A stretch of DNA of 64,000 nt, from NCBI GenBank assembly GCA_020536535.1, contig JAHLWZ010000872.1, positions 570 through 64,569 on the forward strand, read 5' to 3'. Numbering within the stretch: the first letter of the stretch is position 1; the number at the start of each line of letters is the position of its first letter. Under the pieces are notes generated by a model. The model had not been told where the DNA came from. It made no database searches and saw only the letters and a program-made list of their open reading frames with translations. The stretch is from Pelomyxa schiedti (taxonomy: Eukaryota > Protista > Evosea). Position numbers and translations under genes: made by a program. Positions 1 through 64,000 of this stretch are shown here, piece by piece.

Positions 1-2
1 AA

Positions 3-167
3 AAGGTGAGGAGATTCTACATTGATTCAGGATTCATGCTCAATGTGTTTGGCAACTTGATTGATGTCATTGAGCCAACAACAGGGTTCCTCGTCCTCAG
101 CATCACATTTCCTTGTTTCCACTTCATCCACCACCTCACTCACTTCTCTTGCTTCTTCTCCAACTAA
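3..167 (+). CDS. 3' end of a member of the intronless expanded family (paralog of 2723-4081 and 4174-5493)
   Basis: Frame 3 reads KVRRFYIDSGFMLNVFGNLIDVIEPTTGFLVLSITFPCFHFIHHLTHFSCFFSN*, which aligns with the C-terminus KVRTFSADSGFVFSVFGNMIDVIEPTSGFLVLTITF...THFSFFLN* of 4174-5493. Confidence 0.85.
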   Translation, partial: KVRRFYIDSGFMLNVFGNLIDVIEPTTGFLVLSITFPCFHFIHHLTHFSCFFSN

Positions 168-392
168 TCAGATGATCTGCCATTGAGGCACCTGTGTGCT
201 AGTCAATTTTTTATTTAGTGAGGCAGGGTGAAGCGGCCCGATTTTGCAGGGATGTTTCATTATGGCACGACACATGGCCTCTGATCGTCACTGGGACGGG
301 ACGAGACGACGAGGGGAGCCTCGTTTCGTCATGACGGTAGAACTGCTGCCAGCGTTGTAGGAAAAAAATTGTATTGCAATTTATTGTGCAAG

Positions 393-2661
393 TTAAAAGG
401 TTGAGTTCCTCCAAATGAGGGGATCATGGTCTCTCAACCACAAACGAGTGGCAAGAGGGAATTGGTAGTGTGGTGCACTGGAACAGAATGCCAGGATGTC
501 ATCCATGGTCAGTTGAGGGAACCTCTTCATGGCCACCTGTGCAATGACTGGTGACTTGCACACGAGTGGAAGGAAACTCTCTTTGACCATGCCTCCTATG
601 AACCCTGGGAACACCTGTTGTATCATTTTCCATGTGAACAAATCAATCCACATGAAGGAGTCCTTATCCCACTTGAAGTGAACAATCTGCAACAAAGGCT
701 GTGAGGAATGAATCTGTGTTGTGCATAGGGAAACGGAAGTGAGAGAGGGTGTTGAGTACCTCATCAAGTGTGATGTGGAACTTGTTGATGAGCCACTCTG
801 CACAGCTCCATTTACCCCCTGAAATCAATTTCAACAACATTCTGTTGTTGTGGTGGGCAATGTGTTGGTGTTCAAGCTGGAAGTGGTTGATGAGCCACTT
901 GGCCGTTTTGGTGGATTCAATTCCGAATGAATTGACCAGGCACCCGGCAACAGACTCTTTGGAGAACTCACCCATGGAAACGATCTTTACAATCTGTGAG
1001 AGGGTGCCATGTCGCACACCTTGCTTCAGGATGCGTACAAGAAGTCGAGACCTCTTTGGTTCGGAGATGTGGAAGTGTTCCATCAGGAGGATTGCAGTGC
1101 TAGATGATGGATTGTTCCCCCAGGATTCAATGCACTCCACAATCACCGATTCATCCACACCTTTCATTGAGGAGTGCTTCAGAAACCATTCCATTCCCTC
1201 TACTCTTGTGCAATGAATCTTAACCTTCTTGCACAACTTGACAAAAATGGAACAGGAGATCGTGAAAAGCTTGAGGCTGTTGGAGTTTGGGGGATTCAAA
1301 ATGTGAAAGGTCTCATCCAACCACGATGCAATTGAGGTGTGGTTGCAGGCCAACGAACTGATGAACGAATCGGAGATAACCTCTGGTGAAAGTGACGCCC
1401 TTGTTGATAACCACTTGGCAGTCTGCACGTTGTCTGTTGAGTTTCTGCAGGCTGATTGAAACATTGATGGTGTTGGTGTGAAAGACCGCTCCTCAACGAG
1501 CCACTTACAAAACTGAAAACCTTCTGCTCCTGAACAAAGCCTCTCCAGGTTTTCTTTTGTGGGAGTTGTGAATGAAGGGAATGCGGACATTGCCCACTTC
1601 AGAACAGCAAGATTGCAGATACAGATGAATGGAGGGTGAGGAGGAAAAGAAATTCGTTCGCTGATAACCTGGCACACTTCCACACTCTTGCTTGATTTTC
1701 CGCCAAAGCAATACCCAAATATTCTGTAAGAACTCGTTTCACCCGCCACAGGAAATGTTTCCAGGCACCACTTCACAACTTCCAGGTTCTCACTCCGGCA
1801 TGCTCCAGTGTGCAGATCCATCCAAGAACAACCCCTCAACTTTGGAACCAAATCAAAGGTGTTCACCAACCACTGAGCCAACTCCAAGTGACCCCCCGTC
1901 ACAGCGGCTGAAAGTGGCCCAGCAAACTCCCAAGTCTCCCTCACCACGAACCTCTCGACCACCCACTTTGCCACCTCCACGTGGCCCTTCTCACACACTC
2001 CCTTGAGCAGGTCAGAAGACCTCACGTGGTCACCCAGACTGCTGTTGTCCACCACACACCCCCCATCGTCATCATCGTCATCCCACCACACCAAACCAAG
2101 ACCTGCTGCCCAGTCACCACCACAACCACCATCACCACGGTCAGGATCCACGAGGCACTGAGCCATCCCCAAGTGGCCACCAACACACAGCCCCTCCAGC
2201 ACCCGCATAAACACCTTGTTCCCCCTCCTCCTCAGTCTCCTCCTAGTCTCTTCACCACCCTCGCCGCCACCAACACCATCGGCAGCGGCGGCACACGCTT
2301 GTTGTGGGCCCCCTCTCCTCCTGTTCCTCAGAAGCCAGCCCACGCACAGCCTGCTCCCGGCCTCCGCCGCGCACCTGGCGGCCATGCCCCAGTGCTCCAG
2401 CCAGGCCAGCATCGACGTGCACGCGCGCCCGACGAGGGGGAACATGGCCTCCGCGACCCCGCACAGTTCCACGCAGTGCTCGAGGCCCACGTGCGCGTCG
2501 TCGCTGGGGTCGGGCGACACGACGAGGGACTCGGGGAGCAGCCAGGGGAGCACCCACTCCCACACGACCATCGACGTAGAAACTGCTCGCGAGACAGACG
2601 CCGCTCGGGGCAGCTGGAGGAGGGCCAACTCGCTCGCATCGTTGGTGCTGCTATGCGTCAT
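393..2661 (-). CDS. Degenerate ankyrin-repeat-like protein (lineage-expanded family); C-terminus continues in a second frame
   Basis: Likely ATG at 2661 (MTHSSTND). Repeats such as GGHLGMAQCLV, CEKGHVEVAKWVVERF, AVTGGHLELAQWLVNTF and ACRSENLEVVKWCLETF. The main ORF stops at 664, but ORF 393-803 supplies a protein-like C-terminus, joined either by a possible 61-nt intron (759-699) or by a +1 frameshift. Confidence 0.7.
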
Positions 2662-2722
2662 CTTCCGATTTCGGAGAAATCTGCTTCCCACAGTGTGATA
2701 ACAAGTTGAATTCGGAATTTTG

Positions 2723-4081
2723 ATGACGGGCTGCACGTCTGCCACAGCAGCAGTGACGACGCGGAGCCAACTTGGAGCACTCGCGGCAGGGGCGACGATC
2801 AGTCGGTGCGGGGCCAACAGCGCCATGGTGGGAGCCATGGGCCACGGCCACGCGACCTCGTTCGTCCGCATGCTGTGGTCCGACTGGGTCCGTCCCACAA
2901 TCCTGTTCTTCGTGGTCGACGTGAAGGGCTGCCCGAGCTGGGCCGCCACCAGCTGCGCCGGCCAAGCGGAGTCGACCACCACGGTGTCCTTTGCCCTCTC
3001 CCCGTTGCTCCTCAGCGTCGCCCTCGCCCCCGCGCCTCCCCCTGCGTGCATCGAGCCCACCGCGTTTAACACCAGGAGGGTCGACAGCGGCCGCGTCGCC
3101 GACGTGCGGTTTCATGGTGATCAGTATCTTCCCGTTGTGTGGGTAAGGGACGTGCACTCCTCTCGCCTCCCCGGAGGAGCAGGCGGGGTCGCGGTGGCCC
3201 GCGGGCGCTATGGGCGGCCCTATGCGTATGATGTGAACTCCAAGTGGGCTGCCATGGTGTCATTTCCTACTTGCAAAAGAGGGGCTGACGCTGGGAAGGC
3301 GGAATTGACTGTTGCGTCATTGAGCAGGGCGAGATCTGTTGATGACCACACAGGCATGGAGTTCCTTTCCCACAGTGTTGTTGTGGAAATGCCATTTGTG
3401 GAATCCACTGGGCACAACCTCTGCCACATGTACCTTGACAAGTCAGTCGACAGCGAGGTTATCGTGGTGCAGTGCATCCACGGGGAATACTCTGGGAACA
3501 TAGCGGTGATATTCGTTGTGGACATGGAGCAGACATACAACACAAAGAGACTGACAGTTCTGAGCACCACCACGTTCAAATTCCCGGCGCACTACTTTAG
3601 ATCCCTCGTTGTTCTGAGGAACTGGCTCCCTCGTTCCCCTGGTTATGGGTCACGCACATTCTTCGTGACCACGTTCCACAGAGATAGTCTCAGTTCTAGC
3701 CACCTTAAACCAAGCCACAATGAGGTGTTCCGCGTTGAGGAGTTGACAGGAAATTTCACGCACGTGATCTCCAACGTGATTGACGTGTTCAGAGTGTGTG
3801 ACTCGCTGCTTGGTGTGTCATACAGATTAGACGAAGAGCAGGAGTTGATCAAGTTCTATCACCGTGACGACCCAACACGACCTTTGCATCTTCCAGGGAG
3901 CATGAGTTACGAATCACACAAGGGCAAAACGATCTCAGCAGGTTCGGGGTTCGTGTTCAGTGCGTTTATCAACTTGATTGATGTGTTTGATCCAACATCA
4001 GGGTTCCTCATCCTCACCATCACTCTCAGCAGCCGCGACAACATCGTGTGTGTCACACACTCCTCTTTCTTCTTGAACTGA
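2723..4081 (+). CDS. Intronless expanded-family protein (N-terminal RCG module plus predicted beta-rich repeats), copy 1
   Basis: Uninterrupted ORF of about 452 aa; clear paralog of the next ORF (RSQLGALAAGATISRCGANS, VNSKWAAM, DMEQTYNTK, GFVFS..IDV..PTSG). Confidence 0.85.
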   Translation: MTGCTSATAAVTTRSQLGALAAGATISRCGANSAMVGAMGHGHATSFVRMLWSDWVRPTILFFVVDVKGCPSWAATSCAGQAESTTTVSFALSPLLLSVALAPAPPPACIEPTAFNTRRVDSGRVADVRFHGDQYLPVVWVRDVHSSRLPGGAGGVAVARGRYGRPYAYDVNSKWAAMVSFPTCKRGADAGKAELTVASLSRARSVDDHTGMEFLSHSVVVEMPFVESTGHNLCHMYLDKSVDSEVIVVQCIHGEYSGNIAVIFVVDMEQTYNTKRLTVLSTTTFKFPAHYFRSLVVLRNWLPRSPGYGSRTFFVTTFHRDSLSSSHLKPSHNEVFRVEELTGNFTHVISNVIDVFRVCDSLLGVSYRLDEEQELIKFYHRDDPTRPLHLPGSMSYESHKGKTISAGSGFVFSAFINLIDVFDPTSGFLILTITLSSRDNIVCVTHSSFFLN

Positions 4082-4173
4082 AAAAAAAAAGAACCGCGGA
4101 TCTTCAAAGAAAAGGGAATGACTAGGAAATTGATTTCCAAGAACCAGTGCACTGGGCACCACGGAACTCGAAG

Positions 4174-5493
4174 ATGGACCAAGTGGCAGCAGTGGCAGCG
4201 GTGACGACGCGGAGCCAACTTGGAGCACTCGCGGCAGGGGCGACGATCAGTCGGTGCGGGGCCAACAGCGCCATGGTGGGAGTTATGGGTCACGGCCACG
4301 CGACCTCGTTCGTCCGCATGCTGTGGTTCGACTGGCTCCGTCCCACAATTCGGTTCTTCGTGGTCGAAGTCTCCGACGACACCTCCATTTCCTTTGCCCT
4401 CTCGCCCCTGCTCCTCAGCGTCGCCCGCGCGCCGTCGCCGCCCCCGGCCCGCGCCTTCCCGACCCCAGGAGACTTATGGGTCGACATAAGCCGCGTTGCC
4501 GACGTCCGCTTCGGCGTTCTGAGGCTCAGGCACGTGCAATCCGGCCGCGGAGGCGGCGTGGCCGTGGCACAGAGCCCCCCTCGGTGTACATTCGCGTACG
4601 GGGTGAATTCCAAGTGGGCTGCCATGTTGGCCGAGTCTGGCTTTGGGCATTCTTGTTGCGGCGCCACGTTGACTGTTGCGTCACTGGCTGGGCTTGAGTG
4701 TCAGCCTTCTGTCAATGACACAGGCTCGGATTTCTTTGCCTACCGAGGGGGCGCTGGATGGCCACTTGTCAACAGCTTCGCTGTGGAAATACCATCTCTG
4801 CAGTCCCCTGGCCCCCGCCAGGTCCGGATGCACCTGGACAAGTCAGTTGACAGGGAGGTTATCGTGGTGCAGCAAGCACAGAAGAATCATTACCAGAACA
4901 TAGCGGTGATACTCGTCGTTGATATGGAGCAGACATACAACACGAAGAGCCTGGCAATTCTGAGCACCACAACGTGCACGTTCCCAGTGAGCTACTCCTT
5001 CGAATCTCTCGTTGTTCTGAGGAACTCGCTCCCTCGTTCCCCTGGTTATGGGTCCCGTTCATTCTTCGTGACCATCGTCCATACAGAAAGTGTCTATTCA
5101 AGCCACTCTCAGCCAAGCAACAATGAGGTGTTCCGCGTTGAGGAGTCGACAACAAATTTCACAAACATGCTCTCCAACGTGGCTCATGTGTTCAGAGTGT
5201 GTGACTCACTGCTCGGTGTGTCATACAACATAAACAAAAAGCAGGAGTGTATCCAGTTCTATCACCGTGACGACCCAACACGACCTCTGAATCTTCCAGG
5301 GAGCATGATCTACGAATCACACAAGGGCAAAAAGGTGCGAACATTCTCAGCAGATTCGGGGTTCGTGTTCAGTGTGTTTGGCAACATGATTGATGTAATT
5401 GAGCCAACCTCAGGGTTCCTCGTCCTCACCATCACATTCAGCAGCCTCGACAACATCGCGTGTGTCACGCACTTCTCGTTCTTCTTGAACTGA
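4174..5493 (+). CDS. Intronless expanded-family protein, tandem copy 2
   Basis: ATG at 4174 (MDQVAAV); 439-aa ORF colinear with 2723-4081. Confidence 0.85.
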   Translation: MDQVAAVAAVTTRSQLGALAAGATISRCGANSAMVGVMGHGHATSFVRMLWFDWLRPTIRFFVVEVSDDTSISFALSPLLLSVARAPSPPPARAFPTPGDLWVDISRVADVRFGVLRLRHVQSGRGGGVAVAQSPPRCTFAYGVNSKWAAMLAESGFGHSCCGATLTVASLAGLECQPSVNDTGSDFFAYRGGAGWPLVNSFAVEIPSLQSPGPRQVRMHLDKSVDREVIVVQQAQKNHYQNIAVILVVDMEQTYNTKSLAILSTTTCTFPVSYSFESLVVLRNSLPRSPGYGSRSFFVTIVHTESVYSSHSQPSNNEVFRVEESTTNFTNMLSNVAHVFRVCDSLLGVSYNINKKQECIQFYHRDDPTRPLNLPGSMIYESHKGKKVRTFSADSGFVFSVFGNMIDVIEPTSGFLVLTITFSSLDNIACVTHFSFFLN

Positions 5494-5671
5494 AAAAAAA
5501 CATGATGAGATCTTCCTGCGCTTCGGCGTTGATTCTGTTTTCGAAAAAAGCAAAAGGGATAAAAACAACCCGAAGGTGCTGCGACTCAAAAATATCGTAG
5601 TGTTCGTGGGGGGCAAAGTCGAGGAGCAAAATAAAACAACCAAACCAAGGCACGCACACACAGATCTGGGG

Positions 5672-8600
5672 ATGTGGGCGCAGTACTACGCGTCGGCGTA
5701 CGGGTACGGGGCGCCGATGGGGGTGATGTCTGCGATGGTGCCGCAGGGGATGCACGGGGGCGTGGGGATGCAGGGGCACGTGGTGGGGCACGCGCAGACG
5801 GCGGCGATGATGTACCCGCAGCCGCCGCCGCCGCCGCAGCAGCACCCACAATCGGTTGTCGGGGCCTCCGCCGTGCAACAGCAACAGCAGCAGAACTACG
5901 GGGGGTTCGCCCCTGTGCGCCGCCAGATGGATTACTTCGAAGACCCATCTATCATGGTTTGTATTATATATATATATATTTTATGTTGTTGGGCTGTTTG
6001 TTTGTTTGGTTTCTAGAAGGGTGTTTTTTTTTTAATGTTGGTTGGTTGCTGTTTTTCTTGTTTTCTTTCTTTGGCTTTTGTTTGTTTGTTTGTTTGTTTG
6101 TTTGTTTGTTTGTTTGTTTGTTTGTTTGTTTGTTTGTTTGTTTGTTTGTTTGTTTGTTTGTTTGTTTGTTTGTTTGTTTGTTTGTTTGTTTGTTTGTTTT
6201 GGCTATGTATTATCGTCATTCTGTTTGTAAAGAAAATGAAACAGAATCCATATGGTGAGCCGGAAAATGATGAAAACGGTAGTCTGAATGATGATGGAAC
6301 TTATGCAAACGAAGAAGACTATTCTCTTCCTCAGCCCCAACTGTATGATGACTACCAATTCGCCGTCCCCCCTACACGGCCCTCGCCACCAGGGTCACCA
6401 CCACTTTCACCTAACAGAGGCTATCCATACACACCTTATCGCGCACATCAAAACGGGAACATCACTTCAAATCAACCACTTTCACCACAGCGAATTACCT
6501 CCCCCCCAACATCGCCGACCAGAGTGGGATCTCCCAATCCAACAACTGTAACAAGAGGAGCTTACCAATCACCTCAGCGGCTAGATTCGCCTAAATCCCC
6601 CAGCGCCAATTCTAAAACAGCAAGTCCTCTCTCCGCATCAATGAAATCTAAGTACCCAAATTGCAAATTTGACCAGAATCTAACTGAGTCGGACACCTGG
6701 ACTGGTATCGACTTGAGGTTCCTCCACACAACCAAACTCAGTTATCTAAAAAGTTGTGTAGTTCTTGTGGGCTCTATTCTTTGAGCAAATCAATTGCCAA
6801 TTATGTACATTTGACAGCCCTTTTCCTCCAGAAGAATAACTTTTCATCACTTCCAGGTTCTTTTGTAAAAGCTTTATCACCCTTTCTCAAACCAACTTAT
6901 CTAGAATGGGTCACTATGCTAACCAACTTGACGCATTTAGACGTGTCACATAACCAGCTACAGGTTGTGACACCGCTAATCGATAGATTGCAGCACCTCA
7001 CCCACCTCGACCTATCTCACAACAAATTGAATGCACTTCCTCCTGAAGTTGGCCACCTGTTCAGGTATTTATGAATAACCAGTAGTAAGAATTCACAAGC
7101 TGCAATAGACTAAAAAAGTTTGATGTTTCGGACAATCCCATGAATATCGTGCTGAGAGATACCTCCTTGTTTGTGCATTTCAGAGATAGACTTCCAGGTC
7201 ATTTTTCAACCATGAATCTGTGTAATCTGAGACGTTACAGCACCTCCCCCACCTCCCACAAGAGAATGGCTAGTTTCTGACAATATTATCAGAGAACCAA
7301 ATAAAGAACTCGAGTCATTCACAGTAATGAGGCACCTTTCTCTAAAACGAAATTGTCCACAAGCTCAATTCTTCTCAGCTACAATATACTTGCTGATATG
7401 TATGCTTCTCCGGAAACGTACCGCTATTGTCCACCATGGGCACTTGATTGGAACAACCGGAAAAAACTAGTACTAGAGCAAATAAAAGCACTGTCCCCCG
7501 CAGTAATCTGTCTTCAAGTAAGCTGTTATGCAAACATTCCCTTTTCTAATATGTTTCCAGGAAGTAGAGACAAAACAATTCGTTGATTTCTTCCTTCCAA
7601 GTTTGACTGCGGTATCTCCCACAAAGAACGTCTCATAATATTGACTTTTTTACCAGATTGGCTACACTGGTGTTTTTAAACCTAAATCGAGAGCAAGACA
7701 TGTTATAGAGAATTCCAAGGTCGATGGATGTTGTATATTTTTCCAAACAACAAAGTTGGCTCCCCAAGTCAATATGCTTATTTAACAATCAACCAGATTC
7801 TCTCTTGTCGACACGATTCTCATCGAGTTCCAGTCTCTCAGCATGACCCACTTCGGCAGCTGCTCTCCCACTACAGTGCCTTTAACACCGGATGTCTTTG
7901 AAAGAATTTTATCACGGGACAATATCGCTTTATTAACTGTACTCAAAGTAACTCTCAGAAGGGATTTTTTTGGGTACTTATTTCTTTACTAGTCGAATAA
8001 AACTGGAAGACTTATAATTGTTTCCACAACTCACATTCACTGGTACCATTCGCTCTTTACTTGCAATTTTTTCACTGTCAATCTCAGGGACCCAAGCAGT
8101 AGTGATGTGAAACTCATTCAATCACAATTCCTGGTTGAAGAGATTGCATCTGTAAAGGCAAACATAGAAAAAGTTGTCTCTGCAAAGCAAATACAAGAGT
8201 CTAACCATCTCCACAGTCTGGTAACATGGATGTCCCTGTCATTGTTGCAGGTGACTTCAATTCCACCCCAGTATCGGGTGTATATTCTTTCCTTCGAGAT
8301 GGGCATCTTGCTCCAAGTAAGTGTCATACCTTTAAGTAGTTCCCACAGAGGCGTAAATAAGATCATCCTGACTTCAATGGATTTAAGTACGGTGACTATA
8401 GTATCAAGGGATTAACTCACAATCTCCAATTCGCTTCGGCTTACTCCAATTTCGGGGAACCTCCCTACACGAACTTTTCATCTGGTTTACAAACCCCTGA
8501 AAAAAACCTACTCCCGCACCTAACACCACCACAGAATTCTCCGGCTGCATTGACTACATATGGCACACCACACCAAACACGGCTGTCACCAGCGTTCTTC

Positions 8601-8926
8601 CGGTTTTATCCAAGGAGGTAGTGTCACAGCAAAAGATACCCTTCCCGAATGCCGTGACACCATCGGACCACGTTTTCATTGCCGCGAACTTCTCCTGGCT
8701 GTCATCATCCCCCGGCACCACCGCTCCCAATTCAACAGCACCCCCCAAACCCGTCACATCCACATCCGCTTCTACATCCACAAGCAACAGTAACAGCAGC
8801 AGTAATAGCGGCGGTACTGCCGCAGCACCAACAACTACAGCAACTGCAACAAATTCCGATTCGACTTCCGAGAAGTCCTCTGGCACCGCACCTGCACCCG
8901 CACCAACGCCCTCATCATCGGAGTGA
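5672..8926 (+). CDS. CCR4: CCR4/CNOT6-type deadenylase (LRR plus EEP domains), multi-exon
   Basis: LRRs (LTHLDVSHNQL, LTHLDLSHNKLNALPPEVG) followed by EEP motifs SYNILAD, ICLQE, THIHWDP, GDFNSTP, GCIDYIW and TPSDH, joined by GT-AG introns. Confidence 0.92.
6077..6196. repeat. (TTTG)30 microsatellite in the first intron of CCR4
   Basis: Perfect tetranucleotide array; TTGGCT occurs on both flanks (6071-6076 and 6199-6204). Confidence 0.95.
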
Positions 8927-9671
8927 GCACTCACTCTACTGTGAGTGAGCCTCCGCTTCCCGAAGCTGTGACTCTACGATGCCATCATTGTGGGCGTAAC
9001 CTCCCCCCTTTGCTCAGCAGCTCACTATCACCTGCTCCCACAATCCGCTGTGCCCGTGCCTGCCTCTTGTAAATTTTTGTCCTGATGGTAAAAAAGTTGC
9101 TCTTCATGGTTTGTGTACAAAAAAGAAAAAAANNNNNNNNNNNNNNNNNNNNNNNNNNNNNNNNNNNNNNNNNNNNNNNNNNNNNNNNNNNNNNNNNNNN
9201 NNNNNNNNNNNNNNNNNNNNNNNNNNNNNNNNGCTCAGCAGCTCACTATCACCTGCTCCCACAATCCGCTGTGCCCGTGCCTGCCTCTTGTAAATTTTTG
9301 TCCTGATGGTAAAAAAGTTGCTCTTCATGGTTTGTGTACAAAAAAGAAAAAAACATTTCTGTGAGCGATTTTTTCAGGCTAGGTGGCTGAATAAAAAAAA
9401 CACCAGACCGCCGATCCTGAGCGCTGACAAAGAAAATGACAGCGTTCCGGTCTGTTGATTATTTTATTCAGCCAGGTGAAGAAACAACGGGGCAACTGCA
9501 GTTTTGGGAACTTCCCATCAAAAAAATAGGGTTAATTTGTATACTCCTTGTTCCTTGTAGTACCTTTATGTGGTATGTAGTTATGACGCTTATGGAACAA
9601 ACAAAAAGTGCTTCCCAAACAAGCTCTTCTTTCTCATTTACTCCTCCATGTTGGGGTTGTGGCCAACGAGT

Positions 9672-10795
9672 TCAGCAGCAGGAAGTTTGAGGTGGTGGTG
9701 CGTGCCTGGGGACTGTGGTGGGGAAATGATGAGGGTCAGGGCCTCGGCCAAGAATCCCTGTAACCATTTGTGTGAGGGCAGCTTCCACGTTGTTGCCGGT
9801 CAGGGCCGAACACTCTCTGTTGAAATTCAATAGAATTTCTATGAGCTGAATGAGAGATTTTTAATTTGGAGATACATATAGGGCATCTGGAATTGGTCTG
9901 CAAAGGTTTGTGCTGTCTCGGTTGGAATCAATCGGCGGCTCTCTAGGTCACACTTGGTGTTGTAAGAATATTGAAATTAACAACGCCAGATACCTTGTTT
10001 CCAACGAGCATGTAGCAAACTTCTGGGTTATTATCGATTCCTTTCAGCCATTGCAAGCAATGGTCAAAAGAATCCTGAGATGTGATATCACTGATTTTAT
10101 GATTAATAACAGGGTAGTTACTGCGAACCCCACAATACAATGAAAATGCCAGATGCATTTCTGGTGTCTATATTGAGTCATATTCTCTACAGTACAAAAG
10201 AAATAATTACACATTGGCGGCATTGCGCGATGTGCGATATATCTGTGAGGTAGTTAGTGGTTTTATGATGTATTTAGAACATACCTCTCCTGCCCTGCAG
10301 TGTCCCACTAATTATATATGTCATTCCTAAATTAGTTGAGGTCAATCAAAATGGCAGGGTGAAACAAGTTCCAGTGTAACAGGCTTTGAGTCAACAACCA
10401 GTTTCCGGGGTGTCTATTATAAGTAGAGTTGACACATAGGTGAGAGGAAGGAAGCAGGAAAAAGAGTGAGCACGTAAGTAGATGATACACAGTCATCCCT
10501 CTTGTACGCTGTTCCATACTGCAAAATCATAAGCAACTGAGAGTGTAAGAAAGTATCCCCCGCATACAATGCTTCTGGTGTACAAAGATGCTTGTGTTTT
10601 AATGAGTTACAGTGAGTAAACACAACAAAGTGACACACAGTGTGCAACCAACGACAGCTACAAGCACCAACTTACTTTTTCCAACAGAACAGTCCCCAAG
10701 ATAAACCACCTTGGCAGAAAATTCCCTACCAACGTGTTACTCCAAACTGAAACACAAAGTGATGTCATCACAGTCTACCCGACACCCACGCTCAT
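9672..10795 (-). CDS. Rab-family small GTPase (tandem copy A), multi-exon
   Basis: KVVYLGDCSVGK, WDTAGQER, DITSQDSF, MLVGNKCDL, ECSALTGNNV and a C-terminal SCC* prenylation motif. Start codon is approximate. Confidence 0.88.
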
Positions 10796-10856
10796 CGTTC
10801 GTGATGATGGGAAAAAATACAAAAGTGATGGTGCTGTTGGTTCAAAGAAAGTGCAT

Positions 10857-11884
10857 TCAAAAACATGAGCTTTTTTGTTCTGGGGGAATTGAGGCTGATG
10901 GAGGGGGTCCTTGGTCAAGTATTAGTTTTGCCATTTGTGTGAATGCCAAGTCAACATTGTTGCCATTCTTGGCTGAGCATTCGCTGTGTTTGTTTGTTTG
11001 TTTGAATTGGTGAGTGAGAAGGTATTGGGAAATACATGTAAGGCATCTGCAATTCGTCAGCGAGTTTTTGCGCTGTTTCTATTGGAATGACTCGCTCAGT
11101 TTCTAAGTCACTCTGTGAAAAAGATTAGACTCCACTAACGAAGTGGAACTTACTTTGTTTCCAATCAGTATGCGGCGTCCAGTTGCTGACATGGAATCAA
11201 GTTCTTTAACCCAATCACGGCACCGGTCAAAGGAGTTCTGAGAAGTTACGTCACTGTAAAGCATGTGAATGATTGATGAAGGAGAGGCAATGCCCACAAT
11301 ACAATGAAAATCCCATGTGCTCCCCGGTAATCTAGGTAACATATTCTGTGTTATCTACAACAACGGCATTTAAAATTAAGGCATACAGCCTGCCATAAGG
11401 GACCGGAATCTGGAATTTAAGTTATAAACGCAGTGGGGATTGAGTGCCGCGATAGTTACCTCTCTTCGCCTCCAGTGTCCCACTATTACCAGGAATTGAA
11501 TGTTACTAGGTAAAGAGTGTTTCAACAGAATACACAACAATTTGCAGCTTGATGCTCGTTGTATCAATGGTTATTTCACGTACTCTCTGACACAACGTTT
11601 GCTAATTAGCCAAAACAAAATACTAGGGATTACACACGAAGTCTACACCAATAGTGCAGCAAGGGTAATCAAAAGTGTTAAGCTGCAATTGGGATGTAAT
11701 TATTCAACACAATGGTTTGATTTTAATAAAAAAAAGGGGGAATGTGCCGTGAATCTGATACTCAACATAGCTAAAAGAAAGTTGAGTTAGTCACACTAAA
11801 TCACATTCAATCGATCAACACACTTTTGCCGACGTTAGTCTCACCAACCGACGTAATTTTGAACATCCACTCGCTAATCGACAT
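10857..11884 (-). CDS. Divergent Rab-family small GTPase (tandem copy B), multi-exon
   Basis: MSISEWMFKITSVGETNVGKS, WDTGGEER, YRGAHGIF, DVTSQNSF, ILIGNK, ECSAKNGNNV; ends SSCF*. Exon layout matches copy A. Confidence 0.85.
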
Positions 11885-12074
11885 TTCGATTGATGCATGG
11901 GATCAACACTCATTAGCAACAAACTAACAACAAAACGCACCACGGCCTGCTGCCGCTCATTTTTTCTTCTTTTCTTTCGGTTACGAAATTCTACCGTTTC
12001 TAAAACCCTCTTGTTATATTAAACAGAGGTGGAAAACCCACAATCCCTCCATCACTCCATTCCTATTCACAACA

Positions 12075-12931
12075 TCACTTAGAGGAAGCGTAGCTGAACA
12101 AGTACTGCTGTTGCTCAGTGAGTGCGGCTGGTGTACCCACAAGGAACATGAACAGCTGGGTTCCCACACCAGACGCCGGAGTGCCCGCGTTGTTGTACCG
12201 CCACGCCATTTCCACTGTCATCCAGGCCTTGAGGCACCCTGTGGCTGCCCAGAATGCCAGCGGGGCAGCCGGCGGCGAGTGAGGGGTTCCAGTCTGTGAG
12301 GCAAGGAATATGATGCACGGGCACTGCACAAGGGCTCCGCTAAGTGCCGCACGGTGCTTCATAAGTTCGATACTATCGAATTCTCTTCCGTCAATTCCTT
12401 TGGCCTGGTTGCATGTTAGTGCTTACGGGATTGTAACCCCTTTTTTTTTTTTTTTTTTTTTTGAGTTAGGGGCTTCTTGTGTCGGTTATTCGCTAAATAG
12501 TGTGCAAACTATTTAAGTGTTTGAATAGGGACCCATACCGCGCTGAGCTTCATGACCATTCTCTTGACGTCCTCCAGCACCTTCTGTGACAAGCCATTGG
12601 ACGATGTGACGTCGAACCTATCCCACTGGAACTCGGCCCTCGAGGACATCGCCAGCCTGCCCCACGCCCCGCCGCCCCACACGGCCGGGTCCGGCTCGCC
12701 CTGCCTTGCCCCCTCCCCCTCCCCCTCCCCCACACCCTCCGGCCGCGGGTCAGCCGCCTCGGTTGTGGCCGCGGTGTTGGCGGCGGGGGTGGTGGCGGCG
12801 GGGGTGCCGCGGCCCCACAGCGACTGCATGGACGCCGTGGTGGACGCGGCCGACGGGGGAGGCGGTGGTGTCTGCGAGGCCGACGATGAGGACGACGAGG
12901 CGGGTGGTTGGTTACCAGTGGGTCTCCCCAT
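12075..12931 (-). CDS. Hypothetical protein, two exons (low-complexity N-terminus)
   Basis: ORFs 12509-12931 and 12075-12362 are separated by a poly-A/T intron-like segment; GC-rich, coding-like composition; no family recognised. Confidence 0.55.
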
Positions 12932-13081
12932 GCCAGGCCTGCTCCTTGTTGTTGTTGTTTGTGTTGGCTTTTGTTTTTTTCCCCCCTGTTACGCGAAGTT
13001 TTCGTTTCGTTTTTTTATTCACAAAGGTCCAAGGGGGTTATGTTTGGGCATTGGGGTTCCTTTCGAGGAACTCTGTAGTAT

Positions 13082-13896
13082 CTAGCTCGTCTTGAAGAAG
13101 AGTATGGTGGTGTCCTTGGTAACAGCACATTGTATGAAGGTGTAGCCTTCTGTCTCTTTGGCGTTTATGATGCGTTGTAGGGCCTCATCGCGTAGGGTGG
13201 AGTTTTTGAGTGTAACAACTTCAGTGTGGTATTCGGATTCCTGCGTTTTTTGATATGCTATGTGAGACAGTGGATTTTTAAAAAAGTTATATGACCTTCT
13301 CAAATATCTTTCCTCTCGGCAATAGGACACCGTAGTGCGCAGCTTCTTTATAAATGGCATCCATGTGGATGTGAGCTGGGACGTGGAAGTTCCCAGTACG
13401 CAGCCATTCAAGGACGTATCTTAGCGCCTGGTCAGGGAATAAAAGGTACAGAGAGGAACGGAAAGAGGAGGAAAAATGCATACTCGAATAAAGTGGGGTC
13501 TCGATCAATAAATATATATCCTTTAGCATCACGAACACAACGAATTCTTCCAGACAATACACCAGTAAAGTAATTGTTTCGCTTAGCCCCTGTAGTTAAC
13601 ATCTATTATTTAACGAGCGGATGAAGAAAATATAATAACCTGGTTCCGGGGACACCCTCCTCAGAGATGCCGCTGTAGTTTCAAATCTGAGTGTGCGTTT
13701 TAGACGCGAACAACCGGAAAAGAAAGAGAAAGATCCAAAAACAAAAACAAAACAACCACAACCTCCTGCCGCCAACGTTGAATTTTACAATGTCGTCAGG
13801 AGAGGGTATCACATCGTCATCCTCGGGCCCCCCTGGTGTCGCCACAGCCGACGATGTTGTCAGCGGCGTCTCCGCATCCCTCTCCCTTCGCGACAT
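13082..13896 (-). CDS. KCTD-type BTB/POZ domain protein
   Basis: Spliced motifs DIVKFNVGGR|RFETT, YIFIDRDPTLF, YVLEWLRTG and IYKEAAHYGV are hallmarks of the T1-type BTB domain. Confidence 0.88.
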
Positions 13897-14210
13897 ACCG
13901 TCGTTTGTTTCGTTTTTGTGTTTTTTTGGGAAATGATCAGATCTCTGAATTGATCAATTCTCAAGTTCAGATGCCACCCTGGGTGGCAGTAATTGCCCGC
14001 AAACAATGTGCCATGTAACTCCAGAAATACAACTTAATTTTCCAAACAACTCACTGTCCGATAATGAACTCGGACTTCCCCATTCGGAATCAACATCATC
14101 AAACTCACTTAAGCCCACTGATTGAAGTGGTAACGCGTTGGCGTCCGTTGCCACATTTTGCTAGCTCCAGAGCTGTACAAGTGGTTGCGAGGAGGAGTGC
14201 GCAGCGAGGG

Positions 14211-15506
14211 ATGACGTTGAGTGACTCGCAACAAACCGTGATCCTCGGAATAAGGATCGCGAACTCCTTTCTGTCTCTGTTTGGCACGTGCTACGTGCTG
14301 TTTAGTTCGCTGGTCTTCAGGCAGTTCAGGGGGCTGTCATCGCGTCTCGTTTTGTATTTGATGGCCTCGTCTGGGGCTGCTGCCGCTGTAAATTTGATGG
14401 GACTTGGTATTTTTTTTACGATTTAACCCCTCTTTGCGCTAATGTGAAATAGGCATTGGCATAAACCCAACTGAGACGCCATTGTGTAAGGCCCAAGGGG
14501 TCACCCTGCAATTTTTTCAGCAGGTAGATGGATAATTTCAGGGTTTCCACCAATTCAAACAACAGGCACAATTCTTGTGGGTTTGTGCAATCGCTATACA
14601 CCTTTTTATTGGACTTGTGCTACACAAACACCCAAAGCGTATTTATGAAATTACCTGTCATATTGTAATTTGGACTCTCGCATCCATTTATACCATCCTT
14701 CCTGCAACCACTAAGTAATTCATCCTTTTAGACCCTCTTCACTTCAACTAATCCTTTTACGCAGAGACTATGGCCCAGCAGGAGTCTGGTAACAATATTA
14801 ATTCCTAAAGCAGTATCCTCTTTAACTAGTATCTCACAGGTGCTGGATAAAAGGAGAAGATGACGATAAGTCAGGATTCATATGGCGGCTTGCAGTTTTT
14901 TACATACCACTCTTTAGCTACGTTTTACTTGTATTCGTTATTTACGGAATGTCATTCCGGGCTGCCCAACGAGTTTTCCGGAAAGTCTCCATTGGGGATA
15001 TTCTTTGTTCCAAGAAAAAGACTCCTGGCTTAGCTATACTACAACGGCTAGCAATCTATCCATTGATTTTTGTTGTTGTTTGGCTTTTCCCTGTTATAAA
15101 TAGGATTCAAGTAAGTCTTTGTCTCTTGAAACTTTTTTTTTAATAATTGTTTATTTTCATTAAAAGAACTGGATAAACCCCGACGACGAGGTAGCCTTTT
15201 CTTTGTCTCTCAATACACTCACTTTGCCAGATATTCGGACTAGTCTTGATGCAAGTGCTTACAGCACCACTGTTTGGGTTCTGGAACAGTGTCTTTTACT
15301 CTCTAGACATCGCACTCGGCACGCGGTACCTCAATGCCCTCCGAAGAAGAAGGATATGTACATGCTGTGTTGGCACCGAACTAGAGATGGTAGAGCAAGA
15401 TGACTTTGCAGACAACTATCTCGTTGATATGGACCTTACATCAGCCTCCAGTGCTACTGGTGACACTCCCAAATCCTCTGTTGTACCCAGCATCAGTGTA
15501 ACATAA
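14211..15506 (+). CDS. 7-TM GPCR of the cAMP-receptor-like/GCR1 family, multi-exon
   Basis: NSFLSLFGTCYVLFS, RLVLYL, RLAIYPLIFVVVWLFPVINRI and GFWNSVFYS motifs; multiple hydrophobic segments. Confidence 0.8.
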
Positions 15507-15819
15507 ACGTCCAACTGCTTCAGCACCAGCACAGCAAACTATGTCCTTTCCTGTACACACTACCACTGAATCCATGTAAAAAAAAAGGCACAAGAATGCC
15601 AACTGCAGTTTCATTAAACTATTTCTCCCAAACCCTGGTATTTGTCATTCCCACAACCCAGTATTCAGGGGAAAAACGAACTCGGAAAAGAAACGAAACA
15701 CAGTTGAACGTGGTGGTGGTGGAAGGGCCACGCACAAGTCCCACCCTCTGCAACATTGTGGGAATTTAAGTTACGCAACTTAAAGGCTTTTTTTTTTCCC
15801 TCACTATGTTGGGGTTTCG

Positions 15820-17557
15820 TTAGAGAGCCTCTATGTTGAATTGCCACTTGACATTCCTGGCTCTCATTTGTTCTGTGTAGTGCAGGAACAGGTTCTCGTG
15901 GAATCCAATACATTCAGGAGGGTGAACTCCAGGAACGGCATATTGTCCCATCAGAACCATTCGTGCAACAACGGCACATGTGCAACCTGTGGTAACTGAC
16001 ATGGACGACCGCGGGAATGGGAGCGCGTAGTCAGTTGTCTGGTACAGGTCGAAGGTAACTTTGCAACGGCGGCCTGGGAAACCACTTTTATCGTTTCCGG
16101 TACCAATCAGTTGAACCCGCATTATCTTTTTGTGGTATAAGAATATGAACACCAGGGAATGGGGCATACTGTGCATTCCGGTTCTGTGACAAGATTCTGT
16201 TTCCAATGAGGAAGCAAAAGATGTGAAGTGAAATCGTCCGGAATGATAGTTTGACCCTATTGTTAGGTTAATTGTGAGGGTAGCACTGAGTCGGGTGTCA
16301 ACCGTGCTTGTGATCGTAATTGGTTTGCTACTAAGGAAACCTGCTTCGCGCAGGGAAAGAACAAAGTTTTGGTGTCCAGGCCATCTTAATGTCTTCTCTT
16401 TCTTGACGAGGTGTGAGGAAAAGGTCATAGTAAAATCCTTAGTTATACCATGTTCTTTGCAATTGGATTCTTGGCAATGGATCGGAGGCCATCTGTAATG
16501 AATGCCTCCATTTCTCTATTTCCAGGAACCATGGGGAGGCGTATTGTTTCGAGCTCCGACAAAGCTGGCACTTGGACAGCCTGTAGAAATAAAAAGAAGC
16601 TCAAAGAAGGAACGGGAAAGTACTTTTCCGTTTTGGATAATGGTAGACTCCCGAGTGTACTCTGAAAAGACATCGTGAGGGCACCAAGGAGCCTTGTAGT
16701 TAAATGGTGGCTTGGGGTTCTGTGGAATTCCACCAATGTACATGACACACTCTTCGCAGGCATCTGGCAAGAAAAACATCGATCCGTAGGCACTCACTTT
16801 TATGGTAAGAAGGTAGGATAGGAAAAAGGGGACAACTCATATGAGACATTCCAGGGGCAACTCCACAGTCGCAGATTACTGTAATGCCCTTGGCTTTTGC
16901 CTTGGAGTCAAGCTGTGTGTAGTCTTGCTGTTCCCAGAAATGTCAGATCACGGAACAAGAAGCAGGAGTAAACCTCCATGAACGAAATGTCGACATAGTT
17001 CTTCCCAGCCTCCACAACAGCGTTAAGTGCATTAAAACCTAAGCCAGATGGTAGAGCACCAACAACCATGTCAAATGGCTTTGCCGCAGCCACAATTGCA
17101 GCTCTATTGGATAGATCCATAGGCAATTTGCGAATCCGGGGATAAACTGATGCAATGTTAGATAGAGTCCTAATCCAAAAAAAAAAAAAAAACCCCACAA
17201 CAGCTATCAACCAAAAAACCTCAAACAACATCCCATTATTTAAAACAACATATTCGTACACATACGTTTTTGCAAAGCGGACAAAGTGTCAGGCCTGCCA
17301 TCAGCAACAGTAACAGATATGAGGGGGTCGCGGCTGAGATCCCCAGCCATCACTCCTCCCACAAGTCCCCCGCCCAGAACAAGAACGTTCTTGGTCCCTA
17401 CTCAAACCCCGTCAACATGCGCGAAAGTTGACGCTTTGTTTCGTCTGCCGAAACCACGCTAAAAGAATGCCGCGAATTGAAGTGTAGTTTAACCTGTGAT
17501 GTGTGCCCCGATGTTGTCCACCCGCCGTAGCACCGCCGATTCCCTCGTCGCTGCCAT
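15820..17557 (-). CDS. Saccharopine dehydrogenase / lysine 6-dehydrogenase family oxidoreductase, multi-exon
   Basis: KNVLVLGGGLVG Rossmann motif, GALPSGLGF, KNYVDISF, DCGVAPGMS, YIGGIPQNP, EAFITDGLRS, KTLRWPGH and SMSVTTG. ATG at 17557; first intron 17493-17398. Confidence 0.88.
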
Positions 17558-17794
17558 TCTTTGTTTTCTCTGATTTCTCTTTCGCCGAAAGCCCCCAGAT
17601 CGGACAAAACAGAATCTCTGCAGGACTCCTCGTCGACGACGTTACACACTGTTTGGGAGAGGAGGAGCACTCGAAGCAAATATAACTAACTTTAGAGTTC
17701 CAACAGACCGACAGTTCCAGAGGAGAAACCCCCATCAGAACTCAGGCGTCTTTTCACCGTGGTTTCGCCGAAACAGAACAAAAGAAAAGGACAG

Positions 17795-19862
17795 ATGTCG
17801 AGCAGCTGTGCTGTCAGCGGTGGGGCGGCGGCGGTGGCGGTGGCGGTGGCGGTGGCGGTGAAGACGCGAATGTGTTGCATTGGTGCTGGGTACGTCGGCG
17901 GTCCCTCGTCCGCCGTCTTCGCCGACCGGTGCCCCGACGTCGACGTCGTGGTAGCCGACCTCAACGCGGACCGCGTGGACGCCTGGGTCCGCGGCTCCCG
18001 CATCGCCGCCGACGCGGTCTCGTCGTCTGGCACCAAGGAGGACGTGGGGCGCGGGCTGGCCGAGGCGGAGGGCGTGCTGCCCATGTACGAGCCGGGGCTG
18101 GCCGAGGTGGTGGGGCGGGCCACGGTGCGAGGCAACCTGCGGTTCACGACGGAGGTGGGGCCCGCCGTCGCCGGCGCCAGGATCGTACTGCTGTGCGTCA
18201 ACACCCCAAATAAGGAGTACGGAACATCGGTGTGTATGATGATGACGTTGTTGTTGAGCGAACAACTTGTTATTATGGGATTATGAGTTATTATTGTTGT
18301 GTGTGTAAGTGATGGGGAAAAAAAAAATCTAAGTAGGACAGTGTATTGCGCAAAGAAATACTTATGAAAATAATATAACAGTAAAAAAACCAAGGAGTAA
18401 TTTTTAAGTATCTGTTGAATGGAATTGTGATCATACTAACTGGGTTAGGGAGTGGGTGGGTATGATCTCACGTCTTACGAGTCGGCAGCCAGGTGTGTTG
18501 CGCAGAATGCCGTACACGATATGATTGTGGTGGAGAAATCTACTGTGCCTGTGCGGACAGCTGACGTCATCGAGACGGTATTGGCGGCAAACGTTAGGGA
18601 CAAGTCCATCAAGTTCGATGTACTTTCAAGTCCGGAATTTCTTGCTGAAGTAAACGCACCCACTTTTTTCTTACAATTATGGGCTAACAACTCAAAAGGG
18701 TACTGCAATACACAACCTTGAAACTCCGGATAGGGTACTTATTGGGTGCCATGATACCCCATCTGGCCACCTAGCTGAAGAAGAGCTTGCTGCAGTTTAC
18801 AGGTTTCGAAACAAACATACATTCAACCACTAATACCTGATAGGAAATGGATACCCCAGGAAAAGATAGTTGTTACCAAAATTTGGAGCAGCGAACTTAG
18901 TAAACTGGCTGCCAACGCACTTCTTGCGCAAAGAATTTCCTCGATCAACGCTTTCTCTGCCTTATGTGAAGCTTCTGGGGCCGACGTTCAAGGTTTCCCC
19001 GACAATTTTTGTTTTCTTCCCAACAAAAACCAGAGGTTGCTAGGGTTGTGGGAATGGATACACGCATAGGACCGTACTTTTTGAATAGCAGTGTGGGATT
19101 TGGTGGTTCATGTTTTGGAAAAGATTTGCAAGGTCTTATATACCTCTGTGAATCCTACCACCTCCACGAGGTTGCCGAGTATTGGAGACAGGTCGAGGTT
19201 ACTGACAACTTACCTATGTTAAGCTTGTTTTAGGTTCTGAAAATCAATAACTACCAAAAGAAGAGATTTTCCGCAAAAATCATTTCTACAATGTTCGGGA
19301 CTGTGAGAAACAAAACTGTATGAGAGATTGGTTTTTTTTTCCTTTCAAACGCACTGACTCTCTCCTAGATATGTATCCTTGGGATGGCTTTCAAGAAGAA
19401 TACAGGAGATACCAGAGATAGTGCTGCATTAGATGTCATCCAGCACCTGCTTGCTGACCACGCTAATATAGTAGCTTATGACCCCAAGGTACAGTTTAAT
19501 ACCAATTTTCGGTATTAAGCTCATATAGGTTCCTATTAGCGAGATAAAGACCATGTTTCCTGCAGTCAAGTGCACCACTGACCCATATGAAGCTGCTTGT
19601 GGTTCTGATGCTGTTGCGGTCTTAACTGAGTGGGATGTTTTCAAGGTAATCACACCACTACCTCCATTCCTATCTCCAACTTTCATTGATTTCCAAACAA
19701 CAGACCTTAGACTACACCCGCATATACAACTCAATGAGGCGCCCGGCATTCGTATTTGATGGGCGGAATATACTCAACCACACCGCACTCCGTGATATAG
19801 GGTTCACAGTCTATGCAATTGGTAAACCCACAACAACAGTAGCATGCACACACAGTTCGTGA
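17795..19862 (+). CDS. UGDH: UDP-glucose 6-dehydrogenase, multi-exon
   Basis: [61 protein letters not shown] (catalytic Cys), [12 protein letters not shown] and LTEWD motifs. Confidence 0.96.
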
Positions 19863-19989
19863 AGAATTCGGCAACCAAAACCCATAGGGTACCACACAAC
19901 CAATCACAGCCAAAACAAAATAAAATAATTGTATGAGGCAATGACTCGTCAACACAAACAAGATAACATCAACAATAGTAGTAACAGTC

Positions 19990-21130
19990 ACTGACCCTTT
20001 TTCTCTTTGGAGCTTGCAAAGTCCATGTACCCACTTATCCAGGTGATGGGGTTCGTCACTCCTCACAAAAAATACCTGCAAAACAAAAAAAAAACATACA
20101 CGCACTAACCTTGCGTACTTGTGGGAGACAACAAAAAAAATGTTTTTTATGGGGGGAAGAAATCTCCGATGTGGTTGGGTTGGGGGTGACTGTTTGATGA
20201 TATATTGGAGGTAGTGGGTGCGGTAGTATGTATTGGATATTGGATTGGATTGTTGTTGTGAACTTGTTGTTGTATTCATATCATCATTCCGCAGAGTGCC
20301 ATTGCATTCCAAATCATCCCATTCAATCAGATATCTTATCTGTGCGTTGAAANNNNNNNNNNNNNNNNNNNNNNNNNNNNNNNNNNNNNNNNNNNNNNNN
20401 NNNNNNNNNNNNNNNNNNNNNNNNNNNNNNNNNNNNNNNNNNNNNNNNNNNNGCCCCATTGATTGCTTGCTCTTTGGGACAGCAGGCAGGGCAGGGATGC
20501 CATTCGGCTGTGCACCAAAGGTGGCACAAATTTCTCGAGGTTGCTTAAAACCCCCTGCACACTGCCCCCATCATGATGACATGGTCACACCATGGGCCAC
20601 ACACTCTCATATCTGCGTGGGAATAATCAGTGTGCTGTAAATAGCAAGGGGCACACACACCTTACATGCTGCAATGGCAAAATCCCCCAAATCAGTAGGT
20701 AGTAACAAAGCCGGTGGTGTTGTTGATGGGGGGAAGAAATCTCCGATGTGGTTGGGTTGGGGGTGACTGTTTGATGATATATTGGAGGTAGTGGGTGCGG
20801 TAGTATGTATTGGATATTGGATTGGATATTGGATTGGATTGTTGTTGTGAACTTGTTGTTGTATTCATATCATCATTCCGCAGAGTGCCATTGCATTCCA
20901 AATCATCCCATTCAATCAGATATCTTATCTGTGCGTTGAAATGAGTGAAAGGTTTGGTAAAAAACGGCACACAGCTTTGTATAGAGAGCCTGCCTCATGT
21001 TGAATCATGCCCCATTGATTGCTTGCTCTTTGGGACAGCAGGCAGGGCAGGGATGCCATTCGGCTGTGCACCAAAGGTGGCACAAATTTCTCGAGGTTGC
21101 TTAAAACCCCCTGCACACTGCCCCCATCAC
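19990..21130 (-). CDS. Hypothetical spliced protein, possibly PH-like; partly duplicated across the scaffold gap
   Basis: Coding-like exons (QIRYLIEWDDLECNG; FFVRSDEPHHLDKWVHGLCKLQREK, resembling a PH-domain C-terminal helix). Segments occur twice around the gap. Confidence 0.3.
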
Positions 21131-22050
21131 CGTGACTCGAGCATAACAGAAGGAGTGTTGGTGACGAAGAGAAACAGACCACTGCCTTGTACCGCTGTGT
21201 TGTATTTATTGCCTTGTGTAGGCGAAAAACCGGCGGCGATTTGTGGTGTTTATTGTGTCGTACCTTTTTTTTATTTTTTATGCGAGCTTACGTTGTCGTA
21301 CATCCGGCTGTTGTAGTGCGATTTTTTTTTATTTTTGTTTAATAATTCTTAATTTTAATTTAGTTTTTTTTTAATTTTTTTTGTTTAATAAAAATTATTC
21401 CTGAAGCAGAATGGACAGCGTCTATTTTTATACTGCAACGACTTTGCAACTCGAGCCAAAACCATTTCTGAGTGTACATTTCTCCCCCACCTCGATAATG
21501 GGAGCAGAGAACACGGATTGTAGTTGGCCAAAGAGTTGTGGTGTTTTGGTGTGTTAGTGCTGTGATGTTAGCGTAATCGTTTATGTATTGTAGTCGACTA
21601 CTGGACATTTCCCAACTCCCATGATTCGTCTATGTTGTAATAGTAAGTTAGACCGACTGCGTGGGTATATAGCGGTATTACTATTTAAAAAAAACAAAGA
21701 AAGCAAGTGAGTGCCGGGTGTTTAGAACACTGCGTTTAGAACATACCTCAGTGTCAGAACGGAACAACTGTAATAACTGAGTGACTAAACAAATACGAGC
21801 GTCGCCGTGTGCAATGTGTGTCATTGGGCATCTCGGTCGTCATACATTTCAAGAGTTTTCAAAATACACTGGGCTCTGGATTTTCGGTTACGGCAGCATA
21901 AACCCTGGAAACAAGTTCACACACCCACTGTATCACATTTAATACAAAATCATAAGGATAACCATAAAAATGGCCAAAAACAAAAAAAAAAAAAATAACA
22001 TAAAAGAAAAGAAAATAAAAGCAACGCAGTGCTGCGGCTACAAAAACAAC

Positions 22051-24696
22051 ATGTCGGACGAACCGCGCGTCATGTTTGTACCTGAGCCTGTGCCGGTGCC
22101 GGCAGCAACACTGCGTGCTTTTGGCATTCCCGAAAACGCGACACCAATAGAGATCTACGAGTTCCTCTATCCCCACGCGTACGTTTTATTGGCAACGATC
22201 CACACCAACAAACCACGCACTCCTTCCCTCGGTTTTTGTTTTTTTGTTGTGGCACTTCTCGAAAATCTCCTATCTTCCTTACGACGAGTAGAAGTGCAAC
22301 CCACATGCCACTCTACAATTTTTGTTTAATGTGAAGTAGAAATCAATACAAATCTTTTCTCTTGTGTGATTTGTTTACACACAATTAGAGCGACTGTGGT
22401 TACTGTTGGGCAGCGAGAACGAGTCATCTATGTCACTTTCTGCACACAGGAAGAGGCCGATGATGCTAAAAATTCCACGCTGAGGCGCGAACTTGTTTTC
22501 AAAGGCGCCGCAATTTGGCTCGTCACGCCCGCCTCCGAATTCGTCTGGAGCAAGAAAAAAATCGACGTCATGCCACACCCGTGGTACTTCGTCATGCAGC
22601 AAAATGTTTACAGGGTGTTCATGGTGCCATATTACGCGAAGGCTGAGCACGTCGCCGAGCACTGGCGCTACTATAAATTCCCAGTGTATGCGTTGACTGT
22701 TCCTTCCTATCTATTCTACGAATAACTGACATTCTGCCTTTGTTCTTTTTTTCTCTCTACAGTGTTGACTGTAAAAGATTTTGTGGGCACTGGTATGTCA
22801 AGTTCTTGTCCAATACTGAGGAACCGCCTGGTTCCACCAAGTGGTATGCCAACAACAAAACTGTCTACACGGCTCCGGCATGCCCCTTGTATTCATTTCT
22901 GACACTATCCTTCTATTCACCTCATCCTTTGAGTGATGGTAATTCTTCATTCTCATTTTATCATTACTAACTTGCTTCAACCTGTAATCACAGAACCCCT
23001 TGCATGTGATTCGCCAATTGACACCCCAGATTCCCCATACCCTCCCCAACAACCAGAACTACCTGTCACATGTGAAGATACAGAGGGCAAACGTGGAGCT
23101 CCCCAATTGTTTAATCTTTACAGCTTATGTTTCTCTTTTAGTTGCAGGGAAAAAACGGTAAAGGGAAGAAGCTTCAATAAATGTACAAGAGGTAACACAA
23201 GGTTTGTTTTACACCCACTTCTCTATGGTTTTCGAGCGTAATTGGCATAAATAGCTCCTTTCAGAGGACCTGATCAATTGGGGTCACCTATGACTTACAC
23301 AGAACAACAAGGTGCAACAGATTCTTGTCTTTTCTCTGCTGTAACATTTCTCTTTAAGTTCCACAAACCGCGAGACCAGCACGAGTTTCTGCCAGCGGAC
23401 CAGATACCCAACACTCTTCAAGTAAGCCCACTTCTCAATGATGATTTTCTGACTAGTTTGTGATAAGTTGCTCCACCTGACCCGATTTACTTCCCATGTG
23501 TGCCTCCCAACACTTTCCTCTTTTGAGCAGTAACACAAATCCCTGCAGTTAAAAGTAATCTCATGGGAAACTGGGAGCTCTTATTTTCTCCTCTCAGAGA
23601 TAGCACTCACATCGCTTATCTCTACACCAGCCACAAGAAATTTATCACAGAGGCCACCGATCTCCTCAAGAAGCGATCCTTGCTGAACGAAGTTGCAGTA
23701 ACAAGGAACGTTTCATCGATAAACATTGTTGGGGATTTGCATGGAAGCTGGGACTGCCTAAAAAAGTATGTTTCCATCTAGATGGATTGCCTCTCTCTGC
23801 CCTTTTTTCCAATTTCTTAAGAGCCATTGCTATCGGAGGAGAACCATCTGATTCCAATTTATGGATTTTCAATGGTACTGTTACAATACGGACTATTTTT
23901 TTTGTTACACCTGTGTACAGGCGACTATGTTGACAGAGGTGCCTTTGGGGTTGATATCTTGGCTGCCTTGTGCCTTCTTGTGACCGCATACCCACGAAGT
24001 GTGTACCTGAACCGCGGCAATCATGAGTGCCCCAGGATCAGTTCTCATGGCCAAAACAATCATTATCAGTGCCTGGAAGAGGTGTATGGCAGTAATGGCA
24101 TGAGGTTGTGGGAGGCATGTGCTGAACTGTACAAGCACCTCCCCCTGGCCACTCTGGTCAATTTTCCCGAGGACCCAGAAATGAAGGGTTGGTTTGTGTG
24201 TCACGGTGGAATAGGCAGTTATGTGACATTGGAATCCATCAGGCAGTCAGAGCGATGTGATTGCACAAGTGTGCCACTTACTTTCTTGTGGTGCCAACTC
24301 ACTCACAAGTCTCCAGATGCAACCCCTCTGTTGAAGGACTTGCTGTGGACTGACCCTTCTGAAGTGAATGGCATGCAGCCCTCATTAACACGCCGCGGTT
24401 TGGAAACCTGGGGTCCTGATGTAACTGAAGCCTTCATTGCTGCAAATAACTTGAGATGGATAATACGAAGTCACGACCACAGCAGGGGAGGCTGGGCCAC
24501 GACGCACAATGGCAATGTTGTTACTGTATTCTCCACTGCGGAACAGGTTGCCAACCCTGTGTTCTTCAGGATGGAATTGCCCTCGCAAAAGTATGGGCCT
24601 GTGCCTCTGGAGGGTGTACAACCAACAGTAAACAAGCTTGCAAGTTTCTACACATCAAAACAAAACACAACCACTGCAGCCCCTCCACAATCCTAA
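22051..24696 (+). CDS. PPP-family Ser/Thr phosphatase with an N-terminal RRM-like region, multi-exon
   Basis: GDLHG, GDYVDRG, RGNHE, HGG, DLLWTDP, RSH and TVFS motifs. Upstream exons contain YVTFCTQEEADDAK (RNP1-like). Single-gene status is inferred. Confidence 0.8.
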
Positions 24697-25006
24697 GAAT
24701 ACCCAAAGAATACCCACGGCAACCAGCCAGTACCCACCCAACAACCCTGTTGTGCAATAACAAATAAGTCCTTTTTACTGTGTTGCCTGGGAGGCAAACC
24801 AGCATTCTCCTAAGTCGCCTTGTTGTTTTTCTTTGTTATTTCAAAATGAAAGATACAAAACTTGGTATCTTTCAGGCACTATGTGTCGGGGTACATCCAC
24901 AAATAGACGACAACCAAGCCGTTTGCATACGGTGATAGCCTATCAGTGGTGTGAGTCGTTTGCATGACCAAAAAGGAGCGGACCTTATTGAAGGTGATGC
25001 TGAGCA

Positions 25007-25461
25007 TTATGACCTGCCCGGGGGTGCCTTCACACCGGCCGATAGTGCGAGCTTCTTGAACTCACCCAGTGACAAAACTCCATCGTGGTTTGTATCACAC
25101 TGTTCAAACAGCAGCCTGGACTTGTCATCGGTCATATTTATCCTGCATTCTTTCCCAACATCCTACGGCAGTTCGTAGTTAAGAAATGAGTAATAAGGTG
25201 TGACACATAAAGCAACGAACGATGCCCCAACACACACACACAGGCACACAACAACAAAACTGTTGTTACAACTACACACACACATACAGCGAGGAAGTGC
25301 TTGGCCTCGTTCCACTCGAGTGTGCCGTTGTGATTTACATCGTACTTTGTGAACAGCACCTGGACTCTCTCGAAGAAGAACCCCACGCCCATGCAGTTGA
25401 TCGCCGCCACGTCATTGTGCAACTCCCTCCGTGCCTCACTGTATGCTGCAACGTTCCCCAT
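25007..25461 (-). CDS. Small EF-hand Ca2+-binding protein with a possible N-myristoylation site
   Basis: Starts MGNVAA; two canonical loops DVNHNGTLEWNE and DTNHDGVLSLGE; one intron. Confidence 0.85.
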
Positions 25462-25601
25462 TGTGTGTGTTGATGTGTATTGAATGGGTTGGGTTCTTTT
25501 TGTTCTTATTGGATGGATGGATGGTGTAACACTGTTGCTTTTGATTGTGTTTATGCGATTTTTCTCAGGGGTTGGTTTCTGGTAAGTTGTGGGTGGGGGT
25601 G

Positions 25602-28600
25602 TCAATTGAGTTGTTTGTTGCCGAGAGGTTGGGGTGCTGTTGTTGTTGCTGTAGTTGTGGGGGGTTGTTGCGATGGAGTTGTGGGTTGTTGGGGAGTGTG
25701 ATCGGCGTCGTCTTGGAATGGTGTTGCGGTGCTGTAAAAGGTTATCAGGCTGTTGAGGAATGTGATGAACTTGTGGAGTGTTGGTGGGAGTTCCGGCATT
25801 TCCGGGGTTATCAGAGACAGCGTCTGGTTGACGTGGTCAACCGTCAATTGAAGGTATTGCAGCCTGCGTTTGTTACTGGTAAGAAAACGGGAAAGACGCG
25901 GTCGCGGGGCATACCACACAGAAAATGGCTCGGTGGTCAGGAGCTCCTGCAATTTTTCTGGGTTATTTGCGTTTGCTTTCAGCGACTCCGAAATATGCTT
26001 GGAACCGATGCGGAGTAATTGCTCGACGAGAACCAATTCCTAAAAAGATAATCACCATAAAAAAGCTAAGAAGTGTGTGACCATGGCTGGTAAAATAGCT
26101 GCCCACTGAGAGATTGTGCAATGAGTTTGCAAGAATATATAAACCGCTGCCACAGCTTGTTCACAGGTCACCTGCTTCGTTAATACATGAAAAACATCTT
26201 CACAGAGTGTTGCCCTTTCCGGAAACTGGAAGCTGTGAGAATGCGGTAGATTAAAATTTATACTACCTCCTGGGTGAGGCTGCAAAACAAGTGCAAGTTG
26301 CGAATGTACACAGTGGCCAGTGCAAATTGGTATTGTGGCTGGAGCACTTTGAGACTTCTCTTGAAAAGACGAGCTCCTTTCCCAATGCATACCATGTCAA
26401 AGAGTGTGTCTTTACCACTGAAAATGGCAATTAGTAAAAAATTGGACTCCGGGATAGTGCTACTTGGAATTAGACGCTAAAACTCCAAAGAGAGTCGCTC
26501 CAATTTCAGCGTTTTTCCTTTCTAGTTTGGCATGCTTTGTGGTTTCATCCCTACGCGCATTAGAGCCCTGTCTGTCAGCATACTGGTACACACAAGTCAT
26601 CATGGTCGTATGGAAGAAGCTTCAGACGTGCAATGTCTTCGAGGTCTAGCAAGTGATTGTAGGCGTTTTCAATTTGTAAAAGCAGTGAATGCTTGGAAGA
26701 GGAAGCCATTGAACCCTGGAATATTTGGAGTTGGAAAATGTTCTAATGGCATTTTAACGTAAACACCATTCTCTCGACAATCTCATCTTAGGAAAGTCAG
26801 TCAGTTTTAAAGGAAATCAGCCATACAATTCTTATAAAGTTGCAGCATCAACCTTGGGGCTTTGGAGATTGGTTCCAATTTTCCGAGAGTACCTTTAGAT
26901 AATTAGCATCTGGGGAAAAAGGGAGGTAATACCTGAAGGAATTCGCACGGGAGGAGAGGGAATACAGTCAAAAAGTGGCCTGTGGCTATAATACGAGACA
27001 ACACTATCGGGAGTTTCATTTTTTGTTTCTGTATTGCTGTGACAAGAAATAGAGACTACTGGGGCATACCAATTTCTCGACATATTCTGTAGTACTCCTC
27101 AAGGAAGGGATAAAAAGGAAGAACTGTTGTACAAAGTTGAACGCTGAGATTTGATAATATTCCTGATAACTCCTCCGCAGACATGAACTTGTGAGTAATG
27201 CGATAATAAACCATGTCCCCAATTGAGTGAGGTGATGGTGGAGGGGGGACTGACATTCTCCAATTTGGTTGGACCATAACCTGGCGTTGATGCAAAGGTG
27301 TTCCCCGGCCAGGTGGTGTTCCTCTGCGAAGATATTACGAGAGAATAAATAACCAAAAACTCAACCTTTCAAAGCGCACAGGGACAGATTTACCTGGGGA
27401 TTGAGCGGACTGCTGTGCAGAAGTCTTTTGTTGCTCACGAGAATGGCTCATTTCTGGATTCTTCAAGATAGTTTTTACTGCCACATGCTCCTTGTCGGGG
27501 CTCCCAAGTAAGGTACGAGCAGGAGAGGCAGAAGTGTTGTAATCTGCCTCAACTTTTCCTTCAAGGGTTTCCACTTGTTCGTGTTGTTGATGCTGCAATT
27601 GGTCAGATAATGAACCTGCATTTTCTGAGAGGGCTGTGGGGACATGGTTTGACTGAGCTTCTGGATCCTGAGTTTGTTCTAGATCTTGCAGTGTTTGTAC
27701 AAAAAATTTTTGTGGGCCTGTAAGTAGGGAATTGAGATGCTGCTGCTGTAACTGCTGAAGAAGCATTTGCATCTGTATACTCGAATGCAGGGGCGGTTGT
27801 GGCTGCACAGGTGGTGTTGCCTTAGTAAAATCGGATTCCAAGTCTTCAACAGACACCATGGCAATAGGAAATGATGTTTGTTGAAGAGACTCAGGAGTAG
27901 AACGTGCCTGTAACACCTCGTGAGCATTCCTGATTGAGAGTCAGAAGACTACAACAACATATGTTGCACATACAAAGTGTCTCTAGGAATTGGTCTCTTC
28001 ATATCTAACCATCAAATTAAAAAAAAAGGGATAACTTGATAAAATTTTACCAGGAGGCGATCCCCAGGTTCTGGCTTCTCCCCACAGTGATGAATTCCAA
28101 GGAATTTGAGGTCTTTCTTGTGGAGGTGCAGTGGCCATGTTAGGAAACATGGTTAAAGGCTTCTGCCATTTTGCATCATTTTGTGCTTGCAGGGTTGTTT
28201 GGGAGTGTGTATCTGTTGTTGAAAAACTGTTACTAACAGAAGATTCATGGAACAGTACCATATTGGGGTACTCCAAAGAGAACTCTGTCTCCTTCCACCA
28301 GTTTACTTGCTGTGTAGTCAGGTTTCCAGTCGTTACCTTGAGCTCTTAGAAAAGCAGGGAATTATGTCTTACTCTCAATTTACCAATAACAATTTCTGAT
28401 CCAAATGTTTCAGAATTCACCTGATCATCATCTGCATTAGGTTGTTCGTTCAAGTCATCACAAGCTTCTTCAGCGAATCCAGAATCACTTTCGGCAGCAA
28501 ACTCACTTGTGCTTGGCAAGAAATTGAATTGGCCGTTGGTTTGATAAGGATAAGCAATATCACCTGTACGGTACAGGTAAGTTGCAATCTCGCAGGGTGC

Positions 28601-29338
28601 CAACTACACACACACATACACAGACACTACAATACACACACACACACACACACACCAGTTGCTATGCGCTGGACCATGTCGGACTCCTCACCGTAGTACT
28701 CCTCCTCCTGGTCCCCCTCGTCGCCCACAATAGTAACCTGCTCCTCCGTGTCGTCGCTATCCCCGCCACCATCCTCCTCGCCCCCGCCCCCTCCCCCTCC
28801 CCCGCCCCCGCCGTAATTGAGCCGATACTGCCACCCCCCCCCGCCTAGCACTGCTGCCCCCGCCCCCTCCCCTCCGTCCCCGCCTCCTTCCCCCGCCTCT
28901 GCCTCGCCCTGTGTCAAGTCGTACTGGTCCGTAGTCCCGTCGGAGCCACTAGATGATGTCGATGTGGTTGTTGACGGCGGCTGTTGCGGCGGTGCATGTG
29001 CCTGCGTGAGAGTGAGTGTGCGTCGGGTTCGGTGTAATATATTACTTAGAACTATTCCATTAAACGACAACGACAATGGCGTTACAAAGACGCACCCCTG
29101 ATGACATTCCCTTTCTTTTGTTGAATGGATTGGGATCTTTCCTGGTGAATGAGATTCTCTCTGTAGAGAACTCTCTTCCTGCAAATGCGGAGGGGATCAG
29201 AGGAGGAGGCTGGGAGCAGGATGCGTGAGCTCTCTGATCAAATATCGGTTCGGAATTGGAACGTCGGTTTATTTGTACAAATTGATTTGGGGTGGTAGAC
29301 GGGCATAGAACGATGTCATCTAAAAGTGCGTTGTGCAT
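25602..29338 (-). CDS. Large multi-exon hypothetical protein (low-complexity; weak RasGEF-N/REM-like segment)
   Basis: Chain of same-strand ORFs with GT-AG junctions. DMVYYRITHKFMSAEELSGIL resembles the REM motif; no CDC25 domain recognised. Confidence 0.5.
28608..28654. repeat. (CA)n intronic microsatellite
   Basis: Interrupted CA runs directly visible. Confidence 0.8.
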
Positions 29339-29411
29339 GCTCCTCCACGAACAATTAATAAATATGAACTAAGAGGGGAGAGATCTTTGTGCGTGACACT
29401 GACGGCGATCT

Positions 29412-31101
29412 ATGTCAATAAAAGAGGGAGGATGGAAGGCAGCCGCTCCACGCAAAGAGAAGTACGCACACATTTTTGTTAAAGTTCATTTTCCGTCGCC
29501 GACGTGGTGCTCTTTCTGCGGCGCTTTCATCTGGGGTATTCATTTTGTCTCGTTTGTTAGGTTTGTAAATTTTTTCGTGCAGGTCTTGGCAAACAGGGAT
29601 TTTGTTGTACACGTATGTTGGTACCATTCTTGCTGAAATTCTTATATCTCTAGAATGTAGATATCCGGCACACAAGTATTGCATGCCAAAAGTACCGAAT
29701 AATTGCGAACCTTCTAAAAAGCCTCCAAAGTTTTCAGAGTATTCCAGAACAGAGTACGCTATCAACCTTGTTTGCGCATTCACTAAATATTCTTGAAGGA
29801 AGGAATTATCTCCAGAAGAGATCGAAAGGCAAGAAAAAGTACGTAAATTTCTTGCAGCAAAGGTGTGTGCAGGAGGTACTGTTGTAGATGAATCCCAACT
29901 CCTTGCTGACTCGAGAAGGCTTGCTTATTAATCTATCTTTCCCCCATAACATTCTTTCAGGGAAGAAGAAGCGAGACTCCATCAAAGTCAAATAAAGAGG
30001 TCAAATGAACTCCGGAGGAGTATGGCTCAGAAGCCGACCAAGAGAATGGGTGAGTTGTGGCTGGAACAACAAAGGCAACAACAGGAGGTATTGCTCAAAT
30101 CCGGAGCACGTACTCACAGGTTTCCAGGCACAGAGTAGAGCCACGGCAGTAACCAAAGCAGCTCCACCTCCCACGCATCAACAACGAAATAAGCTGCAAG
30201 ACAGTTGGAAGACCAACGTTGAATCTTCAGCTGTAAGTCTGGTTACCCTAAAGCTCTCTCACAAATGGGCAGCCAAAAGATACCAAGCCAAAAAGAGATG
30301 ATGTTGTTGTGGCGAAATTATCCGAGGAAGAAAGGGCAGCCAAACGCCAACAGGTAAAGACACCCAGTCGAATTCCCTAACTTGAAAGCAGGTTGCAGCC
30401 ATGGTTATGAAGGGAGGAATGGGTCCAAGACCAAGGCCAACACCCACAACCACAGAAAGCCAAGAGCCCACGGGCGATAACCCGGAACCTGATGCCACTG
30501 ATGAGCCCCCGGCCTCAACCACATCACCAACAACTACACCCTCGCCACCACCCTCGCGGTCTTCCTCTTCACCGCCGCCGCCAATTCCTCCACGCTCCAC
30601 ATCCAGCACCACTCTCACCACCCCTGCGACAGAGGAGTCCGCACAAAGTACAAGCTCCTCAGCCATTGCTACGACGACTTCAACATCAAGCACAAGCACA
30701 AGCACAAGCACAAGCACAAGCACAACCGCAACCACGTCAACAGCCTCCTCTTCCCTTTCCACAGAAATTACTGTATCGGAAAGTGATGCTATTGCAGAAG
30801 CAGAAGAGCTTGCTTTTGACCAATCTTTGACGCACGAGACCGACATAGGAATTAAAATTTCCACAAAGCCAAGGCTAGAACATGTATGTGTACCACTTGT
30901 TTTAATGCACCGATTTCACCTTCCCATAGTTTACCCGAACCGCCGGACCAAGAGGACGACGGCCTCCCCAAAGGCACTGACACCCACCACAAACTCAACA
31001 AAGTAACTGTGATTTACAATGTACGTGAAGAACAGTTGTCAAAAAGCAAAAGAATGTATCAAGAGAACAAAACAGTCTTTTTTTTTTTAATTTATGAGTA
31101 G
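29412..31101 (+). CDS. C1 (DAG/phorbol-ester-binding zinc finger) domain protein with an S/T-rich region
   Basis: Spliced HIFVKVHFPSPTWCSFCGAFIWGLGKQGFCCTQCRYPAHKYCMPKVPNNC fits the C1 Cys/His spacing. The 3' end is approximate. Confidence 0.75.
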
Positions 31102-31124
31102 AGGAGATAAGTCAGCCTTCCCTA

Positions 31125-32752
31125 TCAGGAGCCAAGAGAGTACTTGATTTGGTCTGTGCTGATTGGGGGTGCAATGAGAACAGCGGAAGGAAGCCTCTGC
31201 GTCACAACGTCAACTACCTCGGGCCACTGCATGGGAGCCCTCTTCTTGATGCCCTTGGCTAGGTCCTCGGCCTCTTTCTTCTTCTTTGCTTCCTCCTTCT
31301 GCTTCCTGGCTTCCTCCCTCTTGGCTTTCGCGGCTTCATGCTTCCTCTTCTTCTCCTCTCGCTTCACTTTATTGGCCTCTTTCTTGATTGCTTTGCTGCC
31401 TTCAGACATGTTGCCGTCACTGTCGGAATCAGAACTGTCGTCGGAATCGGAGTCGGGTTCCGGCTCAGACTCGGATTCTTGAGCGTCTGGTACAAAGTCC
31501 ACATGTAGAACCCAATGGCATTCAGGGTGCTCCACGAGTTGGTCTTTTTTACCCTTCTGCAGCTTGACGGTCGTTTTCAGTCCGCCTTCACCTCCAAGAA
31601 CGAACTTCTCCGATTCTTTAGAGTGGTCGTCGTCTTCTTCTTCTTCAACTTCAGCATCTTCGCCAGCCTCTTTTTCACCCTTCCATTTAAAGCCAAAAGC
31701 AGTGCTTACTTGCTTTGCTAGAACCTTAAAATCGGTTTCTTTCGGTTCGCGGATTCCAAAGAGAATTTCATCTTCTTGAAGGTATTCTGTTGAGAAAAAG
31801 AAAATAATGAAATTAGGATGGCTAGGGAAAAAAAATTGGTGTTACCTAAGTGGGTCAGGAAGGACTGGAAGTCAGGAGCCAATCTGTGTACCTGGGGAGG
31901 ATAAATAGAAATTCTATTTGAAAGACCGAATTACCTCAAAGTCCCCAGCAGTATCAACGTCAGGCTTGACCTCCTCATACTCAATTTGAGAAAGAGCCAC
32001 AGCCGCCGGGTTGTGTGGATCGGCGCGATAATCTGCAGTAATTCAGAAAGTAAGTCACCCAGGGGCCAAACACACCTAAAGCGAGCCATTCATGGCCATC
32101 GCCGCATAGAAGCAAGAAGTCCTTTGTGATTCCCCACTCCTCATATGCATCCTTGCTCAAGTTAGAGTAGGAGAAGGGAGTTAGGGCGTACCTTATTATC
32201 AAGCAACGAGTTAGACGAGGCTTCCTCCTCCGACTCATCATCATCATCGCTATCCTCATCACTAGACCTCTTTGACTTCTTCTTTTTTGTGCTTTTGTCA
32301 ACGCCAACTCCAAGGATTTCACCCACAGAAGCATAAGCCTCCTCGCCAGGAGGAATAGGAGCAGCAGCACTGGAAGAAGTAGTAGTACTAGACGCCGCCG
32401 CTGTTGTAGTAGTTGTATTTGACTCAATAAAAGCAGAAAGAGGAAGGATCTTTTCAGCGCGCTCGCCGGGAACTCTTATATACTTCTTTCGCAGCGAGCA
32501 GCCGTTGTGAACCCTAAGGAGCGCGAGATACGGCTCGGGAAGAACCAAGCCAAGCTCCTTGTGCACGAGCTCGGCCCTCTTGCGCAACTCGTCGCCGTCG
32601 ATCGGCGCTCGGTTTTCGTCTTTGTCAGGGGAGAAGATCTCGCGCGGGGGGGAGAAAACAGGGACGGCCACAGCGGCAGGAGTACTGGTTGAGTGCGCGG
32701 ATGCAGATGCGGTCGTTTTGTCCTTGACCACTTTACGCTTCTTTGTCGACAT
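31125..32752 (-). CDS. SMI1/KNR4 (SUKH) family protein, bacterial immunity-protein-like, with introns
   Basis: ELGLVLPEPYLALLRVHNG...EEWGITKDFLLLCGDGHEWLAL|DYR...HRLAPDFQSFLTHL; acidic/basic low-complexity insertions and tail. Confidence 0.85.
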
Positions 32753-32989
32753 TCCGGTGACACGGCTCCTCGGCAACAACCAACAAAGTTTGATGATGTC
32801 TTTTTGTTTTTGAAAATCAACCGGAGATACAAGATTTCTGAAACCCACTCTCAAGAACAACATTGTTTGAAGAAAGGCCATGCAGGCAAGTGATGCCTTA
32901 ATCCCACATCACGAGTTGTACTTAACTTCAAGCGGAGTTGAGCTTCGTTCGAAGAACTTCGCAGAAGCGGGTTCCACACAACAAAACCA

Positions 32990-35900
32990 ATGTCACAGCA
33001 GCAGCCGGCGCAACTCCCTCCACGCCGGCGAGCCCCCTCTCCCCAGCCATCCAAGCAGCCGCAGCCCGCCGACCCAAAACAACAGCAGCCCGCCCCCCCT
33101 TCGTCGTCTTCCCCATCCCCATCCCCATCCCCTGCCTCTTCTTCCACCACCGGGGTGGCGCCGCCGGCTCCCCCGCCGCCGCCCATGCGCCACGCGCCGG
33201 TCCCCGCGCCCGCGGCCGCGGCCTCGACTCCCCCCTCGCTGCGCAGCGGTGCGGTCTCGCCTACCCAGCAGCAGCAGCCGGGGCAGGGGCAGCCCCGCCT
33301 CATCATCACCAAGCCCCCCGCCTGCCTGATCTCCTCACTACAGCAACTGCAACTGGGACCGCCGCAACCACAGCCGCAACAACAACAACAACACCAACAA
33401 AGCACCACTACCGCAACGACGACCGCGTTACGCGAATCCCCGGGCGCCGGTTCGTTAAATGAACCGTTGTCACCGCCCTCGCTATCGACAACGAATTCCT
33501 ATTCATCTTCGTCGTCATCTTCATCATCAACCACAACAACTGCAAATAATACACTCACGCCTACAACTACAAATTCTACTACTACTAACACTCCGACTAC
33601 TAACTGTACTAGTACTTCTACTGCCAACTCTCACCCTCCTTCTCCCTCTTCGTCACCATTGACACTATCCTCCAGTGGTGGTAGTGGTGGTGTTGAGACC
33701 GAGGAAAAGCAAGGGTCTACAGTCCACCATGAAGGGGACAAGGAACCTTCTTCTGTAGTGGATGACGACATTATGTTGATTGCTCCACTGGCCCCGGATG
33801 ACGAGGCTCCTAGTGTTCCTGATGCCCCGGACGAGGAAGCACCCTCTCCGTCTCTGCCCGATGACGAGGCACCGTCACTTCCACCTCAGTCCATGATACT
33901 ATCACCATCGGGCTCTTTGCAGGCAGTTAATCTGTGCGATGGTGATACAGAGGAGGGAATGGACGGGGATGATTTGCCGGCCCCAGCTCCTCCTGTTCTT
34001 GCTTCACTGCACCCTAACGTGACTCCTGGGGAAAACCTCATTACGGGGAAGACTGCAGTAAATACAAGTATTAGCTGCCGTGAAATCCCTAACAGTATAT
34101 CCCCTGTTGCGGTAGGTGGGCAAGAACGGGTCAATGGGAGCCCTACATTACTCTCAAACAGTAACTCTGAATTGAATTCCAGAACTCCCCCAACGAAGCA
34201 ACCACCAAATCACACGGAGGACTCTTTTCCTAGTATTCCAGATCAAGTCATTGATCTTCCGCCTCCTTTAACACTGGCCCCTGTCCCTGCTGTGCAAGCT
34301 CCAGTTCCATCCACTCCCCCTGCACAATTGCCTCCTCCTGTGATTCCCGCTCATACACCAACTTCTCAGGCAGCAGTACAACCGCCACTCATCACTCCCG
34401 TTGCACCTTCCCCAACTCCACAACAACCTGCGGCAACAGTGGCGGCCCCGGCCGAGCAGCAAACTGTCCGCCCCTGCATCCCAACCCCGATTCTCCCAAG
34501 CATCCCAATGCCTGTCCTTCCTTGCATTCCAACACCAATTCTTCCCAAACTACCTTCTTCAGTTCCGGTGGTCCTTCCAGTAATACCTGCACCTTCCCCC
34601 ACAGTACTACTGCCAACTCCAGCCCCAAAGTCCCCCCCAATGGTAGCCACATCACCCACTGCAGCACCACCCTCTTTCATGACTCTATCAAAACCTCCTC
34701 CGCTCCTTCCCACTACATTACCCCCATCTACACTGGTGTCACCGACGATTCCTACAGTATCATTGCCCCACCCTCACCCCAATCTGCCACCCCCACCACC
34801 ACCTTCTTCAGGTTGCAGCCCTACTCTACATCCTTCAGCTCCAAGCAAGGGATTACCACCTCCTTTCCTACATCCACTTGTTGCGAGATTCGGTGCTCAT
34901 TTAGAACCAGAAGCCCCACCAAAATCCACCCCTCCAACAACTGAGCCAACACAAAAACCTCCAAAACGGACACTCTTTCAGCTCTCTTCTGATGATACTG
35001 TGTGCAAATCCTCTTTGGTTTTATGTGCTACTTACTAGCTAAAACTTCCTTAGTGTGATCCACGGATAGTTGCCTCACAGAGAATAATAAGACAATGGAT
35101 TTTCCGAAGATGGATGGGTATGCACAGATGAACTGAAATTACGTCTAACGGTTTTGGGTGTGGAAAAAAGCCAACATTAAAAAAACTGGCAAACAATCTT
35201 CGTTTAGGAGATTGTTGTATAGTCAACGTGAACTAGCACACAAAATGTCAGTTCTTGCATCGTCTTACCTTATTCCTCTTGAGAGAGATGCTGGAAAGAT
35301 GGTTGTTGGCACATTCTTCCTTCATTCTCTTAACACAAATAGTGGCCTGAATTGCTACCTCAACACATTGTAACGTTATTGTCATCGGTAATGATGATTC
35401 AAGAATTGCACGCCCAGATTGTTGATGGCCTTAATAAGGTTGGAGAGTTTCTTTGATGTTGCTAATAAATACAGATTCTTCTATCATGGCCTTGCATCAA
35501 GGGTGTTGGTGCCATTTTTTGTGATTCGGAGATTCGAGGCAAATTTAAAGTATACAGTACGCAGCCATATTTTACAGTTCCCTCCTGGCTGAGTTCCATT
35601 AGGTGTATACCTCGATTCTCTTCATATTGCAGATTCAATACAGAAATTGCAAGATAATTCTCTCCCATTTGCTGTGTGGCACAATCAGGTAACTTATTGT
35701 TAACACATTATCAAATAAACCCAAAAATATACAGCAATTTCTAACTTGTGGTTCCTTGTTTGATGAATTGGTTCACCTGCCGGAGAGTTCACTGCACAAC
35801 ATTCCCACGTTCCTCAAGGGATTATGTTCCGGACCGGCAGAACCTGCAATGCCAATGGGGGCTGAAACTGAAAGCCTTGATCTGGTTCAACTGAATGAAA

Positions 35901-37495
35901 GTGTTCAGTTTTTCCAGCAATTCTGCAAGGTTTTTTCCTTCGTTGGTTGGTTTTTGTAACTTCCGGAAGGTCTTCTCTGAAAGTCAACACCAACGCCTGG
36001 TGAAGAAATATTTCACAGATACAGTAACCAAACTTGGTGGATTCTCTTCTGTGTGAACCACAACATATTTTCGTACTTGTAATCTAATAGAATCCAGCAA
36101 TTCCCAGAGGATATTGGCCGAATCCTATTATATGAAATTGAAGTTCAGCAAGTAAAAAAAAGGAAATCTACTGTGACACTGTATGACAAAAAGATAGGAA
36201 GATAGGGCCTCACTCCTTCCATCTTTAGGAAAGCAGTTGTTTTCAGTGATCAAATTATCCTGGTTACTGCAAAAAAAATAAAGCCAAAGGTGGAGATATA
36301 CGAGAAGACCACGGTCATTAAAATGACAGATGTAGTAGATGTTGTGGATGTAGAGGGTGCAGGTTTGACGGAATTGTTTTTTATGCCCGTATACTAAAAT
36401 TCCCAACGCAGATCCAATGCTTCAATTCAATATCAAGTCTGCAAATAAAATCAAGAAAATTACACTCAAAATGGGGCTACGGGATAAAAACCGAGCCTTT
36501 TCTGCTCTCAAAGACCTTTTGGAACGACGGAAGAATCACATAGGTCGGTAATTTCATTCTGATAGCAAGTTTATCTAACCTTCTCAGTTTTTGGGTCTAA
36601 GCTCAGTGACCTTATTCACAACGAATATCGCGAGCAAATAGGCATCCCGCTACTAGTAGAAAAAGGCTTCTCTTTCCTCGAAAAATGTACCATCAATACT
36701 ACAATCACTCAGATAGCAACATCCACTAACCCGGTCTTAGCTTTAAAGATACAAGGTCTTTTCAGAGTCCCGGGGCACAACCTCGAGATTACGGCACTAA
36801 GGAAGCTGGTGCAAGGTATAATTTTACTTTTTTGTAGTAGATATCTCACTCACACCGACTGTTACAGAGAACTACGAGTATCAGTTCAAACCGGACCAAG
36901 ATGCATTCTCTGTATCTTCGCTTCTGAAAGTATACTTCCGGTACGAAAAATTCTCCCATTTCCAATCGGCTCATATCAAAACAGTGAAATGGCAGAACCC
37001 ATTTTTCCCTTTGATTTGTACGTCCCCATGACGGATCTGCATGACACAGGTTTTCAGAAAATAGAAACAACAAAACAACCACACACAGTACCGGAGGAGG
37101 TACTTATAATCATACAATGCACAACAGAAAAAGAGGAATTCATAACGCGAGTTACGCCGATGCTGAGGGCATTACCGGAATACAACCGCATCACATTGAA
37201 GTACACAATGGACTTCTTCCAGAAGCTCATTGGGCACAGGCAAACAAACAAAATGGATGGTATCATTATTATTACATCACACATACCGCTACCCCTTTCT
37301 AACATACAAACATACAATTAATCCTTCTGCACGGTAATTGAACTCAATTCAGCCAAGAATTTGTCTATAGTCATAGCACCTAATTTTCTGCGGCCTGCTG
37401 TTGAAACACTGGACACTACAACTCAGCTTCCAAAAGTGAACTCTGTATTCGCTAAACTCATTGACTCCTACCCGGAACTATCCCAGCTATTCTGA
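32990..37495 (+). CDS. Proline-rich protein with a degenerate DH(-PH) RhoGEF region and a C-terminal RhoGAP domain, multi-exon
   Basis: RRLLYSQRELAHKMSVLASSYLIPL is DH-like. VFGSKLSDL, IPLLVEK, QGLFRVPG, SSLLKVYFR, LPEYNRITLKY and NLSIVIAPNFLRP are RhoGAP motifs. Confidence 0.8.
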
Positions 37496-37646
37496 TTCCT
37501 TCAAACAGTAGTCTCACATTTCCCTCAGTTCTGGCAACTAGAGGGGTTGTGTAAGTGAAGAGAAGTACATAAGCAATAAAGGCTTTTTTCTTTTTGGACT
37601 ATCGATTTGGTGATATGTCGTTCTACACAGAATAAATGTTCAAACT

Positions 37647-40268
37647 TCAAACGTTTGTGGAGCCTGGGTTTGAGTTAGGGATTGTAACAACAGAGTGAGG
37701 CTGCACACTGTCGGTAACTGTCAGTTCAAACAGTCCGTATTCAGATTTCCACCCAGAAACCAAGATGTAGTAAGGGGTACCGAGTTCTGAGTCCCAAGAT
37801 ACCTGTGATTGTACCCCGCAGGTCGGCCAATCGTCACTCCAGACTATGCAGTTGTCTGTGATCTCGGCACATGATCGTGCAACAGCAATGATTGTGTCGA
37901 ACTCTGTGTATGAAGTGCAAGTACTGGCGGTGATCTGATTACCGGTGCCCAGAACAGAAAACCAGAGCCCTTTGTTTTCTTAGAAAGCGGAGATTTGCTA
38001 TAAACACATACCTGTTGTGCCAATCAAGTTGCACGGTGAGAATGACATACAGGCATTGGTTGTATCGCCTTGGTAAGTTTCGGGAACAACCAGAGGATAG
38101 GCAGTAGCACATTCACAATATGGATCCGGGGAGACTGTGCCCTGGTTAGTGACAATATGAAATGATGTTGTTTGAGGTGAAACTTTCAGAAAAATCTACA
38201 CGGAAGTCTCCAGTTACATTGACTCCTGCAGTGACAAAAATCCAGTACGACTGTCCTCCAAGCGCTTGGAACTGTACTGAGCCTTTCCCAGAACACTCCA
38301 AGGGATCGCTACAACAGCTGAGTTGCAAAAAAGAGTGATAAAGATAACCTTTGTCGTACACAATGCTGGGGGGAACACAAGTTGTAGACTTCAATGGAAA
38401 AAGGCAGGATCGTGTCGTCGTTACATACAGTGGCGAGGATATTACTCACACTTGTGGCGAATGAGAGACTGAACCAACGTCCTGGATGGAGGCTTGGTCA
38501 GGGCGGAGTATGGAGTAGAAGTTCAAAAACCTTGTCGTAGTGAAGAGTCAGTGGCACAATCCCCTTCGGTGAATTCAGCGTTTGAGGTTGTCTGTGAAAA
38601 AGTCATCGGAAGGGTGGTGACAGGCTCAGCATTCCAGCACACAGAATTGTCAACATTGGAAACTGTGGGAATGAGAAGCGAGGAAGATTGCTAGAGAATT
38701 TCTCTACGTGTATCTACAGAAAGGGTAAAAGCTACACCGTCGCTCCCAGAGCGGTAACCCGAAACAGCAATGTAGTAGTACTTGTCGGCTTCAGCACTCC
38801 ACTCAACCTGGAAATGTGGTGAGTTGTAGTACCCTAGAGCCACAGTACTTTCGAGTGGAGCCCGCAGAAATCGTCGTTGGCCGTAACACATGATTGAGCA
38901 ACTGCATTTTCATCACACTCCTCGTAAACTTGAAGAGTAGTATCTCCACTCTATTCATTCAATAGTACTATAATGAAAAGAATACAAAGAAAAAGCATAC
39001 AAGGTTATCAAGCACACAAGTCCAGGCAGTAAGTGCTTCTCCAGTTCCAGCTACGACATACCACAGACCTGGCTTATGGTTAGCTTTGTTTACAGAACCA
39101 GTATCTAACTGTTGGTCTGCACGCTGAAGCAGGAGCTGTAGGTGGAGGGAGTGTTGGCCGTGGACGCAGCAGTTGTATAGGGAAGGCTGATAATTTTTTC
39201 AGCAACTTTGCAGTTATACCAAGTCGGAGAATCCGCTATAAACAGTGAGGGGGTGCTGACACAATTTGTGTACCATCCATTACTGACAAAGTGAACTGTC
39301 CGCGCAGCAGACCTGGTGATGACACAAATATATAATAAGGTACTCCCTCAAGGGTGGGCCAAACAATTTCAGACTGCCAAAGACAAGTATCGTCAACCTA
39401 GATGTGGTCAAAGTGGGGAGGAAACAACATGTCACCCACAAAATTAATGCAGGTTCCAGAGCAGTCGGAATAAAGCTCTATAATAGTGTCAAGCTGCGAG
39501 TTTTCACATGTAGATGCTTTGAGGTCTTTTCCAGTACCAAGAACCACGAACCAGAGGCCTATTGTCCCCTTTAGCTTTGAAGATTTCTTAATAGTAACGC
39601 ACCTACAGCGTCCATATTACGACAGCCGGAAGTAACTGTTTCTGATTTATCATTGTCCCCAGTGAAAGTAAAAGGAAGGGAAGAAATTTCTTCAGCCAAA
39701 GTGCAAAGGTCATTTTTTTCTCCTGGCTAATCTGAGAATCATTTAAATGTAAAAAAGAAGTGAACCTTCATCTGTCAGAGTGAATGAGAAGTCACCAGTG
39801 ACTTTCCCAAAGCCTGTAACAAAAATATAGTAGGTTTCCCCAGCGGTAGTATTCCAGCGCACTTCACTTGAAGTTCCACACGAGTCGTCGTTGTAGGAAA
39901 GGCACTGTTGTGCTATGCCTTTGTAGCACTCCGTGAAGACATACAAAGTTGTATCGAGAGTGGTTTCTCCACAAGTGGAAGCCGCCAATGTTGTGTCCAT
40001 TGCTGGAGTATACATATAGTATACACCTACGAAGCAAAGTCAATTTTAGTGTGTGCACTGCACCACACCAACCTTTTCCAGCAGTATAAATAGGGCTAAT
40101 AGAGCAGTAGAACTGCGAGATCTCTGAAACAGTGGTAGTTGAATCCACTGTGAACGGCAGTTTCTGAATACTGTAGGCAGAATCACAGCTGTCGTAGATT
40201 TCCTCAGCCGTTACACCCAACAGCACCAGGCATAATATAATGCAGATCTGCCTTACCCTTATCGTCAT
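37647..40268 (-). CDS. Secreted protein with about five tandem ~120-aa Cys-containing beta-rich modules
   Basis: Signal peptide (QICIILCLVLLGVTA). Repeated pattern C..A..I..LP.T...GLW(F/Y)...GTG..L.ASTC....DT.I.V...C...DD.CG..S.V.W....G..YYI.V.G....G.F.L. The 3' end is approximate. Confidence 0.8.
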
Positions 40269-40869
40269 CGTTGTGTTACTCTGTCAGTTTCGTTTTTTTT
40301 TTCTTTTTGTTGTTCGTTCGTTTTGTTCGTGTTGTTTTGGCATCTTAAAAGCCGCTCCGAGATCTGTACAACCACGCGTTATGATTTTAGTCAAATAGGG
40401 ACACGGCATGTTACGCACTTTGATTGAATGGGAAACATGGGGCGATGAGTGAGGACGTGTTGATATTTTTCAGATTTGATTGGTGGACGCGGTTCTGAGG
40501 AGACTCGGCTTGTCACTCACCCAGGGCTTCTTGTACGGTACAACTGAAGAGTGCTTGTGCCTGTCTCTTGCCACTGTTTATGGTATTCGAAGCATGCACC
40601 GCATACCGTATGTACAAGCACACGGTCCCTTCTATGGTTTGTGATTGGATCGCCGAAATCCCAGTTCCGGTGGGCATGAGAGCTGCCACCTCAGAACACC
40701 GTGGGGGGAGGGCGAGGGGCACAATCAGGGTGGCTCGGCCAAGGTGTTCTGTCAGTGTTTGAGTTTGAGTTTGATCTCTCTGTAGTGCGCCCGAACGGAA
40801 AAACCCCAGAAACAACAAAACAAAACAAAACCAAAGCGACGAGAAGCAAGCCGGGGAATTGGGTCAAAG

Positions 40870-41924
40870 ATGATGCGCATAATTATGTCAGGGCCTCCCG
40901 CGTCGGGCAAGGGAACTCAGTGCGAAAAAATAGCAACAATGTACGGCGTCAAGCACCTTTCGTCCGGGGATCTACTCAGGGCCGAGGTTCGCCTTTCGTT
41001 TGTTTTTGCCTTTTTCTTCCTTGTTGTGTTTTGGGTGTATTTATAAATTGTACTTAATTAAAATAGGAAACATAATTGTTTCTAATAATAATAATAATAA
41101 TAAAAAAGGTCGCAGCTGGCACTGAGATAGGACTGAAAGCCAAAGCATTTATGGACGCCGGAAAACTTGTTCCTGATGATATTGTTGTACCTCTTGTTGC
41201 TAAGCAGCTAATGACATTCTCAGCGGTAAATGGATTGATTTTAGTCTATGAAATGGTCCTATTTAAAACTTAACACAACTCCATTTCACAAGGGGTGGCT
41301 CCTTGATGGATTCCCAAGGTCAGCAGACCAGGCTGCAGCACTCACAAGGTTGGTTTCTCCTCACGTTGTGGTTGTACTTGATCTCCCTGATCAAGTAGCC
41401 ATTGAGAGGATCACTGGCAGGAGGACTGACCCTGTAACAAACAAAGTGTGTAATTGTAGTTGTACCACCAAATCACAAATGCTACATAAAAAATGGTGTA
41501 GTCGGAATTTGAATTATGATTAATGTTTTACCAGTGCCTCCACCTACATTCCAATAATCAACCCCTGACCAAATCCAGGTGTATCACGTCAAGTTCAACC
41601 CCGCAACAGACCCCATAGTTACTGCCCGCCTCGTACAACGTGATGATGACACAGAGGTCACAATGACCCGCAGGCTTGCTCTCTACAGGTTGTTCACTAA
41701 AACCCAAAACCGCTAGCTATCTAATTTAAGCGGAGTTTAATCCAGTGCCCGCTACATACATCTATGAATATTAATAACATTAACCACTATCACACAGGGC
41801 AAGTGAGGCAGCCTTGTGCGCTGCGTTTGGTGGATTGGTTCACCATGTCAATGCCAATTTACCCATCCCTGATGTGTTCAACCAAATCTCAGGGATACTT
41901 ACACCACTCAAGGCTTCCCTGTGA
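40870..41924 (+). CDS. adk: Adenylate kinase, multi-exon
   Basis: [43 protein letters not shown] and QRDDD motifs; ends LKASL*. Confidence 0.95.
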
Positions 41925-42029
41925 GGAAGTTTTTCACATACACCACTGGGGAAAAAAAAAAGAAGCCGTACCCAATAGGGTATTTATTTATCCTTTTATT
42001 GTTTCTTTTTCTTTGTGAAAAAGGGCATT

Positions 42030-44675
42030 TCACTTAGATAGCCATTCAATCAAGAGAGGAGGGACTTGGCACGGGTCAGTACAGCTGAGGATGTCAATCC
42101 AAACTCGCGGTACAGTGTGAGGTATGGTGCACTGGCTCCCCAGTGGTCCAAGCCAATGCAGGCTCCTTGTGACCCGGTGTAGTGCTCCCTGTTGGTTTGT
42201 GTTAGTGAAAGGTGGAGGAAAAGGAGGGTAAAGACCAGCCGAGAGTTCTGCCGGCCTCAATGGAAAGCTTTGCAGCTTTGGGTGGTAGCACATAGTTCCT
42301 GTATTCTGCTTGTTGGGCATCAAACATTTCCCAACACGGCATTGAAACAACTCGGGCAGGAATATCCTACAATGGTTGGTTTACCTCTTTCTAACGGGGT
42401 GTTTACCTCTTTGGCAAGAAGGCCTTGTGCTTCTACTGCAATGGAAACTTCTGAGCCCGTTGCGATTAGAACAACCTTTGGCTCGGGAACATCAATCAGG
42501 ATGTACCTGTGGATCCATTAAATGAAGTGCCAAAGCAGACGAGAAACAAACCCTCCTCGTGAGACACCACAATTTACTGGCGATTGGGTGGGAAGATTTT
42601 GCCGGGAAAGAATAATAGCAGTAGGCCCATTGTTACGAGAAAGTGCAAGTCTCCACGCTTCGGCAGTTTCATTTGCATCACAGGGCCTAACAACAGCGAG
42701 ATTTGGAATGAGGCGCAGAGAAGCAAGCTGTTCAATGGGTTGGTGAGTAGGACCATCTTCGCCAAGTCCAATGCTGAATGTAAAAGCGTTAAACAATCTC
42801 TTTCACTTCGAAGAGAAGGAGGTACCTGTCGTGTGTCCAAACGTATACGACAGGGAGATGCATCATGGCAGCGCTCCGTACTGGAGGCCTCATGTAATCA
42901 GAAAATACCAGGAAAGCACCACCGTACGGCCTGAGGTAGTGTAAGGCAAGACCATTCATAACTGACCCCATTGAATGCTCGCGAATGCCGTAGTGGAGGT
43001 AATTTCCATTGAAATTGTTCCTGAAAAGGGGAATTAGATGAATACAGGCATTTTGGTAGTACTTTGTAATAGATGCGGAGCCGGTGGCAAAAGTGTTGTT
43101 TGATGGTGTTAGATCTGCGGAACCACCAATCATGTTTGGAATCTTTGGTAATATTACGTCAAGGACCTTCTGTGAAGCAACTCTTGTTGCAAATGATGAG
43201 CCTGGTGGGAATGCAGGGAAATCTGGCTGGAGTGAGGTTGCATGATTTGAGGAACTTTAAACCTGTTGGAATTGGGACATGGCCCGAAAACATTTGCTCT
43301 GCAATGACACCAAGTTCGGGAAAAGCTGACTTGTACCGTGCAAACAGCTCGTCCCATTCCCTTTGCTTTGCGGCTCCACGAGCGCCTATCTGCCGGAAAG
43401 GTGAGCTTGAGAAAGAAAGAGAAGCTGCTTACCAAGCCATACTGTGCCCTCACTGCATCAGGGACAGAGAATTTGGCTTCTGCTGGCCACCCAAAGGCTG
43501 CCTTGGTTTTTCGGAGTCCATCATCACCAAGTGGTGTGCCGTGCACCTTGGTGGGCCAATTATTAGGATGAATAATAGCTTTTTAAAAGTACCTTGTTGG
43601 TGTCCTGAGCAGGACTCTTAAGCCCAATGTGTGTCTTGCAGGCAATAAACGAGGGTCTGTCAGTAACTGCTTTTGCAGAGTTTATTGCGGCTTCGATTTC
43701 AGCTGTGGCGGAATTAGAAAGGAAAAATAGTCGAACTAATGAACCAATGTTATGTCCATCTACTGTCTGAACGTGCCACCCATAGGCAGCGAACCTGGCT
43801 GGAGCATTGTCAGAGCAAGTAATATCGGTGCGGCCGTCAATGCTTATGCCATTGTCATCATAGAGAGCAATCAATCTTCCAAGGCCAAGATGACCAGCCC
43901 AGGAACCAACTTCATGTGAAATTCCTGAAAAGGGAGGTGAGACGTTCAGAAAAATGCCATAAGAAAGACCTTCCATAAGGTCACCATCAGACACAAGGAC
44001 GTAGGTGAAATGGTCCATAATCGGGAAGTCCGGTTTGTTCAACTTCCCTGCAACAATGCGTTCAGCTAGGGCAAGACCAACAGCATTGCCAAAGCCCTAA
44101 GTACGTGAGAAACTTGGTAAGGGCGAAAGAAAGTAACCTGTCCAAGGGGACCAGTGGTTGTCTCGATGCCCATCTCCACATCCCGCTCTGGGTGTCCTGG
44201 AGTGAGGCTCCCCCACTGTCTGAAGTGTTGAAGCTGTTCCAACGTCAGCTTTGGGTAACCAAGCAAATGCAACAACGAATATAACATTGCAGAGCCGTGT
44301 CCTGGGAAAAAAAAACAATATTAATTTCTCGAGTGAAAAAGAAGTGAAGGGAGGGCAAAATCACCACAAGATAGGACAAATCTGTCCCTATTGGGCCAAG
44401 CAGGAGACGCAGGATTAATATTCATGAACCTCGAGAAAATAGTGTACACAATATCGGCAGCACCCAGTGGTAGCCCTTATCAATGAATAAATAGGTATAT
44501 AAGGAAAAACCCCACAAATCAACATTAACACACATTTTAGATATTAACAAGGAACAAGGGAAAACAAAAGCAAAAAAAAAAAAAAACGAGATTTACCAGG
44601 GTGGCCGGAATTAGCTTGTTGGACGGCATCGACAGCCAACAATCTCAGTGCCGTAGTACACTCCACGTCCACCAT
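42030..44675 (-). CDS. TKT: Transketolase, multi-exon
   Basis: [70 protein letters not shown] and [10 protein letters not shown] motifs. Confidence 0.97.
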
Positions 44676-44930
44676 CTCCCCCTTTCCCTTGGTTTTTTTT
44701 TCTTTTTGGTCTCTGCTAAAGCTTTGATTATTCCTGAAAATGTACACCGGAAAACCCAATCGTTTGGGACGGTACTACCTCCCCTGTTGTCTGACACACT
44801 TGTACTCTGGCTCCACTACCTCATCTGTATCCAGCTGTGTTCAGCTACTCCCCCCCATCTACTTACCCTCATCATCAGTCCACATCTCAACCAACAAAAA
44901 AAATTGGAATTTGGGTGATAGGGCGTGTGA

Positions 44931-46046
<1,116 letters not shown>

Positions 46047-46176
46047 ATTTAGTACTATACTGAAAAAAAAAAAAAACAAAAGAACACTCTGTTTTCATTT
46101 CAATTGAAAACAAACAAAAATGAAATGAACCCAGGGCCTCCCTCTTTTGAAGAATAATGAAATTGCCACACAGCAC

Positions 46177-46760
46177 TCAAGGTTTCCTCTGAGGCACACA
46201 TTCCAAGTAAATGTTTGCATCCCCAACCACGTGAAGTGTCTTTGTCGACGTGATTGCCGGTGCCTGTTGTGTGAGTTGTTGCTGTGAAGGTGATGAAGGG
46301 CAAGAGGACACAATCGCCATTGGCTGTGCTTGTGATGGTGATGATGGTGGTGCTGATGCTGTTGTTGGTTGCTGTTGTTGGTTAGGTGTGATATCAGATA
46401 TGATGGTGTTTGTTGTGGTGTTGTTGTCAACAGCAACCACTGGGCCGAACAGCAGGCTGTTTGACGTCTCCACTGACTTGATAGTGTAGGTGCCCTTGCT
46501 GGTGTGTAGAATGGCCTGCCCTGTGGAATCCCCCTCAATTCTGAACCTATATATAACAAATATATATAGGTATTTGGATTTGCATACAAACACTGGGAGT
46601 CACACACATACGATTGTTCGTTGATGGCATCAGGGTAAGGCAGTTCCAGCAGCCTCATTGTGGGACAGCCACCACGCCCGCCGATTGTTGTTTGCGGCGG
46701 TGGTGGTGCGGCGGGGGTTTGGTGCTGATTATGGGATGATGGAGATCGTGGGGCAGACAT
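46177..46760 (-). CDS. DCC1: DCC1-like protein, N-terminal domain only
   Basis: RLLELP...FRIEGDSTGQAILHTSKGTYTIKSVETSNSLLF matches the DCC1 N-terminal signature. One intron; stop follows YLECVPQRKP. Start could alternatively be 46850. Confidence 0.65.
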
Positions 46761-47148
46761 GAGGAGTGTGGGGGTTGCAACTATGTACACGTTGTTTGCA
46801 GGGGGCCACCGCCCCGTGTCCTTGCTCCCCGCTGTGGGTGACCACGACATGTCGTGATGAGATTGTACCAAGAAATCATTCTAGAGAATCCAGCTCACCA
46901 GTATTAACTGCACTACTGGGGAAAGGAAGTTGAAAGGAAGTTTTCGAGCTCTTCAGGGCGGTTACAAATGGAGAGCAGGAGACCCTGTGTGATGGGAAGA
47001 TGATCAGAATTTGGGGAACAGATAAATAAATTTGTTTATCTTTCCAAGGCGTGAGGACGCGTGTCCGTGGAGTGGGTGAACAAGTTCGTTGACCAACAGT
47101 TTGAGCCCCATAATTCACACAACGACAGGCACATAGCGTACATTAGGG

Positions 47149-47286
47149 ATGATATCCGACACCAGCCTCTACGTGTTCAGTAACCTCGTTGGCGTGAGCG
47201 TGATGGTACTCATTGTGGCATACCACTACGTCGTCCCACAATTTGTTTCGTCCGCGCAGCGCGGCCCACATGAGAAGTCAAACTGA
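47149..47286 (+). CDS. OST4: Oligosaccharyltransferase subunit OST4 (45 aa; not in the ORF track)
   Basis: MISDTSLYVFSNLVGVSVMVLIVAYHYVVPQFVSSAQRGPHEKSN* fits the OST4 pattern MI(S/T)D..L..F.N..G.....L.V.YHYV with a single TM helix. Confidence 0.9.
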   Translation: MISDTSLYVFSNLVGVSVMVLIVAYHYVVPQFVSSAQRGPHEKSN

Positions 47287-47522
47287 TGAGGCGCGATCCC
47301 TATTGTTCAGGTCAGATCTCATACACTACCCCATAACAACAATACCAGTGTGAATGCTAACTTCCATCCAGAGCTGCTTTTGACATGTCAAACAGTGGCC
47401 ACCATTCCCCCTGCCTTGTTTTTGTTACAATAAGAAATATGCCGATTTCCAATAAATGGGTGGGATATGATGATGTTTCGGTGCTCTGTATAAAATAATT
47501 CTTATGTACTTGTTTTTGGGGT

Positions 47523-50500
47523 TCAGTGGGAGGCTCTTGGCTCTATTTCAAGGGAGCGGTTGTAAGCATCCTGTTCACTTATTCCGGGCTTGGTTTCTAT
47601 GTCCGATATCTTGTATTGAGTGGTCAAGATTTTGTGCCGGTTGTTTGTTTGTTTGTATACATACAAATGCTTGTATCGAAATGACCGGCAGAACCGCAAA
47701 CGGAACACTTTGGTGTTGTTGGATTTCCTTGATAATTTTCGCTGTCATTGTCATCTTTAACCAATTGATGAGTGCCGGTGAGTCCGGTAGTGTGTTGGGA
47801 TTCCCATCCTGGATGGAACTGTGAGTATTTTTTTTTGGAGAGCTTTCGAGCTCTTTAGAGAATAGAAAAGCATTACCTCGATGAAGGTGAGGTCCGAAAG
47901 AAAGATTCCGATATCTTGGAACAGTGTGAGAGTGTGAACAAAGTGTGGAGATTTGGTACGCTACAAGGAAGGCATGGGGATCTATTTACAGTCAGGTCCC
48001 GTAGTGTCTTGAAGTTTTTTTCCATGAGGCATTCGAATTCTTTGTATTTCTCTAGCAATTGGGACTACTTTTTGTAAGTTGCATAAAAAAATCGGAATCA
48101 TACAGTCCAAGTTTTTTTCAATCTCCTGTAATAAGAGTGAGATTGTAAGCTGTAGGTATTTCGGTATTACGTTATGGCAGAATTTCCTAAAGCGGCAGTT
48201 ATTTCCATCATCCCATTGAAATTTCCAAGGTCTTTACATTCCTAGTTCCCATTAGATGGCCCCATCCACGCCCTAACATAAACCTTGGCAATAGATATAA
48301 AATGGCGAATAACGCGTTCTCTTTGTTTTGGAGTGTCCCCTTCGAGCACTGAAGCAAGTACCCACTTGCCAACCTTAGGTACCATGAGTTGTGGCTATTT
48401 GCGATTCCTTCATACCTTGTTAAACCTTGTAATAAATCTACAAATGTTCGGTGATTTGATAGCTGCTTCCTATATTTTTACGTAAGGTGAGGAAAATGAG
48501 GAAGCAATACTTTTTTTTGCCAGGCAAGCCCAAAGCATTCCCTTGGTCTGATATTACGAAATCCCTCCCATTCTAAAAGAGTAATTTGTCTTGCAGCCTC
48601 AAGGGGATGCACATCGAGAATAGTCTCTATTCTCCCTGCCGGGAGAATACTCTTTGGGGCGTTGGCAGGAGTAAGAGACAGTCTGTGACCTTGCGATTGG
48701 CCCTGGTATGCATTAGGAGAAGCGGAATCAAATGGGTTTTTATGGTGCAAATGTACCTTGCGAATAAACATTTTCAGTTGGGCACCTTCTCCCTGGGCAC
48801 CCATTGTGTGCTCTACAAAGTCCATCAGTGTGTCCAGTAAAGTTTTGTCTTCGGCAAAATCATAGAAGTGATTTGTGACCCATTTCGTCAAAACAAAAGA
48901 GACCCTGAATGAGTCAGAAATCAAACAAAGGAGTTTACGGGTATACATCTTTTTAATGGAATCTTCTTCAATTAATCCAGGAGGTGTGTTGTATCGTAAA
49001 ATCAATAAACGGAGAAGAGTTGGGGGGTCCGTAAAGCTTCGGTAAGTCAGGAGAAAATCCAACATGAAATCTTTTTGGTTTGTTGGAAGGCACCTAACAA
49101 CACATTCAAAATACCTGTGCTCCCAGGCCTTGGAGGACCAGTAAGCTTCTCAACTAGTTTCACAAGAGTAGCTCCAGATAAGGTTTGTAGGGCTGGCTGT
49201 ATTTGAGAAGGCGAAGGGGTTGCAGAAGGAGGGGGGCTAGAGGGTGGCCCAAAATCATCGTTTGTTTGGGGAAGTGAAGGTGAGATAGGTTTGAGTGAAG
49301 GAGAAAGAGGTGAAGGTGAGACAGGTGAAAGTGGGAGAGGTGAAGGTGAAAGTGGTCTCATAATGGGAGTAGATTGGGGAGTGGTGCCTGTGTATCGAAT
49401 ATTGGAAGGCACATCAGGCTCGAGGAAGGGATAAGTGTCCATTTCTATTACGGGAGGTGGAGGAGGGATATCCACAGAGGGTGGCGGGGGTATATCTGTT
49501 GATGATGGGGGAGGGATACCCTCTTTGAAGAAATTACTGAAAAATGTGACTTTGCTTAGTAGAAACCTGAATTGGAGAATGCACTTGTGCCGGCTTGTGC
49601 CTGCCACTTCATTAAGGTGTTGCCTGTTTAAAAAAAAATTTATGTAGGTAGTAAAATGAAATATTTCAAACTTACAATCCTTTTGGTTGTAATCCATCAG
49701 AGAAGGATCTGGTTGTACTCAGGATGGCTGTATAATAGATAGTTTTTAGCTTACCGAGGAGTGGTACATTTCTCGATCCAATACTTTCTGCATCTCTACT
49801 GCGGAGGTGAATAGCAGGAGAAATTGGGGAAGACGGAGATGTGAAGCTTGCACTCATACTCTGATCTATGCGAGGGAATCGTGTATCAATGGTATATGAC
49901 CGGGTACGCTGTGGAGAGACCACTTTGGAAGTAAAAATAGGAGTACGCAAGTGGTAGTTCTTACCTTTTCGAAGGGAATCCTTGAGGGAAACGTAATTGC
50001 TTGGAAATTCACCAAACTTGCCATTCGTTGTAGCACCATACCACCATTGCCCATCCTGATGCAGTGTTATTGGTGGTTATAAAACGAATACCAGCTACCT
50101 TATTGATTACGTATATAGTTTCACGTCTGGTGAAAGACAACTCTGCCTCAGATTTTGCTGCATAAGAGTATATGGCTGTACACTGAGGGTATCTTGGGAG
50201 TGACTCCACTGGTTGCGGTGCTCGTGCAGTGGAAAGTGGTGCGTGAGCAGCAGTGGCTTCTACCTTCTGCTGCACATGTGGAGTGAGGGTGGTAGAGGGA
50301 ATTTTACAAGAAAGAGTTAGTGGGGGAAGAGATTCAGCTGGAGACTTCGTTGTGAATGAAGGTGAGAGTGGATAAATGGAAGGTGATGTTGCGGGGGAAT
50401 TCGAGGGGGATCGTGAGTGTAGTGCATCTGGTGTCTTCGGTTCTGCTCCTGGAGGTAAAAGTCAAGGAATAAAAATCAAAAGGGTAACAGATAGGATTCA

Positions 50501-50833
50501 AATACCACCAACTTCCGACCTCCTCACGAAATTAGAAGGAACCTTGCCAATCTTTCCATTTAGTTCACCAGTCCACCACTTGTGGTTCTACAAATTGTAG
50601 AGAAGGAATGTGAGAAGTGACTACTAACAACTGTGTCCAAAGTTGACAGTTGGAAAAATTGCCCAATGCAATAAGGAGAAGGGCCACACACGTACCACAT
50701 TGAATAGGGTGATGACGTCACCTTTCCTGAACGACAGTTGCTTTTCCTTCCTCGCTTTGTACGAATACATCGCAACGCAACGTCCAACGACCGGGTGCTC
50801 CACTCCATTTGACGGCGGCGCCGACGACGCCAT
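47523..50833 (-). CDS. RasGEF with two SH3 domains, REM and CDC25 domains, multi-exon
   Basis: SH3s (CVAMYSYKARKEKQLSFRKGDVI; CTAIYSYAAKSEAELSF), REM (DFLLTYRSFTDP; KWVTNHFYDF) and CDC25 (EAARQITLLE, LGNFNGMMEI, PCLP, LSDLTFI, LINWLK). Confidence 0.92.
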
Positions 50834-50909
50834 TTTCGGTATTATGGGTCAGCCGAGAGAGGACGAGGATCTTTGACGCAAACGACCCAGGCAATGAAGG
50901 TACGTGGCC

Positions 50910-51900
50910 CCGATTATTTATGCCTTTTCGGGCCCGCCGAAGTTGCGTTGATCTTCTTCATCAGTGGCAGATTTACGGGAACAGGAATTTCCTTGATGGT
51001 GATTGAAGTGTCAGTGACTGCGACCTGACACCACCGACAGAACTAGCCACAACCCCCAAGAAAAAAAAAAGTCATCACACAATTCTTTTTCGGATCCTTC
51101 CACCCTGAATCGAGGGAGGCAGGGGCCAAGTTCCGAGAGCAGTGAGAACCAGGGGTACTTCACCCTTGCGGCCTGGACATGGTCGCCAAACGCCGCAATG
51201 GCTTTCCCCCTGGCCTGCTCCTCGTACGAGGCCTCCTCCCAGTCCCACTCGCGAGTGCATGGTACCCCATTATATTTTCGTTGTGTTCATTGGACAATCA
51301 ATCCATATTCCACAGAATGGGGGAAAGCAGCTTCCCGGCATTTTCCACCACATCTTTGCAGCGCGTTGGGGGTGTCACCATGTACACGGCGCCTTGCTCT
51401 TTTGTCTGGAACACAACCACAACGCACTGCAAAGATGTGGTGTGCGTTGTGGTTGTGTTCCAGACAAAAGAGCACGGCGCCGTGTACATGGTGACACCCC
51501 CAACGCGCTGCAAAGATGTGGTGGAAAATGCCGGGAAGCTGATATCCTCCATTCTGCATGGAATTACGCGCCAAAAACAGCATCCCAGAGGCGACATGTT
51601 CCTATCTGACGACGAGGGGCAGATCTGGGGCGGTGACTCAGGCGTCGAGCAGCAGCGCTGAGTTGGTGTGCCAAATATCAGCCTTTGCCTGCCTCGAACA
51701 TCGTAATCAACAACGTCATCGACCGGCTGTGATGTGCAGATGGGAGGGTGTGAAGGAGGGAGGCGATTACCACGAGGACGAGGAGGAGGAAGTGAGGAAT
51801 GAGGTGGGGGTGAACGGGGCGGCTGGGAATTGTGGGATGGTGGCGCGGTGTAAGGCAGCCCACGGGGTGGTGCTGTCGTGGCAGCTGCGGCCAGGAGCAA
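50910..51900 (-). pseudogene. Disrupted coding region traversed by the hairpin
   Basis: The P-rich frame 51298-51900 stops just past the hairpin. A protein-like continuation (VPCTREWDWEEASYEEQARGKAIAAFGDHV...) follows in another frame behind a TGA, then a plausible last exon ending at about 50910. Confidence 0.35.
51313..51556. repeat. Long inverted repeat (fold-back hairpin): 100-bp arms, 14-nt spacer
   Basis: 51328-51427 is the reverse complement of 51442-51541 with 1 mismatch; pairing extends to 51313/51556 with 3 more mismatches. Confidence 0.97.
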
Positions 51901-51938
51901 CTACTCCCGCACTATGCGGCTTCACCACCACTACTTCT

Positions 51939-53271
51939 CTAATTTACGGCGGGTGTTTCAGGTCTTCTGATAGAGGAAGCCTGGAACGCGTCACTTGGGA
52001 TTTGGTGGGAAAAAGCGCTTGTTTGCTCAGCCAGGGATTCTGGGTCAAATCTAACGAATAGCTCGAATTCCTGGGATAGCCCAAATTTCTAACCGAGGTA
52101 CCTTTGACTCCAATGGTTGTTTTAATTGAACTTGTTAACCCTAATTGTGGTGAGAAACTTTTTTTTTTGTTTTACTCTGTGTGCTCATTTACATGGAGGA
52201 TTTGGATTTTGGTTCGGGTTTTTTCTGCCTGATTGTGTGCGTTTGTCACTTCACAGTTGGATGTGGTTAGTTCCAGGGAGGATATTGTTGGTATGGCTGT
52301 TTGTTGGACTAGGGTAAGGGTTGCCTGTGTGTCGAAAGTGCAGTCGCTAGTGTTGCACTTCACTGTGTGTTGTACTTGTATGTCCGTGTTACCAAGGACT
52401 GTTACTTGCACCTTGTGCGAATCGGCTGAACATTCCACCTTGCAGCCTGGTTTCTTGTTAAGTTTGATTTACGGAAGTGTGTTCTTTTACCTAGTTTCGA
52501 AGATAGAACTTCGGAGAACAAGGTCTGCATAGTTGGAGAGCAAGCTTCAAGAACGTAAGTGACTGGGGATCCTTTACCAATGGTATCTCTCAGTAGTCCG
52601 GCCACATGTGTCTCCATTGAACCACTAATGGCACCCATTAGGTGTGTGTTGACGGGAAACTTACTTACATAGATGGGCTCTCACGGATTTTTTGTATCAG
52701 GCACTTGGAGATATTGGGAAGGCCAAGTTTATTTGCCAAAGAACACAAAGTAACGTAGGCAGCAATCCCCCCACATGCTAATAGAGTTTGGTTGGCAGCG
52801 TCATCACCTAGACAATACCTTGTTCAAAACGAAACTTTAATTGTAAGTAGTTTATATACCTACAATGGAGATGACCTTGGAGCTGAGAGCACGAGCAATT
52901 CTCTTAGTTTCTTCCTTATCTATGCTTATTTTGCAGTGCAGTTCCCTGGGGAAGAAAGTAAGAATGTGTACCCCACAGCATTACAAAGTTAAACTTTGTC
53001 TTTAATTTAAAAGTAACTTAACATTAAGGAAAAACCCACATTGACAACTCAACAACAATAATTCGCAAAACGCGTACTTTGCGGCGGCCAACGGCGGGAG
53101 TCTCCTCGGCGCCGGCTTTTTGCAGTACATAAAATAAATGGTGACGAACAGCACGATCCACATCACCCCGGCGACCGCCGCTGTCCCCCGCCGGTCGACC
53201 TCCACCCCGACCCCCGCGTCCCCGTCGCCCGCGCCGTCGTACCCCGCCCCATCCCCCCCCACCGCCATCAT
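51939..53271 (-). CDS. Single-pass membrane hypothetical protein (possibly lipid-binding TULIP/SMP-like), multi-exon
   Basis: N-terminal TM helix (VAGVMWIVLFVTIYFMYC) followed by beta-rich exons; the fold assignment is only a guess. May splice on into 51900. Confidence 0.4.
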
Positions 53272-53447
53272 CGTCGCTGCCGGCAGTGATTCACGCTTTC
53301 TTATTAGGAATAAATTTTTTTTTCCAAAGGAGCTACAGGGGATTTGCTGTAGTCTCAGCATTAGGAAGCCCCACACTTATGAATAAGTACGAGGGTGAAA
53401 AGAAAAAAAGGGCATCGCGGAGGAGGTATGAGGATTTTTATAATAAT

Positions 53448-54932
53448 TTAATCAAAATGAGGAAGGAAGGAGAAGTGGCGTGTGGTTCGGCACAGAGGCC
53501 TGAATAACTTGAAGGTGATGACGTGGTCACCAGAGCACTCTTCACTCACATGTATTTCTTTGTGTGATTCGCTCATCTGGAACATGAATCCACCATCAGC
53601 AAAAGACTCAGTGGTGGTGAACCCAGGCTGTAACTTGCATTCCCTCACTGGTTTGGCTGGGTCATTGATATCCCACACGTTGTAGCCATAGCTTCCTTCA
53701 AAAACACAGAACTGTGACATTCTCAGTTGTGAAACCACTTCTGGGAATCTTAACATTTTGTATCTCTTGTGGCCGATTGGGTTCACTTTCCCAGTTGCAT
53801 CGTCAATGGAAATGAGATCTCCAACTTCGGACATGGTGACAAATTTGATGGCACCACTCTTTGTGGAACAGGCAACACAGTCATTGGTCAGGAAATCGTC
53901 GCATTCAAGGTAATCTAACGATGTACCTTTCATAGAAGTGGGGGAGGCAACAGCTGAGGCCACGGCCACCAGTTTTCCTGATGACTTTGTTTGTGCGAGG
54001 TCGATCAGAATGAATTGCACACGAGTAGGGCTGCCAAAGGAATCAGAGAAGCGAACCAACAGGTGGTCTTCATTGAAACTGCAAAAGGAATGTGTCAACA
54101 CATTCCATTTTTTCTCAACAGAGGAAATTGGAACCACTGTTGCTGGTTTTTCTTTTGCTGTGCTTGGCTCTCCCCTCTTTGGCAGCTCAATGACAAACAA
54201 TGAGTCTGTCGAAAAGCACACAAACCACTTCCCATTTGTGCCCTCTGTGCCAGAGGACTTGTTGATGGAAAACAGAGGTTCAAGGTGCCCAGTCTCTCTG
54301 CCCTTCAAGTAATAAACCCCTCCTCTTGCGTATTCCCTCCCCACCAACTGGTGCTCATTTGCCCCCAACACTTGTTCACCCGCCCACCACTTCAATTCAT
54401 GAGTGAGTGTCAACAACACCGAGGAGACACCAAACGTGATCACCACACCGTACTTCTTGCAACGCCAACACACGCAGAAGAGCCTCTCAGTTCCCATCAA
54501 CCACTTCCACAGCAGCCTGAGCACCAGAGTGCCGTCACAACAACAACAACAACAAGAACCACAACCACCGCCAGCAGCAGCAGCAGCAGCACTAGTGGTC
54601 ATCATCGATGGTGCGGTCATCGACCACAGCAACAAAGGCGAGAGCGAGGAGCGGGAGCCACAGCGGGGGTGCGATGCCATGGCCAGCGACATCATCTGGT
54701 CCGCCATCGTGTGTGGCTGGTATGTCGTCGTGGTTGTTGTCACTGTGGTTGTTCCTCTTCGTTTTGTCCTTGTTGTTGTTTGGTTTGTGGACAATGGGGC
54801 GACGGTGACCACTGTGCCGATACCGAATTGTGGGTTGTGGCGACGCTGCTGTTGGGGGTTGTCGAGTGACGTCGGTTGCAGTGGATAAGAATCGTCATGT
54901 GGGTTTTCCTGTTGTTGCCGCCGATCGTCCAT
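53448..54932 (-). CDS. Intronless expanded-family protein (RCG module plus beta-rich body)
   Basis: ATG at 54932. ADQMMSLAMASHPRCGSRS...LRLLWKW, TNGKWFV, LIDLAQT and GGFMFQ...IHVSEECSGDHVITF parallel the 2723/4174 genes. Confidence 0.8.
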   Translation of the reverse strand: MDDRRQQQENPHDDSYPLQPTSLDNPQQQRRHNPQFGIGTVVTVAPLSTNQTTTRTKRRGTTTVTTTTTTYQPHTMADQMMSLAMASHPRCGSRSSLSPLLLWSMTAPSMMTTSAAAAAAGGGCGSCCCCCCDGTLVLRLLWKWLMGTERLFCVCWRCKKYGVVITFGVSSVLLTLTHELKWWAGEQVLGANEHQLVGREYARGGVYYLKGRETGHLEPLFSINKSSGTEGTNGKWFVCFSTDSLFVIELPKRGEPSTAKEKPATVVPISSVEKKWNVLTHSFCSFNEDHLLVRFSDSFGSPTRVQFILIDLAQTKSSGKLVAVASAVASPTSMKGTSLDYLECDDFLTNDCVACSTKSGAIKFVTMSEVGDLISIDDATGKVNPIGHKRYKMLRFPEVVSQLRMSQFCVFEGSYGYNVWDINDPAKPVRECKLQPGFTTTESFADGGFMFQMSESHKEIHVSEECSGDHVITFKLFRPLCRTTRHFSFLPHFD

Positions 54933-55462
54933 TGGGCCTAGGATTGATCCCTTGAGGGAAATGGTTCTGGGAAGATCAAAGTGATGGTTTGTTGAGCTCA
55001 ATCCTTGGTCTAAAAAGCGAGCACTGCAGAGTTGAGACTGGATTCTACCCACAAAACCAGAGGGGTTCCGGAACAAACAACAAGGATTTTTTCCGTTGGG
55101 TGGAATCTGGGGACTTGATCAGATGCCCAAAAACGGCTAGAGGAAAGCCCAGAGAATTGCCTTTGTGGGCAACCGGATCATCAAGCCCAGATTCCAAAGC
55201 CTGGAAAAAGGGGAGAACGAAAAGCGGAGCTGGGCGACTTTTTATTGGTTTCTCTGACAGTGAGCAATTTGTTCGTTACTCGAACGGCAAACTGGCTGCC
55301 TTTATAAACAAGCCTTTTGTCGTGGTAACTCAAAATATAATATAAAAAAGTGAGCTTTAAAACCCAACAAACAAACAGCCAAACCAAACCAATACCGGCA
55401 CAGCAGCCAGCACAAACAAGCAACAGCAAAACAACAAACCAAAAACAACCTATAAAATACAA

Positions 55463-58327
55463 ATGACAATCACAAACCTGGTTACAGTGGTGGTGGCGTT
55501 CTGTTTGTTCGGAATGACATCAGCAAGGTTCGGGACACAGCTGCCCACAGCATCAATAACAGTGGACACCAACCTGCAGGCAATTGGAAACACTTGGGGT
55601 GTTACCTCCAATACTTCTGCTGACTCGTATGCTGTCCTTCTCATCTTTCTGACTTGTTTATCATGCGTTGATCAATGCACAGGGGGTTCTTCCCAGTGAA
55701 AATGGTTGACAGCAGCCTTCCCGACGGGATTGCATACTTCCAGTCATCAGCCGGAGACAGTTCGGCTGTTTGCCGCCTTACAATTGACTTGCTCATTGAG
55801 AGGAACATCACATCAATGCTGCTTTTCCCGATGGGTGCCACTCCTACATCATATTCTATGGCCGGTGCTGACGCTTCTGCTGTGGTCGGGCCTATTACTT
55901 ACCCTGTTGAACTCCTCCCTGGTATGTAGTTGAGCCGTTTTTCGTTGGTTGATTGACTTGTTCTAATGCAATACACAGAGTGGACAAGCGGAAGTATGGC
56001 CAGCATAACGACGCCTGTTGAAGTGTTTGTGAACCGGAAGGTCAGGTATCTGACGGTCAGCTTGCAAAAGCCTGTATCGGAGTTGATGTTTTATATGGGA
56101 AGAATGCACTTTTACAGTATGTTTGTTGCTCGCTCTTTCATCATGGTCAATAACCGATGACAGCTTGTGCGCCGTGTGATTATGAATACATGATGAACCC
56201 CTCAACTTGCGCCTGCACACTATGTGAGCGGAAAATTAAAAAAAACAAATGCATTACTAATACCACCGCAGTGCCGCAGTGTGACAGATATGTTCACCCG
56301 ATGGAAGTAAACGAATGGAGCACATCTATTATTGGAGGTGGAAGCGGATTCTTAGCTCCAGATACTCTCACAGTCACGTTCTCGAAGCCGATCGTGAATG
56401 GCGAAGGTCCCATTTCAATCCTTCCTGCTGGAGGTAATGTGTCACGCAACTCAATTTCATTAGATTATATCTAATTAATTAATTAATGCAGAAACGAACG
56501 TTGGATGTGGGTGCCCTTCAAGTGCTTGTTCAATGGTTGTGTCTGGGTGTAACATGGTTTACACATACACGGTCAACTGGCAGTATTTCCTCAACAACTG
56601 CGGCGTACAATTGCTTCCATCGGATTCCTCTGTTTTATATTACCGGACTGTTTTCAACTGTATGTTGTCACCCCTTCACTTTTATGCTCACTTTGCACAG
56701 ATAACTTTGATACCTTGGTTGTCAATTCCTCTGTGGTTCAATCAACGAGCGAATACACGCCCCTCTATGTATGTTGTGAGTTGTGTGCTTGGAGCGGGAC
56801 ACTAAAACTATCCAGATCGCCATTCCAACTGTGATCGACTTGACGCTTGTACAAATAAATCTTGTGGATCCATATGTCCCAACGGTTGTCACTGGTTATG
56901 TGAGTGGCCACTTAATTTCAATCTCCAGCTTGATTTCTAAACAAATATCCATAGGTTACTGTGAAGAAAATCATTGACAGGAAACTGCACCTCGAGTTCT
57001 ATACTACAACATTGAGCCCATACAATCTCAATGTCCTAAGGCTCGAACCAAATGTGAAATTCTTCAACCAGACTTTCACAGTATGTCTTCCCTCCCTCAC
57101 ATGGAAGTCGCTCTAACGAGGACTATCTCGCAGCATGTGAGCACCAGCTGCTCATTGACAGATGTTACATGTTATCAGTACTGGCAGATTGACAGTTACC
57201 TTGCTCCGGATGTCTGTATCTTCCAAGGAGAGCCTATTTTGATCCCCTTCCAATTCACTTGCCTCGATGGAGCTTCCTGTTCATACCTGGTCGGCGGTGT
57301 TGACAAGCAGAACGGCACCTTCTCGGTTCCCATGTGGTCTTCGGATCTCTGTGGGTCAATTCAGGTACCTGAATTATCATTTTCTTAATAAAATTGCTTT
57401 GAATTGGCATCGCATACCTTGGCTTTTTTCCCGGAGATAAATCGATGCATGTCCTCCCATAAATACTCACTCAACTTCTCATCTAGTTGAACGCCACTCT
57501 GACTGGAACGTTTGACATGTTCAGTGACAGCGCATGCTCTGTTCCGAGCAAATCTTTCAAGCTTGTTCCTCCTACAACTGCATACCTTTTGGTAATTTCC
57601 TTCTCTCATGTTCCGGCTGTTGAATTCTCCTTACCTGTAATAAGATTGACTTGACTTCATCAGTTTCGATCAACACAGCCACTCTTGTAAACTTCTATGT
57701 GTTCGTGAATGGCACACTCAACGCAGTCATGTACGCTACATTTTTATGCACCTCCAAGTTCCAACTTACCCATTTTTTCAGATTCAACAAAGCCGTTCAA
57801 GCACTTGCAACAACAGCTCACTTCGTAGAGACCACTCCATATGACTCTGATGTCACTAAAATGCTCATGGCAATCGAGTTCAACACCAACTGGTTGTCAA
57901 TTGGTATGCGATTCATTTCATCCTCCTTCCTCTCTCTCTCTTTTCCCCCTCCCTCCACAATTCAATTCAATTGCTTTGATGTGACTCACTTTCAACTGCA
58001 GACATGGGCGAGGTCGCGGACATCAAGTTCCAGGCGGATCTCAGCGTGACTTACAAGAGCTCAGCCAAGAGCCCAATGTTGCCTCGCGGGGTCGCTACTC
58101 GCGCGGACGACTACCCCGAGAGCGTGACGGTGCTCCAGGCAGGCCTGGTGACCAGGGACCCCGCAGCCGCGGCGTCTGCGTCGTCGTCGTCGTCGCACGG
58201 CGCGGCCTCGTCGCAGTCAAACGCGCACTCGGCCATCATCTCGCCCCACACCTCGGGCGCGTCCCATGCCTACGCTGCTTCCCTTGCCGCCCTCGCGGCC
58301 CTCGCTCTTGTGTCTGCTGTTGTATAA
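55463..58327 (+). CDS. Secreted, GPI-anchored-like Cys-rich surface protein, multi-exon (paralog 1)
   Basis: Signal peptide MTITNLVTVVVAFCLFGMTSA; Cys-rich exons; Ser/Ala-rich linker and hydrophobic C-terminus (AASLAALAALALVSAVV*). Confidence 0.8.
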
Positions 58328-58483
58328 TTGCAAAATTATGTGAACATTTCCTTTGTTTGAAAGTGATGCGGGCAGACCCTTAAGCCTCAAAAACCAGGCT
58401 CCACACTGACCACATCATTCTGTTAGTCTTGGGAGTAGACGGGGAGTGACAGATGCGTTTGTACTTGAAGCTGGATAAGTTGG

Positions 58484-59090
58484 CTACGGCCAGTTTGGGG
58501 AGGAGGGTCGCGGTGTCGTGGTTGTGTTGGGAGTTTCTTTTGTGTTGGTCACATTCTGGGTGTGTGTTAGGGTAAACAGAACTCGGCCTGTCTCAACATC
58601 CTGGAAATTCTGCCTCACAGTGTGAACTCCACCACTGGTGAAGGCAACAAAGCCCAAGGAAGGATACAGTGCGACTACATTTGTTTGCTGGTACAGGGGC
58701 TCACTCAAGTTTGAGGTGCAGTACACATCATAACAGCCCTTGCTTGTTCGTGCAAGTAAGTGTGATGGCTGAGACAACCCCAAGATTGAGTATTTTGGGT
58801 ATGGGAATAGTACTGTCGCACTTGGCACGTTGCCGTGTACAACACGCTGCAACGTAGTGCCACTTTTCCTACCATAGAGAAGGAGGAATTCATAATTGGA
58901 CAACCAAAAGGAATCACAGGCTGTTCCCTCCTTATCTCGCTACAAACGTGTTCGTCCCTCCCCGTCAGGGACACCACTCACAGTTTCAATAAGGTTCAGC
59001 GGGCATTGCACCCACGACTGCACTGCAATTTGTCTCTGGAGTCGCCGCCGTGAAACGATAAAGCCCAATCCTGAGAAGTAAAAATCGGTT
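58484..59090 (-). pseudogene. Remnant of an expanded-family-like gene
   Basis: C-terminus GFVAFTSGG...DVETGRVLFTL resembles the family tail; in-frame TAG at about 58940; no N-terminal module. Confidence 0.4.
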
Positions 59091-59111
59091 CTTGGTTTAT
59101 ACACACGTGTT

Positions 59112-61915
59112 TTACAGATGACATAATGAAACAGCCACTAACAAAACAATACTCACAAACCACACAGGGTATACCATGGCAGCCACAGACGATTGCATTA
59201 CTGAGGGTGATGTTGTTTGGGAATTGTATGCAGGTTCTAGTGAAGAAGCGTGGGAGGAGTACGAAGCCTGGTCATCAGCACTCCAGGATACAACACTGTG
59301 AGCCACAACACTGAGGCTGCGTGGGTAGTTCTCAATATCGTCATGGTGCCTCAGGCTGTTGGTGTTCCCCTGTCTGGCTGTTGTTTCCTTGTATTCCACA
59401 GTCAAATCAGCCTGGAATTTGATGTCCGCACTTTGTCCCATCTCTGTTTTTGTATAAGTTAGAACTATTTGGAAATGCAAATGGGAGCACCTAGAGAGAG
59501 CCAATCTGTGTTGAATTGCAGAGAGAGGTGCATTTTCGTTGCATCAGAGTAATAGGGTGTTGTTTGTTGGAACAGGGAAGTTACGGCTGCAGGTTGTGAT
59601 ACCATGTCAAATCTTTTCAGGTACAAATTTAGCATTAATTTCCATTAATTTTCAGCTTACATGAGAGCATGGAGACTGTCATTGACAAATACAAAGAAGT
59701 TTATCAAGTTTATGTGGTCTATAGAAGTGGACGATGTCAGGTCTATCTGTACAATAGTGAGTGGCTAGGAAGTGAGTTAGGTTTCATGTCAATTAATACC
59801 AACGATATAGCATATGTCGGAGGAACGAGGCTAAATGACGTGCTTGGTTTGGAGCAGTCACTGTCACTGAACATGTCAAATGTTCCGGTCAGAGTTGCAT
59901 TCACCTGGAAGAAAAGCGGTGAGATTTAAAGAGGAATTCTTCAAGTACTTGTACTGTTCCACAAAGGTCGCCTGACCACAGAGGGATCGAAAAAGTTCCG
60001 TTTTGTTTGTCAACATCACCAACCATGTACGAACAGTAGGCTCCGGTGAGGCAACTAAACTGGAAGGGAACCAAAAGTGGTTCTCCTTGGAATATACAAA
60101 CATCTTTGCAGAGATTTAAAAATAACGAAAACTAATTTCGGAAAAAGAAACCGGCGGAAAGGTAGCTGTCAATATGCCAGTACTCATAGCATGTTGTATC
60201 GAACACTGTGCAGGGTGTTCCCACGTGCTGTATGTATATACAATTAATTTAGGATTTGATTTTCACATATTTACCGTCAGTGTTTGATTGAAAAACATAT
60301 GGCTGGGCTCGATTACATAGAGGAAGATGTCATATGGGCTTAATGTGGCCGTATAGAACTCAAGATGGAGCTTCCTGTCAACTATTCTTTTGACTGTGAC
60401 CTGACAGTAGTATTATTTCACCTCAAGATAATATAGGAGAGAACGTACATATCCAGCAACTGCAGTTGGGACGTAAGGATCGATCAGGTTTATTTGAACA
60501 AGCATCACATCTATCACCGTCGGAATAGCAATCTAAGGTGTTCGTCAACTGCTTCTCTTTCTTTTAATAGTATACATATAAGGGAGTAGCTTCTATTGTC
60601 GCTTGCACAACTGAGGAATTAACGATATAGGTATCAAAGTTATCTGTGCACAGTAAACCATAGTGCGGGAATTGGTTGTTACAGTTGAAAATGACTTTGT
60701 AGTATAAAACAGCCGAATCAGACATGAGACCATGGGCGCCACAGTTGTTCACGAAATATTGCCAATTGACAGTGTAAGAATAAATAATGTCACAACCAGA
60801 AACTGTCATCGTACATGCGCTTGATGGGCACCCACAACCAACGTTTGTCTCTGTGGTTTAGTTATGGTGGATTTAATATTTTTAAAACAAATTACCTCCC
60901 CTTGACAGAATTGAGATAGGGCCCTCTCCATTAACGATAGGTTTGGAAAAGGTTACTGTTAGAGTGTCCGGAGCAAAGAACCCACTTTGAGAAGCCACAA
61001 TGGAAGCACTCCACTGATTAACTTCCATTGGGTACACATACCGGTCACACTGTGGCACTGATACAGATGTAAGAAATTGTTTATAATTTTGCAGTACTTA
61101 CAAGGTATACATTTACAGGTGGCGGAGTTCATCATATACTCATAATTGCACGGGGGACAAGCTAATATTTTAAGTTGAAAGTTGACTATAAAAGTAGCCA
61201 AATACTGTAAAAATGAATTCTCCCCATGTAAAAGCTCATTTCCAATGCAGGTTTTTGTAGACTGACCGTCATATGTCTTATTTTCCGGTTCACAAACACC
61301 TCAATTGGTGTGGTGATATTTGAATTACTTCCGTTCGTCCATTCTGCCATTTGATTGAGTGAGGAAGTATATACAGTTAAAAGTAGTAATATTACCAGGG
61401 AGCGCAGAAAGTGTGTATCCAGTCATTCCATTGACAGCAGTTGCATTTACTTCAACTATGGAATAAGAGCCAGGAACTTTCCCCATTGGGAAAAACAGCA
61501 CGGATGTGATGTTCCTCTCAGTTAGCAAGTCAATGGACAGCTGACAAATCTCCTTTGGGTCATCTCCCGACGCCATGAAATAGGAGAGACCATCAGGAAC
61601 ACTTGAGTTCAGCATTTTCTCAGGCCAGTAGTCTCTCCTATTTCATAATAGGAAAGGAGTTACCATCAGACCATATTATTATTGGCAATTAGAATTCTAA
61701 AGTTCAATCCAAATAAACAAACACACGCACGAGTCAGCGGGGACATTCGATGTTACACCCCAAGTGTCACCGATTGCCTGCGCGCCAGTGCTCACTGTTA
61801 TCGACGCCATGGGCAGCTGTGTCCCAAACGGGGCAGATAGCACACCCACCAAACAACAACAACCCACAACAAACACAACTGAAACACCATCAGTCACTGA
61901 TGACGCCATCGCCAT
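59112..61915 (-). CDS. Secreted, GPI-anchored-like Cys-rich surface protein, multi-exon (paralog 2, inverted)
   Basis: Exon-by-exon similarity to 55463-58327 (FGTQLP.ASITV, CDRYV.PMEV, YTVNWQYF.NNCG, ADIKFQADL.V.Y); hydrophobic C-terminus. Confidence 0.8.
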
Positions 61916-62266
61916 CACAACTCCTTTCGTTTATGCTTTTTGGTTTGAGTATTAGGTGCTCGATGTGCATTTTTTGAGCTGGAGGCCTAACCCCCTTTTT
62001 ATGCCAATCGTTTTTCGCTTCTGAAGCTGTTCGTGGAATTGATGATCCAATACAGCCAGTTCTGGAAGAGGGAGCATGACCTTGTGATTGTGGGGGAAGC
62101 ACTCATTCCTGGGAAGATCCACATTGCGAGTTTCTCTTGGCCTAACTGGTCCGTTTCGATCTCAGTTCAGAAATTTTTGTGACTTGGCAGCAGTGACTCA
62201 CCAACCGACCCAATCAAATGACATACCCCCCAAAAAACACAACAAACATCAACAAATTGTCATAAA

Positions 62267-63921
62267 ATGCTTGCCCGAAGACGATATCAGTGTGAGCCTC
62301 TGCCGTCGTCGTCACCTCTGTTCGAGGTCGTGCGTGTCATCGACGCCCGAGCCCAGTTCTGCGCCCTCAGCCTCGCCTCCGTTGTTCCCCGCTGCGGGTG
62401 CCACAGCCCCGCCCACGTCTTGCCACCGTGGGTCTCGCAGGCCCTGCTCGGCCGGCCCTGGTTGATGTGCCCCTGCAGGCAGGTGTGCCTCGAAGTCGTC
62501 ACGAGACTGAGGGACTCTGGGGGCTGGAGAGACCCAAAAAAAGGCAGGAGGCGGCGCAGGGCCCGGCTGCCTTGGGGCGGCCGCATGGGCAGCGATCCCG
62601 ACAGACTCACTTATGGGTTCTTGATGGTGTTTGGAATCGGGGTGTCACACACTGGTGGTGTGGCTTCATTGGAGTCAATTGTGCTCAACAATGTGAGTAN
62701 NNNNNNNNNNNNNNNNNNNNNNNNNNNNNNNNNNNNNNNNNNNNNNNNNNNNNNNNNNNNNNNNNNNNNNNNNNNNNNNNNNNNNNNNNNNNNNNNNNNG
62801 GCCGCATGGGCAGCGATCCCGACAGACTCACTTATGGGTTCTTGATGGTGTTTGGAATCGGGGTGTCACACACTGGTGGTGTGGCTTCATTGGAGTCAAT
62901 TGTGCTCAACAATGTGAGTAATTGCTGCTGTTCCACTTGGAATACTGTGTTGGATGAAGGGAGGTGCTGGGAGTCTGACCAGGCTGATGTCACTAAGAAC
63001 AAGGATGGATGCAGGCCAATTGGCTGGATAGGGAGAACGAGTGCTATCTTGAGGAGGTACAGGGATAATGCTCTTCTCGTGTATGACACTCGTGATCGTG
63101 AGGTGTTGTCAATTCACCACTGCATTCATAAAAGTGGCAACTTTTTACTTTGTAATGACCACTGGATGGTTGCAGTAAATGAGAGGAAGAAGTGCTTGGA
63201 AATTTGGAAAATCAAAGGAGGGAAACCGCTGGAGCCCGGTGTTCTTGTACCACTAAAAGAAGACCTCCTTGAGTGCGGCAGTTACTTCCACCGACAGTGG
63301 AAGTTTACTTCAATACTGCAGTCACAAGTCCCTCCTGGAGCTGAAGTATCAGTGATGTACATGAGGACTGAAATGCTCTCCTGGGCCTGGGCCTTTGAAC
63401 AAATTGATATCTCGAAGTGTTATTCAGAGGCTGCATTCATCAGTTTACCCCACAGTGTCCCGGATTTCTCAATGCCCACATACATTTCTGACCCAGATTT
63501 CTTTTTCCAATGCAACAAACTATTTATAACCTACGCTGGTCTCGACTTTAACACTCCTCTTCATTGTGCAACCACAGATGAACAGCTGTTTCCTGATGCC
63601 ATTCGTGTGCGAATTCTCGACGAGCGCAGCGTGTCTGTTGAAAGGAAAACCAACCATTCAGTCACAATCTATGATTTCTCACACAGAAGCCCCAAGGCCC
63701 TGTGTAAGATTGACACACACTGCTGCTCCTCTTTTTCCTGTTCCTCTGGGCTCCTGTTAGTGTCTCCCAAAGAGGACACCCACAATAACAAGCTTCAGAA
63801 GGATCCCTCGTTGCTGCAGGTCACAGATATTTTCGGCGCGCGACCATCACAGCCCCTTCTCCAAATTACCCTCAATAATCAACTCACACTCCAATCACAG
63901 TCAATGTACCCCTTGTTCTAA
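62267..63921 (+). CDS. Intronless expanded-family protein spanning an over-lapped scaffold gap (477 aa after gap closure)
   Basis: DARAQFCALSLASVVPRCGCHSPA...RPW. 62579-62699 repeats at 62800-62920; deleting 62700-62920 gives one 1434-nt open frame. Confidence 0.8.
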
Positions 63922-64000
63922 AAGAGTTCATTTCGTACATCAAAAAAGATAAAGTTTATTTATTTTAGTAGATCTGGTACCAGAGGTGTTGTAGCTTATA

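Follow-up and report, generated by a model that had tools for sequence, protein, structure and literature searches.

The question raised by this locus is whether an amoeba carries a bacterial-type immunity gene as an integrated part of its own genome, and what the encoded protein may do there. The window analysed is a 64 kb (64,000 nt) stretch of the Pelomyxa schiedti genome assembly. On its minus strand, 32752..31125 read exactly from an ATG to a stop codon, and an earlier note, made from the sequence letters, had taken this to be a SUKH (SMI1/KNR4) gene of bacterial origin interrupted by introns. The predicted gene has 5 exons totalling 1443 nt, which is 480 codons and a stop, and all 4 predicted introns are short, begin with GT and end with AG, and have lengths that are not divisible by 3.

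32192..32752, minus strand: exon 1, 187 codons, with the ATG, KKRK, the N-terminal half of the SUKH domain and two low-complexity inserts
32152..32191, minus strand: intron 1, 40 nt, GT..AG, phase 0
32076..32151, minus strand: exon 2, DAYEEWGITKDFLLLCGDGHEWLAL, 25 aa, core strands of the SUKH domain
32033..32075, minus strand: intron 2, 43 nt, GT..AG, phase 1
31935..32032, minus strand: exon 3, (D)YRADPHNPAAVALSQIEYEEVKPDVDTAGDFE, variable strands and loop after DYR
31892..31934, minus strand: intron 3, 43 nt, GT..AG, phase 0
31846..31891, minus strand: exon 4, VHRLAPDFQSFLTHL, C-terminal helix of the SUKH domain
31787..31845, minus strand: intron 4, 59 nt, GT..AG, phase 1
31125..31786, minus strand: exon 5, 219 codons and TGA, C-terminal module, acidic tract and K/E-rich tail

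Removal of the introns brings together motifs that are contiguous in bacteria and leaves the domain collinear, with a reading frame that is unbroken across the 480 codons. If intron 1 is retained, the frame is closed by a stop 9 codons on (ORF 32162..32881). The motifs quoted in the earlier note are all found in the exon translations, with LGLVLPEPYLALLRVHNG in exon 1, EEWGITKDFLLLCGDGHEWLAL in exon 2, and LAPDFQSFLTHL in exon 4. Likewise, the AL|DYR motif is split as described, because the phase 1 intron 2 cuts the D codon (G|AT); in the alignment of bacterial relatives the corresponding A-[LFM]-DYR is uninterrupted.

One alternative is that the locus holds no working gene but contaminating bacterial DNA, an artefact of assembly or a pseudogene in decay. 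Amplified single cells were indeed the source of the assembly, some of its contigs are redundant, and the splicing is predicted from the sequence. Against this, the gene lies 31 kb inside the window, with intron-bearing and low-complexity eukaryotic genes on either side, none of its four introns has a length that is a multiple of 3, the domain becomes collinear once they are taken out, and the frame is intact in a sequence that is identical in both haplotigs. Contamination, which the earlier note had argued against from the split motif, is excluded by the four introns and the eukaryotic flanks. A non-working gene is accordingly very improbable. P. schiedti genes have 7.4 introns on average (PMC8887013).

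When all six frames of the entire 52 Mb genome were searched with a profile of the bacterial subfamily described below, this gene and one other copy were the only matches. The second copy (contig C1103) was considered as a paralog and rejected. It lies in a 19.6 kb stretch that is 99.7–99.9% identical to positions 21507–41212 of the window, and is therefore a haplotig or assembly redundancy. The count of paralogs suggested in the earlier note thus gives a single copy, with no subfamily paralog in the 52 Mb searched.

The features recognised within the protein are as follows.

32732..32743, minus strand: KKRK, residues 4–7, resembling a classical nuclear localisation signal, a role that is putative
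32483..32569, minus strand: N-terminal helix-loop motif of the SUKH domain, LVHKELGLVLPEPYLALLRVHNGCSLRKK, residues 62–90, from hmmsearch and hhalign alignments
32360..32422, minus strand: T/S/A-rich low-complexity insert, residues 111–131, from the alignments
32213..32290, minus strand: basic-then-acidic insert, TKKKKSKRSSDEDSDDDDESEEEASS, residues 155–180, missing from bacterial relatives
31488..31766, minus strand: uncharacterised C-terminal module (FG..E.D..L..V.TA.G ... HPEC.W.L..D), common to the bacterial relative P0124
31413..31487, minus strand: acidic S/D/E tract, from the exon 5 translation
31239..31394, minus strand: K/E-rich tail, from the exon 5 translation

Membership of the SUKH domain was scored for each exon and not for one spliced protein. 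Exon 1 scores 19.9 bits (E=1.2e-3) on Pfam SMI1_KNR4 (PF09346), over positions 11–58 of 125, which is under the 25.4-bit cut-off because this exon carries half a domain only. On two custom profiles it scores 21.0 bits (generic SUKH) and 17.8 bits (subfamily), with an hhalign probability of 94%, and its helix-loop motif (LG..LP..Y..LL...NG) is identical at 14 of 22 positions to a Ruminococcus SMI1/KNR4 protein by BLASTP. The generic profile, made from the P0003 and P0004 domains and the plasmid genes found with P0003, missed exon 2, which the subfamily profile detected. The subfamily matches are collinear, at 24–52 for exon 1 (the 17.8 bits above), 91–113 for exon 2 (24.8 bits) and 138–151 for exon 4 (7.6 bits), and hhalign places exon 4 on the same C-terminal SUKH helix. 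Exon 3 has no score of its own and is conserved at the DYR and NP positions only.

The subfamily is recognised by the motif EEW..LLLCGDGH.W.ALDYR...LA.DF..FL. Exon 2 alone, in a tblastn search of 7.3 Gb of plasmids, retrieved 36 records; 30 are listed, and 28 of these carry an SMI1/KNR4 family annotation. The identity to annotated SMI1/KNR4 genes of Bacillus, Priestia and Streptomyces is 59–64%. The same search with exon 3 and with the C-terminal modules gave nothing meaningful. A total of 258 matches were found with the subfamily profile. The 120 listed are of 120–334 aa, and all those that bear a name come from bacteria, among them Streptomyces, Bacillus and Vibrio. The Atlas neighbour clusters consist entirely (100%) of Bacteria. 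Over 67 core columns the amoeba sequence has 46–51% identity to Bacillus-type and Streptomyces-type members alike, and no donor clade stands out.

Alignment A5, of 25 subfamily sequences, has the invariant columns N, G, T, W, H, G, I, E, W, P, G, D, Y and L. Nine of these 14 are kept in the amoeba gene (NG, the G of GI, EW, G, DY, and L). The changes are I to V, H to Y and P to T, while the T and a W fall in a gap or in low-complexity insert; this W column is nearly invariant (90% or more) once P0124, which likewise is without the W, is included. The T/S/A-rich insert occupies the site of the conserved PTSW..DH motif of the bacterial relatives.

Yeast Knr4 and FBXO3 PDB chains had no match to the subfamily profile or to exon 2 (E<=1 or E<=10), no exon has a Pfam match to F-box or ApaG, and a PDB sequence search with the exon 1 core gave nothing relevant. 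Together with the exon 2 and profile matches, this bears out the earlier note in setting the protein apart from fungal Smi1/Knr4, and also from the FBXO3 lineage. Placement of the domain in a bacterial-type SUKH-1 subfamily is supported by these sequence comparisons.

Bacterial likeness of this kind might also be seen in an ancient, vertically inherited eukaryotic SUKH gene, if the similarity reflects a slow-evolving motif and there was no lineage-specific transfer. Two old eukaryotic SUKH lineages do exist (PMC3113570), and the four introns and extensive eukaryote-style elaboration suggest long residence. The searches for eukaryotic relatives were also confined to the N-terminal half or to a limited range of lengths. 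A word search with the exon 1 core, in a limited length range, had no match. HMMER with the same core gave one weak true match (35 bits), P0003, a bacterial-looking double SUKH protein; two further matches, a T9SS adhesin and XRN1, are spurious and due to low complexity. This query is the poorly conserved N-terminal half and missed even the bacterial subfamily, so eukaryotic orthologues could exist unseen. Scans of genome contigs and metagenome contigs for related loci found no relatives. Vertical descent is nevertheless unlikely. Exon 2 is as near to the Bacillus and Streptomyces proteins as those are to each other, the solved Knr4 and FBXO3 sequences are unmatched, F-box and ApaG domains are absent, and no eukaryotic match appeared in the exon 1-core HMMER search, the listed profile matches (120 of 258) or the Atlas clusters. 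In addition, the extra C-terminal module is common to a toxin-linked bacterial protein.

That protein, P0124, is of metagenomic origin and is the best bacterial relative, having a SUKH domain followed by the same C-terminal module as the amoeba protein. The homology of the module is based on one pairwise comparison, of the amoeba protein with P0124, in which BLASTP gives E=6e-4 and the Smith-Waterman score is 61 against 26–27 +/- 5 for shuffled sequences, with none of 6000 shuffles as high. The module corresponds to no Pfam family, and an Atlas search with exon 5 gave no usable match. AF2 models of it are of low confidence, with pLDDT of 40–67 within P0124 and a mean of 54 for exon 5 alone. 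A second, degenerate SUKH repeat was hinted at by MAFFT; this was rejected at an hhalign probability of 0.3%. Over the SUKH domain the P0124 model has pLDDT above 90, and its best PDB matches are YobK, BF1740 and Knr4. There is also a weak match to a chain of the RhsP-WHH/RhsPI entry (PDB 8bd1), at rank 21 with E 0.19 and probability 0.63.

The gene for P0124 is 50 bp downstream of an ORF for a Colicin-DNase/WHH nuclease toxin. Likewise, the gene for the Streptomyces homologue follows one annotated as an HNH endonuclease, which scores as GmrSD_C. For P0108, the ORF that lies upstream matches no Pfam family. The search for toxins beside the closest bacterial homologues, as proposed in the earlier note, therefore finds two relatives that adjoin HNH-superfamily nuclease genes.

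This association raises the possibility that the amoeba protein, with the same bacterial origin, is an active antitoxin, targeted to the nucleus and neutralising HNH/WHH-type nuclease toxins of prey or resident bacteria. A two-module immunity protein would then have become a nuclear antidote that shields chromatin from HNH/WHH-type effectors of eaten or housed bacteria, which is doubtful. Besides the nuclease genes beside the two relatives, it is favoured by conservation of the SUKH core motifs, and apparently also of the second ancestral module, despite four intron gains. The KKRK N-terminus and K/E tail are compatible with nuclear targeting. The earlier note had pictured a bacterivorous or endosymbiont-bearing amoeba as the host, and P. 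schiedti does live with bacterial endosymbionts (PMC10579272).

The single copy argues the other way, as an immunity protein is specific to its cognate toxin and a repertoire for defence tends to expand, while here there is one gene with no subfamily paralog. The A5-invariant T, H and P and the nearly invariant W are lost or replaced by low-complexity insert. There is no toxin gene beside the amoeba gene, its neighbours being eukaryotic low-complexity genes, and in the amoeba genome nothing scores over the cut-off for Colicin-DNase or WHH (best 18.2 and 15.8 bits, chance-level). WHH and colicin-DNase polymorphic toxins are also chiefly weapons among bacteria (PMC3113570, PMC3482391), and the characterised eukaryotic SUKH proteins have all been exapted to endogenous protein binding (PMC3113570). 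An antitoxin role as a whole is rather unlikely.

The reading that is fairly probable as a whole is that of an old lateral transfer from a bacterium, followed by eukaryotisation of the gene and its exaptation to an endogenous partner. Of its parts, lateral transfer is the most likely origin, given that the nearest relatives are bacterial and that host DNA surrounds the gene. That it passed from a bacterium into the amoeba lineage, and long ago, is inferred. Bacterial members of the subfamily are immunity proteins, and the ancestral gene was probably of two modules, SUKH and the uncharacterised HPEC.W C-terminal module. After entry the gene would have gained four spliceosomal introns, the T/S/A-rich and basic/acidic inserts in surface loops, the KKRK N-terminus, the acidic tract, and the K/E-rich tail. 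The KKRK, S/T and acidic inserts and K/E tail had been called eukaryotic-style additions in the earlier note. All are present, and they are lineage-specific, being absent from the bacterial relatives. The K/E-rich tail has sub-threshold, compositional matches to CAF1A_acidic and SR-25 in Pfam.

The SUKH fold may still be a protein-clamping module, and in the amoeba it would have an endogenous binding partner, with the nucleus or nucleolus as the probable site, and would not be a dedicated antidote. Nuclear location and partner binding are suggested by the composition of the protein, and exaptation is considered most likely by analogy with Smi1/Knr4, FBXO3 and PGs2. On the other hand, both ancestral modules are strongly conserved, which would fit a retained ancestral anti-nuclease function just as well.

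Comparison with known systems places the amoeba gene closest to the bacterial EEW..GDGH.W.ALDYR members of SUKH-1 (PF09346; Bacillus, Priestia, Streptomyces, and P0124), with which it has all of the core motifs in common and in the same order. Unlike these it has four introns, two low-complexity inserts, KKRK, an acidic tract and a K/E tail, and the protein is of 480 aa, compared with 120–270 aa for these relatives. It is without the conserved PTSW..DH residues and P105, and the gene is without an adjacent toxin. The RhsP immunity protein RhsPI (PDB 8bd1) may share the SUKH-type fold, judging from the weak match of the P0124 model. Like P0124, RhsPI has a WHH nuclease toxin as its partner, whereas nothing ties the amoeba protein to a toxin; sequence similarity between RhsPI and the amoeba gene is undetectable.

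Among eukaryotic proteins, yeast Smi1/Knr4, FBXO3/SKIP16 of animals and plants, and PGs2 represent the old SUKH lineages of eukaryotes and also contain SUKH domains of ultimately bacterial origin (PMC3113570). In Knr4, a protein-interaction hub, the domain is flanked by long disordered regions, as it is in the amoeba protein. The amoeba gene differs from Knr4 and FBXO3 in keeping the signatures of the bacterial subfamily, and it has neither F-box nor ApaG. The Arabidopsis At3g50340-type genes and the SUKH-4 proteins with F-box of filamentous fungi represent the same kind of event, a lineage-restricted uptake of bacterial SUKH (PMC3113570). The amoeba case is distinct in its recipient (Archamoebae), in its subfamily and in the domains that were added. 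Sporadic transfers of SUKH to eukaryotes and their exaptation were already described in 2011 (Zhang, Iyer and Aravind; PMC3113570). That eukaryotes recruit SUKH immunity domains is thus an established idea, of which the amoeba gene is a fresh instance; a literature search found no published description of this case.

If the P. schiedti protein should be an active antitoxin, it would amount to an innate antitoxin defence that a protist has borrowed. The Colicin-DNase/WHH domain upstream of P0124 gives a concrete partner for asking whether eukaryotic SUKH proteins have kept ancestral nuclease binding or are always exapted. Immunity proteins may have a new accessory domain in the HPEC.W C-terminal module. 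If the transfer and exaptation are as proposed, this would be a clean case of a part of a bacterial conflict system turned into an ordinary eukaryotic gene, dated by its introns, for which a bacterial relative linked to a toxin and built of the matching two modules is identified. The finding as such extends the known SUKH pattern (Zhang et al. 2011, 2012) to the Archamoebae and adds one more item to the lateral transfers of Pelomyxa.

The SUKH (SMI1/KNR4) immunity-like gene, read directly from the sequence, has five exons on the minus strand, from 32752 to 31125.

Exons and introns of the amoeba SUKH gene
32752-32192, minus: exon 1, 187 codons
32191-32152, minus: intron 1, 40 nt
32151-32076, minus: exon 2, 76 nt
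32075-32033, minus: intron 2, 43 nt
32032-31935, minus: exon 3, 98 nt
31934-31892, minus: intron 3, 43 nt
31891-31846, minus: exon 4, 46 nt
31845-31787, minus: intron 4, 59 nt
31786-31125, minus: exon 5, 662 nt including TGA

All four introns are GT..AG, and their lengths are not multiples of three; the exons total 1443 nt, enough for 480 codons and the stop. In the published assembly of Pelomyxa schiedti (52.4 Mb, 5337 scaffolds), genes average 7.43 introns, 98.4% of them GT-AG (PMC8887013). The start codon may be at 32752 or at an upstream in-frame ATG at 32881, the frame being open for 43 codons above the proposed start (32753-32881, minus). A divergent neighbour at 32990-35038 (plus) is a 682-codon open frame that is nearly all P/S/T/Q-rich low complexity; just 237 nt separate its start from the ATG of the SUKH gene, therefore the two may share a bidirectional promoter.

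All searches, alignments and scores on the amoeba gene used single exons as queries. Exon 1 alone gives 19.9 bits against Pfam SMI1_KNR4 (E=1.2e-3, profile positions 11-58 of 125), below the cut-off of 25.4 bits, as expected for half a domain. The 25 residues of exon 2, searched by tblastn against all PLSDB plasmids, match 36 records at 59-64% identity over 22 residues, with the annotation "SMI1/KNR4 family protein" in 28 of the 30 listed (Priestia, Bacillus, Streptomyces). Aligned with the separate exon pieces, the plasmid proteins show a single collinear domain, and each of the four introns, once removed, gives a junction that is contiguous in the bacterial proteins.

Motifs of the collinear SUKH alignment
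AE..LG..LP..Y..L...NG: exon 1
.GE.LG.G: late exon 1
(Y)EEWG..KD.LLLCGDGH.W.AL: exon 2
DYR...NP: across intron 2 into exon 3
LAPDF..F...L: exon 4
Y..ED: start of exon 5

The motifs quoted in the earlier note are all present in the exon translations, and the split of AL|DYR that it described is a phase-1 intron (intron 2) within the D codon.

A profile of the bacterial SUKH-1 "EEW..GDGH.W.ALDYR" (DYR) subfamily, made from 25 diverse members, matches in order exon 1 at 24-52 (17.8 bits), exon 2 at 91-113 (24.8) and exon 4 at 138-151 (7.6). Exon 2 is not detected by a more generic SUKH profile, therefore the affinity is to the DYR subfamily in particular. A word search with a second subfamily profile found 258 proteins; the 120 listed span 120-334 aa, and the named proteins among these are all bacterial (Streptomyces, Bacillus, Siminovitchia, Solibacillus, Lentzea, Vibrio, Gracilibacillus and others). 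The language-model neighbours of one subfamily member form clusters that are 100% Bacteria. Identity between the amoeba exons and the best 25 members is 46-51% over 67 alignable core columns, and no one donor clade can be singled out, as proteins of the Bacillus type and of the Streptomyces type are both among these 25.

Solved SUKH proteins, including yeast Knr4 and FBXO3, have no sequence match to the subfamily profile or to exon 2, and Pfam finds no F-box or ApaG domain on any exon. With the named relatives among the listed matches bacterial, the gene is of bacterial type rather than fungal Smi1/Knr4, as previously proposed. When the N-terminal half was the only query, next to nothing was found, which excludes only a close orthologue (roughly ≥40% identity) in the library, as the low conservation of this half hides even the bacterial subfamily from it. 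The searches able to show eukaryotic relatives covered that half or a limited length range, and within this scope the gene is unlikely to have come by vertical descent from one of the old SUKH lineages of eukaryotes. Two bacterial-looking metagenomic contigs encode tandem double-SUKH proteins (P0003 on L014, P0004 on L015) of 412-449 aa, with two SMI1_KNR4 domains and lysine-rich tails; the genes adjoining them have no Pfam family.

The gene sits mid-way in 64 kb of contig carrying eukaryotic genes, and these flanks and the introns exclude contamination or artefact as its source. In the amoeba assembly searched (52,367,397 bases, 5337 contigs), six-frame matches to the 25-member profile are confined to this locus and a copy on contig C1103, which answers the earlier question of DYR-subfamily paralogs: this search found no others. 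C1103 (19,635 nt; L042, L043) aligns to window 21507-41212 at 99.7-99.9% identity. About 19 kb of the alignment hold 22 mismatches, 576 nt at one end diverge further, and the 3.2 kb with the SUKH gene show no difference (100%; L002 against L003). At this identity C1103 was rejected as a paralog and taken as a haplotig or redundant contig. Another, distant SUKH-like gene is present on contig C151 (L001, 68470-71610; ORFs 1261-1689 and 1728-2039). Its N-terminal motif (GVHLPSDLRYHITLHNG) gives 23.8 bits on SMI1_KNR4, just below the cut-off. At least one intron seems to interrupt this second gene, which falls outside the DYR subfamily and might represent one of the old eukaryotic lineages, for example PGs2.

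Unlike the bacterial proteins, the amoeba gene has four introns, an N-terminus extended by 55 residues that begin MSTKKRK, a T/S/A-rich insert at exactly the site of the bacterial PTSW..DH motif, a basic-then-acidic insert ahead of the EEW motif, and an S/D/E tract and K/E-rich tail beyond a C-terminal module. The KKRK terminus, S/T and acidic inserts and K/E tail reported earlier are thus present and lack bacterial counterparts; in composition the tail matches CAF1A_acidic and SR-25, below threshold. The subfamily has 14 invariant columns; the amoeba gene has its insert at T and W, Y in place of H and T in place of P, and keeps the rest, with V for I. The W is also missing in P0124, the best bacterial relative, and is therefore only nearly invariant.

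P0124 (267 aa, from metagenomic contigs) ranks top, and the ~100 residues that open exon 5 can be aligned to its C-terminal extension.

The C-terminal module, after the SUKH domain
31488-31766, minus: amoeba gene
L037:1349-1699: P0124 residues 151-267

Both copies have the pattern FG..E.D..L..V.TA.G ... HPEC.W.L..D (BLASTP E=6e-4). Their Smith-Waterman score is 61 against 26-27 +/- 5 for shuffles, none of 6000 reaching 61; in other long members of the subfamily the C-terminal extensions do not rise above background. The module matches no Pfam family, has no relatives in plasmids, is modelled by AF2 with low confidence, and is known so far only from this one bacterial immunity protein and the amoeba gene. 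Its reading as a degenerate second SUKH repeat was unsupported (hhalign 0.3% probability).

The check for toxins beside the closest bacterial homologues found nuclease genes next to two of them. P0124 begins 50 bp after an ORF with a C-terminal Colicin-DNase/WHH HNH-superfamily nuclease domain (E=1e-28, 2e-17), which is the classical polymorphic toxin-immunity arrangement; neighbourhoods pairing WHH with SUKH have been described (Zhang, Iyer and Aravind 2011, PMC3113570). In Streptomyces the homologue comes after a gene with the annotation HNH endonuclease family protein (Pfam GmrSD_C, E=8.9e-12; HNH_4 below threshold). Plasmid copies in Bacillus and Priestia look like orphan immunity genes. 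The P0124 AF2 model has a confident SUKH fold (pLDDT >90 over residues 1-150), nearest to YobK, BF1740, Lin2189-type proteins and Knr4; a weak hit at rank 21 (E 0.19, probability 0.63) is one chain of the toxin-immunity pair RhsP-WHH/RhsPI. Another subfamily member, P0108, shares one base at its start with an upstream ORF (L044:1-432), as genes of toxin-immunity pairs typically do. The 143 C-terminal residues of this ORF have no Pfam family, and it may therefore encode an undescribed toxin domain.

The best-supported reading is old lateral transfer from bacteria followed by domestication. A bacterial immunity gene, probably already of two modules, would have passed to the Pelomyxa/Archamoebae lineage and there become fully domesticated.

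The conserved fold implies that the amoeba SUKH domain is a protein-binding module. The earlier proposal of an antitoxin is rather improbable; Colicin-DNase and WHH have no match over threshold in the amoeba genome. Exaptation to bind an endogenous, probably nuclear, partner is favoured, since every characterised eukaryotic SUKH protein has been exapted to endogenous binding, there is one copy of the gene, it has lost three residues that are invariant in the subfamily and one that is nearly so, and no toxin lies near it. The antitoxin hypothesis is directly testable with the toxin domain of the ORF ahead of P0124. No paper was found in the literature that mentions this gene. That eukaryotes have recruited SUKH immunity domains, also by sporadic lineage-specific transfers, is already published (PMC3113570; PMC3482391); the amoeba gene is a further instance, and the uncharacterised C-terminal module common to it and P0124 is a small new detail.
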